A DNA stretch of 64,000 bases from NCBI RefSeq assembly GCF_038871235.1, contig NZ_JAVZIN010000001.1, positions 32,001-96,000 on the forward strand, written 5' to 3'. A program made the translations under genes and the position numbers. The notes under the pieces were generated by a model that saw only the letters and a program-made list of their open reading frames with translations, ran no database searches and was not told the origin of the DNA. Positions 1-64,000 of this stretch are shown here, in pieces (within the stretch, counting starts at the first letter, position 1; each line of letters starts with the position of its first letter). Source of the DNA: Candidatus Hadarchaeum sp. (GTDB lineage Archaea > Hadarchaeota > Hadarchaeia > Hadarchaeales > Hadarchaeaceae).

Positions 1-160
1 GTGCCTTTTCGGCAAAAGGAGTTAGTAAGACGCCGCCCCTGGGTAGCTCTTCAACCCTGAAGACTATTTCAACTTTGCCTGCTCTACACAAGCGCAGTGC
101 CGTACATCTTTTCGGGTCGCATTCTCGGGCATGATATACCGTGATTTGCATGGACATCAT
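1..160 (-). CDS. tsr3: 16S rRNA aminocarboxypropyltransferase Tsr3, 5' part (runs off the window edge; absent from the ORF track)
   Basis: Manual translation gives MMSMQITVYHARECDPKRCTALRLCRAGKV...LLTPFAEKA; YHxxECDPKxCT is the Tsr3/DUF367 N-terminal signature. Start may be 151, 157 or 160. Confidence 0.85.
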   Translation of the reverse strand, partial: MMSMQITVYHARECDPKRCTALRLCRAGKVEIVFRVEELPRGGVLLTPFAEKA

Positions 161-233
161 TGATGATAACAGGTTTCCTCATTTAGTTTTTAAATGTTTA
201 ATCCGCTAGATTTCATGGCTGCGAGGTCGTTCG

Positions 234-1316
234 ATGAATTCCTACGAGAGGGTTATGAAAATCCTGCTCGGCATGAAGGAGGAGGTCGACAGAATCCCCT
301 GCGTCAACTTTGCCAGCGTGGCCACGGTAGATTTCATGAAGGCCACAGGCTCTTTTTGGCCCGCCGCTCACAAGGATCCGGTGAAGATGGCCAAGCTATC
401 CTCAGCCGCTCACAGGCTTTGCGGCTTGGACAATATCACAGTACCATTCTCCACGGTTGTCGAGGCGGAGGTCTTGGGCGCCGTGATCGATTATCGCGAG
501 GACAGGGTAAGATGGCCCTCCATCAAGGAATTTCGGGTGAAAGAAATCTCTGATCTAAAATTCCCTGAGGACGTTGCCAAGGCTGGGACCGTCCCGGTGA
601 TAACCGAGGCGATCAAGCTGCTCAAAGAAGAGTTTGGTGGCAGGGTTCCAGTCAACGCTTTTCTGGTGCCGCCCTTTACCAGCCTGAGCAGCTACTTGGT
701 AGACACCATTTCCTTTTTGAAATGCTTGATAAAGGAGCCGGAAAAAGTTCATGACCTCTGCACCGCCGTCTTGGACGTTTATATTGAGATAGCAGAACTC
801 TATCAGGAAGCTGGTGCCGATGTTATCACCCTTCACGAGATGGGGGCCTCCAACGATAACATCTCTCCGGACCATTTTGATGAGTTTGTCAAGCCCTATC
901 TGAAAAAGATCATCGGCCGCTTGTCCGTGCCCACCGTTTTGAACATCTGTGGGTCGGCAGTGAGAATAGTGGATAAGATGGCAGAGTCCGGTCCCAGCGC
1001 CATCGCGGTGGACGAGCGAACTTCCCTTCGTGAGGCCAGAAAAGCGATCGACAGGGTTAGGACAGGGGCACCGCTGATCGGCAATATATCCGCTTACTGG
1101 GTGATTCATTTGGGCCCGGTTGAAAAGATAAGGGAGGCCGTGGGGAAGGCCATTGGCGAAGGTGTTGATATGGTGTCTCCAGGGTGCGATTTCTGGTTGG
1201 AAACACCGACCGAGCACATCAGGGCCCTTGTGGAGACCACTAAGGAGCTGGGAAGCCCTCCACCTTGGTTGGGAGGAAAATCTCGCGCCATAATGGATAA
1301 AGAGAATGCCGGATAA
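234..1316 (+). CDS. MtaA/CmuA-family methylcobamide methyltransferase (UroD fold)
   Basis: 360 aa with AHKDPVKMAKL, VEAEVLG, ISPDHFDEFVKPY, LIGNIS and SPGCD motifs typical of MtaA/MtbA. Confidence 0.8.
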   Translation: MNSYERVMKILLGMKEEVDRIPCVNFASVATVDFMKATGSFWPAAHKDPVKMAKLSSAAHRLCGLDNITVPFSTVVEAEVLGAVIDYREDRVRWPSIKEFRVKEISDLKFPEDVAKAGTVPVITEAIKLLKEEFGGRVPVNAFLVPPFTSLSSYLVDTISFLKCLIKEPEKVHDLCTAVLDVYIEIAELYQEAGADVITLHEMGASNDNISPDHFDEFVKPYLKKIIGRLSVPTVLNICGSAVRIVDKMAESGPSAIAVDERTSLREARKAIDRVRTGAPLIGNISAYWVIHLGPVEKIREAVGKAIGEGVDMVSPGCDFWLETPTEHIRALVETTKELGSPPPWLGGKSRAIMDKENAG

Positions 1317-1337
1317 GTCGCCATTGGAGCTGGTAAA

Positions 1338-2477
1338 TTGGCCCGGGAAATACTGTCGAACGCCGTGATTTTGACGGGAAGAGAGTTAGAAATAACACGG
1401 GGCTACATGGTGATTGAGGACGATGTGATCAAGGAAATTTCCGAGGGCTCTCCCCAGAGGCGAGCGGTGAATCTAAACGGTGGTTTTATCATACCTCCTT
1501 TCATCAACGCCCATACTCATGTGGTGGATTCGGTAGCCAAGGAGCTTTATCTTGGCAAAAATCAGACCCAAGTAGTTGGTCCGCAGGGTTTAAAGTTCCG
1601 GGTGCTGGAGCGAAGCGCACCAGTCCAGAAGGCACAAGCCACGAAGGCCACGCTGCAGGATATGCTGGCCACCGGAACCCTTGCTCACTGTGATTTCAGA
1701 GAGGAGGGTGTCGATGGCGTGAATTTTCTGAGAGGAATTATTTTGCCCCCGTTAACTTCAATTATTCTGGGTCGATTCTCCAAAGTTGAGGAGATGCTGA
1801 AGGTGCTTTCAATATCAGATGGTTTGGGTATTCCTAGTTTGGACGCATTTTCTGAGGAGGTTTTGGAGGAAGCATCTGTAGCTGCGCGTGAGGCCAAGAA
1901 ATTTTTCGCAGTTCATGTTGCCGAGAATGCTCATGAGGTGCTGGCGTTCAAAAAAAAGCATCACCGAAGCGAGGTGGAACAGGCCATCAAACTCAGGTTT
2001 ACTTTTGTCGTTCATGCCACCCACTGCAGCGAGGAGGAACTTTTGAGGCTAAAGGCAAATAAGACCCCTGTGGTTTTTTGTGCCCGTTCCAATAGCCTGT
2101 TGGGAGTTGGTGTGCCACCGATTAATCTGGCTTTGAAGACAGGTACTGAATTCTTCCTCGGCACCGACAATGCAATGGTCTGCCAGCCCGACATGTTTGA
2201 GGAGATTTCCTTCGCATGGAGATGCCTCCGCCGAGACAACACCGCAGCGGGCTCTGAGGAGGCCAAGTCGTTGCTTGCTGCAGCCACGGTTAAACCCCTC
2301 AGCCTGTTCAACTTACCCTGGGGTCCGGTTGAGGAGGGCCAGAAAGCCACCTTTTTGATTTTAGCTAGGAAGAGCAATCTCCTCCATCTTTCCGATGTTT
2401 ACGCAGGTTTAGTCAACCGGGCTCGTGCCGACAACATAAGGGCTATCTATTTTAACGGCAAAATAATTATAAGTTGA
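1338..2477 (+). CDS. Metal-dependent amidohydrolase/deaminase
   Basis: PPFINAHTH, HVAE, HATH and LGTDN metal-ligand motifs. Confidence 0.85.
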   Translation: MAREILSNAVILTGRELEITRGYMVIEDDVIKEISEGSPQRRAVNLNGGFIIPPFINAHTHVVDSVAKELYLGKNQTQVVGPQGLKFRVLERSAPVQKAQATKATLQDMLATGTLAHCDFREEGVDGVNFLRGIILPPLTSIILGRFSKVEEMLKVLSISDGLGIPSLDAFSEEVLEEASVAAREAKKFFAVHVAENAHEVLAFKKKHHRSEVEQAIKLRFTFVVHATHCSEEELLRLKANKTPVVFCARSNSLLGVGVPPINLALKTGTEFFLGTDNAMVCQPDMFEEISFAWRCLRRDNTAAGSEEAKSLLAAATVKPLSLFNLPWGPVEEGQKATFLILARKSNLLHLSDVYAGLVNRARADNIRAIYFNGKIIIS

Positions 2478-2536
2478 TAACCCTAAACAAATACTATAAA
2501 ATATCAGCGAATGATGTTGAATCTGGAAGCGATAAC

Positions 2537-3373
2537 ATGAAAGTAAAGGACGTAATGACTAAAGAGGTCAAGTGGGTAGAAGTTCCGGGGTCACGTTCTG
2601 ATGCCTTGGACCTGCTCAGAAAGCTAGGCGTCAGCGCCGTCCCAGCGGTGAAGCGCGGGACCGATGAGCTCGTGGGGATGGTCACGTTGCGCAAGCTCTT
2701 TGAGCACCCGGACGAGGACCAGCTGGCAATGCTGGTCGACCGAGAGGTACCAACGGTTACTCCTGATGAGAACATTGAGGAGGCTGCCATGAAGTTCCTA
2801 AAGTCAGGGGTTAGGAGGATGCCTGTTTTAAAGGATGGAAAACTCGTCGGCGTCATCACGGTCAGGGATATCGTTTACCGCGCGATAGCCGAGTTAGGCA
2901 TAGAGCGCCCGGCTTCGGATCTCATGCGGAAGCACGTCTTCGTTGTCTGGGAAGGCACACCAATCAGGGCAGCCATTGAGATAATGGACTTGGCGGGCTT
3001 CAGAGGCTTGCCGGTGATAAACGAGAATGGTGCCATGGTGGGAATAATAGATGATTATGATATCATTAAAGTCAGCGATGTTGAGGTTGGATCAAAGGTC
3101 AGCCAGATGGCGGGAAGAAGCGAGGGAGACAGCTGGACTTGGGACAGCGAAGACCGTGTGTATATCACCAAGAGCATGTTAAAGGTCCCGGACAAACTGG
3201 TAAAGGATGTCATGACCAAGGAGCTAGTCACCATCACTAGGAAGACCCCGATTAGCAGAGTGGCTCAACTGATGAAACAGAACAAAGTCGAGCAGACGCC
3301 GGTCGTTTCATCTGAGGGCAAACTGGTAGGTATAGTACGAGATATTGATCTACTCCGCGCGCTGACGGAGTGA
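2537..3373 (+). CDS. Protein with four CBS domains
   Basis: Repeated KVKDVMT...PV...GKLVGI units; start moved to ATG 2537 (MKVKDVMT). Confidence 0.9.
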   Translation: MKVKDVMTKEVKWVEVPGSRSDALDLLRKLGVSAVPAVKRGTDELVGMVTLRKLFEHPDEDQLAMLVDREVPTVTPDENIEEAAMKFLKSGVRRMPVLKDGKLVGVITVRDIVYRAIAELGIERPASDLMRKHVFVVWEGTPIRAAIEIMDLAGFRGLPVINENGAMVGIIDDYDIIKVSDVEVGSKVSQMAGRSEGDSWTWDSEDRVYITKSMLKVPDKLVKDVMTKELVTITRKTPISRVAQLMKQNKVEQTPVVSSEGKLVGIVRDIDLLRALTE

Positions 3374-3388
3374 TGGATTTTCAAATTT

Positions 3389-4921
3389 TTGGTGCTTGAA
3401 GTGAAAGACAAGTCAGAGGAAATGATGGAGCTGGTCCGCAGACGGGGCTTCATCTGGCCATCTTTCGAGATCTACGGTGGGGTCGGTGGCTTTTACGATT
3501 TTGGCCCGCTGGGGTCGGTGTTGAAAAATAAGATAATTCAAAAATGGCGTGAGTTCTATCTCATTGGGGAGAACTTCTTCGAGATAGATTCACCCAGCGT
3601 CATGCCGGAAGAGGTGTTGAAGGCCAGTGGCCATGTTGACCATTTCGTCGATGCGATGGTGGAGTGCAAAAAGTGTGGAAATTCTTTCAAGGCAGTCGAC
3701 GTTGCCCGCGAGGCCACAGGCAAAGATATCGAGGGCATGAAGGAGACAGAGATGGACGAGTTCTTTACCAAAAATAGGATTAAATGCCCAGATTGCGGCG
3801 GTGAACTGGGGAAAGTTTTTCTCTTCAATTCTATGTTTCGCACGACCATTGGTCCAGGCAGCCAGAGAGTAGGCTATCTGCGACCAGAAACTGCCCAGGG
3901 TATATTCATTGATTTTAAGCGGCTCCAACGCCATGCCCGTGGGAGACTGCCCTTTGGGGTGATCCAGATTGGCAAAGGTTACCGCAATGAGATATCACCT
4001 CGTCAGGGCATAATCAGACTACGTGAATTCACCATGGCCGAGGCAGAGGTGTTCTTCGACCCCGACAATCCGCATCACCCAAATTTTTCCTGCTTTGCCG
4101 ATGAAAAAATTCGGCTGTGGCGGGCTGAGGATCAGATAAAGGGGGAGGAAAGAGTAGTGGAGGTCACCGCGAGGGAGGCGGTAGAAAAAAACTACATTCA
4201 CAACGAACTCATCGCCTACTATGCGGTTTTGACCAAAAAATTCCTCGAGGAGCTAGGCATACCTTATGAGCACATAAGATTCCGGGAACAGAAACCGTGG
4301 CAGAGGGCACATTATTCCAGCGAAACCTGGGACGCCGAGGTCTACACGGAGCGTTTTGGCTGGGTGGAGGTCGCCGGAATTGCCAACCGCACAGATTATG
4401 ACCTCTCGCGCCACGCAAAGTTCAGCGGCGAGGATTTAACGATGACGGTTGGTGAGGGCAGTAGGAAGATAATCTGTCATGTGGTCGAGCCCTCCTATGG
4501 GATCGACCGGCCGCTCTATTGCGTCCTCGAGCATGCCTATGTTGAAGAAGGTGATCGGAAATATCTTCGGCTGAAAAAGTGGTTGGCCCCAGTTGAGGTC
4601 GGCGTGTTTCCACTGCTCAAGCGAGATAGACTGCCGGAGAAGGCCTTGGAGGTGCAGTGCCTATTGAGGTCCAGAGGGTTACTGGCGGAGTACGATGATT
4701 CAGGATCGATTGGCAGGCGCTATGCGCGAGCAGATGAAATCGGCACACCTTACTGCGTGACGGTCGATCATCAAACAATGGAGGATGGTACAGTCACTGT
4801 TAGGGATAGGGACTCAACCAAGCAGATCAGGGTCAGCATCGAAAAACTGCCTGATGTTTTATCATCGCTTCTTCGCGATCAAATCAATTTTGAAAAGGCC
4901 GGTACTCCGGTTAAAAAATAA
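3389..4921 (+). CDS. glyS: Glycine--tRNA ligase (alpha2 type)
   Basis: RRRGFIWPSFEIYGG, LRPETAQG, RNEISPRQG, EPSYGIDR and a C-terminal anticodon-binding domain. Confidence 0.97.
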   Translation: MVLEVKDKSEEMMELVRRRGFIWPSFEIYGGVGGFYDFGPLGSVLKNKIIQKWREFYLIGENFFEIDSPSVMPEEVLKASGHVDHFVDAMVECKKCGNSFKAVDVAREATGKDIEGMKETEMDEFFTKNRIKCPDCGGELGKVFLFNSMFRTTIGPGSQRVGYLRPETAQGIFIDFKRLQRHARGRLPFGVIQIGKGYRNEISPRQGIIRLREFTMAEAEVFFDPDNPHHPNFSCFADEKIRLWRAEDQIKGEERVVEVTAREAVEKNYIHNELIAYYAVLTKKFLEELGIPYEHIRFREQKPWQRAHYSSETWDAEVYTERFGWVEVAGIANRTDYDLSRHAKFSGEDLTMTVGEGSRKIICHVVEPSYGIDRPLYCVLEHAYVEEGDRKYLRLKKWLAPVEVGVFPLLKRDRLPEKALEVQCLLRSRGLLAEYDDSGSIGRRYARADEIGTPYCVTVDHQTMEDGTVTVRDRDSTKQIRVSIEKLPDVLSSLLRDQINFEKAGTPVKK

Positions 4922-5885
4922 GCATATAAGTTATCGGTAGCACGATGAAAAGTGAGAGCAGAGTGGTGTAGAAAATAATTGCGCTGTACATCTTCAGGTC
5001 CAGCTTGTAGTTCCAAGCCAGCATCATGTTGAAAAATCCTGGCGGCATTATCGATTGAACCAGCGATGGTCGTGGCGTGATGTCGGTCTGCAGGCTCAGG
5101 CCCAATGCTAAGATTAGCCCATAGGTCACCAGCGGACCAATGATGAACCTCATCAACGAGACCATCGTTATGTCCTTCACGTATTTTCTTGGGCTAGCGA
5201 TAGGCATCTGGTACCCCACGAGCAGGAGCATGAGTCCGAAGAAAGGTTTGGTTAAATAGGCGTCAAAAAATTCTCTGGCGACAGTCGGAAGCGGCGCGCT
5301 GAAAGCGACGAAGAGCAAGGCGACGATTAATGCAAAAGCAGCAGGAAAAGTGATGATGTTTTCGATCACGGACCCAACAGTGATTTTCTTTCTCACCGCT
5401 GTTGCCGCCAGCATTACTCCCAAAACAAGATGGGGGACGGAGATGCCGATCGCATAAAGAGCCGCCGGCCCAAGCCCGTTTAACCCCCTGACGTCAAAAA
5501 ACGCATAGATGACTGGAAGGCCCAAGAAAGTGACGTTTTGAAATGCCGAATTTAATGAGATAGCAACCATCGTTTTTCTATCATCTCCGCAAATCCTCGA
5601 CACAGCTACTGAGGCCACAAAACAGACGCCCATGGTAAAAAATGCCATCACGAAGGCGTTGCCCATTATGGCCAATTCAATGAGGCTATAGCGAGATATC
5701 GAGACAAAAACTACCGTTGGCAATATTACCCATATAACTAGGGTGTTGAGAATACCAAACGCTTTGTCAGCAACAGGTTTCAGGAATTTTAAGGGCTTGA
5801 TTTGATGGGTAATTGCTCTGGCGAGAATTCCGGCCACCACGATTGAAAAGACATAGAGGGCGGTGCTGAAGAACGTCTCGAGCGT
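4911..5885 (-). CDS. AEC (auxin efflux carrier)-family membrane transporter
   Basis: About 10 TM segments and an NxxFLGLP motif. The frame stays open upstream of the GTG at 5840 and completes TM1; start tentatively placed at ACG 5885. Confidence 0.8.
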   Translation of the reverse strand, partial: TLETFFSTALYVFSIVVAGILARAITHQIKPLKFLKPVADKAFGILNTLVIWVILPTVVFVSISRYSLIELAIMGNAFVMAFFTMGVCFVASVAVSRICGDDRKTMVAISLNSAFQNVTFLGLPVIYAFFDVRGLNGLGPAALYAIGISVPHLVLGVMLAATAVRKKITVGSVIENIITFPAAFALIVALLFVAFSAPLPTVAREFFDAYLTKPFFGLMLLLVGYQMPIASPRKYVKDITMVSLMRFIIGPLVTYGLILALGLSLQTDITPRPSLVQSIMPPGFFNMMLAWNYKLDLKMYSAIIFYTTLLSLFIVLPITYMLIF

Positions 5886-5902
5886 TGTTTCAACCCTATA
5901 GG

Positions 5903-7252
5903 TTATCGTTGTTGATCCTTTTCAACCTTCTTCAGTGACTCCTCAAATATTTCAAAGCCAACATCCGCCTGTTCCTCTGTGAGTATAAGTGGAGGCGCAA
6001 GCCTGAGCGATGAGGCACCTGCGCCCAGCAACACTAGTCCGTTCTTAAAGGCTTCCTCTATCAGCGCATTTCTGAAGTCCTTTGCGGGTTTCTTTGTGTG
6101 TCTGTCTTCTACGAACTCTATCCCAATCATCATACCCCTCCCGCGAACGTCACCAATGATTTCGTGGGATTCAGCTAGTTCCTTGAATCTCTTAAGCAGA
6201 TATCCACCAACCTTCGCCGCGTTCTGATCGAGCTTTTCCTCCTTCAGTATGTCCAATACTGCCAAAGCGGCCTCACAAATGACTGGGTTCCCACCTAACG
6301 TATTTTCATGCGCGTTAGGATCCCAGTCCATGAGTTCGGCGCGAGCGATTGCGGCACCACATGGGAGCCCCGCCGCCATCGCTTTAGACACAACCATAAC
6401 ATCCGGTTCTACTCCCACATGATCTGATGCCCACCACTTCCCGGTTCTACAGAAACCTGTCTGAACCTCATCCACAACGAAAATTATGTTGTTTCTCTTG
6501 CAGAGCTTAGCAAGCGTAGGCAAGTAGTCGTCAGGCGGGACGATGTATCCTCCGGCCCCCTGTATCGGCTCGATGAGCATGCAGGCGACATCGTCTGGCG
6601 GAACTACCTTCTTCAGAATAGTTTCCTCTATGAATTCTATACAGGCAAGTCCGCATCCCGGATATTCCTGCTTGAACGGGCAGCGGTAGCAATATGCGTA
6701 AGGCACATGGTAAACCCCCTGCATCATCCCTTTGAAGTGCCGGCGAGCGGAGACACTTGTTGTAGTCAGAGCTAGTGATCCCATTGTCCTCCCGTGAAAT
6801 CCGCCAATGAAGGCAATCACATAATAGTTGCGGGTTTGCCACTGAGCTATTTTCAGCGCACACTCAACCGCCTCCGTGCCGGAGTTGCCAAGAAAAACTC
6901 GCTTTTTGAACTTGCCCGGGGACAATTCGCACAATCGCTCCATCAGCTCGACCTGTGGGAGCGTATAAAAGTCGCAACTGTTTACAAAAATCAGCTTCTC
7001 TGCTTGGCGCTTAATGGCTTCGACGACTTTGGGATGTTTATGTCCAACGTTGGTCACAGCAATTCCGGAGCTGAAATCTAGAAAAATATTTCCATCAATA
7101 TCCTTTACCCATACCCCCTCTTCTTCCACCCCCACCAACGGGGCGGTCCTTGTCAGAGAAGGCGAACTCACAGCATGATCTCGCTCAATAAACGCTTTAG
7201 CCTTTGGCCCAGGCGGGTTCACAATAATTTTTGGTCTTTTCAAATTTTTCAA
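5903..7252 (-). CDS. Class III PLP aminotransferase (ornithine/4-aminobutyrate aminotransferase family)
   Basis: NSGTEAVE, FHGRT, EPIQGAGG, DEVQTG and the PLP-lysine SKAMAAG motif. Confidence 0.92.
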   Translation of the reverse strand: MKNLKRPKIIVNPPGPKAKAFIERDHAVSSPSLTRTAPLVGVEEEGVWVKDIDGNIFLDFSSGIAVTNVGHKHPKVVEAIKRQAEKLIFVNSCDFYTLPQVELMERLCELSPGKFKKRVFLGNSGTEAVECALKIAQWQTRNYYVIAFIGGFHGRTMGSLALTTTSVSARRHFKGMMQGVYHVPYAYCYRCPFKQEYPGCGLACIEFIEETILKKVVPPDDVACMLIEPIQGAGGYIVPPDDYLPTLAKLCKRNNIIFVVDEVQTGFCRTGKWWASDHVGVEPDVMVVSKAMAAGLPCGAAIARAELMDWDPNAHENTLGGNPVICEAALAVLDILKEEKLDQNAAKVGGYLLKRFKELAESHEIIGDVRGRGMMIGIEFVEDRHTKKPAKDFRNALIEEAFKNGLVLLGAGASSLRLAPPLILTEEQADVGFEIFEESLKKVEKDQQR

Positions 7253-7405
7253 TTATTGTTCCTCCTTCACTCCCGCATGTTCCCTGATAAATTTTTTCTG
7301 TTGTATAAAAGCGTTTGTCTCCTCAATCAATATAGAAAAAAATATATTATAAAGTATAGATATACTTAAATAGATATGTTCTATTGTATTCTATGGAGGG
7401 CTGAC

Positions 7406-7912
7406 ATGTCTCCTGTAAAAAAAGAGGATGTTTATGGTCTATTTTTACAAGAAAAGCCAAAAGAAATAATTGTTTACCTAAAGAAGGAAAATAAACCTCT
7501 TTATACTTCAATAATATCTAAAAAAGTAGATTCTACATATGCACACACGTTTAACATCATTTCTGAGCTGGAAAAGCTAAAATTAGTTTCTTTTAAGGAA
7601 TCGGGGAGAATAAAGCTAGTTAAATTGACAGAACTGGGCGAGGAAGTGGCCAAGACCATCATCAACCTCTTGGATCTTTTGAAGTTGGCAGAATTGGAAA
7701 AAGAGCTTTTTAAAATATATGACAAGGAAATAAAAGGAAAATTGAGGGAACAAATGAATAAAGAGTCGATAAATAGGCAATTAAATAAGTTAAAGGATGA
7801 AATAAACACATCTTTCAAGGAAAGTCCCGAAAATATTTCTATCTTGGCTAAGAAGCTATTGAAAAAAATTGACGGCATATTGGCGGAAGTTTTCGGGTAT
7901 ATTCCTGGATAA
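7406..7912 (+). CDS. Winged-helix (MarR-like) DNA-binding protein with a helical C-terminal extension
   Basis: FLQEKP...YTSIISKKVDSTYAH...GRIKLVKLTELG wHTH pattern; the gene is conspicuously AT-rich. Confidence 0.75.
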   Translation: MSPVKKEDVYGLFLQEKPKEIIVYLKKENKPLYTSIISKKVDSTYAHTFNIISELEKLKLVSFKESGRIKLVKLTELGEEVAKTIINLLDLLKLAELEKELFKIYDKEIKGKLREQMNKESINRQLNKLKDEINTSFKESPENISILAKKLLKKIDGILAEVFGYIPG

Positions 7913-8020
7913 AACAGATCTTCTAGGGTGTAAAAATGACTCTTGTAGAGTAACAATCCGAAAAGAGTGGGTTTCTGAAAATAAAATTTTTGCTTGCTGG
8001 ATCCCCATGAAGTCGGTTAT

Positions 8021-8112
8021 TTACCCTGTATAAGGTAATTCAAAAATAGGAAAAATCGGTGCTCATGAAAGAAAAATACCCTTAAAGAGTGTTAAAATTA
8101 CCCACCATAAGG
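8021..8112. promoter_or_regulatory. Two copies of TTACCC-N3-ATAAGG upstream of the 8158 gene; candidate operator
   Basis: TTACCCTGTATAAGG at 8021-8035 and TTACCCACCATAAGG at 8098-8112; the second abuts a TATA-like CTTAAATA. Confidence 0.45.
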
Positions 8113-8157
8113 CTTAAATATTGAAATTACTCATTAATAAAGTGAAAATTACTTAGG

Positions 8158-8517
8158 ATGAGTGATAGTTTGGAAGAAAGGGGAGGGGCAGAAAAACTGT
8201 TGGCGCTGGCCTATGGAAATCATCCCAAGAGTTCATCCCTGAAGCCGGAAGCGTTGAAGGTGATGAGATCGCTAAGGGAGGGCGCGAAGAACATCGATGA
8301 GCTAGCGGCAGTGTTGGGGTTGGATCTAAAAACGGCCGGGGGGCGCAAGCATTTTTATGTGCTGATGAAACCATTGCGGGAGACTGGGATGGTCGCCACG
8401 AGAAAGTCAGGGGGCAAGACAGTTTACTATCTGAGCTATGATGGGTTCAACCAGTTTCTCCGCGACATAAGAAAGGAGGCCGAGTATTGGCTGGTCCCTG
8501 AGGCGCATCAAGGTTAA
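8158..8517 (+). CDS. Putative winged-helix DNA-binding protein
   Basis: KNIDELAAVLGL helix followed by GMVATRKSGGKTVYYLS wing. Confidence 0.65.
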   Translation: MSDSLEERGGAEKLLALAYGNHPKSSSLKPEALKVMRSLREGAKNIDELAAVLGLDLKTAGGRKHFYVLMKPLRETGMVATRKSGGKTVYYLSYDGFNQFLRDIRKEAEYWLVPEAHQG

Positions 8518-8551
8518 AATAGGGGGAGTGTTAGTAAAAGGCGGTGGAAAT

Positions 8552-8875
8552 TTGACCCGCAAGACAGGCAAGATGGCCGTGAAGGCCAGACAACTGGCCC
8601 GTTCCGCGAAGCTGGCCAGGTACAAGCGTGAGCTGTCACAGGCTGGGGTAAGCCTGAGCCTGCCCAAGCCTTCGAAAAAGGCCTTGAAAGAGAAGGAAGA
8701 GGAACTCAAGAAGCTTTACATGGAGCTCGTCCCGCAGAAAGCGGAGGAGAAAACCGAGGAAGAACAGCCCGTTGAGGAGCAAACTGAGCAGGCTTACGAA
8801 GAACAAACCGAAGAGGAGCAGCCAGGGTCTGAGGAAGACACCGGTTTTGAGGATCAAGACCAGTATGACACCTGA
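8552..8875 (+). CDS. Hypothetical protein with basic N-terminus and acidic repetitive tail
   Basis: K/R-rich start, then EEKTEEEQP/EEQTEEEQP repeats; TTG start after GGTGG. Confidence 0.6.
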   Translation: MTRKTGKMAVKARQLARSAKLARYKRELSQAGVSLSLPKPSKKALKEKEEELKKLYMELVPQKAEEKTEEEQPVEEQTEQAYEEQTEEEQPGSEEDTGFEDQDQYDT

Positions 8876-9434
8876 GCGCAGACGATTGAGGCTAGCCGGA
8901 GTCTGCGGAATTGCGGCACCGGTAGTGGCTCTTTTGTTCATCTTCTCAGCGATATCGCTTTCGCCTTGGTTTAGCTGGACGGCGAATGCCCTCAGCGATT
9001 TGGGCGTTGGAGAAGCCGCTCTAGTCTTCAACTCTGGATTGGTGCTGGGAGGATTTCTGGCGACGGTTTTTGCCGCGATAATGCTCTCGATCTATCAAGA
9101 TAGAATCCGGCGCGTGGGTGGTTTGGTTTTTTTACTGGGCACCATCTCCCTTATCGGAATCGGGATATTTTCCGAGGCGGCAGGGCGAATCCACTTTTAC
9201 TTTTCAGTGGCCTTTTTTGTGCTGGTACCTATCTCCTTCTGGATTTTGGGTATCGGCATATTGCGCTCGGGTCATAAGAATTGGGGGGTGCTGACGGTCG
9301 TACTTGGAGTAGTTGGTGCCCTGCCCTGGGTTTACCACTGGACCGCCGTGGCGATTCCTGAGCTGTTATCGGCCCTATGTTTTACTGCTTGGAGCCTCGT
9401 CCAAGGTGCGAGGTTTTACTTAGGCCGGCCATAA
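8865..9434 (+). CDS. DUF998-family membrane protein
   Basis: PWFSWTANALSDLG and LIGIGIFSE...IH motifs, about 6 TM segments. Confidence 0.85.
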   Translation: MTPERRRLRLAGVCGIAAPVVALLFIFSAISLSPWFSWTANALSDLGVGEAALVFNSGLVLGGFLATVFAAIMLSIYQDRIRRVGGLVFLLGTISLIGIGIFSEAAGRIHFYFSVAFFVLVPISFWILGIGILRSGHKNWGVLTVVLGVVGALPWVYHWTAVAIPELLSALCFTAWSLVQGARFYLGRP

Positions 9435-9442
9435 CCGTCGAT

Positions 9443-10165
9443 TTAAAAAATCGTCTGTGAAGGAAAAACAGATCTCAAGCATTTCTGCGTGAAAAACCAG
9501 TGTTCAAAGAGTTTTTTCTCCATCTCCCGGTAATTACTGAACTCACTGCTAACTAGCGACCAGAACCCTTTACCGTGACCCCTTTCCCGCAGGTGAGCTA
9601 CTTCATGGCAGGCCAAGTACCAGACCAGTTCCTTGGGCAGAAGAACGAGTCGGAGGTTAAAGTTCAAATTACCCCGGAAGGAGCAGCTGCCCCACTTGCT
9701 CCGGTGTCTTTTAATGCAGACCCTCCTGAAGTTAACCCCAAATCGGGCGCTGTAGTAAGCCACCGCTTTATGTAGTTCCTCGGCGAGCATTTTCTTGAGC
9801 ATGGCCGCCAGTCTTTTTTTCTGAATAGCGTCGTCTAGGTCTAGTTCAATTATCCTCTTTATCGGATCAAAGACCAATGATTTGCCCCGTTGGATTTCGA
9901 AGAATTCTCCGAAGATGGGCAGAGTGTTGGGCCCCACCGTCTGTTTGCTCAACCTCTCAAGGGCGGACTTTATTTGTAAGTGTTTTTTTGAGATCCAACC
10001 AATTTTTTCCCTGAGCAGGGGGGTTTCATCGCCCCAGCCTAGCGGAAGGACGATCAGCAGCTCTCCAGCCCTGAATTCCAGCCGCGGGTTTCTAATTCTC
10101 CGGTGTTCGACTGAGTAGGGTAGAAGATCTCCATTGACCCGAATGAATTTCTCGTTTTTTACCAT
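9443..10165 (-). CDS. YgjP/DUF45 (M48-like) zinc metallopeptidase-family protein
   Basis: KWGSCS...LNFNLRL...HEVAHL...H..FW. Confidence 0.9.
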   Translation of the reverse strand: MVKNEKFIRVNGDLLPYSVEHRRIRNPRLEFRAGELLIVLPLGWGDETPLLREKIGWISKKHLQIKSALERLSKQTVGPNTLPIFGEFFEIQRGKSLVFDPIKRIIELDLDDAIQKKRLAAMLKKMLAEELHKAVAYYSARFGVNFRRVCIKRHRSKWGSCSFRGNLNFNLRLVLLPKELVWYLACHEVAHLRERGHGKGFWSLVSSEFSNYREMEKKLFEHWFFTQKCLRSVFPSQTIF

Positions 10166-10246
10166 GCCTTCACCAGCGAGCTTTATTTGAATTATTCCCG
10201 GATAAAATAAAACGAACGAACGCCTATAATGACTGGGGCGGATGCG

Positions 10247-10882
10247 ATGGTAAGGATAATCTCCTTTGACTTAGACGGGACCTTGGTGGACTGGACGTTC
10301 GCCGACGCCTTCTGGTTTGATTGCATGGCTAGGTTGTACTCGGAGCGCTGGGGCCTGAGCGTCCCAGAGGCGCTTCGTGAAATCAGGAGAAGATATGATG
10401 AGGTAGGCATGGACAATCTGGCTTGGTACAACATCGGTTACTGGTGGAAGGAGTTCGGCTTTGAAGGCAGCTGGAGAGAATTAATCGAGGAGTGTCGTCC
10501 TAAGGTCAGGCCGTACCCAGATGCTCGGGAGGCGCTGGAGCGACTTCACCAGAAGTTCAGGCTCATCGTCATCACGAATGGCATCAGGGAGCTGGCCGAG
10601 GTCGAGGTTAAGGAATCGGGTTTTGAGAAATATTTCGACCGGGTTTTTTCTGCAACCACAGACTTTGGTTTGGTGAAAAAGACCGGGGAGTTCTACCTGA
10701 AGGTCTTGGCGGAGATGGACGCCCCTGCCGACGAGGTGGTTCACATCGGCGATAACTACGTTTTTGATTACTTGGCGCCGCGGGAGGCAGGAATAAAGGC
10801 CTTCTTTCTCGACCGCGAGGGAAAGCACTCCGGAGATTTTGTCGTCCGAGATCTTCTGGAGTTCACAAGTAGACTGCTGTAG
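10247..10882 (+). CDS. HAD-superfamily hydrolase
   Basis: ISFDLDGTL, ITNG and HIGDN...D motifs. Confidence 0.92.
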   Translation: MVRIISFDLDGTLVDWTFADAFWFDCMARLYSERWGLSVPEALREIRRRYDEVGMDNLAWYNIGYWWKEFGFEGSWRELIEECRPKVRPYPDAREALERLHQKFRLIVITNGIRELAEVEVKESGFEKYFDRVFSATTDFGLVKKTGEFYLKVLAEMDAPADEVVHIGDNYVFDYLAPREAGIKAFFLDREGKHSGDFVVRDLLEFTSRLL

Positions 10883-10977
10883 GGCGGTTCACAAGCCTTT
10901 ATTAAACAGTTGCTGAGTTTTGGAGATAAGATAGACGCCACGTGGAGAAATTTAAAATACTAGATAGCCTACTTTAG

Positions 10978-11703
10978 CTAACCCACTGTTTTATTGGGAA
11001 CATTGGGTATCGGTTCGCCACCTTGAGTTAGATTGATGATCTTGGCCCCAAGCTCGGAGGAGAGCCAGCCAAGCAGCTCCCTGCATATTTCCAGCTTGAG
11101 TAGCTTGCGCGCTCTATTTTTCCTGCCGGAGTACTTCCCTATCTTTGTGCCGAGGTTCATGCCAGCGAGGTAGATCTCTTTCGCTCCCAGTTCCGCGGCC
11201 ATGAAGGCGGCCCGATCACCGTCCGTGAATCCACCGAAGTTGAAGAGTTTTCCAATTGGTTTTGTCTGGGTGGTGCCAATTATGCGCTCTAACAGCCTGG
11301 GGACGTATTTGCGGAGCCGGGCAATGTTATCTCCGTGACCGTGGACAACTAACCAGCTGCCATTTTTCCAAGCTCTAAGTTGGTCACCGATGGCGCCATC
11401 AAGGTCGGTGACGATGATTTCAGGATTTCGATATCGAATAACCGCCGATGTGGCTCCATCTGCCGGGATCAGGACTTTGTCCAGATAGCCCGCCCGTTTA
11501 AGCCTTTTCAAATCCTCTTCAAGCGATGGACCAGCCCCCAAGACGAGGCACTCATGACCCCTGATAATTTCTGCTAGCCTCTTGAGGTTTGGCTCCGGCA
11601 AAAGGCAATTCAGCAACTTGGCGGCTTCTAGATCCGCCTGCTCATCCAGCTTGAGTTTTTCCACGATCTCATGATACCAAGGTCTCCATTTCTCCCATTG
11701 CAT
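10978..11703 (-). CDS. mptE: 6-hydroxymethyl-7,8-dihydropterin pyrophosphokinase (MptE/DUF115)
   Basis: LGAGPSL, ADGAT, VTDLDG, HGHGDN and NFGGFTDGDRA. Confidence 0.9.
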   Translation of the reverse strand: MQWEKWRPWYHEIVEKLKLDEQADLEAAKLLNCLLPEPNLKRLAEIIRGHECLVLGAGPSLEEDLKRLKRAGYLDKVLIPADGATSAVIRYRNPEIIVTDLDGAIGDQLRAWKNGSWLVVHGHGDNIARLRKYVPRLLERIIGTTQTKPIGKLFNFGGFTDGDRAAFMAAELGAKEIYLAGMNLGTKIGKYSGRKNRARKLLKLEICRELLGWLSSELGAKIINLTQGGEPIPNVPNKTVG

Positions 11704-11709
11704 CAGGTC

Positions 11710-12081
11710 TCACCCCACGATCTCCAGCTCTATCTTCTCTCCCTGGTGGTTGTAAGCCTTCCAGGATTTTTCGTCGTAAGGAGAGGCGACTATTATGTGG
11801 ACACGGCCGAACTTCGCGAACAAGAGAAGGTCGTCCTCAGATGGCGTGGCTGCTGGTGAGGGGTGACTGTGAACGGTGCCGCAGGCGCTGGGGTCAATTG
11901 GCAGCATGTGGAGACGGAGGACCGCGGATTCCTCCGAGGAAAGCGTCCCGGGCAGCACCAGCACCTCCTTTATCACACCTCCTTTTGCCCTCAGAACTCC
12001 GGCAAACTCCCTAGGGTAGCTGGAGCGCGAAACCGCCAGGATGAATTTCAGCGTTTCCCGGTCAATCTTGTCGACCTTCAT
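11710..12081 (-). CDS. JAMM/MPN+ (Mov34) metalloprotease
   Basis: YPREFAG and the JAMM motif HSHP-x4-PS-x2-D; start moved to ATG 12081. Confidence 0.9.
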   Translation of the reverse strand: MKVDKIDRETLKFILAVSRSSYPREFAGVLRAKGGVIKEVLVLPGTLSSEESAVLRLHMLPIDPSACGTVHSHPSPAATPSEDDLLLFAKFGRVHIIVASPYDEKSWKAYNHQGEKIELEIVG

Positions 12082-12092
12082 TTCAGACACCT

Positions 12093-13958
12093 TTAAAGCC
12101 CGCCGTAAATCGTTTCGTATTGGGCCAGCACCTCTTGCCATGTCTCCTCGATCCTTGAGTAGATGTTGTTTTCGTATTCCTGCCTCCTGAAATAACCTGC
12201 AGTGGGATCGGCGAAAAGCCAGCCCTCGCCAAAGATATAAACCTCGGCCCAGGCGTGCCCCACGAGGTATTTTCCCTCGGAGGTCACACCAGCGATATCC
12301 GAGAATGGCGGTTCAACCTGGTCAAAGATCAGGAAACCGGTGACGCGTCTAGCTGGCAAGCCGGCAGTTCTCATGAGGGCTAAGTAAAGATTGGCTTTAT
12401 CCAAGCACTTCCCGGTTCTCATCTCCAAAACCTCTTCCGAAGTGAACCAGCCTAAGACTAGAGGGTAGGGATACGATATGTTTTTGTAGACCCATCCGCA
12501 GGCATTTTCAGCGAATTGTTCGGCTGCCCCGGATTGTCTTAGCTCTGAGATAATTTGATTCACCCTGTCTGTCCCTGTGATGACGTACTTTTCTCCGAGT
12601 GTGAAATAAGCCAGATAGGCCGGAACTTCAACGCCGCCCTTCAACAGAAATCCCGTGGGTGTGGGTAAAAATTTCAATTGGCCGGGCAAGATTCCTTGTT
12701 CTCGGTGGGAGGAAATGGCCCGGAGAAAGGTGAGCAAGGCGTCTCTGGGTCTCACGCTGCCGATCGGACTGTCAATGCTCTCGGGCGATTTCCCGGTCGA
12801 GTTGATGCGGTCGCGGACATCTCGGGCCAGAGCCACCAGTTCCTCTGTGGTTAGTGTTTTCAGGAAGGCGTCCCAGTCTCCTTTTTCAGCTTCTGGTGGC
12901 GTCACGGGGATGGGGTTTTTGCCACTGAGCAACGGCCCAGTGCCGTTTTCGTAAATTTTGATGATTTGCAGCGCCGAATAGTAAAGCAGTTGATGGGTTG
13001 AGAGGTTAAGCTCGATTCCATCCAGAAAAACGTCATATGAGTTTCTTTCCCTTCCAAACTTCATCTCAGCAGCTATCCCAGTCGCGATATCCTCAAAGCT
13101 CACAGGCGGTGGAACATCCGTGTACTCAATGCTGACGAACCTAGTATTTTCTAAAAGTTCCTCAGCCGAGATCGAAAGGGGGTGGGAAGTAACTGTGAGA
13201 AGATCTTCCATCACCACGGCCTGTGCCTCCTCAACATCAGTGATGTGAAAGATGAAGGTTTCCTTAGTACCGCCGCCGAAGTCAATGATATATCTGAAAG
13301 TCGCGTCTCTAGGACTGACAATTTTGGCCCCATAGGGCAGGAGGTAGGTCATTGTGGAAACGATGTTGAGCTGGCAGACCTCAGAGGGGTCATTGGAGAA
13401 GAGGGAAAGGCTGCCCTGCAGGTCCTTGATCTGGTTCAAAGTGTTGCGGGCATAGGTCTCTGCATCAACGGGCTCGATGGTGATCTTCCATAGCCCGTTT
13501 TCCCAGTGGGCCAGTTGCGTTACCGTCCATTCTGCCGTTATCCTAAGATCATTGCCCACTCCTAAGTTAACGAGGTCGCAGCGGGTGACCTCGATCTCTT
13601 GGCCAAAGACGGCGTAGGAGCCCTTCAGCTCCGCGATGTACATTTGTCGGGCATTTTCTATACCAATTCCATGAACTAGAGTACCGCCAATTGTCCCGCC
13701 CGTAAAGGACAAAACGTTTAGATCGGTGAATTCCGATGCTGGCATCACCATGTTCCATTCCGCTTCTGCACCGCCGCCTTCCGCTATTCTGAAAATCGTG
13801 TTCTCATAGTAGTAGAATACCTTTGACTTTTCTTCCGGCTGGGGCAACGGAGATCTCGTCAGAATCTGGATGCTTACGGCCGATACCAAAATGACGGCAA
13901 AACTCACGATTAGGATAAGTAGCCCTGCCGTCACCTTTCTCGTTTTACCTACCTCCAA
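12093..13958 (-). CDS. Membrane-anchored transglutaminase-like protein with pseudomurein-binding-like repeats
   Basis: N-terminal TM helix; C-terminal Cys-His-Asp triad (GKCLDKA, GHAWAE, ADPT); central segments resemble PMB repeats. Confidence 0.8.
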   Translation of the reverse strand: MEVGKTRKVTAGLLILIVSFAVILVSAVSIQILTRSPLPQPEEKSKVFYYYENTIFRIAEGGGAEAEWNMVMPASEFTDLNVLSFTGGTIGGTLVHGIGIENARQMYIAELKGSYAVFGQEIEVTRCDLVNLGVGNDLRITAEWTVTQLAHWENGLWKITIEPVDAETYARNTLNQIKDLQGSLSLFSNDPSEVCQLNIVSTMTYLLPYGAKIVSPRDATFRYIIDFGGGTKETFIFHITDVEEAQAVVMEDLLTVTSHPLSISAEELLENTRFVSIEYTDVPPPVSFEDIATGIAAEMKFGRERNSYDVFLDGIELNLSTHQLLYYSALQIIKIYENGTGPLLSGKNPIPVTPPEAEKGDWDAFLKTLTTEELVALARDVRDRINSTGKSPESIDSPIGSVRPRDALLTFLRAISSHREQGILPGQLKFLPTPTGFLLKGGVEVPAYLAYFTLGEKYVITGTDRVNQIISELRQSGAAEQFAENACGWVYKNISYPYPLVLGWFTSEEVLEMRTGKCLDKANLYLALMRTAGLPARRVTGFLIFDQVEPPFSDIAGVTSEGKYLVGHAWAEVYIFGEGWLFADPTAGYFRRQEYENNIYSRIEETWQEVLAQYETIYGGL

Positions 13959-14955
13959 TGTCGGCTCGTGCCCTTCTCACCGCTTCGACCATGTTTTTCA
14001 GCTTGGCCACGGCCTCTTCCTTGGAGCGGGTCTTCAGGCCGCAGTCTGGGTCTATCCAGAGCTGCTCGGGTTGGAGAACTTCTAGGGCTCTTTTGATCCT
14101 TCTCTCGATGGTTTCCACACTTTCCACCTCGTGGGAATGGACGTCCAAAACCCCGAAGGAGAGGTCTTTGGTGAACGGATGCACCCGGAATAGCTCAACG
14201 AGGTCAAGTTCCGAATTCGACATCTCTAGGTCGAAGTTGTCCACCGGCAGCTTGAGCATCTCCGGGTAGATGAATTCAAAAGCGCCGTAACAGATGTGGC
14301 AGATGAAATAGGCGTCGATGCCACGGGTAACAGTCTGAATGGCTTCGATGGCGAACTCGGAGAGTTCCTCGGGCCTGGCCGATATTGCCGGTTCATCAAT
14401 TTGGATTATCTTGGCTCCAGCATTGGAGAGGGCCTTGACTTCCTGGTGCAGTGCCTTGGCCAGCGCCAAACAGGCATCCCGCCTTGAGGGATAGTATTCA
14501 TTGAAGGACCAGTCCATCATGGTGTAGGGCCCGGTTATCATGCCTTTGAGCGGCTTCTTCGTCAGGCCTTGGGCGAATTTCCACCAGTCCACCGTGATCG
14601 GGCCTTTCCACCTGATTTCACCCGCGATGACGGGCTTTCGGTAGTAGCGGTTACCGTAGCTGCGGACCAGCCCACTGGTCTTGAACCCCTCCAAGTGTTC
14701 GGCAAAATAGGCGGCCATGTCCCCGCGGTACATCTCCCCGTCGACGAGGACATCGATGCCCAGCTCCTCTTGAGTCGCTATCCACTCTTCCGTTGCCTTT
14801 TTCTCCAGCGCCCTGAGTTCAGCTGCTCCTATCTTCTTCGCCGAGAACTTCTGCCTAGCCTCAAGAATGTAAGGGGGCTTGGGCAGGCTCCCCACTGAAG
14901 TCGTGGGCAGTAGCGGCAGATTGATTCCGAGTCTCTCCAGTTTTTCCCGCATCAA
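13945..14955 (-). CDS. metE: Cobalamin-independent methionine synthase, catalytic half of a split MetE
   Basis: PTTSVGSLP, DGEMYR, IQIDEPA and Zn ligands CHICYG, E, PDCG. Confidence 0.9.
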   Translation of the reverse strand: MMREKLERLGINLPLLPTTSVGSLPKPPYILEARQKFSAKKIGAAELRALEKKATEEWIATQEELGIDVLVDGEMYRGDMAAYFAEHLEGFKTSGLVRSYGNRYYRKPVIAGEIRWKGPITVDWWKFAQGLTKKPLKGMITGPYTMMDWSFNEYYPSRRDACLALAKALHQEVKALSNAGAKIIQIDEPAISARPEELSEFAIEAIQTVTRGIDAYFICHICYGAFEFIYPEMLKLPVDNFDLEMSNSELDLVELFRVHPFTKDLSFGVLDVHSHEVESVETIERRIKRALEVLQPEQLWIDPDCGLKTRSKEEAVAKLKNMVEAVRRARADIGGR

Positions 14956-15935
14956 ATCATCCTCCTCATCCCCTCAGCGACTGCGGCCACAACCTTAAGT
15001 TTTTGGAACGCGATTTCCCGCGGCAGATAGTCACCGAGGCCGCAGGAGGGATTTATGTAGACAGTGTCGCCTTTCAGGGACGGGAGCATCTGTTGTAGTT
15101 TCTCTAGCAGTTCTTCAGGTCTTTCCAGTTTAGTGTTTCTGCCGTCGATGAATCCCAATCCGATATCCTTGTCACAGCCCTGCTCTTCTATCACCTGAGG
15201 GAGCCTAGGACTGTAGGTAAAGTCTAGGCCGATTACGTCAATGGGAAGTTCAAGCATTTTTTCATAAAGTGGGGCCACGTCGCCGAAGTAGGTGTAGAGA
15301 GCCAAGTAGGAACTCCCCTTCTCTCCTGCGATGATTTCCACGGCTTCGCTGAAAAGTTCGAACTCTTCCGGATGCTTTAGGATGGCCGGTTCGTCGACTT
15401 GGATTATTTCGGCACCCTCCTCTTTCAAATCCTTCACCTCAGCCGCGATGATTTCGGCGAAGTTCCTAACGATTTTTTGAAGGCCCAGCCCACTCCTGTC
15501 AATCGAAAGCTTGGCTAACGTGTAGGGACCGGTCAATACCGGCTTCACCGGCTTTTTGGATACCTTCTTGGCAAAGGAGAACTCTCTCCTCAGCACCGCC
15601 CCACGCCGCGACAGCTTGCCCTCAATCACCGGCTGCCTGAAGTAAAAATTGGTGTCGAAGAACCGGAGTAACCCGTTGATCCTACAGCCATTGATCGCCC
15701 TAGCTAGGTGGGAGATTGGGTCGTACCAGCGTACCTGACCATCGGTGACGAGATCCAGCCCGGCCTTAATCTGTTCCTCAATAACTTCTTGAGTAATCTC
15801 ATCTTGGATTTTTTCAAATTCCTCCGTCGTGATCTCGCAACGCTCCAGCCGGGCGTAGGCTTGGCGGTGGCGCTGTTGTTCGGGACGATCGCCTATGCGG
15901 GGATAGCTCCCGGCACTGGTGGCCACAATCTTCAT
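14952..15935 (-). CDS. Split MetE, N-terminal (folate-binding-like) half
   Basis: GSYPRIG, TDGQVRW, RFFDTNFYFR, GPYTLA; LYTYFG replaces the HxC Zn motif; overlaps the catalytic half by 4 nt. Confidence 0.85.
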   Translation of the reverse strand: MKIVATSAGSYPRIGDRPEQQRHRQAYARLERCEITTEEFEKIQDEITQEVIEEQIKAGLDLVTDGQVRWYDPISHLARAINGCRINGLLRFFDTNFYFRQPVIEGKLSRRGAVLRREFSFAKKVSKKPVKPVLTGPYTLAKLSIDRSGLGLQKIVRNFAEIIAAEVKDLKEEGAEIIQVDEPAILKHPEEFELFSEAVEIIAGEKGSSYLALYTYFGDVAPLYEKMLELPIDVIGLDFTYSPRLPQVIEEQGCDKDIGLGFIDGRNTKLERPEELLEKLQQMLPSLKGDTVYINPSCGLGDYLPREIAFQKLKVVAAVAEGMRRMI

Positions 15936-16003
15936 TTGAATCATATTCGATATTTTCTTGAGAGTTAAATAGATACTCGATGAAGATAGAAGAGGGGGTA
16001 AAC

Positions 16004-16612
16004 ATGGAGATAGGGAAGAAATTCTATCCACATCCGAACCTGAAAAAGGTCTACTTTAGTTATCTGGCGCTTGCGGCCGCGGTGCCTCTGGCAGTTTGTC
16101 TGTTTGTTCTCTACGCAGCAGCGACCTATGCCCCAGAGCTCTGGCGCGGGAGCTGGCCCTATCTGATGTTGCCACTGGCGGCAGTGGTGATCATCATCGC
16201 CTTTGTTATCTATTGGATTCAAAAGTACTACGCCTCCATCTCGTACACGCTGACTTCCGATGAAGTGCTGGTCGAGCGGGGGGTCTGGTGGAAGATGAAG
16301 CACACGGTCCCCTATGCGAGGGTGATGTCGATAGACGTCATTCAAGGCCCGTTGTCCAGAAAATTTGGAATCGGCTCGGTGCAGATATACACCGCCGGAT
16401 ATACGGGTCCGGTAGGTGGAACCTCAGGACCCGGCTCCAGAGGCGCTGAGGCGTCAATCTGGGGTGTGACCAACTTTTTGGAGATAAGGGAGACCATATT
16501 GAGACATGTTAGAAGCAGGCCGTTATTCGGCGTGTCGGGCAAAGCACCCGCTGACGTTGGGACGGAGATATTGAAGGAACTGAGAAGCATAAGAAGAGCT
16601 CTGGCAAGGTGA
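16004..16612 (+). CDS. Bacterial-PH-domain (YdbS-like) membrane protein
   Basis: Two TM helices followed by RGVWW...VPYARV...QGPLSRKFGIG...TAG. Confidence 0.85.
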   Translation: MEIGKKFYPHPNLKKVYFSYLALAAAVPLAVCLFVLYAAATYAPELWRGSWPYLMLPLAAVVIIIAFVIYWIQKYYASISYTLTSDEVLVERGVWWKMKHTVPYARVMSIDVIQGPLSRKFGIGSVQIYTAGYTGPVGGTSGPGSRGAEASIWGVTNFLEIRETILRHVRSRPLFGVSGKAPADVGTEILKELRSIRRALAR

Positions 16613-16625
16613 ACTGGGTGAGTGG

Positions 16626-17546
16626 ATGGGCGAAGGGAAAGGTTACGGAAAAGTGATACTCTTCAATGAACACTTTGTCGTCTACGGCGTCCCTTCCATA
16701 GTGTCCGCCATCGAGAAGGCAACAGTTGCTAGGGTCGAACGAGGGGAGGGCTCAGGTTGGGTTCTGGATGACCGCAGGCCAGCCACGCCCGGTTACAAAG
16801 AGGAAAAGCAGGAGCAGCAACGCGATTCCATTGAGCGGGTTCTGAGGGCTGCCGGGGTGGATCTATCCAAGATCTCACTCAAAATAACCTTAGCGGGTGA
16901 CCTGGTAGCTGCCAGCGGAATTGGAGCGAGCGCGGCCTCTTGTGTGGCTCTAGCTAGGGCTCTTTCCCAGGAGTTTAACCTGTCTTTCTCGGATGAACAA
17001 ATCAACCAGATTGCCTACGAGGGTGAGAAGGCCTATCATGGGAATCCTTCCGGAGTGGACAACACTGCCGCGACCTATGGTGGGTTGCTCTGGTTCATCC
17101 GTGGAAAGCCGATAGAAAGGATCTCGATAAAGCGCCCGGTTGAGATAGTGATGGGCAACACTGGTCTAGTCGCCAACACCGAGGCGGCTGTGGCTGGAGT
17201 CAGGGAACGCCGCCAGAAGAACTCGGTTAAATATGAGAAGATTTTCAAGGAGGCGGAGGAACTGGCCTATATAGCGAGGAAGGCGCTTGTGGACTATGAC
17301 CTTAGAACGGTCGGAATGCTTATGGACAGAAATCACCAGCTTCTGCAGGCGATTGAGGTTTCCTGCAAAGAGCTGGATTTCTTGGTCGAGCTAGCCCGGG
17401 AAAATGGCGCCTACGGGGCGAAGATGACGGGCGGCGGACTGGGTGGCAACATGGTGGCGCTCACCCCAGGCAAGGACCTTCAGGAAAGGGTGGCCCGGGC
17501 TATAATAAAGGAGGGCTTTGAGGCCCTGATGATGCGGATAGGGTGA
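16626..17546 (+). CDS. mvk: Mevalonate kinase
   Basis: GKVILFNEHFVVYG, GHMP motif SGIGASAA, HGNPSGVD and GAKMTGGGLGG. Confidence 0.93.
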   Translation: MGEGKGYGKVILFNEHFVVYGVPSIVSAIEKATVARVERGEGSGWVLDDRRPATPGYKEEKQEQQRDSIERVLRAAGVDLSKISLKITLAGDLVAASGIGASAASCVALARALSQEFNLSFSDEQINQIAYEGEKAYHGNPSGVDNTAATYGGLLWFIRGKPIERISIKRPVEIVMGNTGLVANTEAAVAGVRERRQKNSVKYEKIFKEAEELAYIARKALVDYDLRTVGMLMDRNHQLLQAIEVSCKELDFLVELARENGAYGAKMTGGGLGGNMVALTPGKDLQERVARAIIKEGFEALMMRIG

Positions 17547-17550
17547 TGTC

Positions 17551-18822
17551 TTGGATCTGCGCAGTTTTTTAAAAGTGCTTGATGAAAGGGGTCTGCTCAC
17601 GAGGATCAGGCGCCCCGTCGACACAAGGTATGAGATTTCGACCCTGATGAGGCTCAGAAATGATCGGCCACTGCTGTTTGAAAACGTCAAGGGATTTTCC
17701 ATGCCCGTGGTAGCTAACCTTTGCTCCACGCGCGAGCTGGTGGCCTTAGGCCTAGGCATAAAACCCAATGAGATCATCTCAAAGCTGGCTTGGGCGATTG
17801 ATCACCCGAAGGAACCCAAGCTGGTTAAAGCTGAGGGTTATCGTGAAGTTTCTGCCGACCTCACCCAATTTCCGATATTGCTGCATTATCCGTTCGACGG
17901 AGGACCTTACCTTTCCTCAGCCGTGGTAATCGCGCGGGACCCGGAACTCGGTTTAAATGCTTCTTTCCACAGGATGATGGTGGTCGGAAAGGACAGAGTG
18001 GTGGTCAGGATATTGCCGCGCGATTTCGATGCCTTTCTCAAACGCGGGAATAAGGAGTTCGCCATCTGCGTCGGCTGTTCGGTTCCGGTGCTGGTTGCAG
18101 CGGCGGTCTCGGTGGAACTGGGAAAGAGCGAGCTGAGCATCGCCAATGCGCTGGGCGAAACCAACCTGATTGAACTGGGGGGACACAAGGTACCAGAAGC
18201 AGAAATAGTGATGATTGCCGAGATGACGGGGGAGGAGCAGGAAGAAGGCCCGTTTGTTGACCTCACGGAGATCCCCGACATGGTGAGGAGGCAGCCGGTG
18301 GCCAAAATCAAGAGGGTGTTTGTCAGGGAGGGGGCCGTTTATCAGGCGCTGCTTCCGGGAGGTCTGGAGCACAAGACGCTGATGGGCATGCCACGGGAGC
18401 CGACGATCTTTCGCGAGGTTAACAGTGTCTGCGAGTGTAAGGATGTTTATATTACCCCTGGTGGCTGCTCATGGCTCCACGCCGTGGTCAGCATAAAGAA
18501 GAAGAACCCGGATGACGGCAGAAAGGCGATTGAGGCGGCGTTCAGGGGGCATAAATCCTTGAAGCACGTCTGGGTGGTTGACGATGACATCGACGTTCAC
18601 AACCCGCATGAGGTCGAATGGGCAATGGCCACGAGATTTCAGGGTGATCGGGACATCATAATGAAAAAGGAACCGGGATCTTCTCTTGACCCCTCATCGG
18701 ACATGAAGACGAGGATGACTACTAAGATGGGCTTTGATTTAACGGTGCCTTGGGGAGAAGGTCAGAAAGGTTTCTTCAAGCCAGAGCCCCCGTTGAAACT
18801 GGACTTTGATAGCTATCTGTAA
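17551..18822 (+). CDS. UbiD-family decarboxylase, likely anhydromevalonate-phosphate decarboxylase
   Basis: DGGPY, EGPFVDLT, GGCSWLH, VVDDDID and GSSLDPS; lies 4 nt after mvk. Confidence 0.85.
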   Translation: MDLRSFLKVLDERGLLTRIRRPVDTRYEISTLMRLRNDRPLLFENVKGFSMPVVANLCSTRELVALGLGIKPNEIISKLAWAIDHPKEPKLVKAEGYREVSADLTQFPILLHYPFDGGPYLSSAVVIARDPELGLNASFHRMMVVGKDRVVVRILPRDFDAFLKRGNKEFAICVGCSVPVLVAAAVSVELGKSELSIANALGETNLIELGGHKVPEAEIVMIAEMTGEEQEEGPFVDLTEIPDMVRRQPVAKIKRVFVREGAVYQALLPGGLEHKTLMGMPREPTIFREVNSVCECKDVYITPGGCSWLHAVVSIKKKNPDDGRKAIEAAFRGHKSLKHVWVVDDDIDVHNPHEVEWAMATRFQGDRDIIMKKEPGSSLDPSSDMKTRMTTKMGFDLTVPWGEGQKGFFKPEPPLKLDFDSYL

Positions 18823-18896
18823 ATTATAAAACGATGTTAAGTGTTGGCACTACCGGGGGAACCAAGTTCGAGTATCAACAGCGGATGTTATTGATC

Positions 18897-18910
18897 TGCA
18901 CACGTGTGCA
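18897..18910. promoter_or_regulatory. Perfect palindrome TGCACACGTGTGCA upstream of grpE
   Basis: Intergenic; identical copy at 61137-61150. Confidence 0.6.
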
Positions 18911-19006
18911 CAGTCTAAATAGTCGAGTTGCAAAAGTACAAAAGATAAAATTTAAAAAATCTGGTAAATTAAAAAGGTTATAGTCGCGGGAATTTAACGG
19001 CTTGAA

Positions 19007-19558
19007 ATGATACCGTTTGAGATCAGTTTTTCTGAGGTGGGTGTAATGGCTGCGGAGATGAAGATGGAGCCGGAAACACAGAAATTGCAGGAGAAACTGG
19101 CGGAACTGCAGAAAGAGATGGAGGAGAAGACCAAGCTAGCTGAGGAGAGGTTGAACCAGCTGAAGTACCTGCAGGCCGATTTTGAGAACTACCGGAAGAG
19201 CTTGGATCGGGAAAAAGAGCAGATCATTGAGCTGGCAAACGAGTGTTTAATCAAGGATTTGCTGGTCGTGCTGGATGATTTCGAGAGGGCCCTGCAGTCG
19301 ATGAAGGAAGGAAAGGACAAGGAGGGGCTTTCCATGCTTTATAAAAACTTTTTCAAGATTCTGGAACAGCACGGGCTGAAACCGATTGAAGCGCTGGGGA
19401 AGAAGTTTGATCCCTACTATCATGAGGCGGTCTTGCGGGAAAAGTCGGATCGGGAGGAGGGGACCATCCTCGAGGAGTTTCAGAGGGGGTATATGCTTAA
19501 ATCTAAAGTTATCAGACACTCAAAAGTGAAAGTCGCTGAAAAATCAACTGAGGGGTGA
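19007..19558 (+). CDS. grpE: Nucleotide exchange factor GrpE
   Basis: [18 protein letters not shown] and GYML...VIRHSKVKV; true start may be 19046. Confidence 0.96.
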
Positions 19559-19562
19559 TTTC

Positions 19563-21431
19563 ATGGCCAAGGAGAAGATTATCGGGATAGATCTCGGCAC
19601 CTCGAACAGCCAGGCCGCGGTCGTGATTGGAGGCAAGCCCACCATCATACCTTCTGCTGAGGGGGCCACCGTGGCCGGGAAGATGTTTCCCTCAGTGGTG
19701 GCGTTCACCAAGGACGGGCAGCTGCTGGTGGGAGAGCCGGCGAGAAGACAGGCTGTTTCCAACCCTGAAGGGACCGTTATCGGCGTGAAGAGAAAAATGG
19801 GGACGGACTACAGGTACAAAATTTATGGAAAGGAATACACTCCACAGCAGATCTCGGCTTTCATCCTGCAGAAGATAAAGAGGGACGCCGAGGCATTTCT
19901 CGGAGAGGAGGTCAAGAAGGCAGTAATCACCGTACCGGCTTACTTCAATGATAACCAGAGAACGGCGACCAAAGATGCCGGAACCATCGCCGGTCTGGAG
20001 GTGGTGAGGCTGGTCAACGAGCCCACCGCGGCGGCGATGGCCTACGGTCTGGACAAGGAAGGCGAGCACAAGATCCTAGTCTTTGACTTCGGCGGTGGCA
20101 CCCTTGATGTCACCATCATGGAGTTTGGTGAGGGGACTTTCACCGTTCTGTCGACCTCGGGAGATACCCAGCTCGGCGGCACCGACATGGACAACGCCAT
20201 CATCGATTGGATCGTGGAGAGGTTCCGGGAGCAGGAGGGCATCGATCTGAGGAAGGACAAGATGGCGATGCAGCGGATCAGGGAGGCCGCGGAAAAGGCC
20301 AAAATTGAGCTCTCCACCGTCCTTGAAACTGAAATAAACTTACCCTACATAACCGCGGACAAGGACGGGCCAAAGCACCTCTCCATGAAGTTGACCCGAG
20401 CCAAACTGGAGCAGCTGGTTGAACCCATCATCAACCGATGCATCGGTCCGATTGAGCAGGCGCTTGCCGATGCTAAGTTGACTAAGGATGATATTGACAA
20501 GGTGATACTGGTCGGGGGCCCCACGAGGATGCCCTGCGTCCAGAGGTTTGTGGAGGAGAAGATCGGCAAGAAGGTAGTGAGGGGGATTGACCCCATGGAG
20601 TGCGTTGCCATGGGCGCCGCCATTCAGGGGGCAATCTTGGCCGGGGACATCAAGGACATTGTTCTGCTCGATGTCACGCCGCTCACCCTAGGGATTGAGA
20701 CGCTAGGAGGTGTGATGACCCCAATCATCCCAAGGAACACCACGATACCGGTGAGGAAGAGCCAGATCTTCACCACTGTTTCAGATTTCCAGACGGCGGT
20801 AACTATCCACGTGTTGCAGGGAGAAAGGACGATGGCCGCCGACAACACCAGTTTGGGTAAGTTCAACCTCGTGGGCATTCCTCCCGCCCCCAGAGGGATA
20901 CCTCAAATCGAGGTCACCTTTGACATCGACGCTTCAGGGATTTTGCACGTCTCGGCGAAGGACCTCGGCACCGGAAAGGAACAGAAGATCACGATAACGG
21001 CATCGACGAAGCTTTCGGACAAAGAGATCGAGCGGATGATCAAGGAGGCCAAAGAGCACGAGGAGGAGGACCGGAGAAAGAAGGAGGAGGTTGAGTTAAG
21101 GAACAATGCCGACTCTCTTATCTATACCACGGAGAAGACCCTTTCCGAACTCGGGGAGAAGCTGAGCCAGGAGCAGAAAGAAAAGGTTGAGTCAGCGGTG
21201 AAGTCGCTCAAGACGGCGCTGGAGGGCAAGGACGTGGGCAAGATCAGGGAGGAGATGGAGAAATTACAGAAGGTACTGCAGGAGGCGGGAGCCGCCATCT
21301 ACCAAGAAGCGGCGCGAAGGTATGCTGAGGAGCAAGCCAAGCAAAAGGCAGGATCAGAAAAGGCGGAGGACAGGGAAAACGCAAAGAAAAAGGACAAAGT
21401 GATCGACGCCGACTTCAAGGTGAAAGAATAA
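19563..21431 (+). CDS. dnaK: Chaperone DnaK (Hsp70)
   Basis: [27 protein letters not shown]. Confidence 0.99.
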
Positions 21432-21448
21432 TTTCCCTTTAGATTAAT

Positions 21449-22555
21449 ATGACCAAGAAGGACTACTACGAGATCCTAGGGGTGAGCAGGGATGCCAGCC
21501 CCGAGGAGATAAAGAGGGCCTTTCGGCAGCTGGCTAGAAAGTACCATCCTGATGTCAATCCTGGGAACAAGGAGGCCGAGGAAAAGTTCAAGGAAATAAA
21601 CGAGGCCTTCCAAGTCCTAAGCGACCCGCAGAAGCGGGCCCAGTATGACCAGTTTGGCCACGCCGCCTTCAGACCTGAGGACTTGGCTGGCTTCAGGTGG
21701 CCGAGCTTCGATGACCTATTCAGGGATCTGGGCTTTGGTGACATCTTTGACGTTTTTTCCGGCTTTGAGGAGAGGGAACGGGCCAGAGAAGGGCGGGACC
21801 TGAGCCTAGAAGTGGAAATTTCACTGGAAGAAGCCTTCCGCGGGCTGACCACGACCATTGAGGTTCCTCATTTTTCCGAATGTTCGGCTTGCAATGGGAC
21901 GGGGGCAAAACCAGGATATCTGAAGAAGTGTAACAATTGCGGCGGCACCGGTGAAATCAGGAGGATCCAGAGAAGTGCTTTTGCTCAGGTCGTCAACATA
22001 ACCACCTGCCCCAGATGTCGGGGAACGGGAAAAGTGATCGAACGGCCCTGTGAGGCCTGCCGGGGAAGCGGTAAGGTCAAGAAGGTCAAAAAGATCGAGG
22101 TCAAGATTCCGAGGGGCGTCAGCGATGGACAGTATCTGAGGATCCCAGGTGAGGGTGAACCGGGTGAGCGGGGTGGTCCTCCGGGTGATCTCTACGTGGT
22201 GGTTAGGGTAAAAGAACACGAGATCTTTGAAAGACATGAAGATGACCTCTTCTGCCTGACCACGATAGACCTTGGCACCGCTATTTTTGGTGGGGAAGTT
22301 GAGGTGCCGACGATAAACGGAAAAGCTATCCTGAGGATTCCTCCCGGAACACAGAGCCACACTGTGTTCAGGCTGAGGGGTCTGGGAATGCCCAACGTCC
22401 GCACGGGAAGAAGAGGCGATCAGCTGGTAAAGGTGGTCGTAGAGATACCGGAAAGGGTACCGAAGGAGAAGGAGCCCTTGTTCAGGGAAATTTTCGAGAA
22501 AAAAGCGAAGACTAAGAGGGGGTTCTTCGAGAGATTGAGGGAGCGCGTCGGCTAG
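21449..22555 (+). CDS. dnaJ: Chaperone DnaJ
   Basis: J domain with HPD and four CxxCxGxG repeats. Confidence 0.99.
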
Positions 22556-22621
22556 CGTTCCGTCTTCTGCCCCTGCAGGAAAAGAGATTAAATTAAGCGG
22601 GTTCTATTTTTAGCTGATTTC

Positions 22622-23809
22622 ATGTATTTGACGAAGGACCAAGAACGCATGCTCTCGGGCGAGGAGGGTGAGGTCGTCGAGAGGATGTTCCGGCTGCTGG
22701 TGCGGCTGGGGGATATCTACGGTGCCGACCGCATGATTCCCATCGCCTCGGCTCAAGTCGCCGGTGTTTCCTATAAGTCGATTGGAGACCCGGGCCTCGA
22801 GTTCTTGGAGGATATAGCAGCCAAGGGCGCCAAGGTAAGAATTCCCACGACGCTGAACCCCCCCGGCATGGACCTCGTTGACTGGAGGGAGCTTGGCTTT
22901 CCGGAGGATTTCGCCGAGAAGCAGTTGCGAATAATGGAGGCCTTCAGGAAGATGGGCATCATGATGACCGCGACCTGCACCCCATATCTCGTGGGAAATT
23001 TACCGCGCTTCGGGGAGCACATCGCTTGGTCGGAGTCCTCGGCGGTTTCCTTTGCCAACTCAGTGATCGGAGCGCGGACGAATCGGGAGGGTGGACCTTC
23101 AGCGCTGGCGGCGGCCATCTGCGGACTGACGCCCAACTACGGCTTGCACCTTGACGAAAATAGGAAACCTAGCTACCTGATTGAGGTCAAGGCCGAGTTG
23201 AGGAACACCTCAGATTTCGGTGCTCTGGGTTATCATGTGGGTAAGATCGTCAAGGATAAAATTCCTTATTTCCGGGGCATTAGGGAGGCAGATGTGGACC
23301 AGCTGAAGGCGCTGGGAGCGGCAATGGCGGCCTCAGGGGCCGTAGCACTCTACCACGTCGAGGGAATTACTCCCGAGGCCAAACAGATGGATATCTCGGG
23401 CTTGGAGAGGGTTGAAGTTGGAGAGCAGGAGCTCCGTGCGGCTTATGAGAAGCTCAACACTGGTTCGAGCCCGGACATCGTCATCCTCGGTTGCCCCCAT
23501 GCCTCGCTTAAAGAGATCGCGACGCTGGCCAGCAAGCTGGAGGGGAAAAGACTCAGAAAGCCGGTTTGGATCTGTACCTCGCGTGCAACCAAAGAGGCGG
23601 CAACCAGAATGGGGCTGACGGGAGCCATAGAGGCGGCCGGAGGAAGGGTTGTTGCCGACACCTGCACCGTGGTTTCACCGATCGAGCGAATGGGTTACCG
23701 GACCGTCGGAGTCGACTCCGGGAAGGCGGCGAACTACCTCCCGGGGTTCTGCAAGCAACAGGTGGTCTTCAAGAGCCTTGATGAATTGCTGGAGGAAATG
23801 ATGGCATGA
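22622..23809 (+). CDS. Aconitase X catalytic subunit (phosphomevalonate dehydratase large subunit)
   Basis: GVSYKSIG, TCTPY, WSESSA, GARTNREG, GCPH and DTC motifs. Confidence 0.92.
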   Translation: MYLTKDQERMLSGEEGEVVERMFRLLVRLGDIYGADRMIPIASAQVAGVSYKSIGDPGLEFLEDIAAKGAKVRIPTTLNPPGMDLVDWRELGFPEDFAEKQLRIMEAFRKMGIMMTATCTPYLVGNLPRFGEHIAWSESSAVSFANSVIGARTNREGGPSALAAAICGLTPNYGLHLDENRKPSYLIEVKAELRNTSDFGALGYHVGKIVKDKIPYFRGIREADVDQLKALGAAMAASGAVALYHVEGITPEAKQMDISGLERVEVGEQELRAAYEKLNTGSSPDIVILGCPHASLKEIATLASKLEGKRLRKPVWICTSRATKEAATRMGLTGAIEAAGGRVVADTCTVVSPIERMGYRTVGVDSGKAANYLPGFCKQQVVFKSLDELLEEMMA

Positions 23810-24195
23810 AGGGACGGATGATTAGCCCTGGAAAGGCGGCTGGTGAGGCCTTGGTTTCGAGATCCCCGCTCAGCTTCTACGGTGGCATCGATCCCAAGAC
23901 AGGAATAGTCATTGAAAAAGGTCACGAGCTTGAGGGTGAGTGTGTCAAGGATAAAATTCTGGTTTTCCCTCAGGGAAAGGGTTCAACCGTGGGCTCCTAC
24001 GTCATTTACGGGTTGAAGAAGAACGGCGTGGCCCCGGCGGCAATAGTGAATCAGGAAACGGAAACCATCGTGGCGACGGGAGTCATCTTGGCCGGGATAC
24101 CCTGTGTCGACAAAATTGATATAAATAAAATCAGGACCGGAGACAAGCTGGTGGTCGACGCCGACAACGCGACCGTGGAGCTAGTTCAAGGCTGA
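23806..24195 (+). CDS. Aconitase X swivel subunit (DUF126; phosphomevalonate dehydratase small subunit)
   Basis: SFYGGIDPKTG and GKGSTVGSY; ATGA overlap with the large subunit. Confidence 0.92.
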   Translation: MKGRMISPGKAAGEALVSRSPLSFYGGIDPKTGIVIEKGHELEGECVKDKILVFPQGKGSTVGSYVIYGLKKNGVAPAAIVNQETETIVATGVILAGIPCVDKIDINKIRTGDKLVVDADNATVELVQG

Positions 24196-24204
24196 TTTAA
24201 TTTG

Positions 24205-27200
24205 TTAGATTTTCTTGGATAGCCTGTCCAATATAATACCGACCGCTATCACCAAGAAGACCAGAATCAGGCCGGGGATTATGATCAATTCCAGAGGCAC
24301 AGGTGGCACCCCCAGAGGCGGCACGGTTGGCTGAGGTGCTGTAGGTTTGGGAGTTGGCGTCGGGGATGGGGTTGGTGTTGGCGTGGGCGTTGGAGTTGGT
24401 GTGGGGGATGGGGTTGGGGTAGGTGTAGGTGTGGGCTGGGGCGGTGCGAGCGGTGGAGTGGGACTTCCAAAGATGCCGAACAGCGTCAGGTGGTTGACCC
24501 ATCCCGAAACGGTGTTGTTCGCCGTATCTACGACGATGTTATCACAAGGATGCCAAGCGTTGTCGGTCGAACTCCACCAGTAGATCTTCAGCGAGGTCTC
24601 GTCCATTCCCGCCACATCTTCATCGGTGTAGTGGAAGGTGATACGTATGTTTTCCGCTATGTTCTCAGAAGTGCTTATATCCACAAACAACCCCGCCTGA
24701 AGCAAGCCCTCAGGAAGAGTAACCCCGGAGAGGTTCGTTATCACGGTTATCGAGACCTCACCGGCTTGAGCAGCGTCCAAGGTGATGTCGGCCACGCTCG
24801 ATAAGCTGACAGTATTAGTTCCTTGTACGACATTCTGAGACGTCTGTTTTGAAACGGTATTTTCAAAGGGAGCCGTGAGCCAAAGCGCGTAGTTCACGTT
24901 CGCGCTGACGTTGTCTCCTGTGCCCGGACCGACTCCGCCCGGCCCGCTGGAGTGACCCCACCAGTTGTAGCGGGCGTTGAGTTCTCCATCACCACCGTTG
25001 TAGATCCCGTAGTTACCCGCTTTGGAGTTGCCGACGATGTCATTGTGGTTCACAGTTATTCCCGTGCTGTTAACTCCAGTCTCAACGTGAATCCCAGAGC
25101 CCACCTCTGTGTTGTTTGTGATGCGGTTGAAGCGAATTATGGCAAATGAGGTGCTCCCATCAATATATATTCCGTGGGCATTGTTGTCGATGTAGTTATT
25201 CTTGATGAAGTTCCTGTAAGAATTGTTCAGATAGATACCGTAGCTGGAGTTGTTTGAACATGTGTTTTTGAGGATATTCGTTTTTTCAAAGCTTTGTATG
25301 TAGATGCCGTAGTAGTTGTTCTTGCACGTGTTGTTTTCAATGGTGGCGTTGTCCTCGGTTCCATCCGAATACACGTAGATGCCGTAACCGTTGGTGTTGT
25401 TATTGCTGTCGTTGTTCCTGAGAATAGCGTTGGACACGCCGTAAGCGTATTCCAAGTAGATACCACCGTCATTGTTGTTCTCGCAAGTGTTGCTCACAAG
25501 TACTGCGTTGTCTGAGGAATCTCCAGAATATATGTAGATCCCGTAGTCGTTGTTGGGGCATGTGTTGTTCTTGAGGGTGGAGCTGAGTAGGGGGTATGCC
25601 GCTATATATATGCCATCGTAGTAGTTGCCCTCGCAGGTATTGTTCTCGAGCGTGGCACTTTCGGAAAAGCTCTCCGAATATATATAAATACCATAGCCGT
25701 CGTTGTTTGAGCATGTGTTTTTGTTTATCGTGACAAGTGATAGGTAGTCACAACCTATGTAAATACCATCCCCACCCCCCTCGCCTTCACCGTTATAATT
25801 ACAAATGTTGTTCTCGATGGTGGCGTTGTCTATGGGCACATAAGAATGCCAAGAACCCAAGAAGATGCCTTCGTAGTAGTTGTTGGAGCATACATTATTG
25901 CTCAAGGTGAGGTTAGAGAGTGAATCATAGCTCCTTACGTGGATACCGTGCCAATCATTGTTGGAGCAAGCATTGTTCATGACGATGATGTTTGATAAGA
26001 AATTGGAGCTTCTTATGTGGATGCCATTCAAATCATTGAATTCGCAGGTGTTGTTTTCAAGTGTGATGCCGTCGCAGGATGTTGGATATATGCCGATGCC
26101 AGAATAAACGTTGTTAGAGCAAGTGTTGTTGTCGAGTATAGCGTTTGAAAGAGAATTGCACCCTATGTATATGCCGTAACCGTTAAGGTTGTTAGAGGAT
26201 GTGTTGTTCCTGATGGTGACGTAAGACAGGTCACCATTTGTGTTCAGGTAGATTCCATGGGAGCCGTTGCCCTCGCAGGTGTTGTTCTCTAGCGTGGCTT
26301 CGACCTGAGAGTCAGAATATATGCAGATTCCGTAGCCGTTGGTGTTGTTGGAGCACGTGTTGTTGTACAAGGTGTTGTTTGTGGAGTAGTACAGCTCGAT
26401 GCCATTAGCGGAGTTATATTCGCAGGTGTTGTTCTCGACGATGGTGTTATCTGAGTGCTCCAAGCAGATACCATCGCCGGAGTTGTGTGAGCACACGTTA
26501 TTCCTGATAGTGGCGTAGGACAATGTTACTACGGAGGGATAGGATAGATAGATGGCGTGGCTGGAGTTATATTCGCAGGTGTTGTTTTCAATAGTGGCGC
26601 TCTCCGAAGATCCAACTGAAAATACGTAGATGCCATAGCCGGAGTTGTTTGAGCAAGTGTTTTTGTTCAATGTTGCGTTGAGCAGAGGAGCCGAGCTGTA
26701 ATATATGTAGACTCCGTATGAGTTATATTCGCAGGTATTGTTTTCAAAGACAACGTTGTTCGAAGATTCACTCGATGACAAGTAAATGCCGTAGCCATTG
26801 ATATTGTTCGAGCAAGTGTTGTTTCTGAACGTGGCATTGAGTAGGGTGGTGGAGGAGTAATCTACATATATGCCTGAGGAACCGTTGCCCTCACATAGAT
26901 TGTTCTCGAGAACGACGTTGTCCGAGGATTCATCCGCGTATATGTAGATGCCGCTGTCGTTGTTATAATCGCATGTGTTGTTGTCTATGACGTTATAGTC
27001 TGAATCATTCAGGAAGATGCCGTAGCCACTGGTGTTATTGGAGCATGTGTTGTTGATCAGGTTATCGTGGGACGAGGACTCCATGTAAATTCCGCAGCTG
27101 ATGTTGTTCGAGCAAGTGTTGTTCTCAATGATGATTTCTACCGAGTTGTATATGTACATGCCGTAGTCGTTATTCTCGCAAGCATTGTTGGTCAGGTTAT

Positions 27201-27601
27201 CGTAAGACGAGTAGTGTGAGTAGATGCCGTAATTGTTGTTTGTGCAGGTGTTGTTCTCGATTTTTCCATTCCTAACGTTATACAAGTAGATTCCGTGGTG
27301 GGAAACTCCTCCGTTCTCGATCAAGCAGTTCCGGATGACAAAATATTTAGTCGTGTTTTCGATCCATATTCCGTGTGCGCTCGACGCGTCGATGGCCCAG
27401 TTTTCGATGATGTAAGGATCGTCAACGGTGCCAGAGCCGCCGCCGTTGACGCCGTTCTCCGGGTTAAAAAAAATCGTCGTTCTCAATGAAGATCGGTCCC
27501 CGTGATGAAGGTTGAGCTTGGGATTTAGGAAGAAAGGTAAGTATCAGCAACGTAAAGAGACAAATTGTCCCCAAATAAGGGATCAAAAGCCTCTTGTTCG
27601 T
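24205..27601 (-). CDS. Large parallel beta-helix (NosD/CASH-like) cell-surface protein with Pro/Thr linker and C-terminal TM anchor; frameshifted near the 5' end (possible pseudogene or phase-variable gene)
   Basis: Dozens of NNTCxxN-xxGIY coils, NWWG motif, PTPT linker, TM helix and KK tail. A signal-peptide frame at 27601-27464 joins the main ORF if one T is removed from the T8 tract. Confidence 0.8.
24340..24445 (-). repeat. Low-complexity (Pro-Thr)n linker repeat
   Basis: Degenerate GGT/GGG/TGT hexamer repeats encoding PTPTPTPTPSPTPTP. Confidence 0.9.
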
Positions 27602-27951
27602 GGCTTAACCTCCTCCTTTAAGCTACAGCTCGGAATTGCTAGGCGAGCATTCGGAGTTTTCGTAGCTATGGAGTGGATGCGGCTAGGCGATAGAAAGATC
27701 AATGGTAGTGGTCCGACCGCGGCAAAAATCATCTTATTGATATACACGTTTCCAGATCTTTACCTTTTACGTATTTATTTATGAAAGAAGAACTATTTAA
27801 GGAGGTGAGTAGTTAACTTTGACCAAAATTTGGCACAAGAATAATCCTTAGACCAACGTAGTTTAAATGACGCATTAATAAAGGTTTCAATTAACATCTA
27901 ATTGAGATTTTCTAGACTGCCCGCTATCTTCGGGTTGTCAAAAATTAAAAA

Positions 27952-29136
27952 TTACAGCTTTTTGGCGAACTCCTTCCCGAACTCGAAGCTCCTCTGCAGC
28001 TCCTCTTTGTTCGGCACCCAGTTGACGGATAATCCCGGCAGGACCAGCTTCATCCCCGCCTTCGTCAGCGATTCTTCGATGTGCTTCACCGCCCCGCCGC
28101 CCCAGCCGTAGGAGCCGAAGGCCGCGGCCACCTTACCTCGCGGTTTCAGGCCCACCAGATCCTCAAGGAAGGGTGCCACCGTCGGTAAGATGCCGTTGTT
28201 AATGGTGCCCGAGCCCACCACCAGCCCCCGGGCGTCGAGGAGTTCCTTGACGACATCGCTGCGGTCGGAGCAGGGAAGCCGGAACAGCATCACCTCCACC
28301 CCCTCGCTCCTCAGCCCCTCGACCATCGCTTTGGCCATCTTCTCGGTGCTGCCCCACATCGTGTCGTAGACGACCAGCACCTTTCTCTTCGCTTCACCCT
28401 TGGCCCAGCTGATGTAAGCTTGGACGATCTTCATCGGGTCCTTTCTCCAGATGACCCCATGGCTGGGCGCGATCATGTTGATCTTTAACCCAAGTTTCTG
28501 AATTTCCTCAATCTTCCTCAGGATCAGGGTGCTGAAGGGCCAGAGGATGTTGGCGTAGTACTTGGCGGCCTCGGCCATCAGCACTGCCTCATCTACCTCG
28601 TCGTCAAAACGGCCCGAGGAGGCGAGATGCTGGCCGAAGGCGTCGTTGGGCAGCAGCAGCGCGTCCTTCTCGATGTAAGTAAACATGCTGTCGGGCCAGT
28701 GCAGCATCGGCGCCTCAATGAACTTCAAGGTCCTGCTGCCGAGGTTGAGCTCATCCCCTGTCTTGACCACCTGAAAGTCCCAGTTACCGAAGTAGTGCTT
28801 CTCCAGACCTGCCTTGCACCTGGCCGTGCCGATGACCTTGGCCCGTGACGCGTGTTTCAGGACCTCGGCAATCGCTCCGGAGTGGTCGGTCTCCACGTGG
28901 TTGGCGATGATGTAGTCTATCTTTGCGGGGTCGACCACCTCCTTTATCCTCTCCATCATCTCCCCGGCGAACGGACCGTAGACGGTATCCACCAGGGCGA
29001 TCTTCTCATCCAGAATCAGGTAGGCATTATAGGTCGTGCCGCGGTGGGTGGTGTAGGTGAAACCATGGAAGTTTCTAATATTCCAGTCCACGGCCCCGAC
29101 CCAGTAGATGTCCTCCAAAACTTTAACCGGTGGCAT
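27952..29136 (-). CDS. fprA: Flavodiiron protein (FprA/ROO; O2/NO reductase)
   Basis: GTTYNAYLI, NHVETDHSG, LHWPD, DAFGQH and a flavodoxin domain (YDTMWGSTE, FGSYGWGG). Confidence 0.95.
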   Translation of the reverse strand: MPPVKVLEDIYWVGAVDWNIRNFHGFTYTTHRGTTYNAYLILDEKIALVDTVYGPFAGEMMERIKEVVDPAKIDYIIANHVETDHSGAIAEVLKHASRAKVIGTARCKAGLEKHYFGNWDFQVVKTGDELNLGSRTLKFIEAPMLHWPDSMFTYIEKDALLLPNDAFGQHLASSGRFDDEVDEAVLMAEAAKYYANILWPFSTLILRKIEEIQKLGLKINMIAPSHGVIWRKDPMKIVQAYISWAKGEAKRKVLVVYDTMWGSTEKMAKAMVEGLRSEGVEVMLFRLPCSDRSDVVKELLDARGLVVGSGTINNGILPTVAPFLEDLVGLKPRGKVAAAFGSYGWGGGAVKHIEESLTKAGMKLVLPGLSVNWVPNKEELQRSFEFGKEFAKKL

Positions 29137-29245
29137 GCAAACTTCCAAAGCTAATTAATTTCCTGAGGATAAATGTCTTGCTCTGCGTGGATTAGTTCAC
29201 CGTTAATGGTTAAGGAGCCGCGAGAGAAGTGGGTTCGGTGATATA

Positions 29246-29482
29246 ATGACTGGGCCGGCGGAGAGCAAGATAGAAATTCCAGCGAAAGTTTACATCCACA
29301 AGCGAGACCCGCTCACGCGCTCGAAGATCCCCCACATCGACATCGAGGCACCAATCTTGAATGAGATCATAAGACCGAATGAGTCCACCTACGCCAGCGG
29401 CAAAGAGGGCGGGGTCTTCATAGGACTGAAGCGCGAGATGTTGGCCAGGCTGGAGCGCCTATTTGAGGAGCTGGAAAAATAA
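29246..29482 (+). CDS. Small hypothetical protein
   Basis: 78 aa, GGTGA Shine-Dalgarno-like motif before the ATG, coding-like composition. Confidence 0.65.
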   Translation: MTGPAESKIEIPAKVYIHKRDPLTRSKIPHIDIEAPILNEIIRPNESTYASGKEGGVFIGLKREMLARLERLFEELEK

Positions 29483-29514
29483 AAGGATTAATAGCGCTAG
29501 GAAAGATTTAGCTT

Positions 29515-29589
29515 GGGCCCGTGGTCCAGTGGTCAAGACACTACCCTCACACGGTAGATACCGGGGTTCGAATCCCCGCGGGCCCACCA
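29515..29589 (+). tRNA. tRNA-Val(CAC), intronless, CCA encoded
   Basis: GGGCCCG/CGGGCCC acceptor stem, CTACC-CTCACAC-GGTAG anticodon arm, TTCGAAT T-loop. Confidence 0.95.
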
Positions 29590-29662
29590 GAGACTGCGCG
29601 CGTGCTTTATGACTCCTGGGGAAGCCACGCTCGACAGATTTTGACGAGAACGAGGCGAGATC

Positions 29663-29950
29663 ATGAGGCATTTTCCCCTCTGGTGGGTCATCCATACCGA
29701 TGAGGAGAGGAGAAGATTGAAGAAAGAAATCTCCAAATGCGGCATAAGGGAGCCCATCAAGGTTTCGAAAATCGGCGGCGTCATCATCGATGGAAATTTG
29801 CGCTATGAAATTGCCCGGGAGCTTGGAATTGAAGTTCCGTTCACCTACGCCAGCGTTAGCGATTGGTTTTATCTCGCTTTCCTGAACACGAAGCGTTTGT
29901 TAAGAGTTCTCTACTTGAAAATGAAGAAATCAACAGGATCGTCTCGATAA
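29663..29950 (+). CDS. Small ParB/Srx N-terminal-domain protein, possibly a remnant
   Basis: EISKCGIREPIKV...IIDGNLRYEIARELG matches the ParB-N pattern. Confidence 0.65.
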   Translation: MRHFPLWWVIHTDEERRRLKKEISKCGIREPIKVSKIGGVIIDGNLRYEIARELGIEVPFTYASVSDWFYLAFLNTKRLLRVLYLKMKKSTGSSR

Positions 29951-29985
29951 AGATTTGGACTGATAGGACCAAGTGATCTGAGAGC

Positions 29986-30519
29986 ATGAAAATTGAAATC
30001 GTCGCTATCGGCAGTATACCAGACCTACTCCTTCAGCGACTGCCAGCAATGCTGATCGAGACATTCAAGCCTCTTGCTGATGAATGTGGGGTAACTACAC
30101 GGAAGAGTATCCCATCGACCGCGTTTGATGCTCAGCGTCGGCAGTACCGAGCTGAGAGTGTTCTTCGCCATTTGCTTTTTGGAGCGGATAGGGACAATGT
30201 CATCCTCGGGATTGTTGGCGTGGATCTTTACGTACCGAAACTTAATTTCGTTTTTGGGCTGTCTCAACTCTTGGGACGAGGGGCTCTGGTATCAATACAT
30301 CGTCTGAACCCTAGTTTCTACGGGCAAGCTCCGGATTTTGAGCTACTTTGGAATCGAACTCGGAAAGAAGCAATTCATGAGCTGGGCCATGTCTTCGGAC
30401 TCAACCACTGTGATGACCCGAAGTGTGTTATGAATTTTTCAAATAGCATTCTGGAGGTAGATAGAAAATCTTCCCATTTTTGCTCCAGATGTCGTGCGAA
30501 GCTCCTCCATCGGTTTTGA
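29986..30519 (+). CDS. amzA: Archaemetzincin zinc metalloprotease
   Basis: HELGHVFGLNHC-x4-C-VM...CxxC. Confidence 0.92.
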   Translation: MKIEIVAIGSIPDLLLQRLPAMLIETFKPLADECGVTTRKSIPSTAFDAQRRQYRAESVLRHLLFGADRDNVILGIVGVDLYVPKLNFVFGLSQLLGRGALVSIHRLNPSFYGQAPDFELLWNRTRKEAIHELGHVFGLNHCDDPKCVMNFSNSILEVDRKSSHFCSRCRAKLLHRF

Positions 30520-30525
30520 AAGATG

Positions 30526-31323
30526 TTATCCTGTCTTCTTCAACCTGATTTTAAGGTGGGCGTGAGCACCGAGATCTTCAGCGAGATTTCCCAAGTTCTT
30601 TGCGATTTCAAGAACACCAGCGCTACCTACGTAGCAGAGAACCTCGCCCGGGCCGACTTCGCCGAAGGTCCTGACGAACTTCGCGGGCAAATTTTTCCCG
30701 GATATTTCTAGCTTTAAGACGTCGCCAAGTCTCGCAAATGTTTCGATGAGATTACGACCGATGTTGGTCAGAAGATTCCCAAATCCATCGATAGCCACCA
30801 CCTCTCCGCTTATTTCCCCTCCCACCATTTCTGCCTCTGCCAAGTCCAATTTTTTCAGATTTGGCAGAACGGGACCCACCTCCGATGTCCTGACCCCCAA
30901 ACTCAGATGCGCGGCTACTGGGGCAAAGACGTCGCGCCCGTGAAAGGTGGCAGATATACTTTCCCTCATCAGCTTTCGATTGGTCAGCTCCCTGATCTCC
31001 TTCACACCAAACCGCCGGGCAACCAAGGTGAAAACCCCATTGTCAGGGCCGATGAAGTGAAAATCGTTATTAGTGCGGAGCAGAATGTCCCTCCTCTCTG
31101 TACCAACTCCGGGATCCACCACGACGACGAAAATGGTTCCGTTTGGGAAAGTTTCGGCGGCGTTTACCAGCATGAACGCTGCAGTGAAAATATCATGCCT
31201 AGGCACTTCATGGGTAATGTCAACTATCGTCACTTTGGGATTTATTGAAAGTATTGCTCCTTTCATTGCCCCAACGAAGTAATCCTTTTCCCCCAAATCC
31301 GAGAGAAGAGCTATAACCGGCAT
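30526..31323 (-). CDS. SAM hydroxide adenosyltransferase / chlorinase-fluorinase family (DUF62)
   Basis: LLSDLG, VVDPGVGT, GPDNG, TFHGRDVFAP and DGFGN. Confidence 0.93.
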   Translation of the reverse strand: MPVIALLSDLGEKDYFVGAMKGAILSINPKVTIVDITHEVPRHDIFTAAFMLVNAAETFPNGTIFVVVVDPGVGTERRDILLRTNNDFHFIGPDNGVFTLVARRFGVKEIRELTNRKLMRESISATFHGRDVFAPVAAHLSLGVRTSEVGPVLPNLKKLDLAEAEMVGGEISGEVVAIDGFGNLLTNIGRNLIETFARLGDVLKLEISGKNLPAKFVRTFGEVGPGEVLCYVGSAGVLEIAKNLGNLAEDLGAHAHLKIRLKKTG

Positions 31324-31381
31324 GTTTCGCCCAAAGATTATTTTGGAGAAGTTAATAATTTATCAGCTTTCAAAATGAATT

Positions 31382-31861
31382 GTGATGATATTGGTTTTCT
31401 GCGGGCCACCGGGTTCAGGCAAGACGGAGATTGCCCGAAAGCTCGCCGAGAAGCTTAGCGGTTCCAAGCTCATCTCAACTGCTAATTTCAGGAGAAAGGT
31501 TTATCGGCACCTGTTTGCTGAAGTGGAAAGGTACATCCGTTCGGCAAAATATCTCATCTTGGATGGGACCTTTTACAAACGGGCTTGGAGGGACGAAATT
31601 GAAGAGATTGCGAAAAGAAATGGTGAGAAGACCATCACCATTTATCTCAGATGTTCGCTGCCAACCTGCCTGAAGAGAAACGAGCTCAGGAAGGATAGGA
31701 TTGATGAAAAGGCAGTTCGCATCATACACAGCCAGATGGAGGTTCCAGAGTCTCCAGAAATCGTCATAGACACAGATACTTTGGTGGCTGATGACGCTGT
31801 TGACTTAATATTAAAGTACATGGCCTCAAGGGTCGGTTTTTCAGGCGACGGCGGGACTTAA
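31382..31861 (+). CDS. P-loop nucleotide kinase (AAA_33/adenylylsulfate-kinase-like)
   Basis: GPPGSGKT Walker A, ILDGTF and lid motif CLKRN. Confidence 0.8.
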   Translation: MMILVFCGPPGSGKTEIARKLAEKLSGSKLISTANFRRKVYRHLFAEVERYIRSAKYLILDGTFYKRAWRDEIEEIAKRNGEKTITIYLRCSLPTCLKRNELRKDRIDEKAVRIIHSQMEVPESPEIVIDTDTLVADDAVDLILKYMASRVGFSGDGGT

Positions 31862-32040
31862 TTAACGGGGGGTCCTAATGGTCGGACTTTGAGCCCTGCC
31901 ATGCGTTTTTCCATGTGCTCGGGAACTGAACAGGGCAGATACGTCAGCAATAAAGTCTTGAGTTCATCCACCGAGATTCCGCCGCCGCACTTAGGACACT
32001 TTACCAGCTCAATCTCATCCCAGCATTTGGGACATTTCAT
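31858..32040 (-). CDS. Small zinc-ribbon protein
   Basis: CPKC...CPKC; GGTGA before the ATG. Confidence 0.65.
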   Translation of the reverse strand: MKCPKCWDEIELVKCPKCGGGISVDELKTLLLTYLPCSVPEHMEKRMAGLKVRPLGPPVN

Positions 32041-32073
32041 TTAGGTCACCAATTGTTAGGTTAACGTGAGTAT

Positions 32074-33138
32074 TTAAGTTCCTCTTTCGGGTGGGCTTAG
32101 TTTTCTGATGGTTTTGAAGCCCATGGGATGAGTCAGATCTTCTTCCTCGTCCACCGATTTAATCCTGAAACGCTGATATGGAGAGATGCAGGGTCTGGGC
32201 CGGCTAACCACTTCGAATCTAAACAGCGTTGATCGATACCAGTCTATCCCCGGATTCGGCCCCACAGGAAATGGAAGCTCTTTGGCGAAGATCTCGTAAT
32301 CCACCGCGTCGTATTTCATCGGGTACCTTGAAAAATCCCTGATGATATCCGTAATCACACAGTTCATCTTACCCAGCAGCTTTTCTATCTGTAGCCATTT
32401 ACTGCGCGAGGCCTCGAGAGTAGTTAAACCGAAGTATCCCACCCCGTTTTCCTTCAGGCAGCTGACCCCACGGACAACAAAGGCCTTCAATCCGCTAATG
32501 CTTTCAAGGGGTTCTGAGGAAAAGACATCAAAGGCCCCTATCATTTTTTTGGGCAAGGGATCCTCCACGTTGTACTTAATGAATTCTATTTCAAACCCGT
32601 GCTCCCGGTTTACTGCCTTGAGGAATTCTTCCAACCTTTCGTCCGCATCAAGCACGCAGATCCTTGCCGGCATCTTGGTGAGCGATAAAGCGACGCTCAG
32701 CAGATCGTCATCTCCCATCAATACGATTTCCCGGCTTCTAAGATCACCATGCCGATGCATCAAGGCCGCTCTTACAATAACGTCCTCCTCCCTCATGTAG
32801 CCCTGAAAAAATTTAAGTGACGGAACCGGCCTATCCTTCACGATTTCCCTAAAATCAGCGATAATTTTTTGGAATTTCTCACCCACCACAACTCCTTTTC
32901 CATCACAACAATGGCAGATTTCGCCGGCACGAACCCCAGAACCACAATCAATCGCTTTAATTCCTTTTTTATTGGGCTTGATACCGGCTCCATTGATACT
33001 GATGTAACCATTTCTTTTCAGCGAGTCTATTGTCCTGATAATCTCACTTAGTGGAAATGGGCTACGCTCGCATAGGCCCCAGAAAGAATCAACTCCAGAG
33101 GTCAACTGGCAGAGGACATATTCTTCAACCTTTTTCAT
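32074..33138 (-). CDS. bpsA: N4-bis(aminopropyl)spermidine (branched-chain polyamine) synthase
   Basis: CxxCxGKG, RP...FFQG, GDDDLLS and EAS...W motifs; directly downstream of speD. Confidence 0.88.
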   Translation of the reverse strand: MKKVEEYVLCQLTSGVDSFWGLCERSPFPLSEIIRTIDSLKRNGYISINGAGIKPNKKGIKAIDCGSGVRAGEICHCCDGKGVVVGEKFQKIIADFREIVKDRPVPSLKFFQGYMREEDVIVRAALMHRHGDLRSREIVLMGDDDLLSVALSLTKMPARICVLDADERLEEFLKAVNREHGFEIEFIKYNVEDPLPKKMIGAFDVFSSEPLESISGLKAFVVRGVSCLKENGVGYFGLTTLEASRSKWLQIEKLLGKMNCVITDIIRDFSRYPMKYDAVDYEIFAKELPFPVGPNPGIDWYRSTLFRFEVVSRPRPCISPYQRFRIKSVDEEEDLTHPMGFKTIRKLSPPERGT

Positions 33139-33472
33139 TAGGATCCCTCCTCAAGAGCCGCTTTTTAACTTTTTTCGGCTTCAGCCACTTTATTAGAAGA
33201 TCAAGCGCCTTGATGGCCTTTTTCTCGGAACCGCAACAAAAAATATCAATTGCTGCATATTCATGTTCCGGCCACGTGTGAATGCTTAGGTGGGATTCTC
33301 GCAAAAGATAGAAGGCAGAAACACCGTGCGGCTCAAACTGATGAAAAGCGGAGTTAATGGGTTTTAAACCTGATTTAATTATCACTCGGTCTAGGATTTC
33401 CCGGAGTGGTTCTACTCGGGAAATCTTCTGCGCCGCCACGCCCAAAAATTCGGCGATAACATGGATGCTCAT
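33125..33472 (-). CDS. speD: S-adenosylmethionine decarboxylase proenzyme
   Basis: HQFEPHGVS and the self-cleavage motif LLRE-SHLSIHTWPE. Confidence 0.93.
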   Translation of the reverse strand: MSIHVIAEFLGVAAQKISRVEPLREILDRVIIKSGLKPINSAFHQFEPHGVSAFYLLRESHLSIHTWPEHEYAAIDIFCCGSEKKAIKALDLLIKWLKPKKVKKRLLRRDPNEKG

Positions 33473-33638
33473 GGCTCACACCCCATGTAACCGTCGAATT
33501 TTTGCGGGTTGTGGATAGTTTTGAACTACTCATCATTATTGTTATTTCAAAAAATTTATTTTAAAATTTTTCTGAAGAAACCGGCGCTAATAATAACTAG
33601 GCTTAAGATGAAGTTGTTTCGGTAATCCTCCGAAAAAG

Positions 33639-34586
33639 GTGGTGGTTCTGAGCAAAATGAGGCAGGCCAAGGGTCTGATGGCCGGCAAATTCGCATCCGA
33701 TTTATTGGGCGCTCAGAGGGATGGTAAAGTTTACAGCGTTTTCGAAAGAACATTCAACGTCTTGTTCGATAATGGCCTGGTAGGCATCACGAGAAGCGAA
33801 GTGCCCCTTAGCCCAATGGACCTGAGAACCGATATTTCTCCCCCGGAAAAAATACCGGAATTGGGTATTAAAAAGGGCTTGCAAGCCAAAGTGTCCGGAG
33901 ATTTTGTGTCGGTGGGTGATGTTCTCCATATCGACCTCACCGAGGCTGGAGTCTGGAGACCTCCAAACAGGGTCAAAGATCCAGCGGACCCGACCCAGAT
34001 TAAAAAAGCCTTAAGCAAAGTAGAGGAAGTCGCTCTAGCTCGGCCGCGATCCGAGGGTTTAGGGCAGCTGTTGCCCTATCTGGATTCAATACTCAACTTA
34101 GAAGCACCCCATTTAGTTGCGGTTAACGATGTTTCCCAAGCAGCGCTACCACAACTGGTCGATTTAGTGCGGGCGACCACGGAGGGGGATATCCATGGCA
34201 TCAAAACTGCGGTCAACAAGCTTATCGGGCTAGGACCCGGACTGACTCCGTCAGCCGATGATTTGCTCATTGGTTACATCAGCGCTATCCATTGGGTTTC
34301 CCAATCTTTTGATAAGTGGGATGATTTTTTCCGAAAGATTAACGAAGCCATAATTTCCCCTGCGGAAGCCACAACTCTTCTTGGTTCCCAACTGTTGAGG
34401 CTTGCGGCACACGGGGAAGTAAATGAGGTTTTGGTGAACCTGTATCAGGCCATACTATCAGGAGAACTTTCCACCTTGAATGTTTTGATATCCAATTTAA
34501 TGAATTTCGGCAGCACCTCCGGAATGGACACGCTGGTTGGGCTTCTCCTTGGTATAAAAATCACCCTTAAAATGATGTTTAGATAA
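33639..34586 (+). CDS. DUF2877 (YlbF/AllH-like) protein
   Basis: LIGLGPGLTPSADD and GSTSGMD motifs. Confidence 0.85.
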   Translation: MVVLSKMRQAKGLMAGKFASDLLGAQRDGKVYSVFERTFNVLFDNGLVGITRSEVPLSPMDLRTDISPPEKIPELGIKKGLQAKVSGDFVSVGDVLHIDLTEAGVWRPPNRVKDPADPTQIKKALSKVEEVALARPRSEGLGQLLPYLDSILNLEAPHLVAVNDVSQAALPQLVDLVRATTEGDIHGIKTAVNKLIGLGPGLTPSADDLLIGYISAIHWVSQSFDKWDDFFRKINEAIISPAEATTLLGSQLLRLAAHGEVNEVLVNLYQAILSGELSTLNVLISNLMNFGSTSGMDTLVGLLLGIKITLKMMFR

Positions 34587-34667
34587 ATAGCTAGTCCAAT
34601 CTGACCATAATTAGGGGTAAGAAATGATGGGAGAAATTAAGCTTAAATAAACCCGACCGGACTTTTA

Positions 34668-35414
34668 CTATCTGCTGCTGCCATAATATAGACATTGATG
34701 AAGCGGGATCTTTGGTGAATATTTGGGGCTATCGGTCAATTCAACCTCTGCCTCTCGCACGACGGCAACGGGAATTCGTTCACCCGCTTCTCCCATCACC
34801 AGCTGCGCGGCCGTGGCGAGCTGGTCAGCCGTTGCCCGGTAAGTTATCTTCAACGGCTTTCCATAGATGTCAAGCTTGCCCCGGCAGTCAATGACGGGCT
34901 CGATTCCCGCGGTGGCTATCGCCTGACCAACGGTGCCAAGCCTCAGCGGGTGAACGATGCTGTCAGAGATCACCACTCCGACCTTGACACTCGCCCCCGA
35001 GATCAGCGCAAGCCTGAGTCTCTCTGCGGATTTTTGGGGATACCGCGGTAGAAGTATAGCCTTACCCTTCGGGGCATTGGATAGATCTACTCCCGCATTG
35101 GCGCAGATTATTCCGTCCTTTATCGTCAGCACGACTCCTCTGTGGATCCGGAGCACCCTGTCTGCCTCGCGCAGAATCAGTTCCACAAACTCGGGTGGTT
35201 GTCCGCTTTTAGCCGCGATTTTTTTTGCCCTCTGTGACGGTCTGATTTTTGACAGATCTTTGATTCTTCCTTCGGCTGCGGCCACTGCCTTTGAAGAAAC
35301 CACGACAATGTCGCCGTCGCGCAGTCCCCCGATCTGATCGGCTGCTTTCAGTATCATTGATGGAAGATCATCTCCTGACTCGATTATGGGTAGGCTCAGT
35401 CCCAGAACTTCCAC
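34668..35414 (-). CDS. cofE: Coenzyme F420-0:L-glutamate ligase-family protein
   Basis: VVSSKAV..AEGR, ANAGVDLSN, VISDS...PLRLG and ADQLA...MGE. Confidence 0.88.
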   Translation of the reverse strand: MEVLGLSLPIIESGDDLPSMILKAADQIGGLRDGDIVVVSSKAVAAAEGRIKDLSKIRPSQRAKKIAAKSGQPPEFVELILREADRVLRIHRGVVLTIKDGIICANAGVDLSNAPKGKAILLPRYPQKSAERLRLALISGASVKVGVVISDSIVHPLRLGTVGQAIATAGIEPVIDCRGKLDIYGKPLKITYRATADQLATAAQLVMGEAGERIPVAVVREAEVELTDSPKYSPKIPLHQCLYYGSSR

Positions 35415-35418
35415 AATC

Positions 35419-36303
35419 TCACCCTACCGCGTCCCTGATCGCTTCAGCGATTCTAGCTGCTTGCAGTGTTTCAAGCGGGTCGTGGGTCCGCAGCGCGTGG
35501 GCTCCGTTGACGACGGCAATGGCGGCCGCGGCCAGTGAGCCGTAGAGCCTCTCTCTAGGGTCAGGAAGATTTAGTATCTCGCCTATTGAAGATTTTCTCG
35601 ATATACCAAGGCAGATGGGTCGGCCAGTTTTAATTTCCCTTAGTTTTACCAGGATCCGGAGGTCTAGGTAGGTTGCCAAACTATAATCACCGTCCCCAAA
35701 CTTTTTTCTCGCTCGAGGACCTAACCGGTCAAGTCTTGCCGGCCATTGCCCAAACGCAGGGTCAACGACGACTTTTTTTAACGAGATGTTATGTCTGCGA
35801 CAAATCTCAAGACTTGACAGGAGCGCTTCTTTGATTTCGGCAATTGTATATACATCTCCAGGAAATTTTTTAGCGGCCATCAGAATAGCTGAGCAACCGG
35901 TTTTCGATATAACTTCAGCCATGCCTTCATCAGCCTTGAGTCCGCTGACGTCGTTAATTATCGAAGCCCCCGCTGCAACTGCAGCTTCGGCAACAGCGGC
36001 CCTTTGGGTGTCGGCTGAAATCGGAACATCGACCTCACCGGCAACGGCTCTGATGGCTGGTATCAGCTTCCGCATTTCCTGTTGTTCTGAAATCGGTTGT
36101 GACCTGGGCCCGGTGGCCATGGCACCGATGTCGATGATCTGGGCACCTTCATCCACCATCTCCCCCGCCCGTTTAACGACGTCTCGGAGATTCCCAACAA
36201 CAGATCCCGGATAAAAGGAACCCTCGCTGAGGTTGATCGCCCCAATGATCACAGTGGGCTGACCATTCCCGACCACAACTTTATCTAGCCTTGCAATGAC
36301 CAC
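35419..36303 (-). CDS. folP: Dihydropteroate synthase-family protein
   Basis: INLSEGSFY, IIDIGA, ISADT, IINDVSG, VDPAFG, SRKS and RTHD; start moved to GTG 36303. Confidence 0.88.
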   Translation of the reverse strand: MVIARLDKVVVGNGQPTVIIGAINLSEGSFYPGSVVGNLRDVVKRAGEMVDEGAQIIDIGAMATGPRSQPISEQQEMRKLIPAIRAVAGEVDVPISADTQRAAVAEAAVAAGASIINDVSGLKADEGMAEVISKTGCSAILMAAKKFPGDVYTIAEIKEALLSSLEICRRHNISLKKVVVDPAFGQWPARLDRLGPRARKKFGDGDYSLATYLDLRILVKLREIKTGRPICLGISRKSSIGEILNLPDPRERLYGSLAAAAIAVVNGAHALRTHDPLETLQAARIAEAIRDAVG

Positions 36304-36355
36304 TAAAGCACCATAATCACTTTGATCCAAGGCAATAAAACGATGCCCCAAGAAA

Positions 36356-38263
36356 TTAAGCCACTATCTCAAAGTTCTCGGGTGAAACATAGTCCCCATA
36401 CTTTTCCCTAGCTTGAGTCAGCCTCTGCCTCTGGTTCTCCAGCTCCACAAATACCTCTCGCGGGGTGTTCGGCACCTTGGCGGAATAAATCTTTAAGATC
36501 CGGTCTATCTTGGCCAAATGCTCCGGTATTCTCAGCTTGAACTGCTTCAGGTAGTCCTCCTTGGCGTAGTCGATGTTGAGCACCCGCTTGAAGAGCACCC
36601 TGAGGTCATCATAGAGCGGGATGAGTCCGGTGGGTGTTTTCCTAGCCTTGACCTCGTTGTGGCAGCGAAGCTCCATCCACTTCAGCCAAACTGCCTTGTA
36701 AAGCTTATCGGTCAGGTAATTGCCGCCCTCCTTGAGGAAATAGTTCACCGAGAATATTTTGGGCGGCTTCTCCAGCTTGGCGCCGAACTTCAGGTTTATC
36801 TCAATATATTTCGCCAGCGGGATGGAGAGAAAATCCAGATTGGCCATCGGGTTGAACTCCCTCGTGCCCTCCTTTCCTAAGACCGCCGCTGTGACCTCGG
36901 ACTCCAGCGAGGCTCCTTTGGTCACTATCCCATGAACCCAGTTGAACGCCTCCTCAACCGGCACACAGGTGTCTGAATCTCTTCCACCATAAATGATTCC
37001 TGAGATCTCCACCCCCTCAGGATCCTCTATTCTGGGGTCAAGGTTTTCCAAGAGCCTCATGTTTAGCGTTAGCCTCGCGTTCTTGTGTGAGGGGGGGATT
37101 TCATTGCCCTCGGCGTCCCTCTTTCCTGGATACCATTCCCCAGAATGGTTGATTCCCCGCTTGGGCACCTCGCCGTCGTGACCGATCCAGTAAACGCTGC
37201 CGTCGTCCAGCATCAAGACGTTGGAGAAAATTATTTCCCCGGGACTGTGAAGCGCCTTCCAGAGTATCGGATCGTCTTTGGAGTTAATGCCTTGGATTAT
37301 CCCAAACATCCCGCACTCGACATTGACGGCCCTGACTTTCCCGTGTCTTATCCTCAGATAGGCGATATCATCCCCAACTATTTTTTCACCACGCATCATC
37401 GAGGTGGAAGTCTTGCCGCAGAGGGAGGGGAAGGCCCCGGTGAAGTAGGTCAACCTACCACCCGGGCCGTGAACTCCCATAATGAACATATGCTCGGTTA
37501 GCCAACCTTCCTCTGAAGCCCGCTTTATCGCCAGCCGCATTGCCAGCTTTTTCAACCCAATCGTGTTGCCGCCATACTGCGTGTTGACACTGTAGACCGT
37601 CTCATCAGTAAGGTCAACGTAAATCCTGCGCTTGTCAATGTTCTTGCTGACTCCGTTAACGAGTTCACCTTCCGAATGAACAAACTTGAAGAACCTCGCC
37701 TTTCTGCCCAGCCTCCTGAACTCCGAGTATCCCTGCCGGTAGAGCAGGTTCTCGCTGTGGGCCACATAAGGAGAATCGGTCAGCTGAAGACAGGGGATAG
37801 AAAAATCAGAGTTAAGTGGGCCAAGACAGAAAAATAAGACGTAAAGCCTGTGTCCTTTCATGATGTCCTTCAGCAGGACGTGGATCTCCCTCAGTCCGGC
37901 TTCCCTTTCCAGCTGACCGAGGCTCTCACCGGCAGCCAGCGCCCCCAGTCCTAAGTCGACACCTTTAGGCAGGAGCAGCCGGGTGTTTTTTCTGTCCCTA
38001 GCCTGATCATAATAACCGTCGAAGTGAATAGTATGCCCCTCTATCGCGAGCCTTCTTTCCTCACCCGTCCTGATGGCTTCTTCTCTAATGAACTTCAGCT
38101 CCTCATCCGTGCCCGTGCTGACGAAGACATCGTCGGGGTTACAATGTCCCACATACTTGGCCACAAACTCATGTAGAGCTGGGTTATCTATCGCCAGCAG
38201 TTTGCCAAGGTTTTCTTTGCTCAACTTCCGTTCAAGGATACTTAGACCAGTTCCTTCACACAT
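36356..38263 (-). CDS. pckG: GTP-dependent phosphoenolpyruvate carboxykinase
   Basis: YGGNTIGLKK, WLTEHM, FPSLCGKT, VGDDIA and GGRD. Confidence 0.96.
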   Translation of the reverse strand: MCEGTGLSILERKLSKENLGKLLAIDNPALHEFVAKYVGHCNPDDVFVSTGTDEELKFIREEAIRTGEERRLAIEGHTIHFDGYYDQARDRKNTRLLLPKGVDLGLGALAAGESLGQLEREAGLREIHVLLKDIMKGHRLYVLFFCLGPLNSDFSIPCLQLTDSPYVAHSENLLYRQGYSEFRRLGRKARFFKFVHSEGELVNGVSKNIDKRRIYVDLTDETVYSVNTQYGGNTIGLKKLAMRLAIKRASEEGWLTEHMFIMGVHGPGGRLTYFTGAFPSLCGKTSTSMMRGEKIVGDDIAYLRIRHGKVRAVNVECGMFGIIQGINSKDDPILWKALHSPGEIIFSNVLMLDDGSVYWIGHDGEVPKRGINHSGEWYPGKRDAEGNEIPPSHKNARLTLNMRLLENLDPRIEDPEGVEISGIIYGGRDSDTCVPVEEAFNWVHGIVTKGASLESEVTAAVLGKEGTREFNPMANLDFLSIPLAKYIEINLKFGAKLEKPPKIFSVNYFLKEGGNYLTDKLYKAVWLKWMELRCHNEVKARKTPTGLIPLYDDLRVLFKRVLNIDYAKEDYLKQFKLRIPEHLAKIDRILKIYSAKVPNTPREVFVELENQRQRLTQAREKYGDYVSPENFEIVA

Positions 38264-38293
38264 AGTATCGATTGCTACTGAAAGCCCCCTCGT

Positions 38294-39913
38294 TTAAGTT
38301 TTACTGTCATGGGTTGGGACCAGCCTTTTGGACATATAGGGCCCTTCCCGGTCGTATCCTAACCTGTGGTAGTACTCTCGCGTCCCAATCCCGGCCAGTA
38401 CTAAGATCTTCCTAGCCCCAATCTCTTCTCGGGAGACTCGTTCCGCCTCCTGCAGAAGCCGTTCCCCCCAGCCTCGGTGCTGCCATTCGCTCGGGCCAGC
38501 TACTCGACCCACCCCCACCAGTGGGCCGTAAACGTGTAACTCTCGGACGATGGTGGCATCGCCTAGTCTGACCTCGGGCCGATGGGCTTTTTCCGACGGC
38601 TCCCTCAACCGCAATAGTCCGATCAGCACATCATTTGCCATATCCTCAAAGGAGAGAAAAATCTCGGTACCCCCGGAGGCACGATACTTTTCAGTTACCA
38701 GCTCGATGTCTTCGGGTCGGGGCTCAAAACCCGTTTTGTAGCTAACATGCCCGACCTCTCGACACCTGATGCAACGACAAGCCCGACCCTGTTGCTTTAA
38801 TCTTTCTTGAACCAAGGCCCTGAGATCACCACGTTTGACGCCCGCGGCCACCAGATTTGCCGGTATGTCCCGCTGGATTCGCTGGATCCTAATCCACTTC
38901 GGCGTCATTTTCTTTACCTCTATGATTAAATCAACAAGTTTCTCAAAAGAGTAGGGTTTGTACTCTCCACGGCGCCACATCTCATACAGACCTGTCCCCG
39001 GCAAAACTAGCGTGGGATAAATTTTCAGAGCGTCGGGTTTGAACCTCTCATCGCTGAAAATTGTCCTGAACATTTCTAGATCCCGCACATAGCTGGATCC
39101 TGGGAGGTTGGGCATCATGTGGAAGACGATGGCAAAGCCAGAATCCCTAGCTATCCGCACGGCCTCCACGACATCCTCAACGGTGTGGCCACGTTTCACG
39201 ATTTGATAAACATCATCGTAAACCGTTTGGACGCCCAACTCCACCCTCGTGGTTCCCAAACCAAGAAGGAAATCAACTTGGGACTCTCTGCAGTAATCCG
39301 GACGAGTTTCTATAGCTATGTCGCTGACGCGGATGGCAGACTTCTCGGCCTCCGTCTGGGCCTCGTGCAGGCTTTTTGCCCTCCCCCCTGTGATGGCGTT
39401 CAGGCATTGCGTGATGAACCATTCTAAGTAATCCTTTGGATAGCAGGTTAAAGTCCCGCCGAAGACTACCAGCTCGACCTTGTCCACTTCATGACCGATG
39501 GCGCGCAGCTGCTCAATCCTGCTGCTTACTTGAGCGTAGGGGTCATAGTTGTGCTGAAGCGCCCGGGCCGCGGCGGGCTCCTTCCCCGTGTATGATTTCG
39601 GGGTGTTGTAATCAGGGCCCCCGGGACAGTAAATGCAGGTTTGCTCCGTCGGGCAGGGATAGGGCTTGGGCATGACGGTGATCACGGTGACGCCTGAAAT
39701 GGATCGCACCGGCTTAAGCCGGAGGATTGTGATGAGCTTAGACCTTTCTTCAGGGGTGGCGAGAGCTAGCAGTTCCGAGTTTCTCGGCGGGCGGGGAAGT
39801 TTAAATTCCCGGCAGATCTCAGTTTTGATTCTTGACAAACCTTGAGGATCAATAGTTCCCTGCCTCAGAATTCTCCGAATTGCTTCGCGGCTGGCAGTTG
39901 TAAAGGCCTCCAT
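38294..39913 (-). CDS. elp3: Elp3 tRNA uridine(34) carboxymethyltransferase (radical SAM + GNAT)
   Basis: CP...CIYCPGG, ETRPD, LKIYPTLV, RELHVYG and QHRGWG. Confidence 0.96.
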   Translation of the reverse strand: MEAFTTASREAIRRILRQGTIDPQGLSRIKTEICREFKLPRPPRNSELLALATPEERSKLITILRLKPVRSISGVTVITVMPKPYPCPTEQTCIYCPGGPDYNTPKSYTGKEPAAARALQHNYDPYAQVSSRIEQLRAIGHEVDKVELVVFGGTLTCYPKDYLEWFITQCLNAITGGRAKSLHEAQTEAEKSAIRVSDIAIETRPDYCRESQVDFLLGLGTTRVELGVQTVYDDVYQIVKRGHTVEDVVEAVRIARDSGFAIVFHMMPNLPGSSYVRDLEMFRTIFSDERFKPDALKIYPTLVLPGTGLYEMWRRGEYKPYSFEKLVDLIIEVKKMTPKWIRIQRIQRDIPANLVAAGVKRGDLRALVQERLKQQGRACRCIRCREVGHVSYKTGFEPRPEDIELVTEKYRASGGTEIFLSFEDMANDVLIGLLRLREPSEKAHRPEVRLGDATIVRELHVYGPLVGVGRVAGPSEWQHRGWGERLLQEAERVSREEIGARKILVLAGIGTREYYHRLGYDREGPYMSKRLVPTHDSKT

Positions 39914-39938
39914 CCAACCACCCCTAAGATTAATCTAC

Positions 39939-42164
39939 ATGGTGGCTAATCTTCTTGACGGTGTTGGCTTGCACATCAGTGAAGTATGCAAAAGATACGG
40001 ACTAGACGCTCAGATACCGCAGATATTAGAAAGGTCAGGCATTTCCACCCTTTATCCACCGCAGCGGGAGGCCGTGAAAAAGGGAGCCCTCGATGGCAAG
40101 AATCTAGTGATGGCGATACCAACCGCGGCCGGGAAGACTCTCATCGCTGAGTTGTGCATGCTCCGGTCGGCGCTGGGCGGTAGGGGCAAGTGTCTTTACA
40201 TCGTCCCACTGCGCGCCCTTGCCAGTGAAAAGTATGAAGACTTTAAGGAGAAATACGAGCCGCTGGGAATTAAGGTGGGCATAAGCACCGGTGATTTTGA
40301 TTTTGCCGATCCCAGACTGGCCAATTATGATATTCTTGTCGCCACCTCGGAGAAGGTGGATTCACTGTTGCGCCACCGGGCTAAGTGGCTGGCTGACGTC
40401 GTTTCCGTGGTGGTTTTGGATGAAGTTCATCTTATCGACGACCCGGGGCGAGGTCCAACGCTTGAGGTCCTGACGGCTAGGCTCAGACAGGTAAATCCCG
40501 ATGTCCAGATCTTAGCACTTTCCGCGACGGTGAAAAATGCCGACGAAATAGCTGAGTGGCTGGGGGCCGAGCTAGTCAGGAGTGAATGGCGCCCGGTCCC
40601 GCTCAAAAAAGGGATCTACTTTAAGGGAAAGATAGCGTTTGACGACGGAAGCAAACTTAAGCTGGAGGTTGGAGAAATGGACGACCTCACGGCACTAGCG
40701 ACCAGCACGGTGAGGGAAGGGGGTCAGTCTCTAGTCTTTGTCAACACCCGGCGCTCCGCCCAGGCCGCCGCCGCTCTGATTTCCGAAACCATAGCCACCT
40801 TACTCTCAGAGGAGGATAAGGAGAAGCTTGACGCCGTTGCCAAAACTGTGGAGAGCGCTCTAGGTGAACCCTCGCGGACCTGCCGAGAGCTGGCCAGCTG
40901 TGTCCGCAGGGGCGTTGCCTTCCACCACGCCGGCCTCCATCATGTGCAGAGAAAAGCTATCGAGGATGCCTTTAGGAAGAACTTAATCAAGGTGGTCTGC
41001 GCGACGCCCACCTTGGCCATGGGAGTCAACCTGCCCTCCCGCAGGACCATCGTTCGAGATTACCGTAGATATGTGGAACCATACGGTCAAGTTTTCATCC
41101 CCGTGCTGGAGTTTTACCAGATGGCGGGGAGAGCTGGCAGGCCCCAGTATGATAAGCATGGGGAGGCGGTCCTGATTGCGAAGAGCAAGAGCGAGGTCGA
41201 GGCACTTTTTGAAAAGTTCATCAAAGCCGAGCCGGAGCGGATTACCTCTAAGCTGGCAACAGAGCCCGCCCTTAGGACGCACGTTCTCGCCTCGATCGCG
41301 GCCGGATACGTGAGCGATGAAAACGCTTTGCTCGAATTCATGTCGAGAACTTTCTTCGCCCATCAGTACGGCGTGACTGATGTCGAGAGAGTGGTTCATC
41401 GCGTGCTTGATTTTCTTGATCGGGAGGGGATGATTAAACGGGAGGAAAAGTTGTTGCTCGCGACTGAGTTCGGGAGGCGGGTTTCCATGCTCTATATTGA
41501 TCCTCTTTCCGCGGTGATACTTCGCGACGGCCTTCGCGGGGCAATTTCCAAGGCGCCCACTGAGATCGGTCTGCTTCACCTAGTCTGCCATACTCCAGAT
41601 ATGGAGCTGTTGTACCTCAGGCAAGAAGATTATGCAGAAATGGAAGCATTTTTCTTGGAGCATGCGGACGATCTGCTGACGTCAATACCTGATGGACGGA
41701 GCGAGCCGGAAAAGTTTGAATCGTTGCTGGCGGAGTTAAAAACAGCGAGAATGCTTCAGTCTTGGATAAACGAGATGAAGGAGGATGACATTCACGAGAT
41801 GTTCGGCGTTGGTGCCGGTGATATCCGCCGGGCCGCCGATACCGCCAAGTGGTTGCTCTATTCAGCGCACGAGCTTTCCAGCCTTTTCAGGATCAAGGCG
41901 ACCCTGGCTCCACTGAGAAAGTTGGAGCAGCGGATCAAATATGGAATTAGGGAAGAACTTCTCGAGCTGGTGCAGTTGCGAGGAATCGGAAGAGTCCGAG
42001 GGCGAAGTCTGTTCCATGCCGGCTACCGCAAGCTCTCGGATATCGAGAGAGCAAGCGAGCAGGAACTGGCTCGCGTCCCCTACATCGGCACCGAAATTGC
42101 CCGCAGCATCAAGCGGCAAGTGGAACAGAAAATTGAACCAGAAATACCACAACCTGAAATTTAA
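39939..42164 (+). CDS. hel308: Ski2-like DNA helicase Hel308/Hjm
   Basis: PTAAGKT, DEVH, SAT, QMAGRAGRP and C-terminal HhH (GIGRVRGR). Confidence 0.95.
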   Translation: MVANLLDGVGLHISEVCKRYGLDAQIPQILERSGISTLYPPQREAVKKGALDGKNLVMAIPTAAGKTLIAELCMLRSALGGRGKCLYIVPLRALASEKYEDFKEKYEPLGIKVGISTGDFDFADPRLANYDILVATSEKVDSLLRHRAKWLADVVSVVVLDEVHLIDDPGRGPTLEVLTARLRQVNPDVQILALSATVKNADEIAEWLGAELVRSEWRPVPLKKGIYFKGKIAFDDGSKLKLEVGEMDDLTALATSTVREGGQSLVFVNTRRSAQAAAALISETIATLLSEEDKEKLDAVAKTVESALGEPSRTCRELASCVRRGVAFHHAGLHHVQRKAIEDAFRKNLIKVVCATPTLAMGVNLPSRRTIVRDYRRYVEPYGQVFIPVLEFYQMAGRAGRPQYDKHGEAVLIAKSKSEVEALFEKFIKAEPERITSKLATEPALRTHVLASIAAGYVSDENALLEFMSRTFFAHQYGVTDVERVVHRVLDFLDREGMIKREEKLLLATEFGRRVSMLYIDPLSAVILRDGLRGAISKAPTEIGLLHLVCHTPDMELLYLRQEDYAEMEAFFLEHADDLLTSIPDGRSEPEKFESLLAELKTARMLQSWINEMKEDDIHEMFGVGAGDIRRAADTAKWLLYSAHELSSLFRIKATLAPLRKLEQRIKYGIREELLELVQLRGIGRVRGRSLFHAGYRKLSDIERASEQELARVPYIGTEIARSIKRQVEQKIEPEIPQPEI

Positions 42165-42221
42165 TTTTCGGAAAAGTTTCAAGATAGAAAGACTATTAAT
42201 CAGCCTTTCCTATTTTATTTT

Positions 42222-43277
42222 ATGCGATCAAAATTTTTGAAAACCCCTACCCACCCGATAGAAGTTCAGCCCGGGCGCAGCATCAGCCATTTGACCGAAG
42301 GGCTGCTCGCGACCGGCTTCCAGGGCAGAAAGCTCGGCGAAGCCGTTGAAGTTTGGGCCAAGATGCTTCGGGAAAAACAGAACATAATTTGGCTAGGCTT
42401 AGCTGGGGCGATGGTCCCGGCGGGAATGAGGAAAGTAATCTCCTACCTGATTAAACGCCGCATGATCGATGTCTTGGTCTCAACCGGAGCCAACCTTTAC
42501 CACGATCTCCATGAAGCCAGGGGAAAGAGGCACTACGTTGGCAGCCACCTAGTCGACGATGTGAAGCTAAGAAAGCATTATGTGGATCGTATATACGATG
42601 TTTTCGCAGATGAAACCGAGTTTTACAGGACTGATCTCTGGATAGAAAAGGAATTCTGCCCCCACCTCTCTGATATGTATCGCTATTCCTCGCGTGAGAT
42701 AATCTATGAGCTGGGCAAGTTCCTCGACAGCTGGGGCGCGGAAAAGGATTCCATTATCCTGAGCGCTTACCACAGCGGTGTTCCGGTGTTCTGCCCGGCC
42801 CTGAACGACAGCTCGCTTGGCTTTTCCCTGATGTTTGCCAATAGAAGGCGCGGGAGGAGAATAATACTGGACTCCCTCAAAGACGTCGACGAGAGTTCAA
42901 GGATAACTGAAGTGGCTGGCACGACCTCGGTTGTCTACATTGGTGGGGGCGTGCCCAAGAACTTCATCCAGCAGACGGCGGTGATAGCGGGTTATCAGAC
43001 GCGTCATGACCGAAGCCACAAATATGCCCTGCAGATATCGATGGATGCGCCGATGTGGGGTGGGCTGTCAGGATGCACTTTTGAAGAGGCGCAGTCATGG
43101 GGCAAAATTGATCTCCGCGCCAAGAAAGTGATGTGCTACGCCGACGCCACCATAGCGCTGCCAATAGTCGCACATGCGCTCGGGGAGAAGTTCAAGAAAC
43201 TAAGAAGGGATGTCCCGGTCTTCGAGTGGGGTAGAAATGGCACCCTGACGATAAAGTACGAGAAGAGGTCGCTTTAA
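42222..43277 (+). CDS. dys: Deoxyhypusine synthase
   Basis: GFQG, STGAN, GGGVPKN and SGCTFEEAQSWGK with the active lysine. Confidence 0.92.
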   Translation: MRSKFLKTPTHPIEVQPGRSISHLTEGLLATGFQGRKLGEAVEVWAKMLREKQNIIWLGLAGAMVPAGMRKVISYLIKRRMIDVLVSTGANLYHDLHEARGKRHYVGSHLVDDVKLRKHYVDRIYDVFADETEFYRTDLWIEKEFCPHLSDMYRYSSREIIYELGKFLDSWGAEKDSIILSAYHSGVPVFCPALNDSSLGFSLMFANRRRGRRIILDSLKDVDESSRITEVAGTTSVVYIGGGVPKNFIQQTAVIAGYQTRHDRSHKYALQISMDAPMWGGLSGCTFEEAQSWGKIDLRAKKVMCYADATIALPIVAHALGEKFKKLRRDVPVFEWGRNGTLTIKYEKRSL

Positions 43278-43289
43278 ACCAAATAACGT

Positions 43290-43880
43290 TTAATCAATCC
43301 TGAGGACGTGAACCCTTCCATTTTTTATTTCTACGTCGGCTAGAGTTTTAACGTCCAATCCGGTTTCTCGTTTTACCCTCTCCGGGCCCTGACCGCGGTT
43401 CATCACTATGATCACGTCTTTAACGATTACACCAACCTTCTTCAATCCTTGAATGACCCCGGAAACGGTGCCGCCAGTTGACATGACGTCGTCTATTATT
43501 ATCACGCGATCGCCCTTTCTGACCGAGTTAATGTAGAATTTCTGCACCGTTTCCTTCCCGGCAATTTTGCGGTAGCTCTTTTTTACCTCAACTTCGATTT
43601 CCCCAGGCAGGTTGAACTTCTTCTTTCTGACGATAATTATTGGCACCTTGGTCATCGTGGCCACCAAGGCCGAGACATGTATGCCCATAGCCTCGATTGT
43701 TACTATCCTATCCACGTTGAAATCGGCTCTTTCAACTATTCGCTGGGCGATTTCCATCAAGAGTTCCGGCTTTAGGGGCGGTGCGACCCCCTGCGTTGGG
43801 TTCACGAAGTACTCATATTTGCCCATTTTGACGACGATAGCATTTTCCAGCGCTTCCTTGAGAAGAGGTAATTTGGTCAT
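43290..43880 (-). CDS. Purine phosphoribosyltransferase (Hpt/Apt type)
   Basis: EAMGI and the PRPP loop IIDDVMSTGGT. Confidence 0.9.
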   Translation of the reverse strand: MTKLPLLKEALENAIVVKMGKYEYFVNPTQGVAPPLKPELLMEIAQRIVERADFNVDRIVTIEAMGIHVSALVATMTKVPIIIVRKKKFNLPGEIEVEVKKSYRKIAGKETVQKFYINSVRKGDRVIIIDDVMSTGGTVSGVIQGLKKVGVIVKDVIIVMNRGQGPERVKRETGLDVKTLADVEIKNGRVHVLRID

Positions 43881-43899
43881 TTCACCTACCAGAACATTT

Positions 43900-44835
43900 T
43901 TACTCGAACTCTATAGTGGCTGGAGGCTTGCCGGTTAGATCATAGAGGACATGAGTAACAGAAGGATTTTCTTCCCTTATCCTCCGCTCGATCCGGCGCA
44001 GTATTTTCCAAGGCAAGGCCACGGGCTCAGCAGTCATGGCGTCCTTTGATTTCACCGCCCGGACAACTACGATTTCACCATATTTTCTCTTGAGATCCTT
44101 GGTGACTCCCGTGGCCCGGTCTTGAAGCAGCACTGCAAAAGCCTGGAAGCAGGGAATGTTTTTCGTTTCCTCTTCAACCACCTTGGTGGCCCTCCGGACC
44201 AGCTCCACCCTTTCCGGAGTTACCTCGCCGATGACTCTAATGGAAAGTCCCGGACCAGGGAAGGGTCTCCTCATTGACTCCGGCTTCATCCCAAGCGCCT
44301 TGGCGACGGCCCTCACCTCATGCTTGTAAATGTCCTTCAGGGGTTCAAGAATCTTCAACCCATATCTTTCCAACGGATGAACATTTATCTGCTCCAGAAC
44401 ATTGTGTTGAGTTTTCACCCCCGCCTTGGTTTCAACCACGTCGGCGGCAATGGTGCCTTGAATCATGAACTTGGCACCGAGCTCCTCAGATATTTTTCCT
44501 AGGGACCTGTAGAAAACCTCCCGGAAGGCTTTCCTTTTTTCCTCAGGGTCAATCAGTCCCTTCAGGGCTGCGAAGAAATCGTCCCAGAGGCGGTAGATCC
44601 TAGTATTTAGTCCCAGTTGCTTCAGGCGATTGTAGACCTGCTGTGGCTCACCGGCCCTCATCAGTCCGTCGTCCAGAAAAACCACCGTCAGTTTGTCACC
44701 GACGGCCATGTGTCCGAGCACCGCAGCAACCGTGCTGTCCACACCTCCGGAAACGGCAGCAAAGGCTTTTTCATCCCCAATCGTCTCCTTCAACCATTCA
44801 ACCTTTTCTCGAACAAATTTTTTGGCATCAAACAT
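43900..44835 (-). CDS. guaA: GMP synthase, ATP-pyrophosphatase subunit B
   Basis: SGGVDS, QGTI, KTQHNV, PFPGPGL and KPPATIEFE; no glutaminase domain. Confidence 0.93.
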   Translation of the reverse strand: MFDAKKFVREKVEWLKETIGDEKAFAAVSGGVDSTVAAVLGHMAVGDKLTVVFLDDGLMRAGEPQQVYNRLKQLGLNTRIYRLWDDFFAALKGLIDPEEKRKAFREVFYRSLGKISEELGAKFMIQGTIAADVVETKAGVKTQHNVLEQINVHPLERYGLKILEPLKDIYKHEVRAVAKALGMKPESMRRPFPGPGLSIRVIGEVTPERVELVRRATKVVEEETKNIPCFQAFAVLLQDRATGVTKDLKRKYGEIVVVRAVKSKDAMTAEPVALPWKILRRIERRIREENPSVTHVLYDLTGKPPATIEFE

Positions 44836-44966
44836 TCAACAACTCTCCTCGGTAATACACTGATAGGTTGAACTTCCATATTTTAGCCTTTGCTGTGGTG
44901 CCTTTCCAAGGCAAAAAACGATTTTCGCGGAAGAATTTTATCGTCTCGGTGGAGATCTTCAATTGA

Positions 44967-46115
44967 TTGTGCATGGATTTTTTCACGTCGAGACGCGGCT
45001 ATAAAAGCAGATGTGTGCTCTGCGGCCTAGAGGCCAATTACGTCTCGGAGACCTTGGGTGTGTGTCCTAGCTGTGTCCGCAACCGTTTTGATGAAGCTAG
45101 GCCTTACCTCGCCACGGCCCATGCCAAAATTCGGAAGAGATACGGGCTGCCGCCTGAGCCGCCAAGGGACAAGAACGGGATTGAATGCCGGGATTGCGGT
45201 AATCTCTGTAAGATACCCCGAGGAGGGAAGGGATTCTGCGGCATGGTAGAAAATTTTGAGGGTAAGTTGGTCAGGAGATTTGGAACACCTGAACGGGGAC
45301 TTCTGAGCTGGTACTACGATCCACTCCCAACCAACTGTGTACCGGCGGATTTTTGCGCCGGGTCTAGCGGAGCTGGTTATCCAAAGTGGTGTCGAACACC
45401 TCGTGGTGATATCGGTTACTACAACCTCTCCATCTTCATGGGCAGTTGCACCTACAGCTGCCTCTACTGTCAGAACTACGGCTACCGCGATCTGACCGTC
45501 ACCGGCTCCCCGACCATGAACGCGGCCCAGCTTGCAGAAAAGGCCGATGAAAGCGTCGGCTGTGTCTGTTACTTCGGCGGTGACCCCTCCAGCCAGATGC
45601 CCTTTGTGATCGCTTCGGCAGGGATGATGCGCGACGACGCTGAAAAGGAAGGACGCATCCTGAGGGTCTGTCTCGAGACCAACCTCAGCATGAACCATGA
45701 AACTCTGGAAAAGTTCACCGAACTATCCATTAACAGCGGCGGGGGAATAAAGGCGGATCTGAAATGCTGGTCGTCTGAAATCCTCTACGCGCTTTCCGGC
45801 ATCGAACACCGCGCGGCTTACGATAATTTCGTTTGGTTGGGGAAGCAGCATTCCCGGCGTCCTGAGGTGCCGCTCGCTCGTGCCAGCACCTTGCTTGTGC
45901 CAGGTTACATCGACGAAGAAGAGATTCGATCGCTGGCTTCATTTATAGCCAACCTTGATCCTACCATACCCTACTCGCTTCTTGCCTTTCACCCCCTTTA
46001 CCATATGGAGGACATGCCGTTAACCAAGAAGGAGGACGCTGAGAGGTTTCTCAAAATTTGCCGGGAGGAGGGCTTGCAAAGAGTCAGGATTGGGAATCCA
46101 TGGCTCTTGGTATAA
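44967..46115 (+). CDS. Radical SAM protein (PFL-activase-like/AmmeMemoRadiSam-related) with Cys-rich N-terminus
   Basis: CTYSCLYCQN motif, DPLPTNC, YFGGDP and ETN. Confidence 0.88.
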   Translation: MCMDFFTSRRGYKSRCVLCGLEANYVSETLGVCPSCVRNRFDEARPYLATAHAKIRKRYGLPPEPPRDKNGIECRDCGNLCKIPRGGKGFCGMVENFEGKLVRRFGTPERGLLSWYYDPLPTNCVPADFCAGSSGAGYPKWCRTPRGDIGYYNLSIFMGSCTYSCLYCQNYGYRDLTVTGSPTMNAAQLAEKADESVGCVCYFGGDPSSQMPFVIASAGMMRDDAEKEGRILRVCLETNLSMNHETLEKFTELSINSGGGIKADLKCWSSEILYALSGIEHRAAYDNFVWLGKQHSRRPEVPLARASTLLVPGYIDEEEIRSLASFIANLDPTIPYSLLAFHPLYHMEDMPLTKKEDAERFLKICREEGLQRVRIGNPWLLV

Positions 46116-46158
46116 CGAATGGAGTAGGCTTAAACATTCTCAAAGAGATTAAAAAACG

Positions 46159-46533
46159 ATGCCTATGGGGGCAAAAATTGAGCAGCTTATCTTGGAGATG
46201 CTTTCCCGCGAGCAAGAGGGGGGCTTGATCAAGACCAAGCTAGATACTGTCAGGGCGTTGATTCACTACCACGGTGCCATCTGGAAATCTGAACTTGTTC
46301 AGGAATTGACCCTGCAGGCCGCAGCAACCGGTTCTGAAGGGCCGGACATGGGGCAGCTCGACAAGGGGCTTCACGAACTGGAAAAATCAGGTATCGTGAA
46401 GATTAAAAAAGCGCTGAGGGCAACCCTGCAGTCCAGTAGTGGCGTGGAGGATGAACTGATCTCGATAGTTGACCTACACGCTGCCTACACGGCTCTGGCG
46501 AGGGACAAAAAGCTGGCCCTTCGCCGTTTTTGA
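46159..46533 (+). CDS. Hypothetical protein, possibly winged-helix
   Basis: 124 aa with an IWKSEL...LHELEKSGIV pattern. Confidence 0.6.
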   Translation: MPMGAKIEQLILEMLSREQEGGLIKTKLDTVRALIHYHGAIWKSELVQELTLQAAATGSEGPDMGQLDKGLHELEKSGIVKIKKALRATLQSSSGVEDELISIVDLHAAYTALARDKKLALRRF

Positions 46534-46802
46534 TGGCGGCCAAAGAAAATCTTCAGGGATTTAGGCTCTCCCTGCTTCGAAAACCTCCGATATAAGCACT
46601 CGGAAGTCATTTCTGCGGTCTTTGTGGGGTCTTCCTATCCCACCAGTAAGGATGCTTTTTATTCCGTTTTAAAAATTTCATACAGCACCAGTACAACTTG
46701 GGGCAAAGCCAGTTCAATTTTTTGTTTCAAAACTGGAAAATGAATTTCCCAACCGACCCCTAATTAATCATCCATGAGATATTGTTAATGGGGTGATAAC
46801 CA

Positions 46803-47537
46803 TTGGTAAGGAAAGTGATTGGGGCAGTCTTGGTCGTCGTGGGCGCTTCTGTGCTGGTGCTTGCTTCCTTATTTGCACAACTTTATCCTAAGCCAGCAGT
46901 TGAGCCGACCACGGAAAACGAGATTGGCGTAACGCTACCACCGCCACGTCTTGACAGCGACTTCTCAATCGAGAAAGCGCTGTTCTTGAGGAGATCGGTT
47001 AGGGAGTATACCGGTGAACCGCTGAGCTTAAGTGAGGTCTCCCAGCTACTGTGGGCGGCGCAGGGAATAACGGATCCCCGCGGTTTTAGGACGGCGCCTT
47101 CTGCGGGCGGGCTTTACCCTCTTGAGGTTTACTTGGTGGCCGGAGATGTGGAGAACTTGGAGGCGGGTATTTACCGGTACCGGCCTCAGAGCCATGAGTT
47201 GGTCAAAATACAAACCGGTGATCTAAGAGAGGTGCTCTGCACGGCCGCGCTGGGACAGGCTTGGGTAAAAGAGGCCGCGATAGATATCGTTATCGTGGGA
47301 ATCTATGAGCGGACAACGGTGAAGTACGGTGACCGCGGAGTTCAATACGTACACCTGGAGGCAGGTCACGCGGCGCAGAACGTTTGCCTGCAGGCGACCG
47401 CGTTGGGGCTTGGCACGGTAACCGTCGGAGGTTTTTATGATGACCAAGTGCAGAAAGTCCTAATGGCCCCGGAGAATGAGAAACCGCTGTACGTGATGCC
47501 CGTGGGCAGACCTACTCGGGGTGGTGCGGGGGAATAG
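46803..47537 (+). CDS. SagB/ThcOx-family nitroreductase-like protein with N-terminal TM/signal segment
   Basis: RRSVR, LLWAAQG, RTAPSAGGLYP and EAGHAAQN. Confidence 0.9.
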   Translation: MVRKVIGAVLVVVGASVLVLASLFAQLYPKPAVEPTTENEIGVTLPPPRLDSDFSIEKALFLRRSVREYTGEPLSLSEVSQLLWAAQGITDPRGFRTAPSAGGLYPLEVYLVAGDVENLEAGIYRYRPQSHELVKIQTGDLREVLCTAALGQAWVKEAAIDIVIVGIYERTTVKYGDRGVQYVHLEAGHAAQNVCLQATALGLGTVTVGGFYDDQVQKVLMAPENEKPLYVMPVGRPTRGGAGE

Positions 47538-50252
47538 GTTTATACTATCGTTTGAAGCTACTGAAACCACGCAGTGCTGAAATAGGGCAAGAAAGGGGGA
47601 TTTTTAGCGCCCGCTGCTGGCTGCGATTTTGGGATCTCACCAGTGTGGACATTCGAGTTCTGCCTTTTCACAGACCAAGCTTTCTGAACACATAGTACTT
47701 TGGGAAATCGATGGCTAACGTGAACGCGGCAGAGAATACCAAGACAAAAGCAACCTCCAGTGCCGTGACGGGCGGGATGATTAATCCATACACGCCCAAC
47801 AGCGCAAATCCAGCTGTTGCACCGATGCTGGAAATGAGAAGCTCCCTGCCGGGTCTTGAGTGCCAGAAGTGCCCTCTTTCTCTCACGATGTAAACTCTGA
47901 ACACACTTGTGAACACGAGAGCCAACATAACAAGGGTCTGTAGAGCGGCCGGCGGCAAGCGGAAATAACTCGTGCCGACAAACACAATTATGCCACCTTC
48001 TATTACGAGTAAGAGCCCAACCAAAAGAGACGCTAGGAAGATGTTCTTAACATTCCACAGATTCGGGCTGATCGTGCTCTTGGAGTTGTCCGTCGCAAGC
48101 GACATCGTCACGAAGTCGTTTGCGAATATCAGCAAAACCATGCCCAATGCGGTGAGCAAAAAATCGTGTAACCAGAAGAAGCCCAAGACCAGCAATCCTA
48201 TGAATTGAATCACCTTGCTGATCTTGTTCAGCACCCACGTGAGCATGCGCTGGTAGATCTGCCTGCTGGTCTTTGTCGCGTCGATTATTCCTTTCATTCC
48301 CGGTTCGGTCAGGACTATGCTCGACGAGACCTTTGCCACGTCGGTAGAGTTGCTCACCGCTATGCCGACTTCGGCCTGCTTCAATGCGGGGGAATCGTTC
48401 ACACCGTCGCCGGTCATCCCGACAACGTAGCCTTTGGATTGCAGGAGCCTGACGATTCTATACTTGTCCTCGGGATATATCTCAGCGAAGCCATCGTATT
48501 CCTCTATGATTTTTGACTGCTCTTCTTCACTTAGTCCTCTCAGATCAGGCATTCGGACGATCTTGTCCCCAATGGAAACCTGCCGAGCTACCTCCTTGGC
48601 TATCGCGATGTTATCCCCGGTCAGCATCTTCACCGCTATGCCTAGCCCTTTTAGCTCCTCTATGATTTCTTTTGAATCGGGCCTTGGAGGGTCGGCCAGC
48701 GGCAGCAGACCCACGAGCTGAAGATTGTCGAAGTCGGCTCCTCGGGACCTAGCTACCGCTAGAGTTCTGTAACCCTTTGAAGACAACTCAAGCACGAGTG
48801 GATCAATTTTACTGCAGGACTCTGGATCCGTCTCTTGACATAGTGATGCTATCACTTGCGGGGCACCCTTGACCACTTTGAAGCGATGCCCTTCATGTTC
48901 GACTATCGCCTCCGATCTCTTCGTTGTCGGGTCAAAAGGCGTGAACGAAATCTGCTTGTATCTGGTCATCTCGGCGCCAACAGATTTTGCGTGCTCGATG
49001 ACGGTGATGTCTATGAGGTCTCCAGTTTCAGCTCTGGATGCCAGGCTTGCCATGAGCGCAACGTCATCTTTCTTGAATTCCGAGAAAGGCATGCAATCGA
49101 AAACTGATAGCTTGTTCTGAGTGATTGTCCCCGTTTTGTCCAGGCACAGTACCTCCATGGATGCCGCGTCTTCGATTGAACTAAGCTTGGTCACGAGGAT
49201 CTTCTTCTTTGATAGTTCAATTGCGCCCGCCGCGAGGACCACCGCGAAAACGGCCGGCAACGCCACCGGGACCGCTCCCATCAGGAAAACTAATGTGAAT
49301 GTCAGTATCATCATAATGTCTGTATGCAATAGGGCAGCGTACGCGACAACTAGAATCAGCGCAGCCACGCCGACGTACATGCTGTACTTTACGACGGCCA
49401 TCATTACTTGCTGCTGATGGGACTTGGGCCCGGCTGTCCTCACTAGTTCTGCGGTCCTGCCAAAGTACGTTTTCGCTCCGGTGGCGATTACGACGCACTT
49501 CGCGTCCCCACTTTTTACTATGGAGCTGGAGTATACGATGTCGGACTTGCGAGCCTTTACTGGTAGAGATTCCCCAGTAAGGGCTGATTGATCCAGAGTA
49601 ACTTCATCATCGCTTATTATTTTGGCGTCAGCTGGCACCAAGTCGCCGAGACCAATGGCGATTACGTCCCCAGGGACTAGCTCCCTTGCAGGGATTGTCA
49701 CTAACTTACCATCTCGCATGACTTTTGCCTTGACCGCTAACCGCTGCTTCAACAGTTCCAGCGCTTTTCGAGAACTGCGAGAATGCCAGAATCCTATCAA
49801 CGCGTTTATCGTGAGCAGCGAGAATATCACCAAGAACTCGAGATAATGAGCAGAAATGTACGAAAGCACCATAGCAAATTCCAATAGCCAAGGCATAGGT
49901 CCCCAGTAGCGAGACAGAAAGTCCAAGGCGGGGCTTCTCTCCTTTTCCATCACCTCGTTGAATCCGAATTTGTTTAACCTTTCATTGGCCTGGGCACCGG
50001 TGAGGCCGTTAGCCGAAGTCTCTAATAGGCGTATTGTTTCTTCGACGGAGATGCTCTTGAAATCGGATGTTCCTGTGGGTTTCAAGAAATCATGCCCCCC
50101 ACTTTTTGTATTTCACCTGAAGAAGCCTTTGCAAAAGTTTGTCATAAAGCATTCGACTTCTAAAAATAGCCGTTGAGGCAAGGAATTACATGACTTTGCC
50201 TAAAATCTGCCTAAATCTTGCTCAGTTGGTCGTTGAAGAATGGTGCGGGGGA
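47522..50252. mobile_element. Putative integrated segment carrying the H+-ATPase gene, bounded by a 12-bp direct repeat of the tRNA-Leu 3' end
   Basis: TGGTGCGGGGGA at 47522-47533 and 50241-50252; no integrase inside. Confidence 0.5.
47668..50085 (-). CDS. Plasma-membrane-type proton-efflux P-type ATPase (P3A)
   Basis: WGPMPW, TGES, PVALP, DKTGT, KGAP, DPPR, TGD and GDGVND. Confidence 0.93.
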   Translation of the reverse strand: MKPTGTSDFKSISVEETIRLLETSANGLTGAQANERLNKFGFNEVMEKERSPALDFLSRYWGPMPWLLEFAMVLSYISAHYLEFLVIFSLLTINALIGFWHSRSSRKALELLKQRLAVKAKVMRDGKLVTIPARELVPGDVIAIGLGDLVPADAKIISDDEVTLDQSALTGESLPVKARKSDIVYSSSIVKSGDAKCVVIATGAKTYFGRTAELVRTAGPKSHQQQVMMAVVKYSMYVGVAALILVVAYAALLHTDIMMILTFTLVFLMGAVPVALPAVFAVVLAAGAIELSKKKILVTKLSSIEDAASMEVLCLDKTGTITQNKLSVFDCMPFSEFKKDDVALMASLASRAETGDLIDITVIEHAKSVGAEMTRYKQISFTPFDPTTKRSEAIVEHEGHRFKVVKGAPQVIASLCQETDPESCSKIDPLVLELSSKGYRTLAVARSRGADFDNLQLVGLLPLADPPRPDSKEIIEELKGLGIAVKMLTGDNIAIAKEVARQVSIGDKIVRMPDLRGLSEEEQSKIIEEYDGFAEIYPEDKYRIVRLLQSKGYVVGMTGDGVNDSPALKQAEVGIAVSNSTDVAKVSSSIVLTEPGMKGIIDATKTSRQIYQRMLTWVLNKISKVIQFIGLLVLGFFWLHDFLLTALGMVLLIFANDFVTMSLATDNSKSTISPNLWNVKNIFLASLLVGLLLVIEGGIIVFVGTSYFRLPPAALQTLVMLALVFTSVFRVYIVRERGHFWHSRPGRELLISSIGATAGFALLGVYGLIIPPVTALEVAFVLVFSAAFTLAIDFPKYYVFRKLGL

Positions 50253-50348
50253 GGGGATTTGAACCCCCGAACTCCTTCGAGACCAGCCCCTCAAGCTGGC
50301 GCCTTAGGCCGGCTTTTGAGACCATTGACCTGGCTAGGCTACCCCCGC
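50241..50348 (-). tRNA. tRNA-Leu(GAG) with a 20-nt intron at 21/22 (50305-50324)
   Basis: GCGGGGG/CCCCCGC acceptor stem, CCAGC-TTGAGGG-GCTGG arm, long variable arm, CCA; removing the BHB-like insert gives an 88-nt tRNA. Confidence 0.93.
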
Positions 50349-50381
50349 GCCAGCAGAATTATCGCGTTTGCCTTTTAAAAA

Positions 50382-51170
50382 TCAGAGCTTTTTGACCAGC
50401 TTGGGGAACTCCTCAAACTTCGCCTGAAGGGATTCAACCGCCTTAAGTATTATCTGGTCCGGTGGCAGTGTTCCCGTTGACTCAACTCTGAAGATGAACT
50501 TGGTCGGGTCACCTGAAACCTTAACCGCCTTGGAGTGACAGGCCTCCGCGCAGGTCTTGCACATGGTACACTGGGTCAAATCCTTAACCCGAACCTTTCT
50601 TTCCTCGATTTCGAGAATGTCCTTTGGACAGGCCTTGACGCAGTCGCCACAGGCATTGCAGAGTTTGGGATCAAACTCAAGCACCGGCATGTACTTGTAA
50701 GCCACGATTCCGGGTTGCCACTTGGCATGTTCCTTACCAAGACCTAGACGAGCGATAGCCACTAGCTCCAGCCTCTGCCCACTCTCCAGCCTCACTATCG
50801 GAATAGAACTATTGACTGGCCTTACTTCCTCATCCGATGGGTTAAGTGAACCGCTGTAAACCATGCCGGGGCCCTCTGCTTTGAGTTCGAGTTCCGCGGA
50901 ACACTTCTCACAACGCCCCTCGCGACAACCGCACTCGCTGGGCAACACATAGCCCTTAGGTGGGGTGGTAAGCGGCACCATGGCGAGTCGGTGGGCAATG
51001 ATCTCGTCGTACATTGCGGAATCATTCACCTTGAACTCCACCTCGTCGACCGCCATGATCGGCACATCGCGCAAGGCTGCTCTACGGACGGAGTTGGCAA
51101 AGGCCGGGGTCGCGTTTGAGAGCATGAACTCCATTTCGTCCCCGTCGAGTTTTCTGATTTCTATCTGCAT
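50382..51170 (-). CDS. rpoD: Archaeal RNA polymerase subunit D (Rpo3) with ferredoxin-like Fe-S domain
   Basis: FANSVRRA, DEIIAHRLAMVPL, GKEHAKWQP and two CxxCxxCxxxC motifs; start moved to ATG 51170. Confidence 0.96.
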   Translation of the reverse strand: MQIEIRKLDGDEMEFMLSNATPAFANSVRRAALRDVPIMAVDEVEFKVNDSAMYDEIIAHRLAMVPLTTPPKGYVLPSECGCREGRCEKCSAELELKAEGPGMVYSGSLNPSDEEVRPVNSSIPIVRLESGQRLELVAIARLGLGKEHAKWQPGIVAYKYMPVLEFDPKLCNACGDCVKACPKDILEIEERKVRVKDLTQCTMCKTCAEACHSKAVKVSGDPTKFIFRVESTGTLPPDQIILKAVESLQAKFEEFPKLVKKL

Positions 51171-51284
51171 ACCGACACCAAAATCGTCCTTCAAGATGTT
51201 GTGTTCAGCTTAAATATTGCTTTCGGTGGGGTTTAAAAACACACACCAGGGCCATGAGACGGTAAATCGGGCCCTGGGTCAAAA

Positions 51285-51383
51285 TGGCGCCCTTCGGCAG
51301 AGCTATTGCTCCTTGGCCGGGATTTGAACCCGGGGCGGAGCCTCGACAGGGCTCCATGTTAGACCGGGCTACACCACCAGGGC
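51285..51383 (-). tRNA. tRNA-Asp(GTC) with a 21-nt intron at 68/69 in the acceptor stem (51293-51313)
   Basis: GAGCC-CTGTCGA-GGCTC arm; BHB excision restores GCCCTGG/CCAGGGC plus G73 and CCA. Confidence 0.9.
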
Positions 51384-51536
51384 CCAAACTCACTAAATAA
51401 TGTCTCGGTTTAAGACGCTTATGTCAGGTAGAGGTCCGCGGAAGTAAATACCCAACCAGCTGGCCCGCGCTCTTTTGGTGCTAAACTCACGAGTAACTCA
51501 CCATATGGTAAACCTTGACAAAAGAACTAAAATCAA

Positions 51537-51660
51537 CGGTTGGCAGCGAACCGGGCTTCCCTTTGGCTTGCGCACAAAAGTACAACCCGATACGCAGGCG
51601 AGCTTGACTTCCGGGATCTGACGAGACCGGGTATTTCCTCGCCGCTATGGCCGCCAACCG
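51537..51660 (-). rRNA. rrf: 5S rRNA, not linked to 16S/23S
   Basis: CGGTTGGCGGCCATAGCGG...CCCGG...GAAGTCAAGC...GTACT...GGGAA...CGCTGCCAACCG with complementary termini, about 124 nt. Confidence 0.92.
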
Positions 51661-51696
51661 AAATTATTGTTGTCCACTCAGTTTTAAAAGCTTGTG

Positions 51697-51833
51697 TGGT
51701 CCCGCGGGGGAGAGTTTCAGCGGCTTAATCCGCGTTTGAACTCCCGACATTTACCGGAATCCTCTAGATTCTGTCGGTTTCAGCGCGGTTTGGGTCTACA
51801 GCCGACCACTCTACCAGGCTGAGTTACCGCGGG
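51697..51833 (-). tRNA. tRNA-Tyr(GTA) with three introns: 37/38 (51779-51795), 43/44 (51751-51772), 59/60 (51714-51734)
   Basis: C1-G72 acceptor stem CCCGCGG/CCGCGGG-A-CCA; removing 17+22+21 nt gives a canonical 77-nt cloverleaf. Confidence 0.9.
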
Positions 51834-51941
51834 ACCGTTTAAGAATCTGGAATCTCCGTTATTAAGGTTTAACCTCTGCACTTACGAGTCTCATCTTCAG
51901 AAAAGATTGGTTTATAAAGTAGTGAGGAGACCTCATAGACG

Positions 51942-52838
51942 ATGTCAACCGAATTGGCCCAAAAAGGAGACGCTGCGCGGCGCAGGTTTTTCAAACCCAT
52001 GATCGCTGTTCTGATGGTCGTCGTGATTCTTCTGGTGACCGCCCCATCGATTGCCCAAGCTAAATCAAAGAGCACTGCTGCGGTAAAAGTTTATCAAGAA
52101 CGTGATGGCGTAACTAGGTTCGAGGAATATACCCCGCTCTCATCCCAACTGGGCGTTCCACCAGGATTTTTCTACAAGGCCAATGTTTACGCTGTTAACT
52201 TCAAGGGAGGAATTGTTTTAATCGATTGCGGCGCCGAGGATCTTTACTCCGATCTCATGGTGGCAATCAACAAAAAGTTACCCAGTAGACCAATTCTAGC
52301 CGTGCTGCTGACGCATGGACATGCCGATCATGCCGGAGCCGGACACTATTTCATAGACGCTGGAATCCCAGTTTACGCGTCCTTCGCGGATTCATATCTG
52401 ATTCAGATGGGGATGAACTTCCCGGGAGTGCCGATCGACTTTACCTATACTGGCTACACGCCGACCCAGCTGCTCTATGGAGGCGAACATCTTTTTGGTC
52501 TAAACGTGATCCCGACTCCCGGGCACACTTATGGATGTCTAAGTTTTCTGGAAGTGGAAACTAAATTACTTTTCAGCGGCGATGTCACGATATCCTATCC
52601 GGGTGACGATGTGGCACCTGAGGACATGACTTTTGAACTCGAATACATGACCTTGCAAGCAACCGATGACACAAGTTTGGAGATGCAGTTGAATTCTCTC
52701 AACTTACTTCTTGAGCTAACGGGCGACAGGCAAGTCAAAGCGATTATGCCGGGCCACAACCAAACTTATTACGGCAAACACGTCGTTGATTACCTTAAGA
52801 ACTCAATTGAAATGGTATCACAAGAGCTGGCCAATTAA
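51942..52838 (+). CDS. Secreted MBL-fold metallo-hydrolase with probable Tat signal
   Basis: RRRFFK, hydrophobic stretch and AQA cleavage site; THGHADH, PGHT, SGD and PGH. Confidence 0.85.
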   Translation: MSTELAQKGDAARRRFFKPMIAVLMVVVILLVTAPSIAQAKSKSTAAVKVYQERDGVTRFEEYTPLSSQLGVPPGFFYKANVYAVNFKGGIVLIDCGAEDLYSDLMVAINKKLPSRPILAVLLTHGHADHAGAGHYFIDAGIPVYASFADSYLIQMGMNFPGVPIDFTYTGYTPTQLLYGGEHLFGLNVIPTPGHTYGCLSFLEVETKLLFSGDVTISYPGDDVAPEDMTFELEYMTLQATDDTSLEMQLNSLNLLLELTGDRQVKAIMPGHNQTYYGKHVVDYLKNSIEMVSQELAN

Positions 52839-52845
52839 TCCTTAG

Positions 52846-53277
52846 TTAGCGCCTGAGTCGCTTGTGCTCGAGCATGATGCAGCGGTCCATGACGACCTCG
52901 AGTCCGGCTTTTTCGGCCATCTCAGCTGCCGCCTCGTTGGCGATGCCCAGTTGCATCCAGACACCCCTGACTTTGCCGTGCCTTCTTCTCAGCTCAACTG
53001 CTTGTGCCACGATTGGAGGAACATCGTCCGATGGCCGGAAGATATCGACCAGCTCTATCTCCTTCTGCAGCTGCTCAGGCACGTCCAAAAGGCTCGGGTA
53101 ACTCCTTTCACCAAGTATCTCCTCGGCCGATGGATTTACCGGAACTATGCGGTAGCCGTGACCCTTCAGGTAGGCTCCAACCTTGTGGCCATATTTTAAG
53201 GGGTCCTTTGACATTCCCACTACTGCGATCACCTTAGCGCTCAAAAGTGACCTTAACTTTTCATCACTTACGGCCAT
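52846..53277 (-). CDS. CoA-binding protein (YccU family)
   Basis: IAVVGMS, PVNP, VDIFRP, WMQLG and DRCI. Confidence 0.92.
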   Translation of the reverse strand: MAVSDEKLRSLLSAKVIAVVGMSKDPLKYGHKVGAYLKGHGYRIVPVNPSAEEILGERSYPSLLDVPEQLQKEIELVDIFRPSDDVPPIVAQAVELRRRHGKVRGVWMQLGIANEAAAEMAEKAGLEVVMDRCIMLEHKRLRR

Positions 53278-53296
53278 TTACCTCGTTACCTCGGAA

Positions 53297-54037
53297 TCAG
53301 GCATACATCTTCTCTGGCTCGGTGGCAGTGGCCTTCTCGTAGTTCTCCGCGATCTCCCTCAGCTTCTCCCGAATCTCATTGGCACCCGCGATCAATTCGG
53401 CGGTGTCAATTTTCAGCCCGTGGGTTCTGTTCAGCGCCTCGATCAGCACCGCGGCACCTTCGGGATCAGGAATGGTAGCCATCGCTGGGGTGAGGATGGC
53501 CGTTCCTTCTATTTTTCTCGTCAGGCATTCGCTGAGTATAGCACCGGCAATTCCGTAGATGATGCCCTTTCGAAGCAGATTGATTCCCCGATCCTTGAAG
53601 TGTTCGCACTTGCCCAGCTCGGTCACGCAGAAGGGCTGGCGATCCGTAGGTAATCCCGGCACCGGTATGCCCTCAAGAACCAGAATTTCTTTGGTGTCAT
53701 GCTTTTCGGCCCAATCGAGAAGTGCCGAAGATATTGAGTAGAGCCCCTCCTCTTTCAGTGGAATCTCGCAGATAACCACACAGAGGTTGTCCTTTTTGCT
53801 CGCGTGGATCCTAAAAGGATGCCTCAACTTTTCCCCAACAAATATCGCCACCGGAGGCAGGTGTTTAGATTTGATATAAGCCACCTCTTCCATTTTCAGC
53901 TTAGTTATTATCTGATCCACGGCAATTGAGCCCACCAAACCAGCTCCGACAAAACCGGCGATAATCAGCGGGTTCTTCAGGCCCAGATCTTTAACCTCTA
54001 CTATCTCAACTTCCGCCGCGTTTGATCCCCTTGTCAT
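53297..54037 (-). CDS. PAC2-family proteasome assembly chaperone (Pba)
   Basis: GFVGAGLVGSIA, PDPEGAA and C-terminal HbYX motif (MYA). Confidence 0.9.
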   Translation of the reverse strand: MTRGSNAAEVEIVEVKDLGLKNPLIIAGFVGAGLVGSIAVDQIITKLKMEEVAYIKSKHLPPVAIFVGEKLRHPFRIHASKKDNLCVVICEIPLKEEGLYSISSALLDWAEKHDTKEILVLEGIPVPGLPTDRQPFCVTELGKCEHFKDRGINLLRKGIIYGIAGAILSECLTRKIEGTAILTPAMATIPDPEGAAVLIEALNRTHGLKIDTAELIAGANEIREKLREIAENYEKATATEPEKMYA

Positions 54038-54083
54038 GGATATCCCAAATCAATTTTCGCCGCCAATATTAAAGGGCCTCAGA

Positions 54084-55193
54084 TCAACCAATGAACTCAT
54101 GAAGCCTGCGGATCGCTTTCAACTTTTCCTCATGCCCGCACTTAGCCGCTTCAATGGCTCCTTCCAGGATCTCGGTTGTTTCTTGGTAGGTCTTCCTGTC
54201 CACAGGAAATGGAACACCGTCCTTACCGCCGTGGGCAAAGGAATATCTAATCGGATCCCGCCAAGACGGGGGTTTTCCGTAGATCAAGGTTGAAACCAGA
54301 GCTAGGGCCCTAATCGCTTTAGGTCCAATTCCGGAGATGGCTATTAACTCCTCATAGTTCTCCGGTTGGATTTCATAGGCGCGCTGCAGGGCGGCGATGG
54401 TCCGCTTGGGCAGCTCGGTGATTCTATGGCTGCGGGGCATCACGAGTCTCATGGTCCGCTCTTCCTTGCCCACAAAATCATCCAATGAGCGCTGCTCGAA
54501 CTCGCGAATTTCGGCCAAAATCCTTTTTGGACCATCGCGTACTAGATCCACGCTTGTCCTCCTTGCCTCCTCACTATCCCGAGCAGTCATATCCAGCGCT
54601 ACCTCCTCGGCACGTTCACCAATTATTCCAGAATGGGGCTCCTCCACAAAGCTTCTCAATCCCTCGGAAAGCCAGTGATATCGCCGCGCAAAGTTTTCGT
54701 TCATCCCCTGCTGAACCACGGCCCAATTTCCGTTCTCATCGACGAAAAAAGCGTGGTGGTAAAGCTGATAACCATCCTGAACGCAGGCGTTGTCCACCTT
54801 TGCGGCCATCCTGCTGGCATATTTGAGCCGCTCCGTCTTTGCCGTGGTGAATGAGAAGATATCCGTCAATCCTTCAATTTCCTGTGGCACCAATTTTGAC
54901 ACTTTTCCCTTGCCACCACAGACAGCTATTCCCAGCTCCTCGGGCATTAGTGCTTCTTTCAGGGCGCCGGTGAGCGTCGTGGTCAGACCTGAGGAGTGGA
55001 AATCAAAACCCACGATACAACCAAGTGACTGGAAGAAGAATGGGTCCGCCATCCTCTGCAAAAATTCCTCCGTGCCGTGTTCCAGCACAATGGCCTCAAC
55101 TATTGCACCCGATAATTTAACCATGCGCCGGAATAGCCAAGGGGGGCAAGCCCCATAATGCAGAGGTAGTTCCGCGGTTCCGGTTCTTTTCAT
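54084..55193 (-). CDS. DUF763-family protein
   Basis: LPLHYG..PPWL, HSSGLTT, KVD...QDGY.LYHH and AHGGKDG. Confidence 0.92.
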   Translation of the reverse strand: MKRTGTAELPLHYGACPPWLFRRMVKLSGAIVEAIVLEHGTEEFLQRMADPFFFQSLGCIVGFDFHSSGLTTTLTGALKEALMPEELGIAVCGGKGKVSKLVPQEIEGLTDIFSFTTAKTERLKYASRMAAKVDNACVQDGYQLYHHAFFVDENGNWAVVQQGMNENFARRYHWLSEGLRSFVEEPHSGIIGERAEEVALDMTARDSEEARRTSVDLVRDGPKRILAEIREFEQRSLDDFVGKEERTMRLVMPRSHRITELPKRTIAALQRAYEIQPENYEELIAISGIGPKAIRALALVSTLIYGKPPSWRDPIRYSFAHGGKDGVPFPVDRKTYQETTEILEGAIEAAKCGHEEKLKAIRRLHEFIG

Positions 55194-55362
55194 TTCAACA
55201 CCCAATCATTTTCATGGGTGGAAACTGCACGCTTTTTCACTATCCTTTATCTTGGTCTGTTTTTTTATTTTCGATGGTGTTTGGGAAAAAGAATGCTGTG
55301 ATTGTCTATAACCTAGTTACAACTAAGGCAAGATAAAAAAACAAAAAAGCAGGGGGGTGGAG

Positions 55363-55578
55363 TCACTTTAACAAATGATATCCCGCCGCCTTTTCTCTCG
55401 CCACGCGCTTGGCAAAGCCTTTCGCGACGAGCTCCATCAGCGCGTTGTTCACCATACCCTTGGGTAGGTGCGCGGTTCGCATCACATCGTCCGCTGTTTT
55501 CAGCACCTCAGGGCTTGTCGCGCCTAGCTTTTTAAGCGCATCGTAGACCTTCTGGGCATTGGGTGTCAATTCGGCCAT
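55363..55578 (-). CDS. Small winged-helix protein
   Basis: 71 aa with GAGGTGA Shine-Dalgarno; KTADDV...KGMVNNALMELVAKG; T-rich tract downstream. Confidence 0.75.
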   Translation of the reverse strand: MAELTPNAQKVYDALKKLGATSPEVLKTADDVMRTAHLPKGMVNNALMELVAKGFAKRVAREKAAGYHLLK

Positions 55579-55678
55579 ATGATCACCTCATTTTCTGCTA
55601 TTCTGTCACCGATTATCTTAAAAACGCTTACTGTTGCGGTCTCCAGTCACAAAAGACGGGTTTTGAATACCACCTCGC

Positions 55679-56530
55679 TCAAAGGGCCTCCCTTATCTTT
55701 AGCGTCATATCTATTGAATGCGAGCGCATTGTCATGTAGCTAGTCGATATTATTTCAACGCCAGTTGCCGCATAATCGGCGATATTTGCAGGAGTTATCC
55801 CCCCAGAGGCTTCCAAGGAGACTCTCTTTCTCAAATCTGCCTTTTCAAGCAACGTGATAGTACGTTTTATCTGGTCCGGTGTCATGTTATCCAGCATCAC
55901 AATATCGGCACCGGCACTCGCCGCTTCCAGCACCTCCTCTGGCGTGGTGATTTCAATCTCGATCTTTCCGAACTTGCCTACCTCCTTAAACTTCTTCACC
56001 GCGGCAGCGATGGAACCCACCAGCTTGAGATGGTTGTCCTTAATGAGAACTTGGTCGCTCAAGTTGAAACGATGAGGATGGCCGCCAGCAATCTCCACTG
56101 CGCGTTTATCAAAATACTTTAACAGTGGGGCCGTTTTCCTCGTCGCCGCGATTATCACCTTGGGATTTTTTTCTCTCGCCAACTCGATCAGCTCACGCGT
56201 TGCCGTGGCTATGCCGCTCATTCTCATCATCAAATTCAGCGCCACTCTTTCGGCGGCCAGTATCTTTCTCGCCGGGCCGTCCAATCTCATGATCACTTCA
56301 TCGGGACGGATGCTCTCTCCATCACGACGCAAAATTTTCACCCTAACGCCAACTTCCCTGAAGACCATCGCGGCCTCCTTCACACCGGCCAGCACCCCGT
56401 CCTGTTTTGAGATAATTTCAGCCTTAGCGCGGAGCTTCGGATCAATCAGAACGTTTGAGGTCACATCTCCGCTTCCTAGGTCCTCGGCCAGCATCTCCCG
56501 GATTTTCTTTCTAAGATAGTTTTCAGTCAC
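55679..56530 (-). CDS. nadC: Quinolinate phosphoribosyltransferase
   Basis: EDLGSGDVT, TRKT, HRFNLSD, IKDNH, MLDN and EASGG. Confidence 0.96.
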   Translation of the reverse strand: MTENYLRKKIREMLAEDLGSGDVTSNVLIDPKLRAKAEIISKQDGVLAGVKEAAMVFREVGVRVKILRRDGESIRPDEVIMRLDGPARKILAAERVALNLMMRMSGIATATRELIELAREKNPKVIIAATRKTAPLLKYFDKRAVEIAGGHPHRFNLSDQVLIKDNHLKLVGSIAAAVKKFKEVGKFGKIEIEITTPEEVLEAASAGADIVMLDNMTPDQIKRTITLLEKADLRKRVSLEASGGITPANIADYAATGVEIISTSYMTMRSHSIDMTLKIREAL

Positions 56531-57455
56531 GGGTAGCCCTCCCTGAGAGCTCCAACATCCTTCCCGTCGCTCGTCGAGCCCTTGCGGCGATGGCCGGCGG
56601 AACTGTCACCACGTGTTTCATATCCCGCAATGACTCGTATAGCTTTTGCAGGTTGTGTTTTTTCATCTGCTGACAGACAGCAGTCCCCAGCGCGGGTATA
56701 AACTCCTTTTCTGGGAACTCCCGCCTGAGGCGCTCCACCATACCTACTTCGGTGGTGATGATGAACCTTTTCGCTGGGGAGGCCTTGGCTCTGATCACCA
56801 TCTGGCTGGTGCTGCACATGTGGCTGGCCAGCTTCTGTACCTCGGGGTCGCATTCAGGGTGAACCAGTACCTCGGCGTCCGGAAACCTCTCCTTTTTGAG
56901 GAGGATGTCAGCGGGAGTGAACATTCTGTGAACATAACAGTAGCCGAAATCTGGTATTGGAATAATCTTCTTGTCAGTTCTCTGCTGAACATACCAGGCC
57001 AAGTTTTTGTCAGGACCAAAAATGATTTCCTCCTCATCGAGAGCATTGACTATCTGAGCCGCGTTAGCTGAGGTGCAGACAACATCGGCCTCGGCGCGAG
57101 TTTCGGCGAGGGTGTTGATGTAAAGAACCACCGCCGCCCCGGGATACTTCAACCTGACCTCGCGGACCGTTTCAGGGGGCAGCTGGGCGGCCATCGGGCA
57201 TCGGGCATCTGGGTCCGGGATCAGAATTGTTTTATCCGGGTTCAGCATCGCCGCGGTCTGGGCCATGAAATCAACTCCGGCAAAGAGCACTACTTTCTCC
57301 TTTACCTTAGCAGAATACCTTGCTAAATCAAGCGAGTCCCCGATGTAGTCCGCAAGTAGCTGTATCTCCTCCCGCTGATAATTGTGGGCGAGGATGATGG
57401 CCTCACGCTCGGCCTTCAGCCTCAAAATTTCGTCACGAAGTTGCTCTTGCTGCAT
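56523..57455 (-). CDS. nadA: Quinolinate synthase
   Basis: AHNYQ, GDS, CPMA, YIN, CTSAN and HPEC. Confidence 0.96.
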   Translation of the reverse strand: MQQEQLRDEILRLKAEREAIILAHNYQREEIQLLADYIGDSLDLARYSAKVKEKVVLFAGVDFMAQTAAMLNPDKTILIPDPDARCPMAAQLPPETVREVRLKYPGAAVVLYINTLAETRAEADVVCTSANAAQIVNALDEEEIIFGPDKNLAWYVQQRTDKKIIPIPDFGYCYVHRMFTPADILLKKERFPDAEVLVHPECDPEVQKLASHMCSTSQMVIRAKASPAKRFIITTEVGMVERLRREFPEKEFIPALGTAVCQQMKKHNLQKLYESLRDMKHVVTVPPAIAARARRATGRMLELSGRATRD

Positions 57456-57492
57456 ACTGACACTAAGAAAACAAGTGGGCAGAGGTTATTAA

Positions 57493-58314
57493 CTATGTGC
57501 CAACTTGAACTGTCTCGCTTAGATTTTTTAAAGTTCGTGCTACTGAAAGTGCTGCCAGATAGCTGGTTCGCGGTGACTCCGGAAAGGGCACATTAAGCGA
57601 CCTAGTCAAGAGTTCGCCTGCCTCGCCGCGGATTCTAATCTCGTGGATATTTCTTTTGATTCGCGGGTCGGCAACAATCCTCACTAATGTTCTATCAAAG
57701 CCGACACCGGCCAAGCTCAAGGTGGCGGCCACGTTGACGCTGGCTGGGAAGAACTTCACAGCCTCACGGGCTGTTCCACTAAAGATCACCTTTGGTCCCC
57801 TGAGTCCGCTTAGCTTTATTCCTTTTCTTTTGAGATATTCGTTATTCTTAAAAGCAGAAGGAGGTTTTCGCGTTGTCAGCCTCACCTCTTTAATTTCCCG
57901 TAGCGACGAAGCCTTTGCTCCGTCAATTCCCACCACGGCGCCGGAGGGGATGTAGATCTTCCTGCCCAAGTTCATGGCTTCGGTTCGCAGACTGTTGAGG
58001 AGGTCCTCACCAGAAAGAGCGCCCACACTAAGGATGATGAGGTCTTTTCCGGACCTGAGGACGTCCAGCGAATATTGTCTGACCGCCTCCTGAGAAGCGG
58101 CCTCGACAACTATGTCGACATCCTCGTCCTCGTAAATTTCGGCAACCCTGCGCAAAATTCTGGGCTTGTTTTTTAAGCCGGAAACCAGCCTCTTGCAGCG
58201 CTCCAGCTTCAAGTCATAGACCCAGCCCAGCTCCACCCCACCTGCTTCACCTGAATCAATCAACTGTGCCAATGCCGCGCCAATTGCGCCACAACCTATC
58301 AGGCCAACCTTCAT
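57493..58314 (-). CDS. nadX: L-aspartate dehydrogenase
   Basis: GCGAIG, EAAS, SGAVVGID, FPASVNVAA and NIHE; in the nad operon. Confidence 0.93.
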   Translation of the reverse strand: MKVGLIGCGAIGAALAQLIDSGEAGGVELGWVYDLKLERCKRLVSGLKNKPRILRRVAEIYEDEDVDIVVEAASQEAVRQYSLDVLRSGKDLIILSVGALSGEDLLNSLRTEAMNLGRKIYIPSGAVVGIDGAKASSLREIKEVRLTTRKPPSAFKNNEYLKRKGIKLSGLRGPKVIFSGTAREAVKFFPASVNVAATLSLAGVGFDRTLVRIVADPRIKRNIHEIRIRGEAGELLTRSLNVPFPESPRTSYLAALSVARTLKNLSETVQVGT

Positions 58315-58374
58315 CTCATCCACCAAAGTTTTGAGCTCATAGGTCATTTTTCCATTGAGGGCATCCTAGTTACT

Positions 58375-59160
58375 TTAATGCGGGCTCTTAAAAGCGATTT
58401 CCAGAAGTTTTCTGTATTTTACATTATAGTTAAAGAACCCAACGGCAAGTATGAGGTAGCCCAGATCCCAGAGAACGTCGATAATGTGGCCGCTCAGGTA
58501 GGAGCTCAATATAAGGGTGTAAAGGACGTCTGCGACCGCTATTAATAACAGAGCAGCTAAAATTGTCACCCACAGCTTGAAAAGCTCTTTTCCCGAAATG
58601 TGGATCATCGTGGTGATGAGGGCGATCAACAAAAAGGCGTCACCAATGATATAGCCTGCGGTGGTTGCCTTCTCCACAGCGGGCATGTCGACCGCTGTGA
58701 GTGTTGGCAACGAAAGGTAAAAAAAGAAGACTAAGATAATCGCTGACAGCATCAGATTGAAAATCAGCCTTTTATAATCGCGCTTTATTTTTGTCGAGTT
58801 CCAAACGAGCAAAATTCCCAGTATAAATAGAGGATAGCCGGCAATCCAAAAAACATCAGCAATGCTGGCCACGGGCGCTTCAACACCGAGAACGATTTTA
58901 TATAAGCTCCAGCTTAATTCCCCAAGAAACCAGAAAAATATCCCCGCCGTCAAGAAAATCATGATTCTGCCTCTGATGTTAGAGAGACCATGCAGTTTGC
59001 AGGAAGCAGCGCCGAAAATTACTGCAAGAAGTGAGAAAAACATAGTGATGATATTGCTTACGAGGGAAAAGTCGTCGCCTAGGGGCTGAAAAATGTGGAG
59101 AAGCAAATCAACCAAAAAGGCAATCGCTAAGCCTACAGTTGTGGGACCAAGCCTTTTCAT
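58375..59160 (-). CDS. Polytopic membrane protein resembling a stand-alone membrane sensor module
   Basis: 7-8 TM segments with W.LGE..W..Y...P..S.AD.FW..GYP pattern. Confidence 0.7.
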   Translation of the reverse strand: MKRLGPTTVGLAIAFLVDLLLHIFQPLGDDFSLVSNIITMFFSLLAVIFGAASCKLHGLSNIRGRIMIFLTAGIFFWFLGELSWSLYKIVLGVEAPVASIADVFWIAGYPLFILGILLVWNSTKIKRDYKRLIFNLMLSAIILVFFFYLSLPTLTAVDMPAVEKATTAGYIIGDAFLLIALITTMIHISGKELFKLWVTILAALLLIAVADVLYTLILSSYLSGHIIDVLWDLGYLILAVGFFNYNVKYRKLLEIAFKSPH

Positions 59161-59242
59161 GTATGTCCTAAATGACTTGTTTTTTCGTTTTAAATGCTGT
59201 TGTGTCAACCAGCTAAATTGCCTTTTTCCCGCGAGCGGGTCC

Positions 59243-60736
59243 TCACATCTGCAACGGGTTTAATCCCTGTTCCATCGCCCTCAGATATGGCTTGAGCCCA
59301 CGCTTGATGAACCCGATGAAAACCTTCTCCAGCATGATTCGATGGACGAACGACCTGAATTCATCCTTAGCTAGCTCGTCAATCCATTTCAGGTCATGTT
59401 TCACACAAGCGGCCAGCAGTTTCCAATGTTCTGGCATCATGTCGTTAACGGTAAATCTCCTCGCTTCACTGAGCACCCCTAGCGGCACGAAAAAGAGGGG
59501 AACGATGAGGGATTTGTACTCCTTTAGTTCCTCCACCAGTTCAATCGTCTTTACAACATCTTCTGGTTTTTCCCCGGGCAACCCCATGATCAGCGTAGAA
59601 CAGGGCACCCAGCAGTTATCGTGCAACAGCTTGTGGGCCTCAATCACCACCTCCGGCCACTGCTCTGGTTTGAATGGTGCCACCTTTCCCCGCATATTTT
59701 TTTCTATGAGACGGGGCGACCCGGTCTCTATGCCAACCTGTCCCGCGATCCATGGTATTTTTCTGCTCGGCACCTCCATGAGCTCCTTCAGCTGCTTTAT
59801 CAGCTCGGGTTTCGCCATAGCCGAGGCGAAGGCAAAGTGAGAGATATAGGCACCCCATCCCGTGACCTTTTTCACCTCTTCAAACAGCTTCAGGACCTTA
59901 GCTTCATCAGGGATGATACTTTTCGCCCCGTATCTCAGCACATCCTCGGCATGCAGGAGGATTCTGTCGAGCCCGGCATCGAGGTTGACCTTCACCTCCT
60001 CCAGAATTTTGTCGATCGGTCTGCATCTGAAATAGCGGAGGGTGGGAACGCAGAACTCACATCCCCTGCCGCAACCTCGGGCGATTTCAACTATCCCATT
60101 TATCGTGGCGTGTTTTATGGATGGGATTTCCTCAACGGGTACCACTTCACCCTCTACAATCCCCGGGAGCGTCTCACCTTTCAATGCCTTTTCAAATACC
60201 TTCACAGCGGTTCTTTCTCCCTCCCCTACAACCACACAATCTATCTCCAATTGTTTTCGCACCGAATCGTCCGCCAGCTGCCACGCCCCAGGGCCACCGA
60301 CTATCGTCTTTAGACCATTGTCCTTAATTATGGGATTGGTGATCAGTTTCCGGAAGAAGATTGCCGAATAGGTCTCCTTACCCATCAGGCTGGAAAAAGT
60401 ACTGGAAGCGGGACCTATTCCTAAGGGGTCGTTCGAGGTAATGCCCAAAACCTTGGTTTCGTTATCGATAACCTTATTCAACTGATCCGGATGCGCCACC
60501 ACCACATCGAAGCCCTTCTCTAATAGGGCGGCCTCGATCTTTCTCGTTCCTCCGGGCGCATATTTCACCACCCCGTTGTGCCGGGGCACGGGGGGACATA
60601 CCACCAACCTGTATAACCAATCTGGCACTATCTTCGGGGCGCAGGCGGCAAAGCCGAGAAACTCTGAACCGCGGTAATCGCTCATCAGGGAATACTCCGC
60701 GGTCAGAACTATCTCGCTCAGAGCAACTACCCCCAT
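59243..60736 (-). CDS. B12-binding-domain radical SAM protein
   Basis: DPLG.GP, VGGPGAWQ, EIARGCGRGCEFC and GIETGS. Confidence 0.9.
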   Translation of the reverse strand: MGVVALSEIVLTAEYSLMSDYRGSEFLGFAACAPKIVPDWLYRLVVCPPVPRHNGVVKYAPGGTRKIEAALLEKGFDVVVAHPDQLNKVIDNETKVLGITSNDPLGIGPASSTFSSLMGKETYSAIFFRKLITNPIIKDNGLKTIVGGPGAWQLADDSVRKQLEIDCVVVGEGERTAVKVFEKALKGETLPGIVEGEVVPVEEIPSIKHATINGIVEIARGCGRGCEFCVPTLRYFRCRPIDKILEEVKVNLDAGLDRILLHAEDVLRYGAKSIIPDEAKVLKLFEEVKKVTGWGAYISHFAFASAMAKPELIKQLKELMEVPSRKIPWIAGQVGIETGSPRLIEKNMRGKVAPFKPEQWPEVVIEAHKLLHDNCWVPCSTLIMGLPGEKPEDVVKTIELVEELKEYKSLIVPLFFVPLGVLSEARRFTVNDMMPEHWKLLAACVKHDLKWIDELAKDEFRSFVHRIMLEKVFIGFIKRGLKPYLRAMEQGLNPLQM

Positions 60737-60772
60737 TTTAACTAGTCGCTAAGATGTTACGTTGCTCTTTTT

Positions 60773-61096
60773 TCACCCTGAAATCTTCTTCAGATAGTAT
60801 AGACGCCGGCGTATCTCACATCCCACTGCCCGGATGAAATCATCAGAATGCAACCTGAAATAGCGATAGGCTAACCGCCCTTCCTTTGTCACTGAGATTT
60901 CTCTCTGAACTAGTTTCAAATTAACCAGCTTCTTCAGGTGCTCTTTAACGGCCCGCTCCGATCTTTTCGTGCCAGCGACAATTTCCGCCACTGAGAGTTT
61001 TTTCTCAGTTCGCGCCAAGAGGTCCAAAATTCTCCTTCCTGTGGACTTTATCCCTAATATCTTTGCCGCTTCATGAATCATGCCTTTGTCATTCAT
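60773..61096 (-). CDS. Winged-helix (TrmB/ArsR-like) transcriptional regulator
   Basis: RILDLL...LSVAEIV...SERAVKEHLKKL...GRLAYRY. Confidence 0.85.
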   Translation of the reverse strand: MNDKGMIHEAAKILGIKSTGRRILDLLARTEKKLSVAEIVAGTKRSERAVKEHLKKLVNLKLVQREISVTKEGRLAYRYFRLHSDDFIRAVGCEIRRRLYYLKKISG

Positions 61097-61128
61097 AACC
61101 TTACCCAATATGATGATAAAAAAAGTCA

Positions 61129-61150
61129 CTTATAAATGCACACGTGTGCA
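61129..61150 (-). promoter_or_regulatory. Palindrome TGCACACGTGTGCA immediately upstream of the TATA box TTTATAAG of the regulator gene
   Basis: Palindrome 61137-61150; TATA 61129-61136 on the minus strand, about 33 nt before ATG 61096. Confidence 0.65.
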
Positions 61151-61229
61151 AAAATATCTGCATCAGAAATTATCGGGGTAAAAGTTTTAGGTTCCGCAAC
61201 ACGATTTTATAACAAACTTTGGTGAGCTG

Positions 61230-62249
61230 ATGAGGGCAGCGGTGATCACAAAGATTGCTCCTGTCGAAGAAAATCCACTGGAACTAGTCGACCTGATCGA
61301 CCCCGTTCCCGCTGGCAATCAGATTCTGATCAAGATATCCGCTTGTGGAATCTGCCACACCGAACTGGACGAAATCGAGGGCAGAGTGCCACCGACAAGA
61401 TTTCCCATGGTGCCTGGACACGAGATAGTTGGTCGGGTGGAAAAACTTGGCCCCCAAGCTTCCAAATTTAAGGTGGGTGACCGGGTAGGGGTGGCTTGGA
61501 TCAACTGGGCCTGCGGCAGATGTCACTTCTGCCTCGTCGGTGCGGAAAATCTATGCGCCGAGGCTAGATGGACGGGTAAGGATGAAGATGGAGGTTATGC
61601 CCAGTACACGGTCGTCTCCGAGGATTTCGCTTACCCAATACCAGAGCTATTTACCGACTTCCAAGCCGCACCACTGCTCTGCGCAGGTGTAATCGGTTAC
61701 CGGGCCCTGAGGCTGTCAGGGATGGCGGATGGAAAGGTTCTCGGCCTTTATGGGTTCGGTGCCTCGGCCCACATCGTCATTCAGGTGGTCAAACACCTTC
61801 AACCTAACTCAAGGGTCTTCGTCTTCACCAGAGTGGGACAAACGGAACATCAGGAACTGGCCCGGAAGCTAGGAGCCGATTGGGTTGGAGCCACTGGGGA
61901 TACCCCTCCGGCCAAACTTGACTGCGCCATTGATTTTACTCCTGTGGGCGAACCAGTTCGGGAAGCGTTAAGAAACCTTCAGAAGGGAGGCAGAGTCGTG
62001 GTCAATGCGATCAGAAAAATAACCACCATCCCTGAGCTAAACTATGCCGAGCATCTCTGGTGGGAGAAAGAGCTGAAAAGCGTCGCCAATGTGACTCGGA
62101 GAGACGTGCGGGAGTTTTTACCCTTAGCGGCCGAAATACCGATAAAACCGCAGATCAAATTGTTTAAGCTGGAAGAAGCAAACGACGCTTTGATTCTACT
62201 CAAGCAGGGAAAAATTAGCGGCGCCGGGGTACTAAATATAAACGGATAA
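61230..62249 (+). CDS. Zinc-dependent alcohol dehydrogenase
   Basis: GICHTE, PGHE, structural CxxCxxC-x7-C, PLLCAG and GFGASA. Confidence 0.93.
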   Translation: MRAAVITKIAPVEENPLELVDLIDPVPAGNQILIKISACGICHTELDEIEGRVPPTRFPMVPGHEIVGRVEKLGPQASKFKVGDRVGVAWINWACGRCHFCLVGAENLCAEARWTGKDEDGGYAQYTVVSEDFAYPIPELFTDFQAAPLLCAGVIGYRALRLSGMADGKVLGLYGFGASAHIVIQVVKHLQPNSRVFVFTRVGQTEHQELARKLGADWVGATGDTPPAKLDCAIDFTPVGEPVREALRNLQKGGRVVVNAIRKITTIPELNYAEHLWWEKELKSVANVTRRDVREFLPLAAEIPIKPQIKLFKLEEANDALILLKQGKISGAGVLNING

Positions 62250-62342
62250 TTTTATTTACCCTCTTTAAGCGTGGTGGTGACGAAATCCAAAAATATATTA
62301 TGATTCATAAATTGTTCCTGAGATACTAGTAATGAGAGCCAG

Positions 62343-63326
62343 ATGATAGAAACTATACTCAAATGCATGCTTGGTGCCAGATGGAAAACTGCCATCTTCA
62401 GTGTTACCTCCGCTTGCAACTGCCGGTGCTCGATGTGCAACATACCAAACCTGCCTCCTAAAAATCTTCCCATCGACGCTGCCTTTGAACTCCTGCGCCA
62501 GTGTGTGGAAAATAAAGTGGCCTTTCTTTCCCTCACCGGAGGTGAGCCTTTTCTCCACCCCCATCTTCCTGCGTTGGTAAAGAGGGCCCATGATTTGGGT
62601 ATCTTCGTACACATAGCGACAAACGGAACCTTGCCCGACAGAGTCGACGAAGTAAAGGGCCACGTGGATGCGATCGGTTTTAGCATCGACAGCCATGTGA
62701 GTTCAGAACATGACCAAAACAGGGGGCACGCTGGTGCTTTTGAAAAATGCTTGAAAAGCGTGGGAAATTGTAAAAAGTTAGGAATAAGATCTTTTGCCAA
62801 CACCCCACCCAACCGATACATAATCGAAAAAATAGAAGAATATGTCAGGTTTGTAAACGACGAAGTTGGCATTCCCGTTGGTTTCTGCTATCCCGAAACG
62901 AATGGCGGGGAATATTTTTCGAAGTGCAACAGCATCATCAGTGGCCTGAGAAATGAGCAGATAGCAGATTTCTTCAGCGCCGCGCTCAGGCTGAAAAAAA
63001 TGGGTTACGATATCATCAACACTGATATTTTTTTGCACGAGGCGATAGCATACGCAAAGGGTAATTTCAGTGACACGAGCCGTTGTGGCAGCGGGCGCGT
63101 CGTTTATTGGATTGATTGGTCCGGAAAAGTTCACCCTTGTTTTAAAAAGAGGACGGTGTTGAACAGGAACAAGAGCTGGGAAAAATACAACCCATTTGGT
63201 TGTAATGATTGTTTCGTTCAATGTTTCAGGGAACCGTCTTCATTTGTTTACCATCTACCCTTCTCGCTCAATGACCTGAAAACTTGGAAACGTTTTCTTG
63301 TGAAAAAACCAAGTGGCTCAAAGTAA
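62343..63326 (+). CDS. Radical SAM protein with SPASM/twitch-like C-terminus
   Basis: CNCRCSMC, TGGEP, TNG and C...G.VHPC...CxxC. Confidence 0.85.
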   Translation: MIETILKCMLGARWKTAIFSVTSACNCRCSMCNIPNLPPKNLPIDAAFELLRQCVENKVAFLSLTGGEPFLHPHLPALVKRAHDLGIFVHIATNGTLPDRVDEVKGHVDAIGFSIDSHVSSEHDQNRGHAGAFEKCLKSVGNCKKLGIRSFANTPPNRYIIEKIEEYVRFVNDEVGIPVGFCYPETNGGEYFSKCNSIISGLRNEQIADFFSAALRLKKMGYDIINTDIFLHEAIAYAKGNFSDTSRCGSGRVVYWIDWSGKVHPCFKKRTVLNRNKSWEKYNPFGCNDCFVQCFREPSSFVYHLPFSLNDLKTWKRFLVKKPSGSK

Positions 63327-63474
63327 AAACCTCATTTTTACAAACGGGAAGTCCAGAGTTTAATTTGAGGAAGCTAATGAGGGATAAAAAGTTTATTTTC
63401 CACACGCACCAAGAAGTATATTTGTACCTCAAAACTTTTTTGATTTTAAAACTACTTAACAGTTTCAGCCAAGT

Positions 63475-63954
63475 TTACCCTCCCGGAGTTCCATGATAAG
63501 GAACGTCTCTCCAGAGGGCACTCCACCAGTCCTCCTCAGTTACCGTTTCACCTCGAATGAGAATCTCCAACACCTTTTTTAGCAATTCGTGATGTCTCTT
63601 CTCGTCCGAAAGTATCGCATCTAAAAGGAGTTTAACCTTCTCATTTTCGATGCTTGGCATCACTTCGCTGATCTTTTGAATCAGTTCTGCCTCAAGGCGG
63701 ATGTGTTTTTTCACGAGTTCCTTTTGTTTGTCGAGATGCTCCTGTGTAAGGGCGCGGGTAATGCCAGTTAATAACTTAATGGCCGCATCGTACATTTCCG
63801 CGTGCTTTTTCGAATCCAAGGAGATGCCTTTAAGAGCTCCCTTCACGGCGGGATTTCCAATTTCAACCAATGCGCGGTTCAACGAGCGAGTGATCTCTTT
63901 TTCGATCTTAATTTGTTCCTCAATGAAATTTACTAAGGCTTCCTTTGATTTCAA
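63475..63954 (-). CDS. Ferritin-like (rubrerythrin-type) four-helix protein
   Basis: Paired E...DSKKH and E...DEKRHH metal-ligand motifs. Confidence 0.8.
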   Translation of the reverse strand: MKSKEALVNFIEEQIKIEKEITRSLNRALVEIGNPAVKGALKGISLDSKKHAEMYDAAIKLLTGITRALTQEHLDKQKELVKKHIRLEAELIQKISEVMPSIENEKVKLLLDAILSDEKRHHELLKKVLEILIRGETVTEEDWWSALWRDVPYHGTPGG

Positions 63955-64000
63955 GGATTTCCCATATTTATTGTAAATTCGTTTGATAAATATTTTGCAG

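Follow-up and report, generated by a model that had tools for sequence, protein, structure and literature searches.

A Hadarchaeota tRNA-Asp gene with a predicted bulge-helix-bulge intron at position 68/69 and a linked trailer copy of its acceptor strand

In the sections of a 2014 review on which we draw, non-canonical introns of archaeal tRNA genes are placed at positions from 20/21 to 59/60, among others, with position 3/4 in Thermoproteales as the extreme case (PMC4090602). A few intervening sequences in the acceptor stem are described in a 2026 preprint on Asgard tRNAs (10.64898/2026.10.13.758758), and the account of tRNAscan-SE 2.0, in the passage cited here, states that candidates are extended by 60 nt so that introns close to either end can be detected (PMC8450103). 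For Hadesarchaea, the excerpted text of Kaneta et al. (2018) reports disrupted tRNA genes together with an α4-type EndA, the broad specificity of which is ascribed to an ‘L3’ loop (PMC5829648). As far as these portions of the literature go, introns of the acceptor stem have been published as a class, and Hadesarchaea have already been reported to have disrupted tRNA genes. The preliminary description of the locus analyzed here had raised the possibility that its acceptor-stem site was new, a suggestion that fails for the class; as to the exact position, we found no mention of 68/69 in the passages on archaeal tRNA introns considered here. No paper combining Hadarchaeota names with tRNA intron terms was among the matches listed. 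What may be new are the linked trailer strand and a 3′-end module that is either wholly present or wholly absent.

The locus lies in the window, the 64,000-nt stretch of DNA that we analyzed, which comes from a hot-spring Hadarchaeota archaeon. Judged against the portions of the review cited above (PMC4090602), the intron predicted here resembles known non-canonical introns in being short (18–22 nt in the genomes studied), in having a 3-4-3 bulge-helix-bulge (BHB) motif made up in part of exon bases, in occupying a position unrelated to the anticodon loop, in being patchily distributed among close relatives and in being removed, presumably, by EndA and RtcB. It differs from them in interrupting the 3′ strand of the acceptor stem, which leaves a last exon of 8 nt. 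Unlike crenarchaea with an (αβ)2 enzyme, the host has a single α-type EndA. It belongs to the same lineage as the Hadesarchaea of Kaneta et al. and shares their single-subunit type of EndA, as described in the excerpted text (PMC5829648), and at least 17 of its 32 full-length Rfam tRNA matches are overlong. With regard to the ‘L3’-loop explanation given in that text, the EndA found here is without a large insertion relative to the enzyme of M. jannaschii.

The tRNA-Asp gene and its predicted intron

When the gene is read straight through on the minus strand, the 5′ acceptor strand GCCCUGG faces CCAAGGA. ARAGORN nevertheless called an unspliced tRNA-Asp(gtc) at 51308–51383, and the Rfam tRNA model matched 51309–51383 with 40.9 bits, flagging the non-standard acceptor pairs 1:72 and 4:69. 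The mismatched stem that had been noticed at first sight is thus borne out by Rfam, whereas the expectation that tRNA finders would take the gene for a pseudogene is not: both programs returned a regular tRNA-Asp, the 3′ end of which is wrong and contains mismatches. This is a warning for annotation, since the two finders are in common use. Excision of 51293–51313 (AGGAGCAATAGCTCTGCCGAA, 21 nt) leaves ...CCCGGCCA joined to GGGCGCCA, and on this spliced sequence ARAGORN recognized a 78-nt tRNA-Asp in which all seven acceptor pairs (7/7) are formed. The spliced form has a perfect 7-bp acceptor stem, the anticodon GTC, the discriminator G73 and CCA. G73 is an identity element of tRNA-Asp, and it is present only in the spliced form. 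The coordinates of the gene and of the elements discussed below are collected in Table 1.

Table 1. Features of the tRNA-Asp locus (window coordinates); cuts, helices and bulges are predicted
Feature	Position	Strand	Remarks
5′ exon, tRNA-Asp(GUC), Sprinzl 1–68	51314..51383	-	70 nt owing to extra D-loop bases; ends ...CCCGG-CCA
BHB intron, 21 nt, between 68 and 69	51293..51313	-	A-GGAGC-AATA-GCTCT-GCCG-AA
3′ exon, G69–C72 + G73 + encoded CCA (GGGCGCCA), 8 nt	51285..51292	-	joined to the 5′ exon gives CCAGGGCGCCA
Central helix H, 5′ strand, C63 G64 G65 C66	51316..51319	-	three T-stem bases and C66, with which the 3′ acceptor strand starts
Central helix H, 3′ strand, intron GCCG	51295..51298	-	4 bp with C63–C66
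Inner helix h′, GGAGC/GCTCT, with AATA loop	51299..51312	-	covariation in relatives
5′ bulge, C67 A68 / A (intron base 1)	51313..51315	-	cut after A68 predicted from the established EndA rule
3′ bulge, A A / G69	51292..51294	-	cut before G69 predicted from the established EndA rule
Outer helix h, 5′ strand, C61 C62	51320..51321	-	pairs with G70 G71 (51290–51291); 2 bp
Spare 3′ acceptor strand in the trailer, CCAGGGCCC	51269..51277	-	7 nt after CCA; perfect complement of leader GG + acceptor 1–7
Leader bases −1 to −3 (UGG)	51384..51386	-	lengthen the pairing with the trailer strand

The minus-strand string CC-CGGC-CAA-GGAGC-AATA-GCTCT-GCCG-AAG-GG, from which an intron had originally been proposed, is present exactly as claimed. 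It forms a 3-4-3 motif with a CGGC/GCCG helix and the bulges CAA and AAG, and a scanner for the strict hBHBh′ motif (G-U allowed, flanking helices of at least 2 and at least 3 bp, lengths 11–60) recovered exactly the predicted pair of cuts, with an outer helix of 2 bp and an inner helix of 5 bp. Since the same strict motif occurs 18,544 times in 2.41 Mb (both strands), or about 1.5e-4 per specified cut-site pair, it is common in this genome and by itself weak evidence for an intron. One would not expect, by chance, to find a motif at the single pair of cuts that restores the stem and uncovers G73 and CCA. Comparison with relatives provides far stronger evidence than the motif. Because A68 has the same identity as the last intron base, a cut at 67/68 would give the same product in this genome; in relatives whose intron ends in ...GAT (GAU), 68/69 alone gives the right product.

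We conclude that, very probably, this is a functional single-copy tRNA-Asp(GUC) gene interrupted by a 21-nt BHB intron at 68/69, within the 3′ acceptor strand. Its cleavage, ligation and order of processing, as well as the oligomeric state of EndA, are matters that we infer from sequence; a search for sequencing runs containing 49500–52500 of the window as RNA yielded none. In the proposed precursor, C63–C66 would pair with the intron bases GCCG to form a 4-bp central helix flanked by two 3-nt bulges, C67-A68-A and A-A-G69, with a 5-bp hairpin as the inner helix and C61C62/G70G71 as a minimal outer helix. EndA, of a single α type, would cut once in each bulge, and RtcB would join A68 to G69, yielding a tRNA in which all 7 bp of the acceptor stem are formed and which carries G73 and the CCA encoded in the gene. 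Were this so, an essential tRNA with a single gene copy could be interrupted by an intron eight bases before it ends.

Genes for both enzymes were found in the genome. A 179-aa frame (G000:C10:38604-39152, minus strand) containing PF02778 and PF01974 is the single EndA gene; a phmmer search against the full set of 9,964 ORFs (minimum length 50 aa) revealed no paralogue at E < 1, in a genome of which about 5% is missing and with a reach from which a very divergent β subunit could escape. Residues 15–179 aligned by phmmer with the homotetrameric M. jannaschii enzyme (1a79), with 165 versus 163 aligned residues and no large insertion, while the closest match was the fused EndA of M. kandleri (5x89). 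The α-type enzyme is probably a homotetramer. RtcB is encoded at G000:C2:119502-120809 (601.7 bits). The interrupted tRNA-Asp gene adds to the heavily interrupted tRNA genes of Hadarchaeota, a lineage with a single α-type EndA gene.

Whether the gene has a substitute elsewhere bears on how the mismatched form is to be read. The genome assembly (1.205 Mb in 16 contigs, 94.75% complete, 0.88% contaminated), to which 51285–51383 belongs, contains 34 tRNA genes according to Rfam and 36 according to ARAGORN, with a single tRNA-Asp in both sets, namely the minus-strand tRNA-Asp(GUC) described here. BLAST with this gene matched otherwise only two tRNA-Glu genes and a tRNA-His gene. The check that had been recommended therefore gave no other tRNA-Asp in the available DNA, a 16-contig draft lacking about 5%, by Rfam, ARAGORN or BLAST. 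One could still suppose that the gene is used straight through, as a decaying or tolerated tRNA gene that ends at 51309, carries C4-A69 and G1-A72 mismatches and is followed by an unrelated trailer hairpin; the unspliced form does score above threshold in both ARAGORN and Rfam. Such a gene would be the only tRNA-Asp found in the genome and would encode no CCA, against 23 of the 32 other full-length tRNA matches that do. Moreover, what this reading takes for a trailer shows conservation and covariation across 17 genomes, and the product of excision exactly matches intron-less orthologues. We regard this reading as highly improbable. A tRNA pseudogene was also considered and rejected, as no intact second tRNA-Asp was found and the insert and the 3′ exon are conserved in 17 genomes.

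Occurrence and structure of the intron in Hadarchaeota

We scanned 66 Hadarchaeota genomes for the intron form, defined as TTCAAATCCCGRCCA followed by 12–40 nt and GGGCGCC, and used the backward pattern as a control. An insert at the 68/69 site was present in 17/66 genomes, all from one family and spread over seven genera, and the control gave 0 matches in the 66 genomes. By genus, the insert was borne by 5/7 genomes of g1 plus the genome described here, 4/6 of g9, 1/2 of g5, 1/1 of g6, 2/14 of g8, 1/1 of g4 and 2/2 of g11. The uninterrupted sequence TTCAAATCCCGRCCAGGGCG was found in 31/66 genomes, and in other families every match was of this kind (f2, 6/6; f5, 3/3; f4, 1/9; f6, 1/1). No genome (0/66) had both forms; the remaining 18/66, many of them incomplete, had neither pattern. 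The 31 genomes encode without interruption the same 3′ end that splicing would give here, CCAGGGCG, so the predicted product is exactly what intron-less relatives encode, and the 5′ exon is identical or near-identical to the relatives' orthologues. The inserts are 18–22 nt long and all end in G(C/U)CGA(A/U) before GGGCGCCA, and some are identical between genera (G067 = G010 = G017; G068 = G015).

The 17 intron-bearing sequences (15 distinct) were aligned from the T stem to CCA and scored on the proposed BHB structure. In this alignment, 98.8% of the BHB cells were paired, compared with 90.2% in column shuffles, none of which (0/500) reached 98.8%; when the partners were slid against each other, only 28–58% of the cells were paired. 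Changes on both sides were observed at 4/5 pairs of the inner helix (GGAGC/GCUCU, GGAG/CUCC, AGGCA/UGCCU, GGGG/CCCC), and the central 4-bp helix was paired in 100% of cells in the 15 distinct sequences, with two G-U. The 2-bp outer helix is invariant, so that the comparison neither supports nor refutes it. Taken together with the scanner's cut pair, the presence of the insert in 17/66 genomes and the covarying inner helix uphold the original proposal of a strict 21-nt BHB intron at 68/69 with an 8-nt 3′ exon, just as the seven ARAGORN acceptor pairs and the match to intron-less orthologues uphold the claim that splicing restores the stem.

In the unconstrained minimum free energy (MFE) structure of the 99-nt gene, both the central and the inner helix were present. 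Nearest-neighbour energies at 37 °C were −28.9 kcal/mol for a cloverleaf from which the intron projects as a side hairpin, −26.8 kcal/mol for a fold in which the BHB central helix is stacked on acceptor pairs 1–4/69–72, and −19.0 kcal/mol for the BHB with its 2-bp outer helix. At 70 °C the first two came to −7.4 and −7.6 kcal/mol, respectively. Among these hand-built folds, the BHB fold at 37 °C was less stable than the cloverleaf with hairpin by 2.1 kcal/mol without the trailer and by 3.5 kcal/mol with it. The modelled energies suggest that the BHB fold is accessible, yet not dominant among the hand-built folds. Since the central helix takes up C63–G65 of the T stem, the BHB and the cloverleaf are mutually exclusive, and the native T arm and acceptor stem can be reached only once the intron has been spliced. 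The splice motif borrows T-stem bases, and the precursor accordingly needs a fold other than the cloverleaf before it is cut. It is plausible that the ends of the tRNA are processed later than splicing takes place.

Several further irregularities were observed in tRNA-Asp genes of the phylum. Many of them contain a distinct D-loop insert of about 30 nt, with a 5′ part of 80–83 rather than 52 nt, at loci L016 (G004), L030 (G005), L115 (G003), L087 (G067), L098 (G035), L104, L108 and L124–L128. This insert occurs together with the 68/69 intron in G004, G067 and G035, and by itself in G005 and G003, both from the genus of the window. At L097 (G024:C33, about 8037–8067) the tRNA-Asp match is interrupted immediately ahead of the T loop, by some 29 nt, and the 5′ context of the T stem differs; the G024 gene probably carries a further T-arm intron besides the one at 68/69. 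Finally, G021 contains a second, 5′-truncated 3′ half of tRNA-Asp, from the anticodon arm to CCAGGGCG (L022/L110; G021:C54:8769-8788), about 1.2 kb downstream of its intact intron-less gene. Integration of an element for which the tRNA served as attachment site may have left this footprint.

A second 3′ acceptor strand in the trailer

Downstream of the encoded CCA, the trailer contains a spare copy of the 3′ acceptor strand (Table 1). A copy was found in all 15 distinct intron-bearing tRNA-Asp genes (that of the window, at 51269–51277, and L002–L009, L012, L016, L018, L081, L087 and L088). To each gene we assigned a duplex score, defined as the best pairing of leader bases −3 to −1 plus acceptor bases 1–7 with the 40-nt trailer, and a z value relative to shuffled trailers. 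The mean duplex energy was −18.4 kcal/mol (mean z −3.7) in the 15 distinct intron-bearing genes, compared with −9.2 kcal/mol (z −1.1) in 29 intron-less genes. In each of three genera with both gene forms, the mean was stronger for intron-bearing genes, with ranges that overlap in g8. Among the 33 tRNA genes of the host genome, tRNA-Asp was the sole outlier (−22.0, z −5.6), the next gene reaching −11.1 (z −1.2).

Within the genus, the 9-nt trailer strand is identical in 6/6 intron-bearing genomes, the spacer before it is 67% identical and the 25 nt after it are 30% identical. Conservation of the strand amid diverged flanks is a signature of selection. In MFE structures that included leader and trailer, at both 37 and 70 °C, the 5′ acceptor strand and the leader had the trailer strand as their partner, and the central and inner helices of the BHB were formed at the same time. 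These results can be read as a refinement of the intron explanation, in which the trailer copy acts in cis as a helper: by engaging both leader and 5′ acceptor strand, it would keep the latter apart and free positions 61–72 for the BHB. The duplex energies of the two gene forms, their order within all three mixed genera, the outlying position of tRNA-Asp in its genome, the within-genus identity and the MFE pairing alongside the BHB helices all speak for such a role. On the other side, leader–trailer covariation was absent, with 82.5% of cells paired versus 82.4% after shuffling and 1 double change, in an unfitted alignment of 12/15 sequences from which three genes with the copy 25–27 nt downstream were left out; the pairing thus rests on conservation. 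In addition, four T's directly follow CCA in this genome and could end some transcripts ahead of the trailer strand, weaker complementarity is also found in several intron-less genes, and a trailer helix of 9–10 bp would need to be displaced or trimmed after splicing. A helper role in cis is, in our estimation, quite possible without being probable. The idea is concrete and testable, and it would account for the splicing of introns that lie in acceptor stems.

CCA is encoded in 17/17 intron-bearing genes. Since an encoded CCA is frequent in the host genome, CCA alone is not special; in the three genera with both forms, it was encoded in 12/12 intron-bearing and 0/13 intron-less genes. The intron is invariably accompanied by an encoded CCA, a YNUGAAY-like spacer and the spare strand, and from this co-occurrence in the sequences the four appear to act as a single unit. 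The same linkage would be left if the spare strand were a relic, the intron having arrived with a replacement 3′ end (CCA, intron, GGGCGCCA and spacer) that was inserted before the old acceptor strand, now decaying; the distribution of CCA in the mixed genera and the identical introns shared across genera agree with such an origin. Against it, the base that follows the copy is never G73, and the perfect conservation of the copy within the genus next to randomized flanks points to selection. There is also no homing endonuclease or extra gene beside tRNA-Asp, and a gene for RNA polymerase subunit D (about 264–283 aa) lies downstream of both gene forms in the genus. We consider a mere relic rather unlikely. 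Origin as a relic and a present function are compatible, and the within-genus conservation favours function.

Two other interpretations were rejected. If the trailer copy formed the acceptor stem of the mature tRNA, the intron would measure 39 nt and lie at 65/66, and its removal would give C73 and no CCA; the copy is, moreover, imperfect outside the genus. A mobile cassette was discarded because no homing endonuclease adjoins the gene and the downstream gene order is shared by intron-bearing and intron-less genes of the genus. No further copy of the intron was found in the genome.

Returning to a functional trailer strand, we tentatively propose a 3′-end module of four pieces, namely the intron, the CCA-encoding 3′ exon, the spacer and the trailer copy. 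As a possible mode of action, the copy in cis would serve as a stand-in partner for the 5′ strand and the leader, so that positions 61–72 could abandon the cloverleaf and offer the BHB to the single-subunit EndA. If this proposal were true, the all-or-none presence of the module within genera would point to an exchange of the entire gene end as the way in which tRNA introns are gained and lost. Within genera, the strict linkage of the intron with CCA and the spare strand bears on how BHB introns enter and leave tRNA genes.

Farther downstream of the spare strand, at 51226–51248 (minus strand), GGCCCTGGTG repeats the 5′ start of the tRNA; this repeat is absent from the other members of the genus. 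With the spare strand as partner it could fold into a hairpin of 8 bp (CCAGGGCC...GGCCCTGG), followed by a T-run/TTTTTAAA that probably represents the promoter of the gene for RNA polymerase subunit D (50382–51194, minus strand).

The host genome and its other tRNA genes

The placement of the host agrees with its EndA protein, which is 88–90% identical to that of metagenome-assembled genomes named Hadesarchaea and Candidatus Hadarchaeum. The neighbours of tRNA-Asp encode RNA polymerase subunit D, a P-type ATPase, a protein with a metallo-β-lactamase fold, a CoA-binding protein and PAC2. Upstream of tRNA-Asp, at a distance of 154 nt, the same strand carries a 5S rRNA gene (51538–51658, minus strand; Rfam, 93.6 bits), so that the order on the minus strand is 5S, tRNA-Asp, rpoD and tRNA-Leu.

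The overlong Rfam matches counted above, which exceed the uninterrupted length, suggest that more than half of the tRNA genes in this genome with one single-subunit EndA are interrupted, several of them at non-canonical sites that the strict motif did not settle. The strict BHB motif resolved only part of the interrupted tRNAs, and a relaxed motif led to ambiguous, contradictory solutions. One example is tRNA-Leu(GAG) (50244–50348, minus strand; Rfam, 47 bits), the D loop of which has a 28-nt insertion. It was overlooked by plain ARAGORN and miscalled as tRNA-Trp by ARAGORN in intron mode, and a relaxed BHB search suggested, ambiguously, a 22-nt intron after gene base 23. Another tRNA match (G000:C1:117238-117354, minus strand) covers only positions 9–63 of the Rfam model. 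It is a candidate tRNA-Asn(GTT) gene with a 16-nt strict-BHB intron after base 8 and a 60-nt canonical intron, a solution that is again ambiguous; if this reading is true, the genome contains a further intron at the junction of the acceptor stem and the D arm.

What the first reader, a model, noticed from the sequence alone, without database searches (positions are those of the whole stretch)
51697..51833. Triple-intron tRNA-Tyr (37/38, 43/44, 59/60)
Seen: the 137-nt gene reduces to a canonical 77-nt tRNA-Tyr after removing three inserts. The 59/60 intron is a strict BHB (TTCA/TGAA helix, bulges AAC and ACT, GCGG/CCGC stem). The 43/44 intron has an ACCG/CGGT helix, bulges ACA and AAA and a GAATC/GATTC stem. 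The 37/38 intron is relaxed (CTGT/GCTG with a T-T mismatch). The exon between introns 1 and 2 is only 6 nt, and the two motifs compete for ACCG, which implies ordered splicing. Known: triple-intron tRNAs are described mainly in Thermoproteales such as Thermofilum. Inference: gene content here (dnaK operon, MtaA, CofE) does not look Thermoproteales-like, so five introns in three neighbouring tRNAs suggest another intron-rich lineage with a broad-specificity splicing endonuclease.
Basis: partly seen in the sequence, partly recalled or inferred. Interest (0 to 1): 0.75.

Follow-up and report, generated by a model that had tools for sequence, protein, structure and literature searches.

The report
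Three-intron tyrosine tRNA gene, Hadarchaeum
This is a genuine tyrosine tRNA gene of a hot-spring archaeon (Hadarchaeum) that is interrupted by three short introns, a known but uncommon kind of gene, found here in a lineage whose splicing enzyme looks like the simple type thought to cut only standard introns.

Summary
Window 51697-51833 (minus strand) gives a canonical 77-nt tRNA-Tyr(GUA) with encoded CCA once 17, 22 and 21 nt are removed after positions 37, 43 and 59 (ARAGORN; my own BHB and cloverleaf solver). The unspliced gene is missed by ARAGORN and Rfam.

Relatives confirm the junctions. The same mature tRNA is encoded by genes with 0, 1, 2 or 3 introns, at four sites: 35/36, 37/38, 43/44 and 59/60. 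Exons are almost invariant while introns drift, and the BHB helices are kept, with some compensatory changes.

The organism is a Hadarchaeum, phylum Hadarchaeota, not Thermoproteales. The genome is intron-rich: 26 of 41 located tRNA loci carry inserts, and both tRNA-Gln genes also have three introns.

EndA is a single 179-aa gene, colinear with the alpha4 enzyme of M. jannaschii. It lacks the specificity loops of A. pernix and ARMAN-2.

Kaneta et al. 2018 already linked an alpha4 EndA in Hadesarchaea to increased tRNA gene disruption. This is therefore a new member of a known kind. No RNA evidence could be obtained.

The parts
51697..51833 (-). tRNA-Tyr(GUA) gene with three introns, 137 nt, encoded CCA at 51697-51699
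   Evidence: Spliced form called tRNA-Tyr(gta) by ARAGORN. Solver solution. It is the only locus in the genome that matches the mature sequence.
51796..51833 (-). Exon 1: positions 1-37 (38 nt; the D loop has one extra base), containing the anticodon GTA
   Evidence: 100% BLAST match of the mature form. Identical in 5 genomes of the genus apart from one D-loop indel.
51779..51795 (-). Intron 1, 17 nt, at the canonical 37/38 site. Relaxed motif: 3 of 4 central pairs (U33 mismatched), anticodon stem as outer helix, no inner helix.
   Evidence: Absent in the intronless orthologue of G038 (L099).
51773..51778 (-). Exon 2, 6 nt: positions 38-43
51751..51772 (-). Intron 2, 22 nt, at 43/44. HBh' motif: 4-bp central helix ACCG/CGGT, inner stem of 5-6 bp, no outer helix.
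   Evidence: The site is empty in many relatives, where CCGAC is directly followed by ATGTC.
51735..51750 (-). Exon 3, 16 nt: positions 44-59
51714..51734 (-). Intron 3, 21 nt, at 59/60 in the T loop. Strict hBHBh' motif.
   Evidence: All 4 central pairs and 4 inner pairs are kept in 11 of 11 distinct copies. The site is empty in relatives, which have an uninterrupted TTCAAAT loop.
51697..51713 (-). Exon 4, 17 nt: positions 60-73 plus CCA
51859..51865 (-). A/T-rich TTAATAA box 26-32 nt upstream of the gene; possible archaeal TATA box (inferred, not tested)
   Evidence: Read directly from the sequence
51538..51658 (-). 5S rRNA gene directly downstream, in the same Tyr-5S-Asp arrangement as in relatives
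   Evidence: Rfam RF00001, 93.6 bits. Synteny.
51285..51383 (-). tRNA-Asp(GUC) gene with a 21-nt intron at 68/69 (51293-51313) in the 3' acceptor strand, and encoded CCA
   Evidence: Solver: H4 h'5 h2, 3' end CCA. ARAGORN and Rfam read it as a 75-nt gene with two acceptor mismatches.
50244..50348 (-). tRNA-Leu(GAG) gene with one intron of 20-22 nt in the D arm
   Evidence: Rfam alignment with a 28-nt D-loop insert. Solver.

Best explanation
The stretch is the single, functional tRNA-Tyr(GUA) gene of a Hadarchaeum archaeon.

It is transcribed as a precursor of about 137 nt carrying three protein-spliced (bulge-helix-bulge type) introns, after positions 37, 43 and 59. The genome's only splicing endonuclease is a 179-aa EndA of alpha4 architecture. 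It cuts in the 3-nt bulges, and the RtcB ligase joins the exons. The product is a 74-nt tRNA body plus encoded CCA.

The 59/60 motif is strict and independent of the other two.

The 43/44 motif (HBh') and the 37/38 motif (hBH, with a U33 mismatch) use the same bases, C39-G41, so they cannot form at the same time. The predicted precursor fold presents the 43/44 and 59/60 motifs first. The most likely order is therefore 43/44 and 59/60 first, then refolding of the anticodon stem and removal of the 37/38 intron.

What is shown: the gene structure, the junctions, conservation, the enzyme inventory and the mutual exclusivity of the two motifs.

What is inferred: transcription, actual cleavage by EndA, the order of cuts, and that this alpha4 enzyme accepts relaxed motifs.
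For: **Spliced product.**
- The joined exons are a canonical tRNA-Tyr.
- The solver recovers the same three cuts.
- C1-G72 and A73 are present, read from the sequence. That these are archaeal Tyr identity elements is recalled knowledge.

**Single copy.** This is the only locus matching the mature sequence in the genome.

**Junctions confirmed by relatives.**
- G038 has an intronless orthologue that is 59 of 74 identical, and its T-stem differences come as paired changes.
- G019 encodes, with one intron, the same mature sequence that G002 encodes with three.
- Each of the three sites is empty in several relatives, exactly at the predicted junction.

**Constraint on exons.** Across the 10 pairs of the 5 genus copies, exons differ at 4 of 744 aligned positions. 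Introns differ at 13 of 170, 33 of 226 and 24 of 211.

**BHB geometry across distinct copies.**
- 59/60: central pairs 11 of 11 at all four positions. Inner pairs 1-4 are kept in 11 of 11, with a C-G to T-A change in 2 copies.
- 43/44: central pairs 2-4 in 9 of 9. Inner pairs 1-3 in 9 of 9, with A-T, G-T and G-C at inner pair 2.
- 37/38: outer helix 21 of 21, and central pairs 1, 3 and 4 in 21 of 21.

**Enzymes.**
- One EndA gene with both Pfam domains.
- Y115, H125 and R149 are invariant and K156 nearly invariant in 30 sequences.
- RtcB is present at 601.7 bits.

**Folding.**
- The precursor MFE shows the 43/44 and 59/60 motifs. Its z-score against shuffles is -3.38.
- The ensemble with the 43/44 helix forced is more stable than with the anticodon stem forced: -55.8 against -47.6 kcal/mol at 37 C, and -23.7 against -20.6 at 70 C.
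Against: - No RNA evidence exists for the mature or intermediate forms.
- In the predicted folds of the intermediates that still hold intron 1, that intron pairs with the D-arm region instead of presenting its motif. Thermodynamics therefore does not by itself produce the 37/38 substrate.
- The 37/38 and 43/44 motifs are relaxed forms. The literature says alpha4 and alpha'2 enzymes cut such forms poorly or not at all (PMC5829648, passages read).
- The EndA here has no insert relative to the M. jannaschii enzyme.
- Splice sites can slide by one base where the intron's first base equals the first base of the next exon, as at 43/44.
- My solver is home-made and was checked only on this genome and on G038.
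Confidence: 0.9

Rival explanations
1. The gene is a decaying pseudogene. The inserts are not removed, and tyrosine decoding is served by another gene that is split, permuted or unassembled.
For: - ARAGORN and Rfam do not find the unspliced gene.
- The genome is only 94.75% complete, in 16 contigs.
- My census located 41 tRNA loci, fewer than a full set.
Against: - No other locus matches the mature tRNA-Tyr.
- The exons are nearly invariant in five genus genomes while the introns change.
- The cloverleaf is perfect after splicing.
- The same architecture occurs in independent assemblies.
Confidence: 0.03
2. The gene is real, but the endonuclease is not a plain alpha4 enzyme. A divergent structural (beta) subunit or a second nuclease, missed here, supplies the ability to cut relaxed and non-canonical motifs.
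For: - Published work ties relaxed-motif cleavage to (alpha-beta)2 or epsilon2 enzymes with specific loops (PMC5829648, PMC3488258; passages read).
- Beta subunits can be very divergent: PAE0789 matches this EndA only at E 8e-4.
- About 5% of the genome is missing.
Against: - phmmer with all filters off, run against 9964 six-frame ORFs, finds only the EndA itself. The next hit has E 2.7.
- PF01974 finds one true gene. The second match, at E 0.096, is a LigD primase-polymerase.
- Of 31 family genomes, 28 have exactly one match, 1 has two near-equal full-length copies and 2 incomplete genomes have none.
- The same query detects the beta subunits of M. kandleri, N. equitans and P. aerophilum in the PDB, so a typical beta would have been seen.
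Confidence: 0.12
3. The intron boundaries or their number differ from the model. For example, intron 1, exon 2 and intron 2 might be handled as one unit, or the sites might be shifted by a few bases.
For: - One-base sliding is possible at 43/44, where A follows on both sides.
- BHB-like motifs are frequent by chance: 146 candidates in 267 nt.
- For two relatives (L011, L024) the solver also offered a single long anticodon-loop intron that gives C37.
Against: - Removing the 6-nt exon would delete the 3' strand of the anticodon stem.
- The only alternative solution scores 40.0 against 50.5.
- Relatives with empty sites fix each junction.
- The nested two-intron solutions for L008, L011, L016, L022 and L092 restore the same anticodon loop as in all other copies.
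Confidence: 0.04

Closest known systems
Multiple-intron tRNA genes of Thermoproteales (Pyrobaculum, Thermofilum, Caldivirga; Sugahara et al. 2007/2008, cited in PMC8450103 and PMC4090602, passages read)
   Same: - Up to three BHB-type introns per gene.
- Canonical and non-canonical positions are mixed.
- Relaxed hBH and HBh' motifs occur.
- Introns lie so close that one must be removed before the next motif can form.
- Intron density is high. Here it is 33 introns in the 36 genes I could solve. The published figure for Thermoproteales is 0.84 per gene (PMC8450103).
   Different: - The host is Hadarchaeota (kingdom Methanobacteriati), not Thermoproteota.
- The endonuclease is a single alpha4-like gene without the Crenarchaea-specific loop, not an (alpha-beta)2 enzyme.
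Hadesarchaea archaeon YNP_N21 in Kaneta et al. 2018 (PMC5829648)
   Same: - Same class of archaea.
[quoted passage not shown]
   Different: - The paper attributes an 'L3' loop to these enzymes. In my alignments the loop between the catalytic Tyr and His has the same length here as in M. jannaschii EndA, and is 5 residues shorter than in ARMAN-2.
- Only 1 of the 30 sequences, a Nanohaloarchaeon, shows an insert there.
- I could not see the paper's Figure 7, and the supplement held no Hadesarchaea text. I therefore cannot say how L3 was defined for that genome.
- No individual Hadesarchaeal tRNA gene is described in the passages I read.
Intron-rich tRNA gene sets of Asgard Atabeyarchaeia and Freyarchaeia (PMC11291895, passage read)
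   Same: A lineage outside Thermoproteales in which most tRNA genes have introns, often at non-canonical positions, and in which many genes have several.
   Different: - A different phylum.
- A higher load is reported there: 92-95% of genes, against about 63% of located loci here.
- According to Kaneta et al., Asgard EndAs carry the L1 loop (passage read). This EndA does not.
M. jannaschii EndA (PDB 1A79), the alpha4 homotetramer
   Same: - One HMMER stretch covers residues 15-179 against 9-171, with two one-residue gaps, at E 1.1e-36.
- Both Pfam domains are present.
- The catalytic Tyr, His and Lys are conserved.
   Different: - The M. jannaschii enzyme serves a genome with few, canonical introns (recalled). 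This one must serve relaxed and non-canonical motifs.
- Tetramer formation was not shown here.

Membership tests
Archaeal tRNA-Tyr gene | Canonical cloverleaf with anticodon GUA after intron removal | tested here: met
   ARAGORN on the coordinate-joined exons gives tRNA-Tyr(gta), 77 bases. The solver score is 50.5, against 46-49 for the intronless genes scored.
Archaeal tRNA-Tyr gene | C1-G72 pair and A73 discriminator (archaeal and eukaryal Tyr identity; this knowledge is recalled) | tested here: met
   Read from the sequence: the 5' end is CCCGCGG and the 3' end CCGCGGG followed by A and CCA.
Archaeal tRNA-Tyr gene | A mature spliced RNA exists in cells | tested here: inconclusive
   Four RNA-labelled runs, kept as contigs, gave no contig joined at the predicted splice junctions of this gene.
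Archaeal BHB tRNA intron (strict hBHBh') | Two 3-nt bulges separated by a 4-bp helix and flanked by two helices | tested here: met
   Intron 3 (59/60): H4, h'4, h5, kept in 11 of 11 distinct copies.
Archaeal BHB tRNA intron (strict hBHBh') | The same feature, tested for introns 1 and 2 | tested here: not met
   Intron 1: 3 of 4 central pairs and no inner helix. Intron 2: no outer helix. These are the relaxed hBH and HBh' forms. U33 is paired in only 7 of 21 distinct copies.
Archaeal BHB tRNA intron | Cleaved by EndA and ligated by RtcB | not testable with these tools
   Both genes are present.
Thermoproteales-type multi-intron tRNA system | Two or three introns per gene, including non-canonical sites | tested here: met
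   Tyr, Gln(CUG) and Gln(UUG) have three introns. 6 genes were solved with two.
Thermoproteales-type multi-intron tRNA system | Heterotetrameric (alpha-beta)2 EndA with the Crenarchaea-specific loop | tested here: not met
   There is a single EndA gene. A. pernix alpha has 9 extra residues where this protein has none.
Thermoproteales-type multi-intron tRNA system | Host belongs to the Thermoproteales | tested here: not met
   The closest EndA loci are Hadesarchaea and Hadarchaeum MAGs at 89-91% identity. Lineage.
alpha4 EndA | One gene of about 180 aa with N- and C-terminal EndA domains and the catalytic Tyr/His/Lys | tested here: met
   PF02778 at 76.2 bits and PF01974 at 114 bits. Y115 and H125 are invariant and K156 is at least 90% conserved.
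alpha4 EndA | No second EndA-like subunit in the genome | tested here: met
   28 of 31 family genomes have one match. The genome is 94.75% complete, so absence is not absolute.
alpha4 EndA | Assembles as a homotetramer | not tested
   No usable result was obtained; see Tried and rejected.

The most novel reading that the evidence does not exclude
A plain alpha4 EndA, with no L1, L2 or L3-like insert and no partner subunit, is sufficient to process strict, relaxed (hBH, HBh'), non-canonical and nested BHB introns.

If so, the rule that broad specificity needs a specific loop or an (alpha-beta)2 or epsilon2 architecture is not general.

In addition, tRNA introns are being gained and lost quickly inside one genus without any change of enzyme architecture. 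There are four intron configurations of tRNA-Tyr among eight genomes of the genus, and four sites in the family. One of them is an intron inside the anticodon at 35/36 that borrows part of the 37/38 intron as its outer helix.
Probability: 0.45. Interest if true: 0.6.

Novelty: new member of a known kind. Interest (0 to 1): 0.4.

Why it matters
**Annotation.** Standard tools miss this essential gene. ARAGORN and Rfam do not find tRNA-Tyr or the two tRNA-Gln genes, and they mis-end tRNA-Asp. Hadarchaeota MAGs would therefore look as if they lacked tRNAs.

**Enzymology.** A loop-less alpha4 EndA sits beside many relatively relaxed and non-canonical introns. An intron-poor relative of the same order (G038) has an EndA with no insert relative to this one in the alignment. 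Together they give a clean natural test of what really sets EndA substrate range.

**Evolution.** Intron sites are present or absent among closely related genomes. This offers material for studying how archaeal tRNA introns are gained and lost.

None of this changes the known picture of archaeal tRNA splicing. It extends that picture to another phylum.

Tried and rejected
**RNA evidence.** The look-up of sequencing runs listed 20 runs that hold part of the stretch. The 4 RNA-labelled ones held only 0.04-0.09 of the sampled words. Laying those four (X17-X20, all kept as contigs) gave pieces over the conserved 5' exon, the 5S gene and tRNA-Asp. The listed joints skip 433, 153 and 109 nt and do not correspond to the introns. 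This gives no evidence either way.

**Homotetramer prediction.** The job with four copies of EndA and alignment A1 returned 'no answer': score 0.37 against a mark of 0.42. It is not used.

**ARAGORN with its intron option.** On the unspliced gene it finds nothing. On the whole genome it mis-assigns many intron-containing genes, for example by calling Trp, Stop or Phe where my solver or the orthologue alignment finds Leu(GAG), a Gly-like gene or Arg. I did not use its isotype calls.

**A wrong first reading of mine.** I first read window 50244-50348 as tRNA-Ser(UGA). The Rfam alignment and the solver show the anticodon GAG, so it is Leu.

**Limits of the solver.**
- It could not resolve 5 long loci: C1:111720, C2:136948, C6:45465, C4:29590 and a Phe-like 3' half near C1:18026.
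- It left the anticodon of C12:16129 ambiguous, CTT by orthology against GCT by motif.
- In the tRNA-Tyr comparison it failed, or gave doubtful answers, for L020, L021, L024 and L098. These were left out of the pair tables. L018 was used for its first intron only.

**Supplement of Kaneta et al. 2018.** It held no text on Hadesarchaea.

**Rfam hit counts per genome as a proxy for intron load.** These are only rough, and the list was truncated.

Full report
**1. What is in the sequence**

On the minus strand, window 51833 to 51697 reads as a 137-nt gene. It has a 7-bp acceptor stem, a D arm, and an anticodon stem-loop holding GTA, followed by interrupted downstream parts.

ARAGORN and the Rfam tRNA model do not report it, even at E up to 10.

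I cut out 17 nt after position 37, 22 nt after position 43 and 21 nt after position 59, and joined the four exons (38, 6, 16 and 17 nt) by coordinate. The result is 77 nt, which ARAGORN calls tRNA-Tyr(gta) with a regular cloverleaf and encoded CCA.

- 59/60: TTCA/TGAA helix, bulges AAC and ACT, GCGG/CCGC stem.
- 43/44: ACCG/CGGT helix, bulges ACA and AAA, GAATC/GATTC stem.
- 37/38: CTGT/GCTG helix with a T-T mismatch.

**2. An independent test**

I wrote a search that does three things:
- It lists every cut compatible with bulge-helix-bulge geometry: a 4-bp central helix H, 3-nt bulges, an inner helix h' and an outer helix h.
- It tries all combinations of up to three cuts.
- It keeps those that leave a canonical cloverleaf.

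In the 267-nt region it found 146 BHB-like candidates but only 2 complete solutions.
Its score of 50.5 is above the 46-49 scored by the genome's intronless tRNA genes.
- The other scores 40.0.

By its measures:
- The 59/60 intron is a strict hBHBh' motif (H4, h'4, h5).
- The 43/44 intron is HBh' (H4, h'6, and effectively no outer helix).
- The 37/38 intron is hBH (H3 with U33 unpaired, no inner helix, and the anticodon stem as outer helix).

Two of the three motifs are therefore relaxed, not one.

**3. Comparative evidence**

A DNA search of 40 relatives found the Tyr-5S-Asp region in many of them. I read the tRNA-Tyr gene in 35 fetched copies, some of them duplicates.

The mature sequences are nearly the same everywhere, but the genes hold different numbers of introns.
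- An order-level relative (G038) has no intron at all. Its gene is 59 of 74 identical to the spliced form here, and its T-stem differences come as paired changes.
- Most copies from the other families of the order have only a 12-14-nt 37/38 intron.
- Family members have two or three introns.
- G019 encodes, with one intron, exactly the mature sequence that G002 encodes with three.

Every one of the three sites is empty in several relatives, precisely at the predicted junction.

The family has four sites in all. The fourth, 35/36, lies inside the anticodon. It is a strict motif (H4, h'4-5, h4). Its outer helix pairs bases 26-29 with G37 plus the first three bases of the 37/38 intron, so it has to be removed first. 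No copy has all four introns.

Within the window's own genus there are four configurations:
- 37+43+59 in five genomes, including the window's own.
- 35+37+59 in G004.
- 37+59 in G003.
- 37+43 in G005.

**4. Constraint**

Across the 10 pairs of the five genus copies with the same configuration:

| Region | Differences | Aligned positions |
|---|---|---|
| Exons | 4 (all from one D-loop indel) | 744 |
| Intron 1 | 13 | 170 |
| Intron 2 | 33 | 226 |
| Intron 3 | 24 | 211 |

I tabulated base pairs by their fixed distance from the splice sites, so no alignment was needed.
- 59/60: all four central pairs and inner pairs 1-4 are kept in 11 of 11 distinct copies. There is a C-G to T-A exchange at inner pair 2 in two copies, and G-C to G-T at inner pair 3.
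- 43/44: central pairs 2-4 and inner pairs 1-3 are kept in 9 of 9, with A-T, G-T and G-C at inner pair 2. Central pair 1 is kept in only 5 of 9.
- 37/38: the outer helix and central pairs 1, 3 and 4 are kept in 21 of 21. Central pair 2 (U33) is paired in only 7 of 21. The relaxed form is therefore the rule in this order, not a local defect.

Copies L020, L021, L024 and L098 could not be solved cleanly and were left out. L018 was used for its first intron only.

**5. Is it the working gene?**

The mature sequence matches only this locus in the 1.2-Mb genome, which is 94.75% complete. The G038 tRNA-Tyr used as a query finds nothing else either.

The tRNA has C1-G72 and A73. I recall these as the archaeal Tyr identity set.

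An A/T-rich TTAATAA box lies 26-32 nt upstream. That it is the promoter is an inference.

**6. The organism and its tRNA set**

The EndA gene's closest loci are MAGs labelled Hadesarchaea or Candidatus Hadarchaeum. The three closest are 89-91% identical, and one of them is Ca. Hadarchaeum yellowstonense. The NCBI lineage is Hadarchaeota; Hadarchaeia; Hadarchaeales; Hadarchaeaceae. It is not Thermoproteales.

Rfam finds 34 tRNA genes in the genome, many of them over-long. With my solver and with G038 tRNAs as guides I located 41 loci:
- 15 have no intron.
- 12 were solved with one intron.
- 6 were solved with two.
- 3 were solved with three: Tyr, Gln(CUG) at C1:12253-12382 and Gln(UUG) at C1:10316-10447.
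- 5 are long and unsolved.

That makes 33 introns in 36 solved genes. Of these, 14 are at 37/38 and 19 elsewhere: 8/9, the D loop, 22/23, 29/30, 30/31, 32/33, 33/34, 43/44, 53/54, 59/60 and 68/69.

For comparison, the tRNAscan-SE 2.0 paper gives 0.84 introns per gene for Thermoproteales and 0.21 for archaea overall. It also says archaeal tRNA genes hold up to three introns (PMC8450103, passages read).

My census is home-made and incomplete, so the figures are approximate.

The intron-poor G038 has 43 Rfam tRNA hits. Among the 39 of its genes that I solved, 6 have an intron, 5 of them at 37/38.

**7. The enzymes**

The genome has one EndA gene: 179 aa, next to a 376-aa ORF that I did not annotate, with Pfam domains PF02778 and PF01974.
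- The second weak PF01974 match is a LigD-type primase-polymerase.
- phmmer without filters against 9964 six-frame ORFs finds no paralogue; the next hit has E 2.7.
- The same query does detect known beta subunits in the PDB.
- Among 31 genomes of the family, 28 have one match, one has two near-equal copies and two incomplete ones have none.

Against solved structures:
- The protein is colinear with M. jannaschii EndA (1A79).
- It lacks the 9 residues of the A. pernix Crenarchaea-specific loop.
- It lacks the 5 extra residues that ARMAN-2 has between the catalytic Tyr and His.

In an alignment of 30 EndAs, 17 of them Hadarchaeota-related including G038's, only a Nanohaloarchaeon has an insert in that loop. 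Y115, H125 and R149 are invariant and K156 is nearly so.

RtcB is present at 601.7 bits.

By architecture this is therefore the alpha4 type.

**8. How it most likely works**

The precursor is cut by EndA in the six bulges and sealed by RtcB.

C39-G41 serve two roles. They are part of the anticodon stem, which is the outer helix of the 37/38 motif. They are also part of the central helix of the 43/44 motif. The two substrates are therefore mutually exclusive; this is read directly from the sequence.

Folding results:
- The predicted minimum-energy fold of the whole precursor shows the 43/44 and 59/60 motifs.
- Forcing the 43/44 helix gives a more stable ensemble than forcing the anticodon stem: -55.8 against -47.6 kcal/mol at 37 C, and -23.7 against -20.6 at 70 C.
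- The spliced form folds into the cloverleaf at 37 C.

I therefore expect 43/44 and 59/60 to go first and 37/38 last. This is an inference.

The weak point is that predicted folds of the intermediates that keep intron 1 pair that intron with the D-arm region instead of showing its motif.

**9. What is known**

- Multi-intron tRNA genes with close, order-dependent introns are described for Crenarchaeota and Thaumarchaeota (PMC8450103; PMC4090602).
- Very intron-rich sets are reported for Asgard Atabeyarchaeia and Freyarchaeia (PMC11291895).
- Kaneta et al. 2018 (PMC5829648; passages read) predicted tRNA genes for Hadesarchaea archaeon YNP_N21. [quoted passage not shown]
- The L3 loop is the one holding the catalytic His (PMC3488258).
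- In my alignments this genome's EndA has no insert there relative to M. jannaschii. I could not see how the paper defined L3 for Hadesarchaea: the figure is not held, and the supplement has no such text.
- Full-text searches for Hadesarchaea or Hadarchaeota together with tRNA intron terms found no paper describing individual Hadarchaeal tRNA genes.

**10. Verdict**

The gene is a new member of a known kind, in a lineage already flagged in print as intron-rich.

The parts worth following are:
- The loop-less alpha4 EndA facing relaxed and nested motifs.
- The fast turnover of intron sites among close relatives.
- The 35/36 intron in relatives that depends on the 37/38 intron.

No RNA evidence could be obtained.

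Noticed in passing
window 51285-51383 (-): tRNA-Asp(GUC) has a 21-nt intron at 68/69 (51293-51313) in the 3' strand of the acceptor stem, followed by GGGC, G73 and CCA. ARAGORN and Rfam report a 75-76-nt intronless gene that reads into the intron, with two acceptor mismatches.
   Followed up: partly
window 50244-50348 (-): tRNA-Leu(GAG) with one intron of 20-22 nt in the D arm. ARAGORN with its intron option miscalls it tRNA-Trp.
   Followed up: partly
L008, L011, L016, L022, L092 (tRNA-Tyr of relatives G017, G004, G014, G013, G009): These copies have an intron of 19-23 nt inside the anticodon, at 35/36. It is a strict BHB whose outer helix pairs bases 26-29 with G37 plus the first three bases of the 37/38 intron. 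This leaves a 2-nt exon (AG) between two introns, so the 35/36 intron must be cut and ligated before the 37/38 motif can form.
   Followed up: partly
G000:C1:12253-12382 (+) and G000:C1:10316-10447 (+), outside the window: Both tRNA-Gln genes also have three introns: D loop, 32/33 and 59/60 in one, and D loop, 53/54 and 59/60 in the other. Neither is among the Rfam tRNA matches at E up to 0.001 or the ARAGORN calls.
   Followed up: partly
G038 (same order, family f4), e.g. L099/L144 and L061: This order-level relative is intron-poor. It has 43 Rfam tRNA hits, mostly of standard length, and its tRNA-Tyr has no intron. Yet its EndA is 59% identical to this one and shows no insert relative to it in alignment A1. 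Intron load therefore differs without a visible change of enzyme architecture.
   Followed up: partly
G000:C12:16129-16237 (+), outside the window: A Lys-like tRNA body with two inserts. The best BHB-guided cut gives anticodon GCT, while orthology with G038 suggests CTT. No clean BHB was found for the CTT solution.
   Followed up: no
window 51659-51696 (-) and relatives L004-L007: A conserved TTTTAAAA box sits between tRNA-Tyr and the 5S rRNA gene, about 30-37 nt before the 5S start. It suggests that the 5S gene has its own promoter.
   Followed up: no
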